DNA of 41,316 bases from an uncultured delta proteobacterium (GTDB lineage: Bacteria; Desulfobacterota; Syntrophobacteria; BM002), in NCBI GenBank assembly GCA_963712115.1, contig CAVQGX010000065.1, positions 1-41,316 of the forward strand, given 5' to 3'. Made by a program: the position numbers and the translations under genes. Below the pieces are notes generated by a model. It was not told the origin of the DNA. It searched no databases and saw only the letters and a list, made by a program, of their open reading frames with translations. Each line of letters opens with the position of its first letter. Positions within the stretch are counted from its first letter, which is position 1. This document shows, piece by piece, positions 1-41,316 of this stretch.

Positions 1-360
1 AGAAGTATTTGGCACAATACTTCTTTTTACGTGCTCTCCAGTTACGGTTGCCTCTGCCTCAGAGTCTGAAGAAACATGTACTACAATAACCAGGTTGTCA
101 CCAATTCTGATAACGTCACCATCCTCTAACCGAACTGATTCCACTCTCAGTCCGTTGACAATCGTTCCGTTTTTGCTTCCCTTGTCAGTGACAACTAAAT
201 TTTCCCCTTCTTTAGTGAAGCATGCGTGATGGCGGGAGACGCTGTTATCTCTGAGCACAATGTCATTTTCACGATGACGACCAACCGTCAGTGTACGTTC
301 CCTCTGTGGAATGTACTCTTTCATCGTGAGGTTTTGGAACTTCACCTCTAACCGATACAT
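1..360 (-). CDS. FHA domain protein, 3' end outside the window (not in the ORF track)
   Basis: Manual translation from ATG at 360 gives MYRLEVKFQNLTMKEYIPQRERTLTVGRHRENDIVLRDNSVSRHHACF...DKGSKNGTIVNG...LEDGDVIRIG. It has the FHA motifs GR, SxxH and NGT, a GAGGGG RBS upstream, and stays open to the window edge. Confidence 0.9.
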   Translation of the reverse strand, partial: MYRLEVKFQNLTMKEYIPQRERTLTVGRHRENDIVLRDNSVSRHHACFTKEGENLVVTDKGSKNGTIVNGLRVESVRLEDGDVIRIGDNLVIVVHVSSDSEAEATVTGEHVKRSIVPNTS

Positions 361-391
361 ATGGCACCCCTCGAAATTTGACCCACTAATG

Positions 392-407
392 TGCAGGGTT
401 TATGCCA
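392..407 (-). promoter_or_regulatory. sigma54 (-24/-12) promoter candidate for the FHA gene
   Basis: Minus strand TGGCATAAACCCTGCA, GG-N10-GC spacing, about 30 bp upstream of the ATG at 360. Confidence 0.6.
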
Positions 408-450
408 CCCTGCATGGCTAAAATGGAGATTGTAAATAGAAACTTGTGAG

Positions 451-813
451 CTACAAAGCCGCGCTCATTCGGCTCTTCTGGCCATAGCTGTTGTTTGAAA
501 TTGCCGCGCTAATCTGCTGGTAATCGTGGTCAGGGACAAAGGTGAAACGGACTCCTATGGCATGGGGCGTGTTGTGGTCGGTGTCCACAATCTTCGACCA
601 TACCCTTTCGGCAGTGGCAAGAATTAGTTGGCGCTCAGAGGGCCTGAAGACTAGGCGGAAGCTATGTAGTTTATCGGGCAATGCAGAACAGCGAATCAGA
701 GTACCATCGGCACTTAGGTTCTCGGTTCTACAGCTCACCAGGCCATCTGGAGTTATGATAGTTGCTGACCAGGAGATTTCAACTCTAGGGTGTTGACGCT
801 TTTCTGTAGCCAT
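451..813 (-). CDS. Stand-alone PilZ domain protein (c-di-GMP receptor)
   Basis: RQHPR (RxxxR) and NLSADG ([D/N]xSxxG) motifs, C-terminal GVRF, GGGGAG RBS. Confidence 0.88.
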   Translation of the reverse strand: MATEKRQHPRVEISWSATIITPDGLVSCRTENLSADGTLIRCSALPDKLHSFRLVFRPSERQLILATAERVWSKIVDTDHNTPHAIGVRFTFVPDHDYQQISAAISNNSYGQKSRMSAAL

Positions 814-1030
814 GACTCCCCCACTTTTTGTCGAAAATTGCCGCCAGTCTAAAGCTAATCTGATGTGCTCGAACGGAAGTGCCTAAGGGTTGAGGTTTTC
901 TAAGATGGGAAAGACAAATGGGGGCTGGGCCAGTACCAAGACCCGGCCAAAAGAATAAAACAGCGCAGTATTTGCACTTTAACACAAGTGAGAGTGGTAT
1001 TGTCAAGATAGAAATAAAGGGGTAATTATA

Positions 1031-1306
1031 TTATTGCTTCTGAAGATGGAGCCGAAATTTCTTTACTGCCGGCAATATCTCTCGCCACATTTGAATCAGA
1101 CAGTAGGCTAGAAGGATTCCGAGATACCCATGGAATGCGTCCATAAAGTCAGGTACTCGGCCCGGCACGAAAAACTGTAAAATTTCTGTTAACCCTGGAA
1201 TTACCAATAATAAAATGACTAGACGACTCCGTTTGAGTGGGAAAAAAAACATGGAGATAATAAAAAGTAATGACAAATGATAGATTGCGTCTGTCTTGAC
1301 AATCAT
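1031..1306 (-). CDS. VanZ-like small membrane protein
   Basis: Hydrophobic 91 aa with D-x-x-x-H near the N-terminus and a TEILQFFVPGRVPDFMD motif typical of VanZ. Confidence 0.75.
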   Translation of the reverse strand: MIVKTDAIYHLSLLFIISMFFFPLKRSRLVILLLVIPGLTEILQFFVPGRVPDFMDAFHGYLGILLAYCLIQMWREILPAVKKFRLHLQKQ

Positions 1307-1364
1307 TGGAACAAGATACCTTTCTTTGACCCGAGATCCAGAACTCCTAATGTTTGGACCTTAA

Positions 1365-1961
1365 TCATTGCCCGACTATCTGAGTAAGTACCCCTGCCGC
1401 GAATTTCAACGAGACTTTTTCTTTTCCGGATTTCAAGTAATACCAATCGTCATTGGCAAGAATCGATGCCCGGCTATCATCGGTAGTAGGATTTTCTTTA
1501 CCAAGATAAGCAGGATATCCAAGGCTGAGCAAAACCTCTCCTTTGGTCATGCCCACTTCTGCTATTCCCGCTAAGACGCTTTCACGAAAGTCTGGGTTAA
1601 CTTTATCAAGGCCGACTGCTTCCTTATTCTCTGCAAAAAACTTGTAAAATGATGCTCGTGTATTCACTCCGCCGTAGCCTATGCGCCAGCTAGTGAGCAC
1701 ATACCTTTCCCCGGCGGCAATAAACTTGATTTCTTCGGGTGAAATAGCTTTAATAGTGCACGCAGTTCCCGGGGGAATCAAAACCTTACTGGAGAAAGGG
1801 TTCGTATTTTTGATTTTGTTTTCTCCATCAGTCCTGAAACTGACTCTGTTAAAAACAGTTTGCCCCTCTAACTCTTTAATCCCAGATCCCTTGATGCTTT
1901 CACAGCCCAAAAAAGCCAAAGAGATTAGAATGAATGAAAGAAACCATCTTCCTCTACACAT
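1365..1961 (-). CDS. Lipoprotein with a C-terminal SmpA/BamE-like motif
   Basis: Lipobox LAFLGC and C-terminal VGMTKGEVLLSLGYP...WYY...LKFAAGVL. Start placed at the ATG at 1961; the track gives 1985. Confidence 0.7.
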   Translation of the reverse strand: MCRGRWFLSFILISLAFLGCESIKGSGIKELEGQTVFNRVSFRTDGENKIKNTNPFSSKVLIPPGTACTIKAISPEEIKFIAAGERYVLTSWRIGYGGVNTRASFYKFFAENKEAVGLDKVNPDFRESVLAGIAEVGMTKGEVLLSLGYPAYLGKENPTTDDSRASILANDDWYYLKSGKEKVSLKFAAGVLTQIVGQ

Positions 1962-2153
1962 GGCCCAATCTCTCGCAAACGCCAATTGTTGGAGGTTTTT
2001 AGCAGATATTTTGTGAAACTCTTGGATGGTTTTAAAATTACAGGAATGAGATGAGTAATGGCAACAAAAAAACGGCAGACCAAGCTATCCATTCGCCAAG
2101 CAGTTAGCCCCTGAGGTGTAAAAGTAGAGTAAGTGCGCAAACCAAGCAGGGTA

Positions 2154-2405
2154 ATGATTATAAGGGAGCTTCAAGAAGAAATCTGGCGCATGGTTGAGCC
2201 TCAGCTCGATTTACATGGGTTCACCACCGACTCGGACCGGGAGATCATGAGGATAGAAATTCAGAGGTTTGTAGAGGAAAAGGCTAAATCGCTTGCCATA
2301 GAGGAATTGGCGGATGCGCTCTATTCACCGGAGCAGACTATGGCACTATTTTTCGAGCATCTTTATAACAAGGGTATAGCAGGCAATCCTCTAGCCTCGG
2401 ATTGA
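2154..2405 (+). CDS. Hypothetical small acidic helical protein
   Basis: Clean ORF (MIIRELQEEIWRMVEPQL...) in intergenic space; no family recognised. Confidence 0.6.
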   Translation: MIIRELQEEIWRMVEPQLDLHGFTTDSDREIMRIEIQRFVEEKAKSLAIEELADALYSPEQTMALFFEHLYNKGIAGNPLASD

Positions 2406-2426
2406 GTCAACCAGAGAGAGAACAAT

Positions 2427-2467
2427 AAAAAACCCCCACCCCCGATTGTTACGAGGGTGGGGGATTT
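2427..2467. terminator. Intrinsic terminator-like hairpin
   Basis: AAAAAA-CCCCCACCC...GGGTGGGGG-ATTT. The T-tract is better on the minus strand; it lies just after the 2154..2405 stop. Confidence 0.55.
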
Positions 2468-2612
2468 AGAACGGCATGGGGAAAAACGAGCTTGTGACTC
2501 TGAACCATACCGCATGTGGGAAAAGTAACTCCAAAGAAGTGAAAAGACAAGGGGCAGAGGTAAATTTTTTTTCAGTTATGCACTCACTAATTTCGATTTG
2601 CTTTTTTACCTC

Positions 2613-2628
2613 TTGGCATTATATTTGC
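2613..2628 (+). promoter_or_regulatory. sigma54 (-24/-12) promoter candidate
   Basis: TTGGCATTATATTTGC, near-consensus TGGCA-N6-TTGC, about 95 bp upstream of the ATG at 2722. Confidence 0.65.
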
Positions 2629-2721
2629 GTAAAGAAAAATCTATTTCCAGTAGAAGAGTCAGGCTACGACATAGGATAAGGACTTCGACGAGAATAATTC
2701 TGTATCCAAAAGGCTACCTAG

Positions 2722-3279
2722 ATGGTACATTTTCCTAACATCCTGATATTGCCTGACAATGTCTACAGCCTTTCCATTCAAAAAGCTGAAAGCAAACGCG
2801 CTCTTGACCGTTTTCTTTTCGATTTCACCGTGCAGGGTGTCAGCTTCACTGATCCTTATGACAAATGGAGAACTCTTCTGGGAGTAAGCAGGGAGTTCTC
2901 GGAAGACTACACCTTTTATAAGCTAGGTGTTCCTCTGGAATGGCTTCTCGTGAGGTTTTTGTGCCACCACCTCAAGGCCAAATCACTTGACTTTCTCTCA
3001 GGTGATAATGGACAAGTACTCAACTCATCAAACTTCAGAACTTTGCTGGGTCTTGAAGTGGACGAAACTGAGAGGGAGGAATCACTTAGAATCCTACTTA
3101 AGTCTTGGGCCGAGGTTCATCCGAAAAGTGTGATTGAATTCAAAGACATCTACGTTTCCAGCGACTTTACCGCACAAACCTTGAGACAAAGCATCGAAAC
3201 ATTAAAATTTAAGGGGCATCTCAAAGACTTGGGGCAAAATGTTTACTTAGTGGAAAAGAAAATACTTGAAGCATCATAA
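2722..3279 (+). CDS. Hypothetical protein, possible C-terminal winged-helix-like region
   Basis: 185 aa ORF; the C-terminus (TLRQSIETLKFKGHLKDLGQNVYLV) resembles a wHTH wing. Family not recognised. Confidence 0.65.
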   Translation: MVHFPNILILPDNVYSLSIQKAESKRALDRFLFDFTVQGVSFTDPYDKWRTLLGVSREFSEDYTFYKLGVPLEWLLVRFLCHHLKAKSLDFLSGDNGQVLNSSNFRTLLGLEVDETEREESLRILLKSWAEVHPKSVIEFKDIYVSSDFTAQTLRQSIETLKFKGHLKDLGQNVYLVEKKILEAS

Positions 3280-3350
3280 AAGACCAAGTTCCGTTAACCC
3301 ACAACATCCTACCTCTACTCTCGCTCAACCCCCAAACTTGTTGACATCTG

Positions 3351-3366
3351 TGGCATATTTCCTGCA
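3351..3366 (+). promoter_or_regulatory. sigma54 (-24/-12) promoter candidate for the second PilZ gene
   Basis: TGGCATATTTCCTGCA with GG-N10-GC; separated from the gene by the MITE insertion. Confidence 0.55.
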
Positions 3367-3452
3367 TTTCTAACTTATCCGTGGAAACAACTGAAGCTCC
3401 CTGCAGTCCCGCTAAAGCGGGGCCGGGAATGCGCTAGCTATAGCATTTTCTC

Positions 3453-3636
3453 TGGCCCGGATATTTCATGAATTGCTGTCGCGAGACCATGAAGATGGTC
3501 ACGCAACCGGGCAATCGCAGGGTGTTGGTCCAGAGACGTACCTGAACGGTACGTCGCAGGGACCGACACCCGAGGACGCCCGGAAGGACGGCCATATCCG
3601 TGGTCGCAGCAGGTGATTCATGAAATATCCGGGCTA
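3453..3636. mobile_element. MITE-like palindromic element, copy 1
   Basis: Terminal inverted repeats GCCCGGATATTTCATGAAT...ATTCATGAAATATCCGGGC; internal sequence aligns by eye with 4036..4240 and 7966..8160; no transposase. Confidence 0.85.
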
Positions 3637-3650
3637 TGGGGGAGGCACGG

Positions 3651-4022
3651 ATGAGTATGCAAGAAAAGCGCATAGTCCCTAGAGCGGAAATCAAGTGGCC
3701 TGTCACTATGTTGAGCCCTCAACTCCAGGTGGAGGGCAAAATAGAAAATTTCAGCTCCAAAGGTGCCTTTGTCTCCTGCAAGGAACTACCTCCACTTGAA
3801 GAAGGCTTTCTAATGGTCATCCAGGCTCCCGATTATAAGGCAATGAATCTTAACGCAAAAGTGGTCTGGTCAACTGTTTTAAGGAACAGTGAAGGCGACC
3901 CCTATTTTGGCATAGGTGTTCAGTTTACCAGAATGTCACCAGATGACCGCCAGGTTCTTCACAAGTTGATTGCAAAGCACTTTGAGACGAAGACTTTCCA
4001 CAAAGCGGTTGATGGTGAGTAG
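3651..4022 (+). CDS. Stand-alone PilZ domain protein
   Basis: RIVPR and NFSSKG motifs, AKVVW and GIGVQF; GGAGG RBS directly before the ATG at 3651. Confidence 0.88.
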   Translation: MSMQEKRIVPRAEIKWPVTMLSPQLQVEGKIENFSSKGAFVSCKELPPLEEGFLMVIQAPDYKAMNLNAKVVWSTVLRNSEGDPYFGIGVQFTRMSPDDRQVLHKLIAKHFETKTFHKAVDGE

Positions 4023-4035
4023 CCCTTAACTCGTT

Positions 4036-4240
4036 TAGCCCGGATGTTGCATGAATTGCTGTCGCGAGACCACCAAGATGGCTGTACCACCTGGCAATCG
4101 TCCCGCGGTACCGCGGGATTGGTTCCGAGGCGTACCTCAACGGTACGTCGCAGGGGCCGACACCCGAGGACGCCAGGAAGGACAGCCATATCCGTGGTCG
4201 CAGTCACGCCAGGGCGTGAATTCATGAAATATCCGGGTTA
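4036..4240. mobile_element. MITE-like palindromic element, copy 2
   Basis: TAGCCCGGATGTTGCATGAAT...ATTCATGAAATATCCGGGTTA. TTAG lies on both sides of the CCCGG...CCGGG core. Confidence 0.85.
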
Positions 4241-4256
4241 GGGAGGCCTGCCCAAA

Positions 4257-4439
4257 ATGAAGCTTGCCTGCAGCCAATGTAACAAAACCTTGAAGACCCT
4301 TGAGCAAGATGATTTGACCATGCTGCTTCACAGCGATGAAGGAGTCTATTTCTTCTGCAGTAAAGGCTGCAAAGACGCATGGTTTAACCCCATGATCACA
4401 GAAGAAGAACTTGATAGCCTCAAGCAGTCTTCACTGTGA
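4257..4439 (+). CDS. Small TRASH/YHS-like metal-binding protein
   Basis: CSQC...YFFCSKGCK (CxxC...CSxxC) in 60 aa; GGGAGG RBS. Confidence 0.7.
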   Translation: MKLACSQCNKTLKTLEQDDLTMLLHSDEGVYFFCSKGCKDAWFNPMITEEELDSLKQSSL

Positions 4440-4457
4440 TCAGAAACATTTTCTGGA

Positions 4458-5294
4458 TTACTTTGGCGGTCGGAGGAAGGCATTAACCATCTTATCCCCT
4501 AGGGGCAGGCGGGAGACTCTTCCAAGATTCTTAATCATAAAATCGAAGGGCAGCAGCCTCAGCCAAGGATTGTCGAGAAAAGTTCTGGCTGCGTCGTGAT
4601 AATATTCCTGCAAGTCACAGGCTCGATTCAGTCCATCAATAGAATTACCCTCACCAGCTGAAAAAGTTCCATGCCGGACAACAGCGCAGATATCCTTACT
4701 CTCAAGGGAAGTTGCCACTGCGTCTGCCAGCTCATACGAGCCGTGTTTAACCCTTTCAACCAGGCCAATTCCATCTGGACAGCAGATTTTCAGCTGTTCG
4801 TGCTGAACAAACATTAAACTATTGAGGCTTGCCTCGCTGCGAAAAAGTCTAACCAGGACGTTGACGCTGGTTGGTTGCCCATGGATCACGGCTGAGATCT
4901 TGGGCCTCCGCTGGTAAATAGTAAAATGGGCAGGATGCTCAGAGGTAATCTTTTCCCCTTCCTTCAGCCCCCAGAGTATATTGTATCCCCCTTTGGCTAT
5001 TTCGACCAAAGCAAGACATAGGTGCGGCCGATGGGCGATGTAGCGCAGATTCTTGCCAGAGCCTGTAATGACAAATCTTTTATTATGAAGCTCGGGCAAA
5101 TCTCTATCCATCTCGTGACGCATTTTTTCCCTGGCACCTATTTGCGGAAATTCTTCAACTGGAAAATCGTCAGCACTCACAGAGATATTTCCGGCCGTGC
5201 CCGCTGCTGCTTCGATGAAACACAGCCTTTCTGCTACCTTACCCAAGTAAAACAAAAGATCCTCAACTCTAGATTCCACCTTACCACCTTGCAA
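4458..5294 (-). CDS. Class II aldolase/adducin family protein (rhamnulose-1-phosphate aldolase-like)
   Basis: GNIS, ITGSG, SEHPAH, VIH and RHG motifs. The start may be the GTG at 5279. Confidence 0.8.
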   Translation of the reverse strand: MQGGKVESRVEDLLFYLGKVAERLCFIEAAAGTAGNISVSADDFPVEEFPQIGAREKMRHEMDRDLPELHNKRFVITGSGKNLRYIAHRPHLCLALVEIAKGGYNILWGLKEGEKITSEHPAHFTIYQRRPKISAVIHGQPTSVNVLVRLFRSEASLNSLMFVQHEQLKICCPDGIGLVERVKHGSYELADAVATSLESKDICAVVRHGTFSAGEGNSIDGLNRACDLQEYYHDAARTFLDNPWLRLLPFDFMIKNLGRVSRLPLGDKMVNAFLRPPK

Positions 5295-5342
5295 TTACCT
5301 TGGTGACAATTTAGGTTCATCCGGAATTTAGAACATGGTCGA

Positions 5343-7766
5343 CTATACCCGCACCGCCAAACTCTTGGCAATGTTCCTGAAGGCTTGCAGCCATTCTCCT
5401 GCCCGCTCATCCCCTTGTTCCGCTCTGGCCTGGTATCCTTGGTAAACCGTATCCAGCATCCCAAAGCAGATGTTCTGAACCTCCCACAGATTTACTTTGA
5501 ATGGCAACCCACTGACCAGTGCGGTGGCTTGCTCCAGTTTATGGAGCACTGAAAAATCTTCAGGATCTGCTTCGAGTCTATTTGCTAGCCGCTCAAGTGC
5601 CTTTCTAATCCTGTAATCAAGTGATTCGCCCTCCAAGGAGATACCCTCCAATTGAGCCTCTCGCAACAAATGTTCAATGCGATTCAGTTCAAGGTCGTCA
5701 TTTTCGAACGCTCGATGTAATTCCACATTTAAGACGAACTCAGCGACTGTATACAAAGCCTTGGGTGGTGGGGTGCCCGCATCCTTGAGAAACCTTAGAA
5801 GAGGGGTGTGATACTCGTAAAGCTGTCGGTAATCTGCCTCGATCTCTTCTAGAGTCGTCTGCAACATCAGTTTCAATATCTTTCTCTGCTCGTCGGCAAA
5901 GAGAGACTTTAGGTCAAAGGTAGAATCACCGAAATTTCTGTCCAAAACACGAATTGTCTTGGTAAAATCAGCTGAACTGAAAGCCCTACACAGCTCCTTT
6001 GCTATCTCTCCATATGAATTATCCTCTGGAAATTCCTTTACGCCCCCACTAAGGTTATGGTCACCTATGTGTAGAACTGCGTAACCAAGTACTGCTGACT
6101 CCAGAGTTATGTCCGAGGTGACCCTGGCCTTCCCCAAAGCCAGCTTCGCCCTTCCGGCCTCGTGGAATTGTTTGTCCTGGCTTTCTGCAGTGTAGCAGTA
6201 TACCTTGGCCTGCTTAGGATAATCATTAAACAGGCTTTCCACTCCGTAGTGAGCGGCCACCCTGGCCAGATTGAAGATGGAAGGACGGACAAGCTTTTCA
6301 TAGATCTCCCTTCCATCACCCAGATCAGCGCGATTGCTCTTCCCCTGTCCCAGTATTTCTAAAAATTCTCTCTCCAGTGCATTGCCAAAAAGTTCCTGGG
6401 CCAGTTGAATTACCCGGGCTCCGTAACTTATTACCTGAACTGTCTCGATTCCCGCCAGATCATCGAAGAACCAGCCGCAGCTTGTATACATGAGCATTGA
6501 ATGTCTCTGCAACTCCATAAGTTTCAAGACCGTAACTCTTTCTTCCTCGGTCAGCGGCCTGAAAACCTGCTCTTGCATAAACCTGTAAATGCTTTCCGGC
6601 GAGCGCTCCAGGACTACTCCTATGTAGCTGTTTCTCGCCGACCAGGGATCGTGTAGGAACTCACTTGCCTTGTTTTCAAAAAAAGGAACAACACTATCGC
6701 GCAACCGGTCAAAAGACTCTCTTAAAGAAACCCGCCACGCCTGATTCCACTCCGAGTGCCCACCAGTATAACAACCACAATCGCTTCGCCATCGCTCTAT
6801 CCCGTGGGAGCAGCTCCAGGAAGAGTTTTCAAAGATTTCAACTTCGTGGGTGGGAGGATGTTTTGCCAGGAATTCACCATAGTTAGTGAGACGGGCTAGC
6901 TCTTTGCTCTCAAGGTAATTGAGGGCAAAGGAGAGGGCCATGTCTCCGAAAGGGTGATGGTGTCCGTAAGTCTCCCCGTCCGTGGCTATATGAGCCAGCT
7001 GTGGGCGGTTATCTTCTACTGAAAAGCCATCCAGCAACCTCCTGGCAAAGGATTCTCCATCTTTCAATACTGTTTCAAAGGCCACGGCACGGGACAAAGG
7101 CCCATGATAAAAGAATATGGCAATGGTTCTTCCTGAAGGTAGTCGTAAGGTGTAGGCCATGGTGGTATCGATTCTTTCGCCACTCACATCCAGCCAATCT
7201 CCACCTGTCATCTCCCGTACTCTGTAGGCTTGTCTTGGCGCAAGAATAGTGAACCGAATTCCTAGCTCTGCCAGTACTTCCAGGCTCTCCAGGTCAATTG
7301 CGGTTTCAGGCAGCCACATCCCTTCAGGGTCACGGCCGAAACGGTGCTGAAAATCTCTTATGCCCCAATGTACCTGAGTGTACTTATCCCTTTGATTGGC
7401 CAGGGGCAGAATCATGTGATTGTAAGCCTGAGCCAGGGCCGAACCGTGGCCAGAAAACTTATTTTGGCTCAAGCGATCGGCTTCCTTAATGGCCTCATAT
7501 ACTTCAGGGGTATTTATCTCTAACCAGGTCAACAAGGTCGGGCCAAAATTGAAGCTCATCTTGGCGTAATTATTTACTATACGCTCGATGCGCCCCTGTT
7601 GATCCAAAATCCGAGAGGCGCAGTTGGCTGCGTAGCACTCTGCGGTAATTTTCTCGTTCCAGTCGTGATATGGACGGGCTTCATCCTGTTGTTCAATTAC
7701 TTCCAACCAGGGATTTTCCCTTGGCGGCTGGTAAAAGTGGCCGTGAATGCAGACGTATCGTTCCAT
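5343..7766 (-). CDS. Glycoside hydrolase family 57 / DUF3536 protein
   Basis: N-terminal YVCIHGHFYQPPRENPW, WLPET nucleophile, ATDGETYGHH and MYTSCGWFFD. True start is the ATG at 7766 (MERYVC). Confidence 0.93.
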   Translation of the reverse strand: MERYVCIHGHFYQPPRENPWLEVIEQQDEARPYHDWNEKITAECYAANCASRILDQQGRIERIVNNYAKMSFNFGPTLLTWLEINTPEVYEAIKEADRLSQNKFSGHGSALAQAYNHMILPLANQRDKYTQVHWGIRDFQHRFGRDPEGMWLPETAIDLESLEVLAELGIRFTILAPRQAYRVREMTGGDWLDVSGERIDTTMAYTLRLPSGRTIAIFFYHGPLSRAVAFETVLKDGESFARRLLDGFSVEDNRPQLAHIATDGETYGHHHPFGDMALSFALNYLESKELARLTNYGEFLAKHPPTHEVEIFENSSWSCSHGIERWRSDCGCYTGGHSEWNQAWRVSLRESFDRLRDSVVPFFENKASEFLHDPWSARNSYIGVVLERSPESIYRFMQEQVFRPLTEEERVTVLKLMELQRHSMLMYTSCGWFFDDLAGIETVQVISYGARVIQLAQELFGNALEREFLEILGQGKSNRADLGDGREIYEKLVRPSIFNLARVAAHYGVESLFNDYPKQAKVYCYTAESQDKQFHEAGRAKLALGKARVTSDITLESAVLGYAVLHIGDHNLSGGVKEFPEDNSYGEIAKELCRAFSSADFTKTIRVLDRNFGDSTFDLKSLFADEQRKILKLMLQTTLEEIEADYRQLYEYHTPLLRFLKDAGTPPPKALYTVAEFVLNVELHRAFENDDLELNRIEHLLREAQLEGISLEGESLDYRIRKALERLANRLEADPEDFSVLHKLEQATALVSGLPFKVNLWEVQNICFGMLDTVYQGYQARAEQGDERAGEWLQAFRNIAKSLAVRV

Positions 7767-7774
7767 ATTACTAT

Positions 7775-7965
7775 TGTCCGTTGTTCCGCCGAAGGCGGAT
7801 CCGTTGTCAGTTGTTATATACTTGCTTGTAGATAGTAGCCAGTAGCCAGAGAGGCGCACGGCTCAAGGCTCAGGGCGCAAGGAAAAAATTTAGTCTTCTG
7901 CTGCCTTGTGCCTTGTGCCTTTCATCAATCCGCAATCCGCAATCCGAAATCTCACATCCTACATC
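7775..7965. repeat. Heptamer tandem-repeat and small-palindrome tract
   Basis: (AGTAGCC)2, (GCCTTGT)2+, (AATCCGC)2+, AAGGCTC/AGGGCGC units and a TCCGCCGAAGGCGGA hairpin. Confidence 0.7.
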
Positions 7966-8160
7966 TAGCCCGGATGTTTCATGAAATGGTGTCACGAGAC
8001 CACGAAGATGGGCGTGCCACCGGGCAACCGTCCCGCGGTACCGCGGGATTGGTCCCGAGGCGTACCTGAATGGTGTGTCGCAGGGGCCTACACCTGAGGA
8101 CGCACGGAAGGACGGCCATATCCGTGGTCGCAGTAGGCGATTCATGGAACATCCGGGCTA
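7966..8160. mobile_element. MITE-like palindromic element, copy 3, overlapping the glgB stop codon
   Basis: TAGCCCGGATGTTTCATGAA...TTCATGGAACATCCGGGCTA. The terminal CTA at 8158-8160 is the TAG stop of glgB. Confidence 0.85.
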
Positions 8161-10071
8161 TCCTTCGTGTTTAAAGAACAATGCTCCCAGAGGTGGAAGG
8201 GTGAGGTTCAGAGAGTAAGGTCTGCCGTGGACTTCAATGGGCACAGCGTCCATGCCGCCAAAATTGCCGTGCCCGCTGCCGCCGAACTCTTCACCGTCAC
8301 TGTTGAGCAGTTCCCGCCAAAATCCGCCTTGGGGAACACCCACCTTGTAGCTATAGCGGGGTGTGGGCGTAAAGTTGAGAACTACCAGTACCATCTCCCG
8401 GGTGGACCGGGCCTTGCGAATGAGGCTGAGAGTACTCTGCTCAGTGTCGTTGCAATCGATCCATTCAAACCCTTGCGGCTCAAAGTCAAGTTCATGTAAT
8501 GCCTTTTCGCTGCGATAGCTTTGATTCAGATTTTGCACCCAGCGTTGTAGCCCGGCGTGGGATGGGAAGTCGAGCAAGCGCCAATCCAGAGCTTCTTCGT
8601 GATACCACTCCCGCCACTGACCGAATTCTCCTCCCATAAAGAGCAGCTTTTTTGCCGGCTGGGCGTACATGTACCCAAATAAGAGCCTGAGATTGGCAAA
8701 CTTCCGCCAAATATCTCCCGGCATCTTGCCGATGAGCGAGCCTTTACCGTGCACAACCTCATCGTGTGAGAGCGGCAGGACAAAGTTTTCGCTGAAGGCG
8801 TACAGAACTCGAAAGGTAAGTTGGTTATGATGATACTTTCTAAAAATGGGATCTTTGGACATGTAGGTCAAGGTGTCGTACATCCAACCCATATCCCATT
8901 TCATCCCGAAACCAAGGCCACCCACATAGGTAGGGCTAGAAACCATGGGCCATGCGGTTGATTCCTCAGCTATGGTCTGCACATCTGGATGGACGCGATA
9001 AACCTCCTCGTTGAGGCGGCGGAGAAAGGTAATGGCGTCCAGGTTTTCGCGGCCGCCGTAGACATTGGGAATCCACTCGCCTTCTTCCCGAGAATAGTCC
9101 AGATAGAGCATGGAAGCAACAGCGTCCACCCGCAAGCCGTCCGCGTGATAGGTATCCAGCCAGTAAAGAGCACTACTTATGAGGAAACTGCGGACCTCAG
9201 CCCGGCCATAGTTGAAGATGAAGCTCTTCCAATCCGGGTGGAATCCTTTTTGCGGATCCGCATGTTCATAAAGATGCGTCCCGTCAAAAAACCCGATGGA
9301 GTGCTCGTCTGTGGGGAAATGCGAGGGCACCCAATCCAGAATCACCCCAATGTCATGTTGATGCAGATAATCTATGAGATACATGAAATCCTGTGGTGTA
9401 CCGTATCGACTGGTGGGAGCGAAGAATCCTCTGACCTGATAACCCCAAGAGCCATAAAACGGGTGCTCCATCACCGGAAGGAACTGCACATGGGTGAAGG
9501 CCAACTTCTTTATATACTCTGCTAGCCTGGGGGCAAGCTCCCTGTAAGTCAGCCAACGATTGTCCTCTTCAACCGCCCTCATCCACGACCCTAGGTGAAG
9601 TTCGTAGATGGAAATGGGGGAGTCTGGCGAAATGCGGCTACCGCGGTTTGCCATCCACTCCTGGTCACCCCAGGTGTAGTCCAAGTCCCAGACTACGGAA
9701 GCGGTTTCCGGAGGCGGGTCATTGTAAAAGGCAAAGGGATCGGCCTTATCCACCCGATAGCCTTGATAACGAGAAACAACGTGATACTTGTAACGGGCAC
9801 CCTTGTCCACTCCAGGAATAAATCCTTCCCAGATTCCCGAGCGGCCTTTAGGTTGGAGGGAGTGATTATCCTTGCTCCAGCCGTTGAAGTCACCCATGAC
9901 AAAAACCTTCTCAGCATCGGGCGCCCAAACTGCAAAGTAAGTTCCCTGCAGACCCCCCTCTGAGATCACGTGTGATCCCAATTTTTCGTGTAAGCGGAAG
10001 TGACTTCCCTCGTTGAAAAGGTAGAGGTCTTGCTCTGTAAGCAAAGTAATCTTTTTATCAGAGTCTGCCAT
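8158..10071 (-). CDS. glgB: 1,4-alpha-glucan branching enzyme (GH13)
   Basis: FAVWAP, IYELHLGSW, GSWGYQ, DWVPSHF, LRVDAVASM, IAEEST and LSHDEVVHGK motifs; start ATG at 10071 (MADSDKK). Confidence 0.97.
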   Translation of the reverse strand: MADSDKKITLLTEQDLYLFNEGSHFRLHEKLGSHVISEGGLQGTYFAVWAPDAEKVFVMGDFNGWSKDNHSLQPKGRSGIWEGFIPGVDKGARYKYHVVSRYQGYRVDKADPFAFYNDPPPETASVVWDLDYTWGDQEWMANRGSRISPDSPISIYELHLGSWMRAVEEDNRWLTYRELAPRLAEYIKKLAFTHVQFLPVMEHPFYGSWGYQVRGFFAPTSRYGTPQDFMYLIDYLHQHDIGVILDWVPSHFPTDEHSIGFFDGTHLYEHADPQKGFHPDWKSFIFNYGRAEVRSFLISSALYWLDTYHADGLRVDAVASMLYLDYSREEGEWIPNVYGGRENLDAITFLRRLNEEVYRVHPDVQTIAEESTAWPMVSSPTYVGGLGFGMKWDMGWMYDTLTYMSKDPIFRKYHHNQLTFRVLYAFSENFVLPLSHDEVVHGKGSLIGKMPGDIWRKFANLRLLFGYMYAQPAKKLLFMGGEFGQWREWYHEEALDWRLLDFPSHAGLQRWVQNLNQSYRSEKALHELDFEPQGFEWIDCNDTEQSTLSLIRKARSTREMVLVVLNFTPTPRYSYKVGVPQGGFWRELLNSDGEEFGGSGHGNFGGMDAVPIEVHGRPYSLNLTLPPLGALFFKHEG

Positions 10072-10174
10072 TGTTTGATTCCCGCGCCTTTTGCCTCGCT
10101 GCAAGTCTGCGAAGGCTTAACATAACAGAGTTTGATTAGATTTAATAGTACTTACAACATACTTACAATCGTCA

Positions 10175-10350
10175 TAAGGGCATAGAGCATGGAGTGAGGA
10201 ATCAGGAGTCAGCTGGCAGCTGGCAACTGGCAGCAAGAAGACAGAGGACATTAGGAGCTCATAGCTGACAGCTCACAGCTCAAAGGAAAACCTAGTTCAG
10301 ACAATCAACGACTGGAACAATTTGAACGGTTTGCACGATTTGACATAACG
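10175..10350. repeat. Heptamer/nonamer tandem-repeat tract
   Basis: AGGGCAT-AGAGCAT, AGCTGGC-AGCTGGC-AACTGGC, AGCTCAT-AGCTGAC-AGCTCAC and (AACRRTTTG)-like units. Confidence 0.65.
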
Positions 10351-10442
10351 CCATGTGCTATGCTCTAGGCGATCTGACCTTACCCTGAGAAACAGGTTTT
10401 CTATAGTTAAATAAAAAAATGACAGAATGTTTTGGGCTTTTC

Positions 10443-10470
10443 TTGACATAGGTATTTGTTGTGATATACT
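10443..10470 (+). promoter_or_regulatory. sigma70 promoter of the cys leader/cysE-cysK transcript
   Basis: TTGACA (10443-10448), 16 bp spacer with extended -10 TG, TATACT (10465-10470). Confidence 0.75.
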
Positions 10471-10516
10471 TCATTACCCTACCAGCAAGGTATGATAATT
10501 GAAAGGGGGTGGTGAC

Positions 10517-10657
10517 GTGGATATGGTCATGTGTGATGACGACATGTGTTGTTGTTGCCCTGTATTGTTGAACGGTAGGGCTGGGGGCTTCTACCCGCAG
10601 GTGGTTTGGCTGACCAGATCCTGCATGGCACCATCCCAAAGCCTCCCCCAAGTCTGA
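10517..10657 (+). CDS. Poly-cysteine leader peptide (putative attenuator of cysE-cysK); not in the ORF track
   Basis: SD AAGGGGGTG (10503-10511), then GTG at 10517 (or ATG at 10523): MDMVMCDDDMCCCCPVLLNGRAGGFYPQVVWLTRSCMAPSQSLPQV*. Four consecutive Cys codons at 10547-10558, located between the promoter and cysE. Confidence 0.75.
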   Translation: MDMVMCDDDMCCCCPVLLNGRAGGFYPQVVWLTRSCMAPSQSLPQV

Positions 10658-10762
10658 TCGCCACGCAACGGGTTCCCGCCACCTTACCTCAATTAAGCAA
10701 CCAGGACTACACCAGCTTCAAAGTTTTTAGGCCTAGACGTACGTGCCTTGGGAAGGAAGATT

Positions 10763-11749
10763 ATGAGTCCAGTACAACAGTCTCACGATAAAGATACCGA
10801 AGCCTGCCGCCTGGCCTTCGAGGTTAGTACTAAAATTCGTGACCAGCTGCCACCAATTATCTCGGAGGTCGTTGCTTCCAGCCTTGATCCTGACCTATTC
10901 GCCCACGTGGACGCCGAACTTATTCCATCCACGGAACTGACCGTCGAGATCACTCAGCGAGCAAGACGATTGCTATTCCCAGGTTACTTCAACAGACAGG
11001 TATTGGATGCTAACCAGTTGGAATACGCCATTGGGGTTGAGGTTACCAGGCTTTTCGAGACCCTTTCTGAAGCAATCGCTTTGAGTATTCGACATGATTG
11101 CCAACGATACCAGTTGGTGTGCACTCATTGTCAAGAACGAGGCCAAAGGGAAGCGGCCCGCTTTCTGGAGCATCTACCGGAAATAAGAAGAATTCTGACA
11201 ACCGATGTGCAGGCTGCCTACGATGGTGATCCCGCCGCCAAGACCATTGATGAAGTGATAATAAGCTACCCAGGCTTACTGGCCACAACCATTCACCGGA
11301 TTGCTCACCAACTCTGGCTGCAGGAGATCCCTCTCTTGCCGAGAATGATGTCAGAGCATGGGCACAGCATCACCGGTATTGATATTCATCCGGGAGCAAC
11401 AATTGGTGAGAGTTTTTTTATTGACCACGGCACCGGGGTTGTCATCGGTGAGACCACAGAAATAGGCAAACGTGTGCGGATCTATCAAGGCGTGACCCTC
11501 GGCGCCCTCTCTTTGCCCAAGGAAGAGGTGGAACAACTGCGGCACGAAAAGAGGCATCCGACCATAGAGGACGATGTTACTATCTATGCCGGTGCTACCA
11601 TACTAGGGGGGGAGACAGTAATCGGGGCAGGCTCTGTAATAGGCGGCAGTGTCTGGATTACCTCTTCAGTTCCCTCAGGAACCAAAGTTTTTCTGGCCCC
11701 GCCTAAGCTGATTTATAAGAATGCAGACTCTGGAGCCAATGAGAGGTAA
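10763..11749 (+). CDS. cysE: Serine O-acetyltransferase (long EpsC-type)
   Basis: DVQAAYDGDPAA, GIDIHPGATIG, FFIDHGTGVVIGET, YQGVTLG and KRHPTIED; start ATG at 10763. Confidence 0.95.
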   Translation: MSPVQQSHDKDTEACRLAFEVSTKIRDQLPPIISEVVASSLDPDLFAHVDAELIPSTELTVEITQRARRLLFPGYFNRQVLDANQLEYAIGVEVTRLFETLSEAIALSIRHDCQRYQLVCTHCQERGQREAARFLEHLPEIRRILTTDVQAAYDGDPAAKTIDEVIISYPGLLATTIHRIAHQLWLQEIPLLPRMMSEHGHSITGIDIHPGATIGESFFIDHGTGVVIGETTEIGKRVRIYQGVTLGALSLPKEEVEQLRHEKRHPTIEDDVTIYAGATILGGETVIGAGSVIGGSVWITSSVPSGTKVFLAPPKLIYKNADSGANER

Positions 11750-11755
11750 AGGTCA

Positions 11756-12670
11756 ATGAAAATCAATACTGATATCGGTCATACCATTGGTCTCACCCCC
11801 CTGGTTCAGCTCAAAAATATCGCCAAGGGATTAGGCACAAAGATTTTGGCAAAGTTGGAGTTTTTCAACCCATTGGGCAGCGTCAAAGACCGTATCGGAC
11901 GGAGCATGATTGAGGCTGCAGAGCTCCAGGGCAAGCTGAAACCTGAGAGCGTGATCATAGAACCCACCAGTGGCAATACAGGCATCGCCCTGGCAATGAT
12001 TGCTGCCAGCAAGGGCTATCGGCTAATTCTCACCATGCCGGAGACCATGACCATCGAGAGGCGCAAATTACTAACGAGATTGGGGGCGGAACTGGTGCTT
12101 ACCCCTGGAAGTGAAGGCATCAAGGGTGCGATCAACAGAGCTGAGGAACTGGCAGCCCTAACTCCCCATGCCTTTATGCCAGACCAATTTTCCAATCCAG
12201 CCAACCCTGCCATCCATCGGGAGACCACCGCACTGGAGATCTGGAACGACACCGACGGCGAGGTTGACCTATTCGTGTCAGGGGTTGGTACCGGGGGGAC
12301 CATCACCGGCGTGGCCGAGGTGATCAAAGCCAAAAAGCCTTCTTTCAAAGCCATTGCAGTTGAACCGTCTGAATCACCGGTTCTCTCTGGAGGGCAACCC
12401 GGTCCGCACAGGATTCAAGGCATAGGTGCCGGCTTTGTGCCGGCGGTACTCCGAGTAGATCTAATCGACGAGATAATCCAGGTCAATGCTGACCTTGCTG
12501 AAGAAATGGCTGCAAGATTGGCAAGGGAAGAAGGCATCTTGGCCGGAATTTCAAGCGGCGCAGCCACTTGGGCTGCCTTGCAAGCAGCCAGGCGAGAAGA
12601 AAACAAAGGTAAGACTATCGTAGTTCTGCTCCCGAGCACGGGAGAGCGGTACATAAGTACATGGCCGTAG
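11756..12670 (+). CDS. cysK: Cysteine synthase A (O-acetylserine sulfhydrylase)
   Basis: NPLGSVKDR (PLP lysine), [15 protein letters not shown] and [10 protein letters not shown]. Confidence 0.96.
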
Positions 12671-12674
12671 ATGC

Positions 12675-12900
12675 TGGGCGCGAGGAGTAAGGTCCAAGGC
12701 GTACGGTCAACCTGAGTCACCACGCTCTGGGTCACTTATTGTCATTACGCTACGCTGTCATTCATGGTCATTTGTTGCAGACAACCAAAAAACATTGCAG
12801 CTAAACCACCTAATGACGGCGTAGCCACATGACGCGTAGCAAATGACGGCTCAGCCGAATGACCCAATGATAAATGTGAAATGATACATGCGAAATGATG
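12675..12900. repeat. Low-complexity repeat tract with opposed GTCATT / AATGAC arrays
   Basis: Three GTCATT units (12741-12772) face AATGAC/CATGAC units (12812-12870) interspersed with GGCGTAGCC-type mini-hairpins. Confidence 0.55.
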
Positions 12901-13011
12901 AAACGGAAGGGGGTGGTCTCATGTTATGGATAATGGTTCGCCCCGGCAGGGGTCTTAGAAATAGAAAGTCAAAGCGGCAGAGAATGAATATCGACAAGAG
13001 AGGAGAATTTC

Positions 13012-14241
13012 ATGGCAAAGACCATCCAGGAAATCAATGAGAAGATAAAAAGAGGTAAGGCGGTTGTTTACACCGCCGAAGAAATCATCTCCGTAGTCAA
13101 GAGTAAAGGCGCGAAGAAAGCAGCAGCAGAAGTTGATTTAGTCACAACCGGAACCTTCGCGCCCATGTGCTCCTCAGGGGCTTATTTCAATATTGGACAT
13201 TCCAACCCGCGGACTAAATTAGGCGGAGGCAGTGTCACTTTGAATGACATTCCAGTCTATGCCGGATTTGCTGCGGTGGATTTCTTCGTAGGCGCCACCG
13301 CCATACCTGACGACGACCCACGAAACAAGATCCATCCAGGTAAATTTCCTTACGGCGGCGGCCACCTGATTGAAGACTTGGTTGCAGGCAAGGATGCCAA
13401 ACTCATTGGCCGTGCCTACGGTACCGACTGTTATCCTCGTCGCAAGCTTGATACCTGGGTGAGGCTCGAGGACATGAACGAGGCAGTGCTGTTCAATATG
13501 CGAAACGGTTACCAAAACTACAACGTGGCGGTAAACCTGTCTGACCGTATGATCTATACCTACATGGGGGTACTCCACCCCAAACTACGTAACGCCACCT
13601 ACTGCAGCGCAGGGCAACTGAGTCCTCTGCTCAATGATCCACTTTACCGCACTATTGGGATAGGAACACGTATATTCCTTGGTGGTGGTATTGGCTATGT
13701 GGTGGATCGGGGAACCCAGCACAACCCGGACGTACCTCGCACCGACGCGGGAGTGCCTCGCATGGGAGCCGGGACCCTGGCAGTTATGGGTGATTTGAAG
13801 CAGATGAGCCATCGCTGGCTGCGCGGTGCCTCTTTTACCGGCTATGGTGTCACCCTGGCCGTGGGAATTGGCATACCCATTCCCATTCTGGATGAGGAGA
13901 TGCTGAACTATACTGCAGTAACCGACAAAGACATAGTTGCCCAGGTTGTTGATTACAGCGAAGCATATCCCAACTGCATTCCGGGCAGCCTAGGCGAAGT
14001 CACCTATGCTCAGCTCAAGTCTGGCTCTATAACGGTAAAGAGCAAGAAAGTACCTACTGCCGGGCTGTCTTCTTATTCCAGGGCCAGGGAAGTTGCCAAC
14101 ACCCTGAAGGATTGGATTGCAGACGGCTCCTTCCTCCTTAGCGAACCCGTGGCTCCCATGCCGTCGGTGGATTCGGGAATCAAATTCAAACCCCTTCAGG
14201 AGAGACCAATCTTCAACAACGCCCGGGTGGCGGTGGATTAA
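13012..14241 (+). CDS. Homocysteine biosynthesis protein (DUF39; L-aspartate semialdehyde sulfurtransferase, MA1821/MJ0100 family), no CBS extension
   Basis: KTIQEINEKIKRGKAVV, VDLVTTGTFAPMCSSG, GTDCYPR, RNGYQNY and LSPLLNDP..RTIGIGTRIFLGG; AGGAG RBS. Confidence 0.9.
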   Translation: MAKTIQEINEKIKRGKAVVYTAEEIISVVKSKGAKKAAAEVDLVTTGTFAPMCSSGAYFNIGHSNPRTKLGGGSVTLNDIPVYAGFAAVDFFVGATAIPDDDPRNKIHPGKFPYGGGHLIEDLVAGKDAKLIGRAYGTDCYPRRKLDTWVRLEDMNEAVLFNMRNGYQNYNVAVNLSDRMIYTYMGVLHPKLRNATYCSAGQLSPLLNDPLYRTIGIGTRIFLGGGIGYVVDRGTQHNPDVPRTDAGVPRMGAGTLAVMGDLKQMSHRWLRGASFTGYGVTLAVGIGIPIPILDEEMLNYTAVTDKDIVAQVVDYSEAYPNCIPGSLGEVTYAQLKSGSITVKSKKVPTAGLSSYSRAREVANTLKDWIADGSFLLSEPVAPMPSVDSGIKFKPLQERPIFNNARVAVD

Positions 14242-14247
14242 TGACTG

Positions 14248-14378
14248 AGGTTTCAGTGTTCAGGTTTCAGTGTCAGGTTTCAGTGTTCAGGCTTAAGTGT
14301 TTCGCTTTTACTCTCTGACACCTGACACCTAAAACATTAGATTTGGTGCTTGGAGTTTGAGATTTCAAGATTTCAACT
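14248..14378. repeat. Heptamer repeat tract with an inverted partner array
   Basis: AGGTTTC/AGTGTTC alternating about 6 times, then complementary CTGACAC-CTGACAC and AGATTTC-like units. Confidence 0.75.
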
Positions 14379-14474
14379 CTCCAACACTCCTCAGGCTGAT
14401 GGTTGCCAACAAGACGGCCTAGCCTAACTACCACCAGGGAATGCAAGCAGAACGTATTGAATTGGAGGTTTACC

Positions 14475-14882
14475 ATGGCAACAAAAAGATTGGTGTTAAA
14501 TTTTCCACCACATTTGATCGACCAGCCGGTCACATATCAACTCATAACTGAACACAACTTAAAAATTAACATTTTAAGGGCCCGAATTACTCCCAGAGAA
14601 TGGGGCAGATTAGTGGTAGAAGTCAGCGGCAAGAAGAAGGATCTCGATGCAGGCTTGCAGTATGCTGCCGGCTTGGGATTAGATATCAAACCACTTGCCC
14701 AGGATGTCCTCTGGCACGAAGATAAATGCATCGAGTGCACCGCTTGTTCCTCTGTCTGTCCCACTGGAGCACTCTCGGTCGAAAGAAAAGAGATGCGGGT
14801 TTCCTTTGACCACGATAAGTGCATTGCCTGTGAACTCTGTATCCCCGCCTGTCCCTATGAGGCCATGCAAATCACCTTTTAG
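14475..14882 (+). CDS. NIL domain + 2[4Fe-4S] ferredoxin (iron-sulfur partner of the DUF39 enzyme, MA1822-like)
   Basis: NIL motif (KINILRARI), CIECTACSSVCP and CIACELCIPACP; GGAGG RBS before the ATG at 14475. Confidence 0.9.
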   Translation: MATKRLVLNFPPHLIDQPVTYQLITEHNLKINILRARITPREWGRLVVEVSGKKKDLDAGLQYAAGLGLDIKPLAQDVLWHEDKCIECTACSSVCPTGALSVERKEMRVSFDHDKCIACELCIPACPYEAMQITF

Positions 14883-14901
14883 CCGAAGTACAAGGTCTGG
14901 C

Positions 14902-14937
14902 AAAAACCCAGGGTGGCTGCGGTCACCCTGGGTTTTT
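14902..14937. terminator. Bidirectional intrinsic terminator
   Basis: AAAAACCCAGGGTGGC-TGCG-GTCACCCTGGGTTTTT, 20 bp after the ferredoxin stop. Confidence 0.85.
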
Positions 14938-14983
14938 AATGCTATAATAGGGCAACTTGATCATCAGGAGCGGATGAATCATC

Positions 14984-16057
14984 ATGAGAAGGACCACCTT
15001 CATTGTGTTGTTGCTTTTCCTGCTTTCAGGGTGTGTGGAAAAGAATGAGCTGCCAAAGTCCGGAGAGTATCCATTCGTGGATCACCATATGAAGAACGTC
15101 ACCCAGCTCACCTTCGAAGGAGATAACGGTGAGGCCTATTTCAGCCCTGATGGTCGCAGGCTCATTTACCAGTCCAGCCGCGGCGGCTACGACTGCGACA
15201 AGATTTGGCTCATGAACATTGATGGTTCCGACAAGCATAGAGTCAGCCCCGACCATGGAGCCCACACCTGTTCATTCTTCTTTCCCGACGGTGAAAAAAT
15301 AGTCTTTGCCTCCACCAGTCACCTTCCTGGCGATTGTCCGCCGAGGCCAGAGAGGCGCGCAACAGGTGGCCACTTTATCTGGCCTCTCTTTCCCTATGAC
15401 ATCTTCATTGCCAATCCTGACGGCTCAGGAATGATAAAGATTACTGACAACCCCAAATACGATGCTGAACCAATTGTCTCCTCCGATGGCAGCCAGATCG
15501 TTTTCGGCTCTCAAAGGGACGGAGACTTCGACATCTACATTATGAATGCAGATGGCTCTAACTTGCGACGCTTGACCCAGAAGGTGGGCTATGACGGTGG
15601 GCCCTGGTTTTCACCGGACGGCAAAAAAATAGCCTGGCGAGCCTGGTATCCTGAGACCGAAGAGGAACTGGCCCTCTGGCGCGACTGTATGGAAAAGAAT
15701 TACATTATCGGCGTGCCTCTGGATATCTGGGTGATGAACGCGGATGGTACCGGCAAGGTAAGGCTATTACAAAACGGCGCCACCAACTGGTCACCTTCAT
15801 GGCATCCTGACGGAGAACGGATTATCTTTGCCAGTAATATGGACGACTGGCACGATGACATAAAAAAATTCGGCCATAATTTTGAACTATACCTAATCAA
15901 CATTGATGGCACGGGTTTAGAGAGAATCACCTTCAACAATGTGTTCGACAGCTTCCCCATGTTTTCCCCTGACGGAAAAAAATTAGCCTTCGCTTCAAAC
16001 AGAAATGCGCAAAAACCCAGAGCCACCGACATTTTCATCGCCGATTGGATTGAGTAG
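14984..16057 (+). CDS. TolB-like (PD40/WD40-like) beta-propeller lipoprotein
   Basis: Lipobox LLSGC and repeated P-x-FSPDG-x-x-I-x-F blades; GDNGEAYFSPDG. Confidence 0.9.
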   Translation: MRRTTFIVLLLFLLSGCVEKNELPKSGEYPFVDHHMKNVTQLTFEGDNGEAYFSPDGRRLIYQSSRGGYDCDKIWLMNIDGSDKHRVSPDHGAHTCSFFFPDGEKIVFASTSHLPGDCPPRPERRATGGHFIWPLFPYDIFIANPDGSGMIKITDNPKYDAEPIVSSDGSQIVFGSQRDGDFDIYIMNADGSNLRRLTQKVGYDGGPWFSPDGKKIAWRAWYPETEEELALWRDCMEKNYIIGVPLDIWVMNADGTGKVRLLQNGATNWSPSWHPDGERIIFASNMDDWHDDIKKFGHNFELYLINIDGTGLERITFNNVFDSFPMFSPDGKKLAFASNRNAQKPRATDIFIADWIE

Positions 16058-16091
16058 GCTAGATTGCCTTTCTCACTACTGGACTAGTGGA

Positions 16092-18299
16092 ATGGTGGGA
16101 TTGATAGAAAATATAAAACGCTTATTTGTAGCTATTGGGGCATTGTTAACCCTGGTCCTCATGCCGGCCGTTCTGCGGGCGGTGGAACCGATCCATCATG
16201 ACCTCGAGATCGTTCTTCAGCCGACAGAGCACCGGTTAACCGCCAAAGACCTTGTAACTGTCCCGGCGGAATACCTGCCGAAATTGCAGTTTTTCTTGCA
16301 CAGAGGACTGCACCCCACCTCACCCACTCCGGGTGTGCAAATCGAACGTGAAATGGGAAGAGCTGGGAGCGAACCGCTGGAATCTTTCATTTTAACTCTC
16401 CCACCGGAGCAGAATACATTCGTCCTCGAATACAGTGGCAGCATAAACCATCCCCTAGAGCCATACGGCAAAGAACAGGCGCGAGGTTTCAGGCAGACAT
16501 GGGGGGTGATTTCCTCTGAAGGGGTCTATCTCGCAGGGAGCTCTCTCTGGTATCCAAGCTTTGGTGAGGGGTTAGTTACTTTTAACTTGCAAGTGAAACT
16601 GCCTCAGGAATGGGATGCAGTGAGCCAGGGCGAAAGAACGCTCCGTGTTCGCCGGGGAGGTACTACCTCAGTGCGCTGGGAATCTCCAGAACCCCAGGAG
16701 GAAATCTTTATCGTTGCCGCACCTTTTCTGGAGTATACCAGACCTGCAGGTAGGGTCGAATCAATGGTCTTTCTCCGCACCCCGGACGAAGAGTTGGCCA
16801 ATAAGTATCTCGAGGCTACGGTCAGCTACCTGGCAATGTACGAAAAACTCATTGGGCCTTATCCATATAAGAAATTTGCCCTGGTGGAAAACTTCTGGGA
16901 GACAGGGTTTGGCATGCCTTCCTTTACCCTCCTCGGACCCAAAATTATTCGCTTTCCCTTCATTCTGCATTCCTCTTACCCTCATGAAATTTTGCATAAC
17001 TGGTGGGGTAACGGTGTCTTTCCGAATTACACCGAGGGCAACTGGGCAGAGGGACTGACTGCCTACCTCTCCGACCATCTCATAAAAGAGATGAGAGGCA
17101 ATGGGGTGGCTTATCGCCAAGAAACCCTGCAGAAGTATCTCGACTATGTCTTGCATGGGAGGGATTTCCCCCTTACCCAGTTCCGCTCCCGTCACAGCTC
17201 TTCCTCTGAGGCAGTAGGCTACGGCAAGTCCCTCATGTTTTTCCACATGCTGCGCCAAGACCTGGGCGATGAAACTTACGCTCTGGCTCTGCAAGACTTC
17301 TTCCAGAAAAACAAATTTAAGCTTGCCTCTTTTGAGGATCTCCGTAGAAGTTTCGAAAAAGTCTCCGGCAAAGACATGAAGATCTATTTTGACCAATGGC
17401 TAACTCGAGCCGGTGGACCTGAGTTAAGGGTAAGTGGTGTCGAGGCTTGGCCTGAAGGGGATGGTTATGTTCTCAGAGGACTTCTCGAGCAGGTTCAGCC
17501 CCAGGATGCTTATCTGTTGACCGTTCCGCTTGCAGTCACCATGGAAGGTCATGAGCCTGCCTATCAGACAGTGGTGACCATGGGGGAGAAACGGCACGAA
17601 CTAAAACTCCATTTGCCTGCAAAGCCGCTAAGAATAGATATAGACCCGGAATTTGACCTCTTTCGCCGGCTCGACCGAGCTGAGACCCCACCAGCCTTGA
17701 CCCAAGCCTTTGGTGCAAGAAAAATGCTTATACTACTGCCCTCCTCTGCCGACAAAGCTGCTCTTCAAGCCTACCGCCAGCTTGCCCAATCCCTGAGCCA
17801 GTCAGGACCCGATGAGGTGGAAATTAAACTTGATGTTGAGCTGAAACTACTTCCCTCCGACCGGGCAGTTACCCTCCTAGGATGGGAAAACAAGTTTCTG
17901 GGTGAAATCAGCTCAGCCCTGTCAAGATATGATCTAAACATGAGCCAGGCTGAAGTTCACCTAGGCCGGACAAAATTGGAGCGGGATAATCACTCCATTG
18001 TACTTACAGCCAGGCAACCAGGGAATAAGGATCTATCCCTGACCTGGATTGCAGTTGATCCACCCGAGGCCTTTCCCGGTCTAGGGCGGAAACTCCCTCA
18101 TTATCACAAGTACAGTTATCTCGGATTTCAAGGAATAGAGCCCACAAATATAGCCAAAGGGAGATGGCCAGTCCTTGATTCTCCTATGACAGCCTTTTTT
18201 GCCCGCGAGGACGGTACCATTTTAAGGGTTGAAAGAGGAAAATTGGCATCCAGGCAGCCCCTGGCAACCCTTCCCCCCTTTTCTCCGAAAAGCGGATGA
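16092..18299 (+). CDS. M1 family aminopeptidase domain (N-terminal part of a probable M1-M28-PDZ fusion)
   Basis: Signal-peptide-like N-terminus; HEILH-x18-E (PHEILHNWWG...WAEGL). The frame appears to shift at CCCCCCTTTT (~18273-18282). Confidence 0.85.
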   Translation: MVGLIENIKRLFVAIGALLTLVLMPAVLRAVEPIHHDLEIVLQPTEHRLTAKDLVTVPAEYLPKLQFFLHRGLHPTSPTPGVQIEREMGRAGSEPLESFILTLPPEQNTFVLEYSGSINHPLEPYGKEQARGFRQTWGVISSEGVYLAGSSLWYPSFGEGLVTFNLQVKLPQEWDAVSQGERTLRVRRGGTTSVRWESPEPQEEIFIVAAPFLEYTRPAGRVESMVFLRTPDEELANKYLEATVSYLAMYEKLIGPYPYKKFALVENFWETGFGMPSFTLLGPKIIRFPFILHSSYPHEILHNWWGNGVFPNYTEGNWAEGLTAYLSDHLIKEMRGNGVAYRQETLQKYLDYVLHGRDFPLTQFRSRHSSSSEAVGYGKSLMFFHMLRQDLGDETYALALQDFFQKNKFKLASFEDLRRSFEKVSGKDMKIYFDQWLTRAGGPELRVSGVEAWPEGDGYVLRGLLEQVQPQDAYLLTVPLAVTMEGHEPAYQTVVTMGEKRHELKLHLPAKPLRIDIDPEFDLFRRLDRAETPPALTQAFGARKMLILLPSSADKAALQAYRQLAQSLSQSGPDEVEIKLDVELKLLPSDRAVTLLGWENKFLGEISSALSRYDLNMSQAEVHLGRTKLERDNHSIVLTARQPGNKDLSLTWIAVDPPEAFPGLGRKLPHYHKYSYLGFQGIEPTNIAKGRWPVLDSPMTAFFAREDGTILRVERGKLASRQPLATLPPFSPKSG

Positions 18300-19024
18300 T
18301 GGAGACTGTTAGCATTCTTGCCAGTGAGAAACTGGCTGGACGGGGCTTTGGCGCCGACGGCCTCGACCAGGCTGCTGAATTTATTGCCGGTAAATTAAGA
18401 GAAGCGGGTTTAGAGCCTGGCGGAGATTCACCAGGAAGCTTTTTCCAAACCTGGGAAGATCGTGGTGGAGTACCCGAGCGTAAGGTGAGGTTGAGAAATG
18501 TAGTGGGGGTTATCCCTGGAAAAAATTCTGAGTTTGAAGGGCAGAGTGTAGTGATCGGAGCCCATTATGACCATCTTGGCTTGGGCTGGCCGGATGCAAG
18601 AGAGGAGAACCAAGGAAAAATCCACTACGGCGCTGATGACAATGCTAGTGGGGTCGCGGTGCTCCTTGAACTTGCAAGGGTGCTTGGCAAAAATCTAAAG
18701 CCCGAGCGCAGTGCGGTATTTGTCGCCTTCACTGGGGAAGAAACGGGGAAAAGAGGATCACGCTATTACCTGGGTAAGCAAAAACAATATCCTGCCGAAA
18801 AGTGCATTGGCATGCTTAACCTGGACACCGTCGGACGGTTAGGCGATGGGAAGCTTCTGGTGCTGGGAGCTGGTTCAGCCAGGGAGTGGGCCCACATTTT
18901 TAGAGGAGCCGGTTTTGTTACCGGCGTCGAAGTGGGAATGGTATCCGAAGAGCTTGATTCAAGCGACCAGATAGAGCTTTCAGGAGGTTGGAATTCCGGC
19001 GGTGCAACTTTTTTCTGGACCTAA
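18296..19024 (+). CDS. M28 family peptidase domain (middle fragment)
   Basis: GAHYDH, GADDNASG, FTGEE and NLD motifs. The frame is open upstream as FSEKRMMET and shifts again at ~18973. Confidence 0.85.
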   Translation: MMETVSILASEKLAGRGFGADGLDQAAEFIAGKLREAGLEPGGDSPGSFFQTWEDRGGVPERKVRLRNVVGVIPGKNSEFEGQSVVIGAHYDHLGLGWPDAREENQGKIHYGADDNASGVAVLLELARVLGKNLKPERSAVFVAFTGEETGKRGSRYYLGKQKQYPAEKCIGMLNLDTVGRLGDGKLLVLGAGSAREWAHIFRGAGFVTGVEVGMVSEELDSSDQIELSGGWNSGGATFFWT

Positions 19025-19457
19025 CTTGGACTACCACCGTCCCACTGACACTGCAGATAAGATAGACGCTGCGGGGCTTTTGAAGGTTGCTTCCGTCTCC
19101 AGAGAGGTCATCGAGTATTTGGCTAACCGTAAAGAGCCCATGACCACCACCCTGAAGCCTGACAAAAAGTCTGAATCGACCAGCCGAAGAGGGAGGAAAG
19201 TTAGTTTTGGCATAATTCCTGACTTCACTTACAGCGGTGACGGCTGCCGGATTTCAGGCCTAGTTCCGGGTACGCCGGCAGAGTCGAGCGGGCTGAGGGA
19301 AGGCGATGTAGTTGTCAGAATGGATTCCCGGGAAGTTCACAACCTCAAGGATCTTTCCAATATCCTCAAGTCATTAAACCCAGGCGACAGGATCCCCATT
19401 ACCTTTTTGCGGGGTGAAAAGAAAATGACCGTGGAGGCTGAGGTAGTGGAGAGGTAA
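18974..19457 (+). CDS. End of the M28 domain plus PDZ domain (C-terminal fragment)
   Basis: SFQEVGIPAVQLF...DYHRPTD completes M28; FGIIPD...GTPAESSGLREGD is PDZ. Same frame as the M1 part. Confidence 0.8.
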
Positions 19458-19673
19458 ATGTCTTACTTTCGCACACCCCAGCCAGCGAAATCTTCCGCTC
19501 TGCTCACCAGCTTTCGAAAAAAACTATCCTCCCCTATCCTCCCATGATCTTGCCGAAAATTCCTTGCCCCCGAAAAAATTTATGTTAAGCTTCCTATTAA
19601 CCACATAGGATAACTGTCCTAAGATCGATCACTCCTTTATCCGACAAATATGTCAGCCGGGAGATAGAACCTC

Positions 19674-21875
19674 ATGTTGCCGCGAAGCCTTAAGAGCAAA
19701 TTGCTTTTTACAGTCTCAGCTCTGGTTATCGGAAGTGGGTTGCTCATCTCGCTGATGGTTACCCAGCGTTACAGCAAGAGCCTATTCGAGGCTTTGACTA
19801 CTCAGGCTAAAAATACAGCTCAGGTGGTTTCACTCGAGGCAGTGGACAAGATCCTTGCCGACAACCAGGTGGCCCTGGAGAAGATGCTGGACCACCATAT
19901 GAGCAGCAACTCCTCTTTGGGCTACCTATTCATCCTAAAAAGCGACAAGATTCTAGCCCACACCTTTACCACCGCAGTTCCTACCCAACTGCTCAAGGCT
20001 AACAGCTCAAATCCTGGGCAACAATTTAACCTTCGACAAATCACCTCTACCAAAGGCGAGCATTATCTTGACATCTCCTGGCCGATTCTTGCTGGCATGG
20101 GTGGGGAATTAAGAGCCGGCTTCTTTGAAAAACCTTATCGGCAGCAAGTGATGAGGTTATGGTTACAGATGAGCGCACTCACCCTTGCCATTCTCTCCCT
20201 CGCCCTCACCCTGTCCCTTCTCTTTGTCAGAAAAATAACCCGTCCCCTAATTGCCTTAGCTGATGCCACCCAGAAAATCGACAAGGGAGAGTGGGACGTG
20301 AGGCTCCAAGTTCAGAGTGATGATGAGGTTGGAAGATTGGCTGGGTCCTTCAATCAGATGGTTGCTCATTTAGAGGACTACACCCGCAGGCTTGAAGAGC
20401 AAACATTAGAACTGGAACGGGCTCACTTCCAGACCCGAACCGTCTGCGGCATAGTTCAAGAAGTTGGTTCTTTGCGTTCCCTTAATGAGATTGGATCATA
20501 TCTGATAAAGACATTTCAGAACATTCTGAAATGCAGCCGTATGGCATTTTTGATTTTTAACGACAACCAGGACATCCTCTTTGCCCTTACGGCCGGCGAG
20601 GTCAAGACTTTCAAAGAACCAAAGCACCTAAGAAACGCAGCTTCTGTCCTGGAGGGGAAGGCAAAAGTCAGCTCCAGCAGAAAGAAACTTCTCTCGCCCC
20701 CACTGGTTCCTGATGATTTTCAGACCGCAGCACGGCAAACCATAATTCCCATTAGACGTGCTATGCAAGCCTTTGGCTGTTTGGTAGTCGGTTGCCCAGA
20801 AGATTGCCGCTGTAATGATAGTGAAATTGAAGTGGTGTCCGTAATGTTGGCCCAGGCTGCTGGGGTCATCAAAAGGGCCGTGCTGCAAGAGGAAGAAATA
20901 CGCGATCTCCAAAGCCGAATGGAAACCTCGGCAGAGTTCGGTGGTATCATCGGCAAAGACTCCAAGATGCAACTGATCTACAAAATGATTGAGGATATTG
21001 CCCCCACTGACGCCACTGTTCTCATCCAGGGAGAGAGCGGCACCGGCAAGGAACTGGTGGCCCGGGCCATACACCTCGAGAGCCCGCGCAAGGATAAGCC
21101 TTTCGTGGTGATTAATTGCTCAGCCTATCCTGCCACCCTTTTGGAGAGCGAACTCTTTGGTCACGAGAAGGGGGCTTTCACCGGTGCCATCCGGCAAAAG
21201 TTTGGACGCTTCGAGCAAGCCCACGGGGGCACCGTATTCTTGGATGAGATTGGAGAGATCCATCCCTCGGCCCAGATAAAACTGCTGCGGGTGATCCAGA
21301 CCCAGAAATTTGAGCGCTTGGGTGGGGAAAAAACTCAAGCGGTGAATCTGCGCATACTGGCGGCCACCAATAAGGACCTTCTCCAGGAGGTGAAAAAAGG
21401 TAATTTCCGGGAGGATCTCTACTATCGTCTCAACGTGATTCCTATCTACTTGCCACCACTCAGAGAGCGGCGAAATGACATCCCTCTTTTGGCCAGCCAC
21501 TTTCTCCAACGCTTTGCCACGGAACAGGGCAAGGAAATTCAGGGCTTCAGACCTGAAGCCATGCGCAGGCTCTTGGATCATCATTGGCCGGGCAATGTTC
21601 GCGAATTGGAGAACACCGTTGAACACGCCACAGTTCTCACTAAGGGTGGACGGATCGAGGCAGCAGATATGCCCGCCGCCATCCGGGCAGATTTATCCGG
21701 TGCCCAAATCGCCAACCTACCGACAATGGTGGATCACGAGAAAAAACTTCTAGAGGACACCCTAGAGGAATGTGGCTGGAATAAGAAACAGGCGGCCAAA
21801 CGGTTGGGGATCAGTCGCAGCACCCTCTACGACAAATTGAAGAAATACCAGATCACCAGGCCTACAGCACATTAA
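19674..21875 (+). CDS. Membrane-anchored sigma54 enhancer-binding protein (TM-sensor-TM-HAMP-GAF-like-AAA+-Fis HTH)
   Basis: Two TM segments, HAMP (ITRPL...[14 protein letters not shown]), [38 protein letters not shown] and LGISRSTLY. Confidence 0.93.
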
Positions 21876-21887
21876 ATCAAAGACAAG

Positions 21888-21904
21888 TGTCCGGATTTGG
21901 GACA
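21888..21904. promoter_or_regulatory. Candidate enhancer (UAS) palindrome
   Basis: TGTCC-N7-GGACA, directly after the activator gene and about 250 bp upstream of the -24/-12 site. Confidence 0.55.
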
Positions 21905-22059
21905 TGGGTAAGAGATTATTTTCCTTGAATAAAATCGAATTTATCCAAAACTCTGTCCTCTATTCACCCAGAGAACCACTACAAATGGCCCCCCTTATTT
22001 ACCCGAACAACGGTCTACTCAGCTTCCATGGGCGACTTGGGTCCAGAAAGTTTCATCAA

Positions 22060-22086
22060 CAATTTTATTATTATTTCAATCACTTA
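22060..22086 (+). promoter_or_regulatory. Candidate IHF site
   Basis: AT tract followed by TTTCAATCACTTA (one mismatch to WATCAANNNNTTR), between the UAS and the promoter. Confidence 0.45.
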
Positions 22087-22147
22087 AAAAGCAGACATTT
22101 GAGTGGTCTGCAAATCGCTTTGACCGCCAAGCTGCCAAAGCCTGAGC

Positions 22148-22163
22148 TTGGCATAGGACTTGC
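22148..22163 (+). promoter_or_regulatory. sigma54 (-24/-12) promoter of the cytochrome operon
   Basis: TTGGCATAGGACTTGC with GG-N10-GC, about 80 bp before the ATG at 22246. Confidence 0.8.
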
Positions 22164-22245
22164 CATTATAGAAGCAAGAGTCCCTGGACGCTCGAATGGG
22201 ATAAACCCTCCCAAATTGATTGATTGTAAGTCGGGAGCATCTGAC

Positions 22246-22617
22246 ATGGAGGAGCCAATTGTGGTGGTGAATGCCAATGAAGCAGCGTGCCTGGAACTGT
22301 GCACTGGCCTGGAAAAAGAGCATTTTCGTACCACTGCATTGCATTCCCTCATGGCGCTGGAGGGAGAAGTTCAGGAGTCCGTCTGCCGGGTGGTGATTCT
22401 GGACCTGGACAACTTGCCTGTAGACAACCGCTTTTTCCGGGAATTGAAGAGAAAAAACCCCAGGGTACACATCGTCGGCCTGTCAAGCCGTCCCTTCCAT
22501 CCAGAACTAGAAGAGGCCATGAGTAGCCACATCTCTTCCTGTTTAACTAAACCGTTGGATATGGAGGAACTTCTCTACTGGCTAAGAAGCGTTTGCCAGG
22601 AGGAAACGAACATCTAG
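22246..22617 (+). CDS. Stand-alone, atypical response-regulator receiver domain
   Basis: VVILDLD (phospho-acceptor position), IVGLS and LTKP; the acidic pair is replaced by VVNAN. GGGAG RBS; the track's longer N-terminus overlaps the promoter. Confidence 0.8.
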   Translation: MEEPIVVVNANEAACLELCTGLEKEHFRTTALHSLMALEGEVQESVCRVVILDLDNLPVDNRFFRELKRKNPRVHIVGLSSRPFHPELEEAMSSHISSCLTKPLDMEELLYWLRSVCQEETNI

Positions 22618-22654
22618 GATCTATGCACCTAACACAAAGAACAGAGGTTGAGAT

Positions 22655-23734
22655 TTGAGTTCACTTAGAATCATCCGGACAAGCGCTACATTGCTCATGG
22701 TGGTATTCGTTTTCCTGTCGATAAGCTTTGATGTTGAAGCAGCTGACAAAGACAATTGTCTCATGTGCCATAAATATCGCTTCCTTGGGAGAGTCGATGA
22801 AACCGGCAAAACTGTCAACTACAATGTGGACCAAGTAATTTTTACCAATACGGTTCACAAGAATGTCTCATGCCGTGAGTGCCACACCTATATCAAGAAA
22901 GTTCCCCATGATCCTGTGACCGAACAAGTCAACTGTGGAAATCAATGTCACATTACAACTCCTTTTTCCAAGGAGAAATTTTCCCATGGAAGGATAATAG
23001 AAACATATAATGGGAGCGCTCATGCACCTAGACCTGAAGATTCTGCCGAGCTAAAGGAAGCGAAACCCGAATGCAAATTCTGCCATCTCAACCCCATATA
23101 CACCAAAGTTGAGGTAGAAAAGATTGATTTCGAAGCGTCTCTGCGCAGATGCTTGAACTGCCATGAAGAAAAAGGGGTCACCCAGGCCTACCAACACATG
23201 ACCCACCGCTTGGGAAGAAAAACCTCCCGATCACCACAAGAGATTGTTGAGTTGTGCGCCAAATGTCATCAGGATGTTGAGATGATGAAAAAATTCAAGG
23301 TTTCGGAGAGGGGCTTAACCGCGGTTGAAACTTATAAACAATCAATCCATGGCAAGATAGTTACCCTGGGGGGTGACGATGCGGCAGACTGCATAAGTTG
23401 CCATGCCTCAAACAAGCTCCATGACATCTACAAAAAGGATGACAGGCGGGCCACGGTGGGGGAAAAGAACCTCAGAAGAACCTGTGCCCAATGCCACGCA
23501 GAAACCAATAATTGGTTTGTCCAGGTTGCCGTCCATCCAACCACAGAACGGGAGGAAAATCCCATAGTCTTTTTTATGAATCTATCTCTCAGATTTGCCT
23601 TGTATGGCACTGTTTTTAGTTTGGTGGGCCTCATGCTTCTTGAAATATACGGCAGAAAGAAAGAAGGTATCAGATTTTTATTAAGAAACGGTACCTCCTG
23701 GCGAGGCAAGCCAAAACAAAAAGAAAAGAAATGA
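22655..23734 (+). CDS. Octaheme c-type cytochrome with signal peptide and C-terminal TM helix
   Basis: 7 CxxCH (CLMCH, CRECH, CKFCH, CLNCH, CAKCH, CISCH, CAQCH) plus 1 CxxxCH (CGNQCH). Confidence 0.92.
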   Translation: MSSLRIIRTSATLLMVVFVFLSISFDVEAADKDNCLMCHKYRFLGRVDETGKTVNYNVDQVIFTNTVHKNVSCRECHTYIKKVPHDPVTEQVNCGNQCHITTPFSKEKFSHGRIIETYNGSAHAPRPEDSAELKEAKPECKFCHLNPIYTKVEVEKIDFEASLRRCLNCHEEKGVTQAYQHMTHRLGRKTSRSPQEIVELCAKCHQDVEMMKKFKVSERGLTAVETYKQSIHGKIVTLGGDDAADCISCHASNKLHDIYKKDDRRATVGEKNLRRTCAQCHAETNNWFVQVAVHPTTEREENPIVFFMNLSLRFALYGTVFSLVGLMLLEIYGRKKEGIRFLLRNGTSWRGKPKQKEKK

Positions 23735-23749
23735 TTTATGGAGGGTTAG

Positions 23750-24760
23750 ATGCCCGTATCTACCGAGACCGCAGCAGCAGATGTTGAACAAACTGCAGCC
23801 AAAGATGATTATTTCACCTATGTTGATGGAGTTGGACACATCCCAAGAGACATCTATAAACATGTAAAATCTGATCCGGCTGGTGACCTGCCCCGTTACT
23901 CCGTTCATATCGTTATCCAGCACTTTCTCGTCTCTACTACCTTTCTTGTCCTGGCGGCAACAGGGCTTCCCTTGCATTTTAGCGATGTCTTCTGGGCGCC
24001 TTACTTAATAGGGCTTTTCGGGGGAGTTGACACCGCAAGGTTCGTTCACCGCATTGCGGCATACATAATGATGGCAACCGCTGCATATCACTTGGTCGCA
24101 GTCGCAGGCGGAACCATCAGGAAAATTCTCAAAAACGAATTCGATTACAAAAGAACCCAGATCCCCAGGCCCAAAGATCTCTTTGACATGCTCCACGACA
24201 TCAAGTTCTTCCTAGGCCTTGAGTCCTTTCGGCCCAAGATGGAAAAATTCACCTACAAACAAAAGTTACATTATTTGGCAATAATCTGGGGCACCACCGT
24301 TTTGGCAGTAGCAGGGACAGCCTTGTTATTTCCTGACATAGTTTCAAAAACAATCCCCGAGGCGATCTTCAAAATATCCCCCCGGGCAGCGGCAGAGGGT
24401 GGATTTCCTTCTTTATTTCAAGACATTGCCAGGCTGATGCACGCCGATGAGGCAGTGATGGCCCTAATTGTCTTGGCCTTCTGGCACTTAGCGAATGTCC
24501 ACATCGTCCCAGGAAGATTTCCCTTCCAATGGACTTTCTTAACGGGGAGGATTACCAGGGAACATCAGATCGAAGAGCACTTTTTGGAGTACATAAATAA
24601 CCTCAATGAGATACCTGAAGAAAGAGAGTATATGAGAAGCCTTCTAAAGGAAAAGGGGTTCGACAGGTCAGGTGGAATGGAAGCTTCCCCTGCGGAACAA
24701 TCTTTAGAATCAGAAAATGTTACTGCAGAAGAATCAGCACCCGAGCGAGAGGAGAACTAA
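23750..24760 (+). CDS. Di-heme cytochrome b membrane subunit (FdnI/HyaC-like)
   Basis: About 4 TM helices with His in IQHF, VHR, MHADEA and FWH; KFTYKQK..Y and EEH motifs. Confidence 0.88.
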   Translation: MPVSTETAAADVEQTAAKDDYFTYVDGVGHIPRDIYKHVKSDPAGDLPRYSVHIVIQHFLVSTTFLVLAATGLPLHFSDVFWAPYLIGLFGGVDTARFVHRIAAYIMMATAAYHLVAVAGGTIRKILKNEFDYKRTQIPRPKDLFDMLHDIKFFLGLESFRPKMEKFTYKQKLHYLAIIWGTTVLAVAGTALLFPDIVSKTIPEAIFKISPRAAAEGGFPSLFQDIARLMHADEAVMALIVLAFWHLANVHIVPGRFPFQWTFLTGRITREHQIEEHFLEYINNLNEIPEEREYMRSLLKEKGFDRSGGMEASPAEQSLESENVTAEESAPEREEN

Positions 24761-24763
24761 GCC

Positions 24764-25618
24764 TTGGTTGGAGAGCCAAAAAGACAGAATCACCCATTTA
24801 TAGCCTATGTAATCGGCTTTGTCGTTGTGATGATTACCCTCATCGTGCTTGCAGGTACTTTGTACCATCTCACTTTGTCTCATCATGGTCCCGAGCTTCT
24901 CAAGCCACTAGTGGCAATGTTCTCTGAGAAAGAAACGTCGCTGATCATGGATGAGGCCAGGCACCAGCAAGAGCTGGAGTTACACAGACATTTCCACCAT
25001 ACGGTTGAATACCCCACTCTGCCTGAAAATGAGCGTCCGGTGTGTTTTATCTGCCATTCTGATTATCCTCACAGCAAGAATAAAAAGATCAGATCTATCT
25101 TAAATATGCATACACAATATTTCGTTTGTGAATCATGTCATATCAAGGAGAAAGAAGGAACAGGTATATTTTACAAGTGGTATAGTCCTTTTGACGAAAA
25201 TCCTAAAGGGCCATTTATGGGAACAAGTTACGATCCCCAAACAGGAAACCTTGTAGAAGTGGAAGATAAGTTCTCAAAAATTACTGCATATTTTAGAAAG
25301 GGTGTTAGACTAGAATTGGCCATTCAGCATCAGGACGCACCGTTAGCCCTGGATTTCGTGAAGGTAAGGGATAAACTTACTCCAGAACAAAGAGAGGGAG
25401 TAAAAAATAAATTTCATTTGGACATAAAGCCCAAAGGCCATGAGTGTAAGACCTGCCATTCTAAGCAAAGTATTCTCAATTTTAAAAGATTGGGCTTTTC
25501 TGAAGATAGGATTGCTGATTTAGAGCAGTTAAATATTACAGGCATGTTAGCAAAATACGAAGCATTCTACCTTCCAGACTTGTTTAAAGAACCAAATCAA
25601 ATTAACATTAAAAAATAG
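24764..25618 (+). CDS. Membrane-anchored triheme c-type cytochrome
   Basis: N-terminal TM; CFICH, CESCH and CKTCH; His-rich HRHFHH. Confidence 0.88.
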   Translation: MVGEPKRQNHPFIAYVIGFVVVMITLIVLAGTLYHLTLSHHGPELLKPLVAMFSEKETSLIMDEARHQQELELHRHFHHTVEYPTLPENERPVCFICHSDYPHSKNKKIRSILNMHTQYFVCESCHIKEKEGTGIFYKWYSPFDENPKGPFMGTSYDPQTGNLVEVEDKFSKITAYFRKGVRLELAIQHQDAPLALDFVKVRDKLTPEQREGVKNKFHLDIKPKGHECKTCHSKQSILNFKRLGFSEDRIADLEQLNITGMLAKYEAFYLPDLFKEPNQINIKK

Positions 25619-25668
25619 ATGAATCGGATAAAAGGTGATTTCTTTTCGCAAACGTCGAAGACCTTCTT

Positions 25669-26598
25669 ATGACTGCGCTAAAATTAGCCTCTATTAATCT
25701 CATTCTGATTTTTTTCCTATCGTTCTTTCCCAGCAAATCTCACTCCTTAGAGTGCATCAACAGTAAGTCTCTCCCGGACATCTCCACCGAGGCAGATCAG
25801 CCCAGCGACGTTTCCCTTGGTCCCAACGGCTATGTCTATCTGGTGGATGGGGTGAACAGCAGGGTAATAGTTCTCGACAGCAAAGGCAGAGTGAAATTTA
25901 CCTTTGGCCAGGAAGGAACAGGACAAGGGGAATTCAAACATCCTCTGGGGATTGGAATCTCCAATGACGGCATGGTCTTCATAGCTGATTCAGGCAATCA
26001 CCGGGTACAGGTATTTGACTCGAATGGCAATTTTTTGCGCCTTTTTAGTGTGAAAGGTGGCCCCCAGGAAAAGCCGTCAGATCCAGTGGATGTCCTGGTG
26101 TCTGATTTCAAAGGTTATGTCTATGTGTCTGATAATGATAACCATAAAATAAAGGTGTACGATACCAGGGGTAACTTTCAATTTGAGTGGGGTAGATTCG
26201 GAGAGGGACCTGGTGACTTTCGTTACCCTGGAATCCTGGCGAAAAACGAACAAAATGAGATCTTTGTAGTAGACGTGCTCAACACCAGAGTACAAAAGTT
26301 TGATCCCTTCGGAAACCATATCGCTGATATAGGCTCGTGGGGTGTGCTGCCGGGCAACCTTTTTAGACCCAAAGGAGTAGCCATCGATCGACAGAACAGG
26401 GTATTTGTCAGTGATAGTTATATGGGTCTGATCCAGGTATTTACCGATTTTGGCCGTTTTCTCGGGGTAGTCTGCGAGAATAGAACGAAAAAACATTTTA
26501 TTACGCCTGTGGGACTTTTTATGGATGGTAAGAATGATATACTTCTTACGGTTGAGATGCGAAAAAACAAGATAAGTGCAATTGAGATATTGGAATAG
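25669..26598 (+). CDS. Secreted NHL-repeat six-bladed beta-propeller
   Basis: Signal peptide; repeats of F-x-x-P-x-G-I ... V-x-D-x-x-N-H-R-V-Q-V-F. Confidence 0.9.
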   Translation: MTALKLASINLILIFFLSFFPSKSHSLECINSKSLPDISTEADQPSDVSLGPNGYVYLVDGVNSRVIVLDSKGRVKFTFGQEGTGQGEFKHPLGIGISNDGMVFIADSGNHRVQVFDSNGNFLRLFSVKGGPQEKPSDPVDVLVSDFKGYVYVSDNDNHKIKVYDTRGNFQFEWGRFGEGPGDFRYPGILAKNEQNEIFVVDVLNTRVQKFDPFGNHIADIGSWGVLPGNLFRPKGVAIDRQNRVFVSDSYMGLIQVFTDFGRFLGVVCENRTKKHFITPVGLFMDGKNDILLTVEMRKNKISAIEILE

Positions 26599-26726
26599 CG
26601 ATTTTAGCTTACCATCAATAAATTGAGAATGCTCAATATTTTTTTAAACCGACAAATCAAATAGTTACAACACCATGTTTTGGATAGTTACTCCCAAGAA
26701 ATTCTCGGTAAAAGGCTGCTTGTGCC

Positions 26727-26822
26727 CTAGATTCCCGCTTTCGCGGGAATGACGAAAGTATGCGACCCTCCGTCATCCTGGTCCCGCATCAAGTGCGGGA
26801 TGGACTGCGGCGGGGATCCAGG
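26727..26822. repeat. REP/dRS3-like palindromic repeat pair
   Basis: GATTCCCGCTTTCGCGGGAATGACG (ATTCCC-N8-GGGAAT), then an inverted CGTCATCC...GGGATCCAG unit interrupted by TCCCGCATCAAGTGCGGGA. Confidence 0.75.
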
Positions 26823-26888
26823 TAGGTCAAAGCTTCAAGGCATTCAAAGATTGAATTATTGTCCAGTCTCAAATTAGAAAAAGTTTCT

Positions 26889-29174
26889 ATGCCCAGCCCT
26901 AGAGCCTGCATATTTATACTGGTAATTCTTTTTGTTTTCTCCCTTAATCCAACCGCAATTGCTCTGGAGATGTCTTCAAAAAGAAACTGCGCCATTTGTC
27001 ATGTGATGTGGTTGGACGACTTCAGGACTGATAAGGAAACTCTGATTGCCTGGCAACCAGGCAATGTCCTGATGAAAGATACTCAGGGTGTAGTGAGCAC
27101 TGAGGAGATGTGTTACAGCTGCCACGACGGTTACGTCATGGATTCAAGATCCGTTACTTGGAAAAACAAAGGACACAGAACATTCGTAAAACCTTCGAAT
27201 AAGGTTACCATTCCTGCCGATTTACCCTTGAGCAACAAAGATGAAATTTACTGCGGTACCTGCCATTCGGCCCACGGGGGAGGTTCCAATACGGATGCCA
27301 GCATCTCCGGAGGACTTTCTTTTCTCAGAAAGGACAACATCGATTCTTTGATGTGTGAGATGTGTCATACAAAACAAGCATCTTTTAGGCAGTTTAATGG
27401 CCATCCGGTTAAAACGACGTCGTTCGACATTCCCAAAATTTTATTTGAAGCCGGGAGCAAGAGGTCAACAAGGGGAGACAAAGTAATATGTCAAACTTGC
27501 CATGAAGTTCACGGGGCCAGGGGAGACAAGCTCACAGTCATCGACAACAGAGACTCAGAACTCTGCACAATTTGCCACACAAAACAAAAAAGTTTACTTC
27601 AGACAAAACACGACTTCAGGTTTGCTCTACCGGAAGAAAAAAACATGAGGGGACAGAAACCTTCCGAGTCCGGTCCTTGCGGTACCTGTCACTTGCCCCA
27701 TAACGCAAATGGCATCCTGCTATGGGCCAAGCAGATAAGCCCCGCTGACCCTCCATCCCAGATGTGTCTGGCCTGCCACGGCGAAGACTCCGTCCTCAAA
27801 ATAAAGCATATCGGCAACTACTCCCATCCTGTGGACGTTGCTCCTTCACCGACGGAGTCGGCAGCCGGTATGTTGCCCCTATTTTTAGGGAACGGAAATC
27901 AGGATCCCTCGGGCAAGGTTCAATGTTTTACCTGTCACAATGTCCACAGATGGGACCCTACTAATGTGCTCAATATCGGCGGCAAAGACGTCCAGGGCGA
28001 CGCATCAACCAGTTTCTTGAGAATCTCCGGCTTCGGTTCTTCAACCTTGTGTATGGAGTGCCACAAAGACAAAGAGCAATTGTTGACTTCCGACCATAAC
28101 CTCGAGATTACCGCGCCTGATGAGAAAAACCTGCAAGAATTTTCCCCACGGGTTTCAGGCCCTTGTGGAGCATGTCACATACCACACAACGCAGCGGGCA
28201 AGAGGCTATGGGCAAAGCCACTTTCTTCCGACAGAGATTTCTTCGGCCAATTATGTGACAGCTGCCACAGCAAAAACGGGGCAGCAAAAGCAAAACTGGT
28301 TGGGGATAATTCCCACCCCCTCGATGTGTTCCTCGAGAAAACAAAAATAAGAGATATTCGCGAGCAAGTTGCAGAAGAGCTGCCGTTATACAGTGTGGAG
28401 GGCGAGAGGACGCCAGACGGGAAGGTCGTATGTATTACCTGCCACGAACCGCACACCTGGGAGGCAAAAAAATCCGGGCTCCTGGAAAATTATGAGTTGC
28501 GAAATATGGAGGGTGACGCCACCACTAGCTTCCTGAGAAAGGTGAATTCACCTTCACCTGAGCTCTGTAAAATCTGCCATGCCGATGCAGCGGTTGTTGA
28601 AGGAACGCCACACGATCTTCGTAAAACCGGTTTCAAAGCTGACAATTTGTCAGATCAGGATTTGAAACAGTCAGGCTTGTGCGAAGCTTGCCACCTGGTG
28701 CATAACGCTCCAAATAAACTCAAGATCTGGGCAAGGGACTACGGGCCAACCGTGGGGGATCAAAACCCAATGGACGGTCTATGCACCAGTTGCCACTCCA
28801 AGGGGAACATGGCGGAAAAGAAAATTCCCCCTGTAGCCACCCATCCAACAGGAAAATTGATAACCAACGTAGTGGAATTTAGTAAGGACGGAAGGAGCTA
28901 TACACCCATATTTGGCCCGGACGGCAAGGAGAGAAGTTCGGGGAACCTTTCCTGTCCTTCATGTCATAGTGCCCATCAGTGGGGGATCCCAGTGGGGAAT
29001 GGGACGACTGGTAACAAACTGAAGGGTAACTTTGCCAAGAGCTTCAGATTCTTGAGAACTATGAGCTACAATGCCGTTTGTAGAGACTGCCATGGGCCTG
29101 AGGGTTTCTACAGGTATTTATATTTTCACGACCCGAAAAAGAGATTAATATGGATCAACCCACAAGTTAAGTAG
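26889..29174 (+). CDS. 18-heme c-type cytochrome with signal peptide (paired CxxCH type)
   Basis: 18 CxxCH counted, from CAICH to CRDCH; three ~165-175 aa four-heme repeats follow six N-terminal hemes. Confidence 0.93.
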   Translation: MPSPRACIFILVILFVFSLNPTAIALEMSSKRNCAICHVMWLDDFRTDKETLIAWQPGNVLMKDTQGVVSTEEMCYSCHDGYVMDSRSVTWKNKGHRTFVKPSNKVTIPADLPLSNKDEIYCGTCHSAHGGGSNTDASISGGLSFLRKDNIDSLMCEMCHTKQASFRQFNGHPVKTTSFDIPKILFEAGSKRSTRGDKVICQTCHEVHGARGDKLTVIDNRDSELCTICHTKQKSLLQTKHDFRFALPEEKNMRGQKPSESGPCGTCHLPHNANGILLWAKQISPADPPSQMCLACHGEDSVLKIKHIGNYSHPVDVAPSPTESAAGMLPLFLGNGNQDPSGKVQCFTCHNVHRWDPTNVLNIGGKDVQGDASTSFLRISGFGSSTLCMECHKDKEQLLTSDHNLEITAPDEKNLQEFSPRVSGPCGACHIPHNAAGKRLWAKPLSSDRDFFGQLCDSCHSKNGAAKAKLVGDNSHPLDVFLEKTKIRDIREQVAEELPLYSVEGERTPDGKVVCITCHEPHTWEAKKSGLLENYELRNMEGDATTSFLRKVNSPSPELCKICHADAAVVEGTPHDLRKTGFKADNLSDQDLKQSGLCEACHLVHNAPNKLKIWARDYGPTVGDQNPMDGLCTSCHSKGNMAEKKIPPVATHPTGKLITNVVEFSKDGRSYTPIFGPDGKERSSGNLSCPSCHSAHQWGIPVGNGTTGNKLKGNFAKSFRFLRTMSYNAVCRDCHGPEGFYRYLYFHDPKKRLIWINPQVK

Positions 29175-29221
29175 TAGGCCTTCCCACCACCAGTGAGCCG
29201 CTCCAACTTCTATGGGACATA

Positions 29222-31798
29222 CTATCCATGGGCCCCACAGACGGTCTGGTAATTCGGCAGCCTCCCCGAAAATTCTCGTGACAGCCAATATCGCACATTT
29301 CCATTCTCGGGCATGAGACAGTAGGCTCTTAACAATTCGTACTTATTATGGAAAAAACCGTACCTTGCCAGCAGTTGAGCTACCGTCTGCTGCTCGCGAA
29401 TGGCTGTGTGAAGCGTATCTTCTCCTTGTTCGAGGTAGGGAAGAACTGTCGCCTGAAATCTTGGCAGCCGCCATTCCGGCGGTGCCGGCCACAAGGCGGA
29501 TTGCTTGTCGAAGTAGTGGCGATTATCGTTATTGACTCGTGTCTCGCGGCCGATTATTTTCGTCATCGCTGGTTCATCCAGCCAGAAAAAGCCAGCGATG
29601 CGGGCCACTGTGTCGATCTGGTACTCTTCCGCCCGAAACCATTGGGGCAGCTGGTCCAGTTGTCGTTGTAGCCGCTCAGCATCAAGGGAGAAAGGTTCGG
29701 GGGTGGCCAGAAGAAACGCCTGATCTGAGCCGTAGACATACCAAAAGGTGGAGTTGGGGAACACCCGCCGGAAGGTGTTCAGATGTATCCTGAACAGATC
29801 TCCCTGCATGGAACCAAGCACCGGCACCCACTGGGCAAATACACCGCCAGGAAGAAGATGTTTCTTGACGGCCCGGTAGAATTCCTCAGTGTAGAGAATC
29901 CAACTATCGTAAGCCCGCGGATGGGTCGAATCACTAATAATCACCTCATATCGCTTGCTGCTTGTAACCAGGTAGTTTCGGCCGTCGTCGTTGTGAAAAT
30001 GGAACCGTGGCTGGTGAAAAACATCCCCGTTTACCTCGGTAAACAAGTTGTTGATTTCTTCCACATCAGGATTGAGATCCACAACATCCAGGGAAGAGAC
30101 CTGATCAGAAGCCAATACCGATCCTGCTGTGATCCCGGCCCCAAAGGCAATCACCAACACTTCCTTGGGTTGGTCCGACTCATGCACCAGCACCGGAAAG
30201 ACTCCCAGGAGCTTGAACAGTTGGGTGTGCCAATAGCGCGTCGAGGCTTCCTCAACACCGTTTAGGTACATGTCGCGGTAAGTGCCCCTTTTGGGATCCA
30301 TCTGATCGAGGACGGTGACGGTTGCGGCCCGTCCTTCGTGAACAAATAGCAATTTGGTTGAACGGGCCTTGGTTGATTCGGCAAGCTTCTCGGCGTAAAG
30401 ATACATCATCTTGGGCAGGGTCACTGTAAGAACTGCCGCCAGGGAGACAACACTTAGCACAGCAATGGACCAACGGGGAAAACTTCTACCAGGGGAGAGC
30501 AGATTGATAACACCCACAGCAGCACATATGGAAGCCAGACAAATGATGGTACCCTGGATCCCGATGAGCGGGACAAGGTAGTGGTTTGCCAGGCCGGCAC
30601 CAAGGAGACCTCCCACAGTATTGAGCGCATAGAGAGTAGCGGCTTCTCGCGTTGCTTCGCCACGATCCTCCGCTTGGAGCATCCTGATGGCAACCGGTAA
30701 CAGAGCACCGATCAGAATTGTGGGAGCCACTATTAGTCCCAGGATGGGCAATGGGTTTCTTGGACCGGCATCAGCAAACCGGGCAAGGTGGGCAGCGCTG
30801 ACCACCCAATCGCTAAGGAGTAGATAGGGTGTCAGCAAAATAGTTGCCCCTGCTGCCAGGGCAATTAAACCAAATAGGCTGTCGCTCCTGCTGGTTTTGC
30901 GGCGCAACACCCCATAAAGGTAGGTTCCCAGCACCGCACTAATCCCTGTTCCCAAAAGGAAGCCGGTCAGCACCAGGGCAAAGACCGATACAGAATTACC
31001 CAGGTATAAAATACCCAGCCTGGTCAGGAGAACTTCATAAGCGAGGGCGACGAATCCAATTCCGAAGGTTGCAATGTTCAGAAAAGGCCGCAAACTACTG
31101 TTTACCGGGGGGTTGCTCCCGACGGCAAGCGGCGATGGTTCGGCCTCTCGCTGCTTTGACTTTAAAACTGTATTGGCGGTGAGAGCAGAGAGCGCCGCAA
31201 CAATGTATAGAACAAAGGCACAGGTCAAGGTGGTCTGGACGGAGAACTCGAACAAAAGATGGTAGCCCGCGGCAAAGCAACCCAAGGCAGCTCCCAGGGT
31301 GTTAATGCTGTACAAGTAGCCGGTACGCGCTGTTCGTTGTGAGGGCGAATCGGGTGCTGCGCCGGAGATCATTGCCGGAAATGTGGCACCCATGAGGCAT
31401 GCGGGCAGCAAGAGCGCAGCCATGGTTACGACAATGCGTACTATGGTCAAGCTGGCCCGGTGGTCAACGCTTTCCGCCAATGAGGTGAAGAGGTGAGACA
31501 GTAACTCGAACAGCGACGGCGATAGAAGCACATAAATGCCGATGGCAAGTTCCAACATTAAATAAGGAACAAGGGAAGCACGATCTTTACCCAGGATTTT
31601 GCCCCCCACATAGCTTCCGAGTCCAAGTCCTCCCATAAATACCACTATTATCATGGCAGTGGCGCTCAAGGAGTTACCCACGACCACGATCAGCATCCGA
31701 TTCCAGGTCACCTCGGCGATCAGACTACTCGCGCCTGATGCAAAAAAGGCAAGGTAGACCAAGAACACAAAAATGGATGAGCGAAAGTTAAAAGCCAT
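29222..31798 (-). CDS. Fused MFS-like membrane domain / spermidine-synthase-like SAM-dependent domain
   Basis: SGASSLIAEVTW.R, MGATFP and LYSINTLGA TM repeats; LVIAFGAGITAG, VVDLNP, DDGRNYL, IISDSTHP and LYTEEFY. Confidence 0.88.
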   Translation of the reverse strand: MAFNFRSSIFVFLVYLAFFASGASSLIAEVTWNRMLIVVVGNSLSATAMIIVVFMGGLGLGSYVGGKILGKDRASLVPYLMLELAIGIYVLLSPSLFELLSHLFTSLAESVDHRASLTIVRIVVTMAALLLPACLMGATFPAMISGAAPDSPSQRTARTGYLYSINTLGAALGCFAAGYHLLFEFSVQTTLTCAFVLYIVAALSALTANTVLKSKQREAEPSPLAVGSNPPVNSSLRPFLNIATFGIGFVALAYEVLLTRLGILYLGNSVSVFALVLTGFLLGTGISAVLGTYLYGVLRRKTSRSDSLFGLIALAAGATILLTPYLLLSDWVVSAAHLARFADAGPRNPLPILGLIVAPTILIGALLPVAIRMLQAEDRGEATREAATLYALNTVGGLLGAGLANHYLVPLIGIQGTIICLASICAAVGVINLLSPGRSFPRWSIAVLSVVSLAAVLTVTLPKMMYLYAEKLAESTKARSTKLLFVHEGRAATVTVLDQMDPKRGTYRDMYLNGVEEASTRYWHTQLFKLLGVFPVLVHESDQPKEVLVIAFGAGITAGSVLASDQVSSLDVVDLNPDVEEINNLFTEVNGDVFHQPRFHFHNDDGRNYLVTSSKRYEVIISDSTHPRAYDSWILYTEEFYRAVKKHLLPGGVFAQWVPVLGSMQGDLFRIHLNTFRRVFPNSTFWYVYGSDQAFLLATPEPFSLDAERLQRQLDQLPQWFRAEEYQIDTVARIAGFFWLDEPAMTKIIGRETRVNNDNRHYFDKQSALWPAPPEWRLPRFQATVLPYLEQGEDTLHTAIREQQTVAQLLARYGFFHNKYELLRAYCLMPENGNVRYWLSREFSGRLPNYQTVCGAHG

Positions 31799-31972
31799 CT
31801 TTCAACCTTAATTGACAAAGGTGTTTGTAGATCGATGAGTTCGAGGGAGATAAAGCAGCGGGATCGTCAAATAAGCCTGGAAATAGAGAAGTATGTGCTA
31901 ATCAAAACGCCGGGGCAAAAAGCGTAATGCGGCACAATCAGGCTGTAGTGACAATAGCCATTGTCAGCACCA

Positions 31973-32248
31973 TTAGGCGCTATTAAAAAGCGTCTGAAGC
32001 TTTGCCACTAATCCTTTGACCTTACCCACAGTTGGATCCCAGATTTGAGAGTGATTAGTAAACAATGCGGGACTGACAATAAAAACCATAAGTGTAGCTA
32101 CCAACAGAAAGAGATAAGCGAACACTACAATCCAGCTCTCAGAAATCGCCCAGAGAAGCCCAGATCCAACAATTGCGGGAATCCCGCAGACGATAGCAAT
32201 TCCAAATCTTCTACTTATTTCCAATTTACTACCCTCCTTAATAGACAT
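31973..32248 (-). CDS. Small two-TM hypothetical protein
   Basis: MSIKEGSKLEISRR followed by two hydrophobic segments. Confidence 0.6.
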   Translation of the reverse strand: MSIKEGSKLEISRRFGIAIVCGIPAIVGSGLLWAISESWIVVFAYLFLLVATLMVFIVSPALFTNHSQIWDPTVGKVKGLVAKLQTLFNSA

Positions 32249-32354
32249 TTTGTCAGATCCTTTGAGAATGCAAAATTTTTTCTTAGAGAAAAAAGTAAGG
32301 CTGACCACGTAATTGTCAATGTCAAAAAAAGCATTTTAGCGACTGGCCATATAC

Positions 32355-34116
32355 CTATTGATTGGCGATTTGCTCCTCCAGATAGGCCACAATGGACTGA
32401 TATGATTTGTTCTTAGGCTCCAGGCTGAGGGCCTTCTTGGCATCAGTCAAGCCCGACTCAAGTTCGCCTTTCTCGGCCCAGGTAACCCCACGGTTGCTGT
32501 AGGCTTGGGCGTAGTCCGGACTAATCTCCAAGGCCATGGTGAAATCAGAGATGGCTTGGTCAAGATCACCCTTTTGGGCCCAGGCGATGCCCCGGTTGTT
32601 GTAGGCCTGAGCCGCCCGCGGGTCTATCTCTATAGCTTTAGTGAAATCAGAGATGGCTTGGTCAAGATCGTCTTTTTTGAGCCAGGTAAATCCCCGGTTA
32701 GTATAAGCCCTGGCGTCCCTCGGGCTCAGCTCCAAAGCCTTGCTGTAATCAGCAATGGCTCGGTCAAAGTCACCCTTTTCGGTCCAACCGATTGCCCGGT
32801 TGCTATAGGCCTGACTATCTTTTGGATTCAGCTCCAGAGCCTTACTAAAATCTCTGATGGCCTGATCAAGCCTGCCTTTCTTGCGGTATGCCAGCCCTCG
32901 GCTGCGGTACGCCTGGCTGTCTCTGGGATTTATTTCCAAAGCCTTGGTGTAATCAGAAATCGCCTTGTCAAGATCACCCTTCCCGGCCCAGGCCAGCCCA
33001 CGGTTCACGTAGGCCTGAGCGTACCCTGGCTTTAGCTCTATAGCTTCGGAAAAAGCCTTTATGGCCTCGCCGTATCGCCCGGAATTCAACAAAGAAACGC
33101 CACGCTGAAACCTATCTTCTCCTCTATCGGTAATTTTAGCCTTGAGTGACGTTACCAACTCTACATAAGTTCTATTGTTCGGCTCAAGGCTGAGAGCCTT
33201 TTCTGCGTCGGCAAGACCCCTGTCGACATCGCCCTTTTCAGCCAAGGCTGCGCCTCGATTGTAATAAGCTTGCCCGTCCTTTGGGTTCAACTCCAAAGCC
33301 TTGGTGTAATCAGAGATGGCCCGGTCTAGACTCGCCCTTCGCACCCCAGGCCAAACCACGATTTTTATAGGCCTGTCCGTCCCTTGGGTTCCACTCCAAA
33401 GCCTGGGTGTAATCAGAAATCGCCTTGTCAAGATCACCCTTCCCGGCCCAGGCCAGCCCGCGGTTCAGGTAGGCCTCGCTGTATTGAGGGTTTAGCTCTA
33501 CGGCTGCTGAAAAAGACCCTATGGCTTCATCATATTGCCTCGATTTCAGGAAAGTGACGCCCTGCTGAAACCTATCTTCTCCTCTAGCGGCAATGTTAGC
33601 CTTGAGTGCTCTCACCGACTCTACATAAGCTCTATTGTTCGGCTCAAGGCTGAGAGCCTTTTCTGCGTCGGCAAGACCCCTGCCGACATCGCCCTTTTTA
33701 GCCCAAGCTGCGCCTCGATTGTAATAAGCTTGCCCGTCCTTCGGATTCAACTCCAAAGCCTGGGTGTAATCAGAGATGGCACGGTCATAGTCGCCCTTCC
33801 TGACCCAGACCAAACCACGACTGTTATAGGCCTGTCCGTCCCTTGGGTTCAACTCCAAAGCCTGGGTGTAATCAGAAATCGCCTTGTCAAAATCACCCTT
33901 CCCGGCCCAGGCCAGCCCACGGTTCAGGTAGGCCTCGCTGTATTGAGGATTTAGCTCTACGGCTGCTGAGAAAGACCCTATGGCTTCATCATATTGCCTC
34001 GATTTCAGGAAAGAGACGCCCTGTTCAAACCAGTCCTCAGGGGTAATAGACTGGTTCGGAAGAAATGCACACGCCGATATGGCCAGGAGAGCCAAAACAG
34101 TAGCAAGTCGATACAT
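32355..34116 (-). CDS. TPR-repeat lipoprotein (~15 TPRs, ~586 aa) interrupted by a 1-nt insertion near 33330
   Basis: Lipobox ISAC; 34-aa AYxNRG...AISDYTxALELNP repeats. Track ORFs 33310..34116 and 32355..33437 join if one base is removed. Confidence 0.88.
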
Positions 34117-34181
34117 CTCATATAACCTTTCAATTTTTCAATGCCGGAAACTAACGGCGAGTGCGATGGATATTCGCAGGT

Positions 34182-35172
34182 TTATTTTTCAAAGGTAATG
34201 GGCATTTGGTGACACCATTGACACATGGGATCCGGCAACCGCAGCCTATGTGCCAATCCTGCACCCTTTGCTGCTGCTTTTCCCGCGGGAATGACACCTT
34301 TGTCGTGCGGATTGTGGCAGGTAGCGCAGGTAGTTCTTCCCCGTTCATCAAGGGGCAGTATTGCGTCGAATTTTTCTTCCGTCTGCTCTTATTTTGGCCA
34401 GGGTCTTGGCGGTGGGTCTCGCCATGTGATTAAAGCCTCCGCCCCGCATAGCCATTCTGATGTGACATCGTTGGCAAAGCACTCCAAGTTCTCCAATGAG
34501 CTTGGGATCTTCGCGTCCCACTTGTTTTTCATCGGGAACTTCCGCATGGCAAAACAAACATTTCTCTTTGACCATCTCTCCCTTTTCATCAAACTGTTTA
34601 TGGGGATCAAGCATCACATAATTACTCTCATCGTGACACTTGAAGCAGAAATCAGTTGTTCTGCGGTATGGCATTCCTCTGAGCGAATACCTATCGACGG
34701 CTAATTCTTGGCACTGCCGATATAGATCATGGCAGGTGAGACATGTGAGTTTACCTCTTTCCAAGGGAAGATCGGCGGGAATCTTTGTCTGCTTTTTGTC
34801 GGAGGGCACAATGTCCGTGGGATGAATGTAGCTGTCTGGGGTCTTTAAATGGCACTTGCACAAGAGATTATACTCACCACCGTATTTCAAATACTTGTTT
34901 CCACCCCTCTCAGGAGTCTGCTCGTGACACTCTGAACAGTACTTGCCGGTGTAGTGAAATTCAGGGGCCCCGATCACCGCTCTGGTTGCACGCACTATGT
35001 CAGTTTCCTGCCTGATTGGCTCCGTCGTGCCGGACTCCTCTTTGGGTGGATGTATCCGGTAAACCTTGTTTTTGGACTCAGGCCAGACGTATTCCTTGCG
35101 CTTTGTGGTTTCAGTTCCAATGCAGCTCACAATAAGGAGCAATATTACAGCAAGTATTACCAATCGTTTCAT
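34182..35172 (-). CDS. Multiheme c-type cytochrome lipoprotein (7 CxxCH + 1 CxCH) with a 1-nt frameshift near 34390
   Basis: Lipobox IVSC; CSECH, CKCH, CLTCH, CFKCH, CLFCH, CQRCH. The shifted frame continues EQTEEKFDAILPLDERGRTTCATCHNPH...MCQWCHQMPITFEK* to the TAA at 34182. Confidence 0.85.
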
Positions 35173-35723
35173 ATTGGCTATTTCAAAACATTTGAGAGTT
35201 AAATAAAGAGCTTGCGAACCACTAACCGTTTATTTGGAATTATATCCGAAATTTTTCCCTTTTCACCGTCCACCACTTAAAGAATCCACCACATTTTCAC
35301 TATTACCACCAAAAAGTAATCTCACAGGAGAACATATCAATAAGGGCCAACAAATCTGCGCCAACGAGCCCCTTGCAAAATGAAAAGGAATGCTTATATA
35401 AGTCTCGATTATGTTTGTAGCATATACTATATTTTGATGAGAAGCTTCGAACGTGTGAGATAGACCGACATATTTCTAGTTGCAAGATTCAGCATATACA
35501 ATCTCCAGGAAGGGAACCGAAGGTATCTCCTACTTAGCCTACTTTAGCTATAGGGATTGTTATATTTATCATATCTAAATAAGGCTTGACAAGGGTTGGT
35601 TGGGCTAGTGGAAGAAACTTCTCCCAAAAAGTGGAATATGTTAAACTTTTATGATTATTTCATTATGGTGGACTTAATTTTAACCCGTTACATTAACAAA
35701 AATACGAACACTTCGTAAAAAGC

Positions 35724-36341
35724 ATGCATTCCCTGGAAGTCATTAATCTCTGCAAGCATTATACTGAGACCTTGCTATTCAAGGATATCTCTTTTGAGTT
35801 GCATCCCGGTGAGGTGATAGCCATTACCGGGTGGAATGGCTCTGGCAAGAGCACATTGTTACGCATAATTGCCGGGCTTGTGAGACCTTCATCTGGTAAG
35901 GTTGAAATGTCTTTCCAGGGTGAGTCCATACCCAAGGAATCTAGGCGCAGATTTGTGGGGATGGTGGCCCCAGCATTTTCTTTGTACGAAGAGTTGACCG
36001 CCCTTGAAAATTTGGAGTTTTTCAGCAAAGTCCGTGGCATTGCCTATGACCGAAAGAGCTGTCTGGGCATGATGGAGCGAACTGGGTTGAGCGAGAATGC
36101 AAACAAGTTATGCAGAAATTATTCGTCCGGCATGAAACAGCGCTTGAAGCTCGCGCAGGCCCTTCTCCACAACCCTCCCCTGCTCCTCCTGGACGAACCG
36201 GGCTGCAACCTGGACAGCAAAGGTATGAAAATCGTCGAAAACATTATTTCCGCCCAGCGGCAGAGAGGGATGACGGTGATAGCATCCAATGAAAAGCGGG
36301 AGGTGGATTACGGAGACAGGGTCATCAACCTATCTGAGTGA
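35724..36341 (+). CDS. ccmA: Heme ABC exporter ATP-binding protein
   Basis: GWNGSGKST, YEELTALENL, YSSGMKQR and LLLLDEP; first gene of the ccm cluster. Confidence 0.9.
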   Translation: MHSLEVINLCKHYTETLLFKDISFELHPGEVIAITGWNGSGKSTLLRIIAGLVRPSSGKVEMSFQGESIPKESRRRFVGMVAPAFSLYEELTALENLEFFSKVRGIAYDRKSCLGMMERTGLSENANKLCRNYSSGMKQRLKLAQALLHNPPLLLLDEPGCNLDSKGMKIVENIISAQRQRGMTVIASNEKREVDYGDRVINLSE

Positions 36342-37002
36342 GGCCGCAGCAATCTGGCTTCGGGATCTCCGCGGCGAATTCAGAACGCGCTATGCAGTCA
36401 ATGCCATACTGATGTTTGCTGTGACCACCCTGATTGCCGTGAGCTTCTCAATTGGCTCTTTCCGTATCGGAGAGGCGGAACAGCCCTTTTTGTACGCGGT
36501 GCTCTTGTGGATCATTCTGGTGTTTTCCGCCCTCTCCGGCCTTTCTCGCTCCTTTGTAAAAGAGGAAGAGGCCGGCACCATGGACGTGTTGAAGCTTTCC
36601 GCTCGACCACAGGCGGTCTTTTTGGGAAAACTTTTTTTTAACCTAACCCTGCTGGGAGCCTTGGAGCTAATTATCGTGCCCTCATTTATTCTTCTGATGA
36701 ACTACGAGATAAAACTCCCGGGCCTTTTTACCGCCATGGTTGTCAGTGGAGGGATTGGCTTGGGTGGAGGCACCACCATTGTTGCGGCCATGATAGCTCA
36801 GGCCAGCGCCCGGGGGGCGCTGTTTTCCGTTCTTTCTTTTCCCCTCCTTTTGCCCCTTATGATCACGGCTATCAAGGGGTGTGAAAAGGCTGCGGTTGGG
36901 GCGAACAACCCCGGCTGGCCCGAGGTTAGAATTGCTGTCGCCTATTCAATAGTTATGATTGTAATGTCACTTTTCTTGTTCCCCCTTATTTGGGAAGAGT
37001 AA
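36289..37002 (+). CDS. ccmB: Heme exporter permease
   Basis: DLRGEFR, SFVKEEEAGT, FLGK and LSFPLLLP. Exact start uncertain. Confidence 0.9.
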   Translation: MKSGRWITETGSSTYLSEAAAIWLRDLRGEFRTRYAVNAILMFAVTTLIAVSFSIGSFRIGEAEQPFLYAVLLWIILVFSALSGLSRSFVKEEEAGTMDVLKLSARPQAVFLGKLFFNLTLLGALELIIVPSFILLMNYEIKLPGLFTAMVVSGGIGLGGGTTIVAAMIAQASARGALFSVLSFPLLLPLMITAIKGCEKAAVGANNPGWPEVRIAVAYSIVMIVMSLFLFPLIWEE

Positions 37003-37007
37003 ATGCA

Positions 37008-37697
37008 ATGATTGCTAAAGTGCTTCTGACTATATGGATGACCGTCATCATCGTAGCAGCCTTCTTGTATGCAGACGCAGCTGTTGGCTTCCCCGGTGAG
37101 ACATCTCGAATTCTTTTTTTTCACGTTCCTCAGGCATGGGTGGCAACCCTTTCCTTTTTGCTTTCCATGATCGCCAGCTGCATATATTTGGCCAGACGTA
37201 AGGTCCAGGTGGATAATCTAGCCCTGTCCGCCGCGGAGCTGGGATTTCTCTTTTGTATACTGGCCACAGCAAGCGGTTCCATCTTTGCCAAAGCCGCCTG
37301 GGGTTCATTCTGGAACTGGGACCCACGGGAGACCTCCATTGTCATACTTTTGATGATCTACGGGGCTTATTTCGCCCTTCGCTCTGCCGTGGCTGACCCG
37401 GAAAAGAGGCGTGTTTTTGCCGCGGTCTATTCGATCCTGGCATTTGTCACCGTGCCTTTCCTGGTCTTTGTGGTGCCCAGGATTACCGCCTCTCTTCATC
37501 CCGAAGACACTATGAACCCCGCCAAGCCCGGCATGGACCCGAAAACCCTGAAGGTATTCTTGGGCTCACTCCTGGCCTACACAGGGTTGTTTATCTGGAT
37601 GCTTAGGTTAAGATTAAGACTCTTGAATTTAGAGAGTATGCAAGAGCCTGAATTTGTTGTCAGAGAAAAAATGGACCTAGAGGGAGAAAAAAAATGA
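37008..37697 (+). CDS. ccmC: Heme exporter / cytochrome c assembly protein
   Basis: FFHVP, WWD-like AWGSFWNWDPRET and SLHP. Confidence 0.93.
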   Translation: MIAKVLLTIWMTVIIVAAFLYADAAVGFPGETSRILFFHVPQAWVATLSFLLSMIASCIYLARRKVQVDNLALSAAELGFLFCILATASGSIFAKAAWGSFWNWDPRETSIVILLMIYGAYFALRSAVADPEKRRVFAAVYSILAFVTVPFLVFVVPRITASLHPEDTMNPAKPGMDPKTLKVFLGSLLAYTGLFIWMLRLRLRLLNLESMQEPEFVVREKMDLEGEKK

Positions 37698-37822
37698 AAG
37701 AAGGGTTAAACTTTGTCTTGGGTGTCAATCTTATTATTTGGTCCGGTTTAGCCTTTTATCTCTTTATTCTTGATAGAAAGATCAAGAAATTAGAAGAGAC
37801 TTCTGCGGATAGGAGAAAATGA
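37694..37822 (+). CDS. ccmD: CcmD-family small membrane protein (not in the ORF track)
   Basis: MKEGLNFVLGVNLIIWSGLAFYLFILDRKIKKLEETSADRRK (42 aa); ATGA overlaps with both ccmC and ccmE. Confidence 0.88.
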   Translation: MKEGLNFVLGVNLIIWSGLAFYLFILDRKIKKLEETSADRRK

Positions 37823-38199
37823 AAAAGTCATACATTGTTGGTGGGCTTGTGGTTGCTTTGGCCATGGTCATGGCCATGTATTCTTTTAAATCAACCCTAA
37901 CCAGTTACGTCACCGTCAGTGAGGCCAAGGCAAGCAAGCGGCCCGTGCAAGTGGCCGGCATAGTGGTTTCGGGTACAGACAGATATGACCTGAAGAGGAA
38001 CAACCTGATTTTCGTTCTTCGCGAAGACGGCGGTGACCAGATGCAGGTGGAATATGACGGACCTAGGCCAGGAAATTTTGATAATGTCACCAAGGTGGTG
38101 GCTATTGGCAAATACGAACCAAAAGAGCAGGTGTTCATGGCCAGGGAATTACTGGTTAAATGCCCATCAAAATATGAGGGGAAGGTTAAAGGTCAATGA
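37819..38199 (+). CDS. ccmE: Heme chaperone, CxxxY variant
   Basis: N-terminal TM and LLVKCPSKY in place of HxxxY. Confidence 0.93.
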   Translation: MKKSYIVGGLVVALAMVMAMYSFKSTLTSYVTVSEAKASKRPVQVAGIVVSGTDRYDLKRNNLIFVLREDGGDQMQVEYDGPRPGNFDNVTKVVAIGKYEPKEQVFMARELLVKCPSKYEGKVKGQ

Positions 38200-40436
38200 T
38201 TAATTTTGGTGAAGTTACAATCTGGTTGGGTCTCATTGCTATCGCTATTTCTTCGGGGTGCTATTGGCTGGTAACTTCCAGGAAAGATGATACTCTCGCC
38301 TTGAATGTGGCTCGTTACAGTTTTACCGGTTTTGTCGCCTTCATGACTCTCGCCTCTGCCTTACTTATGCTGGCCATACTAAAACATGAGTTTCAGTACA
38401 GCTATGTAGCAAACTATTCGTCCCGCGACCTCCCCTTGCAATATTTGATCAGTTCTTTCTGGGCCGGCCAGGAAGGAAGCTTTCTTTTCTGGGTATTGAT
38501 GGGAAGTTGGCTTGGAATTTTCCTCATGCACAGATCTGAGGAAATGGAACCCCAGGTGATGTTCATCTACAACCTGAACCACCTGTTTTTGACAATATTA
38601 TTGATCAAACAGAGTCCCTTCAAACTTCTCCCCTCCACCCCCGCTGACGGCCAGGGGCTGAATATGCTCTTGCAGGATCCCTGGATGGTTATCCACCCGC
38701 CGGTAGTATTCCTGGGCTACGCCGCCTTTACCATTCCTTTTGCCTTTGCCATCGCCGCCCTCTGGCGCAGGGAATACGACCGCTGGATAAAGCCTGCCTT
38801 GCCCTGGACGGTTTTCGCCTTTGTGAGTTTGGGTGCCGGAATTATCATTGGCGGCTACTGGTCCTATAAGGTTCTGGGTTGGGGCGGCTATTGGGGTTGG
38901 GATCCCGTAGAAAATGCCTCCCTTTTGCCATGGCTGGCAGGCGCTGCCTTGATGCACGGGATGATTCTCCAGCTGTCCCTGGGCAAGTTGCGCAAGACCA
39001 ATTTCATCTTGGCCGCCTTTTCATTTCTTCTCATCATTTACTGTACCTTTCTGACTCGCTCTGGAATCCTTGCCGATTTTTCCGTTCATTCTTTTACGGA
39101 CCTTGGAATCACCGGCTGGCTTGTATTTTTCATGTTCTTTTTTATCTCCATCACCCTGTGGTTTTTCATAACCCGCGCTAGAGAGATTCCACTGTCCAAA
39201 AAAGATGCCGAGTTCAGCTATTTCAGCAGGGAATTTGGCTTTATCGGTGCCATGATCATTCTTTGTCTTTCTGCAGTAATCACCGGAATAGGAACATCTG
39301 CGCCTCTTATAACCAGGGTGCTCGAGAAAGCCTCAAAAGTCTCCAATGAATTCTACGTGGACACCAACATGCCTCTGGCGCTTCTCATAGTCCTGTTGTT
39401 GAGCTTCGTGCCTCTGCTTACCTGGGGGAAAAACAGTTTTTCTAGACTCACTCGCAAATTGATCTGGGCCGTGGTTGGCGCAGTAGTCTCAGGGGGCATC
39501 ACCCTATACTCCGGCTATCCGGGGATAGCAGTGCTTTTGCTATCTGTTCTGGCCGGAGCTGCCGTGGGTGTAAATCTACATCTAGCCATAAGGCTCGTTC
39601 GCAAGAAAATTACCCTGTCAGCCGGGGCCATTGCCCATCTGGGGGTTGGCTTGATGTTTGTCGGCATCATCTTCTCATCTGTTTATGATAGCTCGGAGAA
39701 GGTGCGGCTACCTCAGGGTAATTCCCACTCCACCCTGGGTTACGAGCTGAAATTTAATGGTCCGGAGTTTTTCAAAGAGCCGAGGGGGGTGCGGTTGGAT
39801 CTTCCGGTGGACGTCAAAAGGGGAAACACTGAATTCATTGCCCGGCCTGACATCCGCGCTGAGGACAGTCAATATGGCCAGGGTAGACGCTTCAGCCGTC
39901 CCCACATTCGGCGAGGTCTGGTCTCTGATTTTTACATATCGCCGGTGGAGTTTGAGCCTGAGACGGAGGAGAAAACTCCCTCTGCTGGAAAACAGTTGGA
40001 GTTAAAAAAGCAAGAGAAAATCCAGGTGCAGGACTACGAGATAACTTTTGTTGCTTTTGACGTATCAGGCATGATGGGCCAACAAAATGGCCAGGGTGTA
40101 AGCGTGGGGGCCGACCTTGTGGTTTCCTATAAAAACGAGGACCCCGTAAAGCTGAAGCCGGTTCTCACCATGGGCAAAGAAGGCAACTCGGCAAAACCAG
40201 TCAGACTGCCCGGGCCGGTGGAGGCCTACGTTTGTCTGGTTAAGATAGAAGCAAGTGTTGGAAGCATAGTCCTTGAATATGAGGGCCCTGCAGCCAGCCC
40301 AGGCAAAGGTGGGGAAAAGACTCCTCCTGCCTTCATAGCAGAGGTGAGCATAAAACCGGGCATGACGGTTCTTTGGCTTGGCAGCTTCCTCATCCTTGTG
40401 GGTGCTTCCGTCGGCGTTGTTCGCCGCTGGCATTAA
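38196..40436 (+). CDS. ccmF: Cytochrome c heme lyase
   Basis: WAGQEGS, GLNMLLQDPWMVIHPP, LGWGGYWGWDPVENASLLPW and SVHSF. Confidence 0.95.
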   Translation: MINFGEVTIWLGLIAIAISSGCYWLVTSRKDDTLALNVARYSFTGFVAFMTLASALLMLAILKHEFQYSYVANYSSRDLPLQYLISSFWAGQEGSFLFWVLMGSWLGIFLMHRSEEMEPQVMFIYNLNHLFLTILLIKQSPFKLLPSTPADGQGLNMLLQDPWMVIHPPVVFLGYAAFTIPFAFAIAALWRREYDRWIKPALPWTVFAFVSLGAGIIIGGYWSYKVLGWGGYWGWDPVENASLLPWLAGAALMHGMILQLSLGKLRKTNFILAAFSFLLIIYCTFLTRSGILADFSVHSFTDLGITGWLVFFMFFFISITLWFFITRAREIPLSKKDAEFSYFSREFGFIGAMIILCLSAVITGIGTSAPLITRVLEKASKVSNEFYVDTNMPLALLIVLLLSFVPLLTWGKNSFSRLTRKLIWAVVGAVVSGGITLYSGYPGIAVLLLSVLAGAAVGVNLHLAIRLVRKKITLSAGAIAHLGVGLMFVGIIFSSVYDSSEKVRLPQGNSHSTLGYELKFNGPEFFKEPRGVRLDLPVDVKRGNTEFIARPDIRAEDSQYGQGRRFSRPHIRRGLVSDFYISPVEFEPETEEKTPSAGKQLELKKQEKIQVQDYEITFVAFDVSGMMGQQNGQGVSVGADLVVSYKNEDPVKLKPVLTMGKEGNSAKPVRLPGPVEAYVCLVKIEASVGSIVLEYEGPAASPGKGGEKTPPAFIAEVSIKPGMTVLWLGSFLILVGASVGVVRRWH

Positions 40437-40484
40437 GTGAGGTTCCACTTTTTTCCAGCCTGATATTCTGCCGATCTTTTTTCA

Positions 40485-40668
40485 AAATCCCCCCCCGCCC
40501 GCCTCGCCTGAAGGCGAAGCCGACGGCGGGCAGGCCGAGTCCCCCCTTTACCAAAGGGGGGAACTCCATTGAATCAATTAAAATCTCCCTTTATTAGGGG
40601 GGTTCACAGCTATCAAAGGATAAAATCAAAAAAAAGTCCCCCTTTCTAAAGGGGGATTTAGGGGGATT
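40485..40668. repeat. Inverted pair of CCCCCTTT-NN-AAAGGGGG REP-like palindromes with nested hairpins
   Basis: AATCCCCC...CCCCCCTTTACCAAAGGGGGG and TCCCCCTTTCTAAAGGGGGATTTAGGGGGATT between convergent genes. Confidence 0.75.
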
Positions 40669-40694
40669 ACGCTATGCTCTCTGTGCTGTGCGAT

Positions 40695-41316
40695 TTAATC
40701 TTCATCAACCGTTATCTCGGCATCCTCCAAGAGAACCTCATAGCTGTAGCCATAGCCAAAATCACGATTCACCGAGACTTTTCCGTTCACCAGCACCAGA
40801 TCACCAACCTCGACCATAACGGTGGTGGTGACGGTCAGATCATTGGTCCCCTCGCTGCCGCTGCCGTCCTGCAGGTGCAGCCAGTTCTTCCCCATAATCT
40901 GCCGGAGAAATTTGACCACCTTGCCGCGGAGGGGGACCTGCTTGCCCGCCAGTTCCTCTTTCCCGGCAAAGATTTCCGCCACGGTCTTTCCGTCTTCGGC
41001 CTTCTCTACGCTGCTGACGTCAATCTGAGGCTGGCTACTCTTAACTCCCGTGGGGGGATGCCCCTGGGCATTTGCGGTCTTTGCTTGATGGCCTGGTCAT
41101 TTTCTCTTCGCTGATTACGCCTACAAAGTGGACCAATTCGAAATCACGCTCGAGGGTATTGCTGTGAAAGTTCTTCATTACCAGATCCCGCGGGGACGAC
41201 CACCGTGTCTCCAACCTTGCCGCGGAATTCGGGAGTAGCGGCCCAAATCTTTTCTTTACCGGTATCCACCTGAACGTTGTATAACGCTCAACTTTGATAA
41301 TTTCTGCCACCGTGCC
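40695..41316 (-). CDS. OB-fold / NrfJ-like protein with several frameshifts, 5' end outside the window
   Basis: Across frames: GTVAEIIKVERYT / VQVDTGKEKIWAATPEFRGKVGDTVVVP / MKNFHSNTLERDFELVHFV ... TVAEIFAGKEELAGK..RGKVVK..IMGKNWLHLQDGSG..DFGYGY. Confidence 0.65.

Follow-up and report, generated by a model that had tools for sequence, protein, structure and literature searches.

The cysE-cysK operon studied here is preceded by a conserved short open reading frame (ORF) that opens with Met and Cys codons, and this leader most likely lets the ribosome sense the supply of sulfur amino acids. From the comparison of 38 versions of the locus, we consider it moderately probable that the ORF is a translated regulatory leader of cysE-cysK, which senses cysteine, perhaps methionine as well, and which acts probably through Rho-dependent attenuation. 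The leader probably also governs the homocysteine genes that follow cysE-cysK. The locus lies within a stretch of 41,316 nt that was analysed as a whole (the window), and the positions of its parts are collected in Table 1.

Promoter, leader ORF and genome setting

An earlier note on this DNA had claimed a near-consensus sigma-70 promoter ahead of the leader, and such a promoter was indeed found. In a promoter scan, the region 10000-11000 contained 3 promoter-like sites, as compared with 1.4 +/- 1.3 in shuffles. The -35 hexamer and a TATACT- or TATAAT-like -10 element were present in the alignment for every relative with a contig reaching so far, and transcription probably starts at about 10476-10478. 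Since the promoter is both near consensus and conserved, control after initiation would fit this locus.

Table 1. Parts of the cysE leader and neighbouring features, with positions in the window
Feature	Position	Strand	Details
Sigma-70-type promoter	10443..10470	+	TTGACA 10443-10448, 16-nt spacer with TG, TATACT 10465-10470; 11/12 matches
Extended Shine-Dalgarno (SD) of the leader ORF	10502..10513	+	12 nt complementary to the 16S rRNA 3' tail
Start-codon hairpin	10512..10530	+	5 pairs, 10512-10516 with 10526-10530; start codon in loop
Leader ORF	10517..10657	+	46 codons, GTG 10517 to TGA 10657; VDMVMCDDDMCCCC, then 32 poorly conserved codons
Internal Met codons	10523, 10529, 10544	+	codons 3, 5, 10
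Further Cys codon	10532-10534	+	outside the four-codon run
Acidic/Cys hairpin	10533-10558	+	G-U-rich, inside the ORF; predicted in most species
Three acidic codons	10535-10543	+	codons 7-9; can pair with the Cys codons
Cys-codon run, presumed sensing site	10547..10558	+	TGT TGT TGT TGC; codons 11-14
C-rich, G-poor tract, candidate rut site	10613..10722	+	C 40%, G 15.5%; 110 nt
Anti-SD block	10629..10637	+	CACCATCCC; within the ORF; pairs with the leader SD, 10506-10514
Untranslated spacer, leader stop to cysE	10658..10762	+	without intrinsic terminator
cysE SD	10750-10759	+	
cysE	10763-11749	+	ATG start; Pfam Hexapep 1.6e-08; presumed controlled gene
cysK	11756-12670	+	Pfam PALP 1.7e-75; presumed controlled gene
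Second leader-like ORF	12907..13040	+	ATG 12921 to TGA 13040; 39 codons, MLWIMV...

The note had further described a strong SD, a 46-codon ORF beginning M-D-M-V-M-C-D-D-D-M-C-C-C-C and a gap of 105 nt from the stop of this ORF to cysE. All three were recovered in place, and the count of nine Met or Cys residues among the first 14 holds when the GTG start is counted as fMet. Cysteine accounts for 1.0% of the codons in the long ORFs of the genome, versus 5/14 at the start of the leader ORF. The leader SD is complementary over its 12 positions (2 G-U) to the genome's own 16S tail (G000:C2), and is almost invariant across the 38 versions. The genome contains just 17 occurrences of its 10-mer AGGGGGTGGT, among them the leader in both copies of the locus and the C65 copy of a second leader at 12907. 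The spacer between the leader stop and cysE measures 103-132 nt in 16 species; cysK stands behind cysE in 5/5 relatives checked, and the conserved gene cluster extends past these two genes into genes of homocysteine synthesis.

The 4.9-Mb genome carries the leader locus in two copies. A six-frame count of this genome gave 440 runs of at least three Cys codons, and the listing of runs of at least four, which covered only stop-to-stop frames of 120 codons or fewer, gave 20, both locus copies included. Since a Cys run by itself is not rare, it is conservation that lifts the leader ORF above chance. A wider regulon of poly-Cys leaders in this genome was rejected, as the other runs of at least four Cys codons lie within longer genes or repeats; the exception, a 43-codon ORF at G000:C36:13993, adjoins FHA and caspase-domain genes, not sulfur genes. 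An antisense gene was also rejected, as the 97-codon minus-strand ORF at 10358-10651 is not kept open in relatives.

Conservation and coding signature

The leader ORF was found upstream of cysE in all 17 assessable relatives, which form one family-level lineage of uncultured Desulfobacterota; L009 was not counted among them, as its locus is cut by a contig end. The earlier note had proposed a search for conserved Cys-codon runs ahead of cysE orthologues in related genomes, and the outcome was positive, in partial support of the note's reading: an SD-led homologous ORF with a Cys run stands ahead of cysE in 16 of the 17 assessable genomes, and at least two consecutive Cys codons occur in 35 of the 38 distinct DNA versions. 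These versions were obtained from the genomes together with 57 motif matches in metagenomes, 28 of which are further copies of the leader, and all come from one lineage and hence are not independent. The remaining 29 metagenome matches are not leaders; MEMVMRDDEMR, for example, is the C-terminus of a longer protein.

A motif scan of 185,579 species genomes returned 22 matches, 13 of which are the leader, in Desulfobacterota metagenome-assembled genomes (MAGs), and the other nine are unrelated and mostly situated within long reading frames. In families f5 and f6, which belong to the same class, none of the 24 regions upstream of cysE contains a Cys-run ORF, including that of G049, whose CysE is 77% identical. 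Metatranscriptome contigs that cover the leader come from four studies; three of them extend from the leader into cysE, and two short contigs end at 10733 and 10781; these contigs are assemblies of close relatives in which DNA carry-over is possible, and they are uninformative on starts, ends and levels.

Four codons is the usual length of the Cys run (25 of the 38 versions); runs of five, three and one codon were seen in 2 versions each, a run of two in 6, and 1 version has no Cys codon there. At least three consecutive Cys codons are present in 29/38. The length of the run varies by in-frame 3-nt indels, and TGT and TGC interchange. The three internal Met codons are invariant (38/38), and L003, which has Cys at codon 8, is the only version to depart from the acidic codons 7-9. 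In one sublineage the Cys run is down to 2, 1 or 0 codons, yet the sublineage retains the ORF itself together with its Met codons, its acidic codons and the anti-SD block; the run is therefore not the sole feature under selection. The residues D2, V4 and E/D7-9 are conserved about equally to Cys and Met, which could reflect a role of the peptide or of the RNA. Conserved non-sulfur residues of this kind are unusual in classical leaders. The Met codons had been suggested before as a possible second sulfur input, a suggestion that gains weight from their invariance and from the continuation of the cluster into homocysteine-synthesis genes.

The diversity at the three codon positions was 0.124/0.072/0.256 in codons 1-15, with an excess at the third position, and 0.446/0.389/0.384 from codon 16 to the end, which is near-neutral. 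Judged by these values, codons 1-15 show the substitution pattern of a translated N-terminus. Furthermore, the frame is open in 38/38 versions, with a length of 45-51 codons, and across 16 species it contains 0 stops, as compared with 25 and 30 stops in the two alternative frames. Most versions begin with GTG; L004 begins with ATG.

RNA pairing, the C-rich tract and Rho

No intrinsic terminator was found on the plus strand between 10560 and 10762. The sole match of the terminator scan, at 10533-10558, was rejected as the acidic/Cys hairpin within the ORF, and relatives do not share the short U run at 10724-10728. Neither the consensus fold nor the single-sequence folds contained mutually exclusive antiterminator and terminator hairpins. 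The acidic/Cys hairpin was no more stable than its shuffles (z -1.8 to +1.6), and the whole-leader fold was not more stable than shuffles either (z = 0.48).

The leader SD has a potential partner in the anti-SD block, which lies about 18 nt ahead of the stop codon in the window. In 13/16 species the best intramolecular partner of the SD was this block, placed 33 nt before the end of the ORF, at -17.7 to -21.3 kcal/mol; it was also the best in L012, L015 and L005, at -31, -31 and -47, respectively, and L016 differs. The SD/anti-SD cells were paired in 94.4% of cases in the 38 sequences, versus 40-63% when slid, and 6 of these pairs were predicted independently by RNAalifold. For both the SD/anti-SD pairing and the post-Cys hairpin, the covariation tests found pairing that was kept, not better than in shuffles and in no case significant; the shuffles reached the observed values in 165/500 and 205/500, and RNAalifold gave 0 compensatory pairs in the 38 sequences. 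The RNAalifold consensus of the 38 sequences also contains the start-codon hairpin (columns 15-19 with 29-33), where one-sided A/G changes preserve the pair and double changes were not seen.

The 5' half of the leader is G-rich, and this is a conserved feature. The C-rich tract takes in 45 nt at the 3' end of the ORF and the adjoining 65 nt of the spacer. Folding predicts that about half of it is unpaired, and its C-minus-G value ranks in the top 0.18% among 110-nt windows genome-wide. The same excess was found in 16/16 species (mean C 37%, G 17%), with the sequence itself not conserved. In composition the tract is similar to Rho loading sites, and the genome encodes rho at G000:C31 (TIGR00767, 707.9 bits, above cut-off).

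We propose the following mechanism for the leader. A strong, constitutive-looking promoter would produce a transcript of which the first 160 nt hold a very strong ribosome-binding site and the 46-codon ORF, and the sensor would be the ribosome at codons 3-14, where it meets a run of four to five Cys codons, one more Cys codon and three Met codons. With Cys-tRNA, and perhaps Met-tRNA, in plentiful supply, ribosomes would translate the ORF through to its stop; this would separate the G-rich 5' half from the C-rich 3' part and leave the spacer after the stop bare, so that Rho could load there and end transcription before cysE or early in it. With charged tRNA in short supply, a ribosome would stall early and the rest of the ORF would be free of ribosomes; the leader SD would then pair with the anti-SD block, and G-rich segments with the C-rich tract. 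A leader refolded in this way would block Rho loading, and cysE-cysK would be transcribed. In equilibrium folds, the post-stop tract was unpaired at 0.63 with the whole ORF masked versus 0.48 with a Cys-stalled ribosome masked, and the direction was the same in 16/16 species. This result is in part trivial, since RNA is always freed when the strands it pairs with are masked. A stalled ribosome usually promotes Rho and does not block it, so the direction of the proposed switch hinges on the refolding of the RNA.

The folds also bear on a mechanism without Rho, in which a stall at the Cys run refolds the RNA and frees the ribosome site of cysE, as in the translational attenuation of mycobacteria. 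Mycobacterial poly-Cys short ORFs (sORFs) act in this way, without transcription termination (10.1101/834739), and the cysE leader shares with such a scheme its lack of an intrinsic terminator and, in most species, small hairpins just upstream of the cysE SD. In addition, masking a ribosome at the leader stop raised the accessibility of the cysE site from 0.43 to 0.52 on average. A ribosome masked at the Cys run, however, had no such effect in equilibrium folds of 16 species, where the cysE site was unpaired at 0.432 as compared with 0.431. Moreover, the site lacks a consistent partner in the leader that is conserved across species, and the Cys run is about 200 nt away from the cysE start. We rate this mechanism as unlikely.

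Other readings of the conserved N-terminus

The conservation of codons besides the Cys run raises the question of whether the N-terminal peptide M-D-M-V-M-C-E-D-D-M serves as the sensor or effector itself, for instance as an arrest peptide responsive to a small molecule or to its acidic stretch, or whether the Met codons are the primary input. The invariance of Met codons 3, 5 and 10, the retention of acidic codons 7-9 in every version except L003 and the loss of the Cys run in a sublineage all argue for this, and the second leader, ahead of HcyBio, likewise has Met at codons 1 and 5 within a conserved MLWIM. There are also precedents: early acidic nascent chains can destabilise ribosomes (10.1101/2021.02.02.429294), and ligand-sensing leaders coupled to Rho exist in tnaC and speFL (PMC12360218). 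On the other hand, the peptide showed no similarity to known arrest peptides, with one hypothetical protein as its sole protein match, and the start-codon hairpin accounts for part of the N-terminal invariance. The 4-5 codons for the end product in 27/38 versions are most simply read as a sensor of tRNA charging, and we assign a low probability to the peptide or the Met codons as the primary element.

A functional small protein rich in Cys and Met, for example one that binds a metal or sulfur and is co-expressed with cysE-cysK without regulating them, would account for a length of 46 codons, which is long for a leader, for the conservation of this length and for an N-terminus conserved at the peptide level. 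It is very improbable, as codons 16 to the end are near-neutral, a sublineage does without the Cys run, and only one unnamed hypothetical protein was matched among 5.8 billion proteins; the placement between a strong promoter and cysE looks regulatory, as do the anti-SD block and the C-rich tract. Least probable of all is a structured RNA, riboswitch-like or a protein-binding site, with an incidental open frame: the 30 nt near the SD are near-invariant, synonymous sites included, the second leader begins with a related sequence, and the sublineage without Cys codons changed its acidic codons together with a new complementary strand, but Rfam 15 gave no match at the gathering score over the whole window and, with E up to 10 allowed, only chance-level matches in 9800-11200. 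In addition, the fold does not exceed shuffles in stability and lacks compensatory pairs, and start-codon swaps, in-frame indels, wobble variation and a frame open in 38/38 are unexpected for a non-coding RNA.

A second leader-like ORF ahead of HcyBio

Besides the leader of cysE-cysK, the window contains a second leader-like ORF, which carries the same extended SD (12907-12918) and a hairpin at 12939-12955, and which overlaps the start, at 13012, of HcyBio, a gene of anaerobic homocysteine synthesis. A pattern search located this second leader in 12 genomes of the family, one of them the genome that holds the window, and in one genome of family f6, always before HcyBio; 400 further genomes from the phylum were without the motif, and the second leader gave no Rfam match. 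Its start codon swaps between ATG and GTG, and its Leu codon between CTA and TTA.

The two leaders may be parts of one scheme, in which related leaders with an unusual 12-nt SD run the sulfur cluster. The first leader would then be a self-locking switch responsive to the charging of Met- and Cys-tRNA. After a ribosome has stalled, a sequence within the ORF that mimics the 16S rRNA tail would capture the leader SD, which would stop further translation of the leader and hide the Rho loading site, and the invariant acidic N-terminus would add an effect of the nascent chain. We put this forward tentatively, as possible though on the unlikely side. If true, it would be a bistable, Rho-coupled design that is undescribed for any amino-acid operon.

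Comparison with known leaders

Poly-Cys leaders were predicted for Mycobacterium, Propionibacterium and Bifidobacterium, with Rho as the proposed factor, by Seliverstov et al. 2005 (PMC1262725), and poly-Cys sORFs appear as cysteine sensors of mycobacteria in Canestrari et al. (10.1101/834739). In Naville and Gautheret 2010 (PMC2965389), cysteine occurs only in a reference title. The principle of a Cys-codon leader is known, and the cysE-cysK version here is undescribed. A literature search, limited in coverage, gave no case in Desulfobacterota or other Gram-negative anaerobes, which agrees with the earlier note that no case had been described in Desulfobacterota. To our knowledge, demonstrated cases of ribosome-mediated attenuation in response to Cys are confined to mycobacteria, which sets Cys apart from all other common amino acids.

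The cysE leader resembles the mycobacterial polycysteine sORFs in that a short ORF with a Cys run precedes genes of cysteine metabolism with no obvious intrinsic terminator. It differs from them in several respects. Whereas those sORFs are leaderless, the leader here has a 12-nt SD, and its -10 element ends 46 nt before the start codon; whereas their Cys run is described as lying near the stop, here it occupies codons 11-14 of 46. The unmasking of a downstream ribosome site that is described for them was not seen in equilibrium folds for cysE. The two belong to different phyla and share no sequence similarity, and the cysE leader has further conserved parts, namely its Met codons, its acidic codons, an anti-SD block and a C-rich tract.

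With the trp, his, leu, thr and ilv attenuators of enterobacteria, the leader shares codons for the end product behind a strong promoter. Unlike the trp/his type, it has no terminator of hairpin and U-tract and no clear terminator/antiterminator pair. Its ORF is two to three times longer than classical enterobacterial leaders.

The layout of the locus, an upstream ORF (uORF) followed by a C-rich untranslated spacer without an intrinsic terminator, is shared with the uORF-dependent Rho attenuators summarized in Table 2 of PMC12360218. According to that table, translation of the uORF unmasks the Rut site in mgtL-mgtA and corL-corA, and a stalled ribosome masks it in tnaC and speFL. The logic proposed here follows mgtL and corL, in that full translation would expose the site where Rho loads. 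Unlike the Mg2+, Trp or ornithine signals of these systems, the proposed signal is tRNA charging at a codon run, with a role of Rho that we infer, and none of the mgtL, corL, tnaC and speFL systems, as that source describes them, includes a leader SD that pairs with an anti-SD block inside the ORF.

The leader also matters for annotation, as gene callers miss it and just one related protein record was matched among 5.8 billion. For the biology of this lineage, it offers a well-delimited and comparatively supported Cys leader of a different build, with a strong SD, no terminator, an anti-SD block and a spacer resembling a Rho site, and it makes testable how an early-stalled ribosome may activate genes without an intrinsic terminator.

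Conservation of the leader ORF upstream of cysE

The promoter, Shine-Dalgarno sequence, Cys/Met-rich leader ORF, spacer and cysE/cysK genes described in the earlier note at 10443..10765 were all confirmed in the sequence and are listed in the table. The GTG start codon of the leader lies seven bases past the GGGGG core of the Shine-Dalgarno sequence and three past its last base. The locus is present twice in the assembly (window 9263-13246 and G000:C30:2361-6344, on another contig of the same genome); the copies are identical across cysE and 450 nt upstream and diverge just upstream of a second leader, and they could stem from two strains binned together (contamination 5.99%) or from a true duplication.

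Features of the cysE-cysK locus, in window positions
Feature	Position	Strand	Remarks
Glycogen-branching enzyme gene	8158-10104	opposite	upstream of leader
Promoter	TTGACA (10443) to TATACT (end 10470)	+	16 nt with TG between; 11/12 consensus positions
Leader Shine-Dalgarno	10502-10513	+	purine-rich; 12 positions complementary (two G-U) to 16S rRNA 3' tail of own genome
Leader ORF	GTG 10517 to TGA 10657	+	46 codons; V(fM)-D-M-V-M-C-D-D-D-M-C-C-C-C at start
Anti-SD block CACCATCCC	10629-10637	+	~18 nt ahead of stop codon; resembles 16S tail
Spacer, leader stop to cysE		+	105 nt, untranslated; 103-132 nt across species
cysE	start 10763	+	Hexapep
cysK	start 11756	+	PALP
Second-leader Shine-Dalgarno	12907-12918	+	same unusual 12-nt sequence as first leader
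Second-leader ORF	ATG 12921 (span with Shine-Dalgarno, 12907-13040)	+	39 codons; M-L-W-I-M...; overlaps HcyBio start
Second-leader hairpin	12939-12955	+	stem shows paired changes between species
Homocysteine-synthesis gene	start 13012	+	HcyBio, 4.6e-150
NIL/ferredoxin gene	start 14403	+	

Cys-codon runs alone are not unusual, with 440 runs of at least three in the six frames of the genome and twenty of at least four within its short frames; it is conservation that sets the leader apart from chance. We searched CysE in 41 related genomes, of which 26 matched, and examined the sequences that precede the orthologs. The leader ORF, looked for ahead of cysE in relatives as the earlier note had suggested, was found together with the promoter and Shine-Dalgarno sequence in 17/17 assessable regions from the window's family-level group (f1) and one neighbouring family (f2), a further locus interrupted by a contig end being left out. 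A motif scan of one genome per species (185,579 species) gave 22 matches, nine unrelated and 13 corresponding to the leader, the latter all in MAGs titled Syntrophobacterales, Syntrophobacteria, Deltaproteobacteria, Desulfobacteraceae or Desulfobacterota, and metagenome contigs gave 57 matches, 28 of them the leader, so that genomes and metagenomes combined hold 38 distinct DNA versions. No Cys-run ORF is present in 24 regions upstream of cysE from two further families of the class, one of these regions preceding a CysE 77% identical to that of the window, and no copy of the leader turned up beyond the lineage described above.

In the neighbouring family f6 (L018-L021, L055, L057 and others), a cysteine-desulfurase-like gene (frames ...SSGSACTSGSLQPSHVLRAMG...) stands upstream of cysE with no leader, an alternative layout for this pathway. 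Elsewhere in the window's own genome, a 43-codon ORF (G000:C36:13993; L053 2420-2551) has a strong AGGAGG Shine-Dalgarno sequence and five consecutive Cys codons after acidic residues (...DSDQDKCCCCCVKV...); it lies among LysM, FHA and caspase/TPR genes, with no sulfur genes.

Signs of translation and a sublineage with reduced Cys runs

Pairwise diversity over codons 1-15 is 0.124 at the first codon position, 0.072 at the second and 0.256 at the third. The start codon is ATG in one species and GTG in the others, and the Cys run changes length by whole codons with TGT/TGC interchange. From codon 16 onward, diversity is similar at all positions (0.446, 0.389 and 0.384), indicating that selection does not act on the peptide sequence in this part. 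The frame nevertheless stays open for 45-51 codons in all 38 versions; across 16 species the leader region has no stops in frame 0 versus 25 and 30 in the other two frames, and no antisense frame is kept open across relatives. These comparative signs agree that the leader ORF is probably translated. Gene callers almost never call it, and among 5.8 billion proteins searched the single match was an unnamed hypothetical protein. Contigs of close relatives in metatranscriptomes from four studies span the leader, three of them joining it to cysE, and are taken as compatible at most.

All 38 versions retain the three internal Met codons, and every version but L003, where codon 8 is Cys, retains acidic codons 7-9. 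Run lengths are five Cys codons in two versions, four in 25, three in two, two in six, one in two and none in one. The reduced-run versions form one sublineage (M-V-M-S-E-[E/D]-[E/D]-M-S-C/R-C/R-R/K-...), which lacks the first start codon and retains the ORF length, Shine-Dalgarno sequence, anti-SD block and place upstream of cysE. Its members are L094, L103, L104, L112, L115, L132, L141 and L013, with SCCR, SCRR, SCRS or SRRR as the run. Where the Cys run is gone, the acidic codons GAC GAC have become GAA/GAG GAG, and a newly arisen complementary strand (TCTCCTC/TCTCTTC) lies downstream, so that a hairpin is retained in Cys-less leaders. Since the other leader parts are kept, the Cys run as the sole functional part is disfavoured, which leaves Met sensing or a function of the N-terminal peptide as possibilities. 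The interpretation offered in the earlier note is supported in part.

RNA features of the leader

No intrinsic terminator was found upstream of cysE, no Rfam family matched at the leader, and the whole-leader fold was no better than that of shuffled sequence. The strongest partner of the leader Shine-Dalgarno sequence is the anti-SD block within the ORF, which in 13/16 species lies 33 nt before the ORF end (-17.7 to -21.3 kcal/mol) and is also the best partner, at a slightly shifted offset, in three more species; L016 alone differs. Over the 38 sequences, 94.4% of cells were paired versus 40-63% with the partner slid, and RNAalifold unaided returned six of these long-range pairs plus a 5-pair hairpin with the start codon in its loop. 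Substitutions in the block are all transitions that preserve pairing; with a 5' side of G/U that is nearly invariant, they do not amount to significant covariation.

Mean composition is 38% G and 15% C over the first 78 nt of the leader, and 37% C and 17% G over the 110 nt made up of the final 45 nt of the ORF and the adjoining 65 nt of spacer. This skew occurs in 16/16 species; the sequence of the tract itself is not conserved. In the window, the tract (10613-10722) has a C-minus-G excess in the top 0.18% of the genome's 110-nt windows, and the tract, lying partly in the untranslated spacer, resembles a Rho loading site. The genome has rho.

A second leader before the homocysteine gene

A second element of the same build was found between cysK and the homocysteine gene; from cysK to this element, the + strand shows neither a promoter-like nor a terminator-like site. 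Its peptide follows MLWIM(V/A/E/D)xP..., and ATG/GTG swaps at the start codon with CTA/TTA swaps at the Leu codon indicate translation. Pattern searching located it in 12 family genomes, including the window's own, and in a single genome from a different family of the class; in every case it lies upstream of HcyBio. A search of 400 other genomes in the phylum did not find it, nor did Rfam give a match. The order cysE-cysK-HcyBio-NIL/ferredoxin is kept in 5/5 relatives, with a partial exception in one locus, L074, where HcyBio matched over its first 183 residues only and the NIL/ferredoxin gene was not found. The second leader and gene order fit, without proving, the idea of the earlier note that the first-leader Met codons add a second sulfur input. 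The cysK-HcyBio spacer (12806-12900) also carries about eight AATGA(C/T)-like words, irregularly spaced by 8-16 nt, and a similar stretch occurs in one relative, L076.

Proposed mechanism

A leader ORF with a run of end-product codons is of a known kind. Cysteine leader ORFs were predicted in Actinobacteria in 2005, with no terminator seen and Rho suggested (PMC1262725), and their action was shown in mycobacteria in 2020 (10.1101/834739). The present leader lies outside that family, since it is not leaderless, has no sequence similarity and gave no sign of the RBS-unmasking feature. A full-text literature search covering few subscription journals yielded no account of a leader of this type from Desulfobacterota.

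Nearest in working would be the uORF-Rho attenuators, and we propose a uORF-dependent Rho attenuator with tRNA charging as its input, in which we infer all steps from ribosome stalling onward. When Cys (and Met) is abundant, ribosomes recruited through the very strong Shine-Dalgarno sequence would reach the leader stop, holding the G-rich half off the C-rich half, so that Rho could load on the bare spacer and terminate. Under Cys/Met shortage, stalling within the first 14 codons would free the distal ORF to fold onto the C-rich tract, while the anti-SD block would capture the Shine-Dalgarno sequence and also stop further leader translation; Rho would be left without a site, and cysE-cysK would be made. 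In equilibrium folds, a partly trivial test, the post-stop tract was 0.63 unpaired with the ORF masked versus 0.48 when a ribosome occupied the Cys run, in the same direction in 16/16 species. Precedent comes from mgtL and corL: a 2025 review (PMC12360218) lists them in its Table 2 as leaders that are refolded by translation, so that a Rut site is exposed.

The chief alternative is the mechanism of mycobacteria (10.1101/834739), in which a stalled ribosome frees the ribosome site of the next gene and transcription termination was excluded. Folds of the present leader give it no support and leave it the less likely reading here: predicted accessibility of the cysE ribosome site was unchanged with a footprint masked at the Cys run (0.431 versus 0.432) and rose slightly, to 0.52, with the footprint at the leader stop. 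A trp-type attenuator is set aside because the terminator is missing.

Rho as the effector of the leader is put forward tentatively, as a doubtful though possible step. For the leader itself, we lean slightly toward a translated, Cys-sensing and perhaps also Met-sensing, cis-regulator of cysE-cysK.
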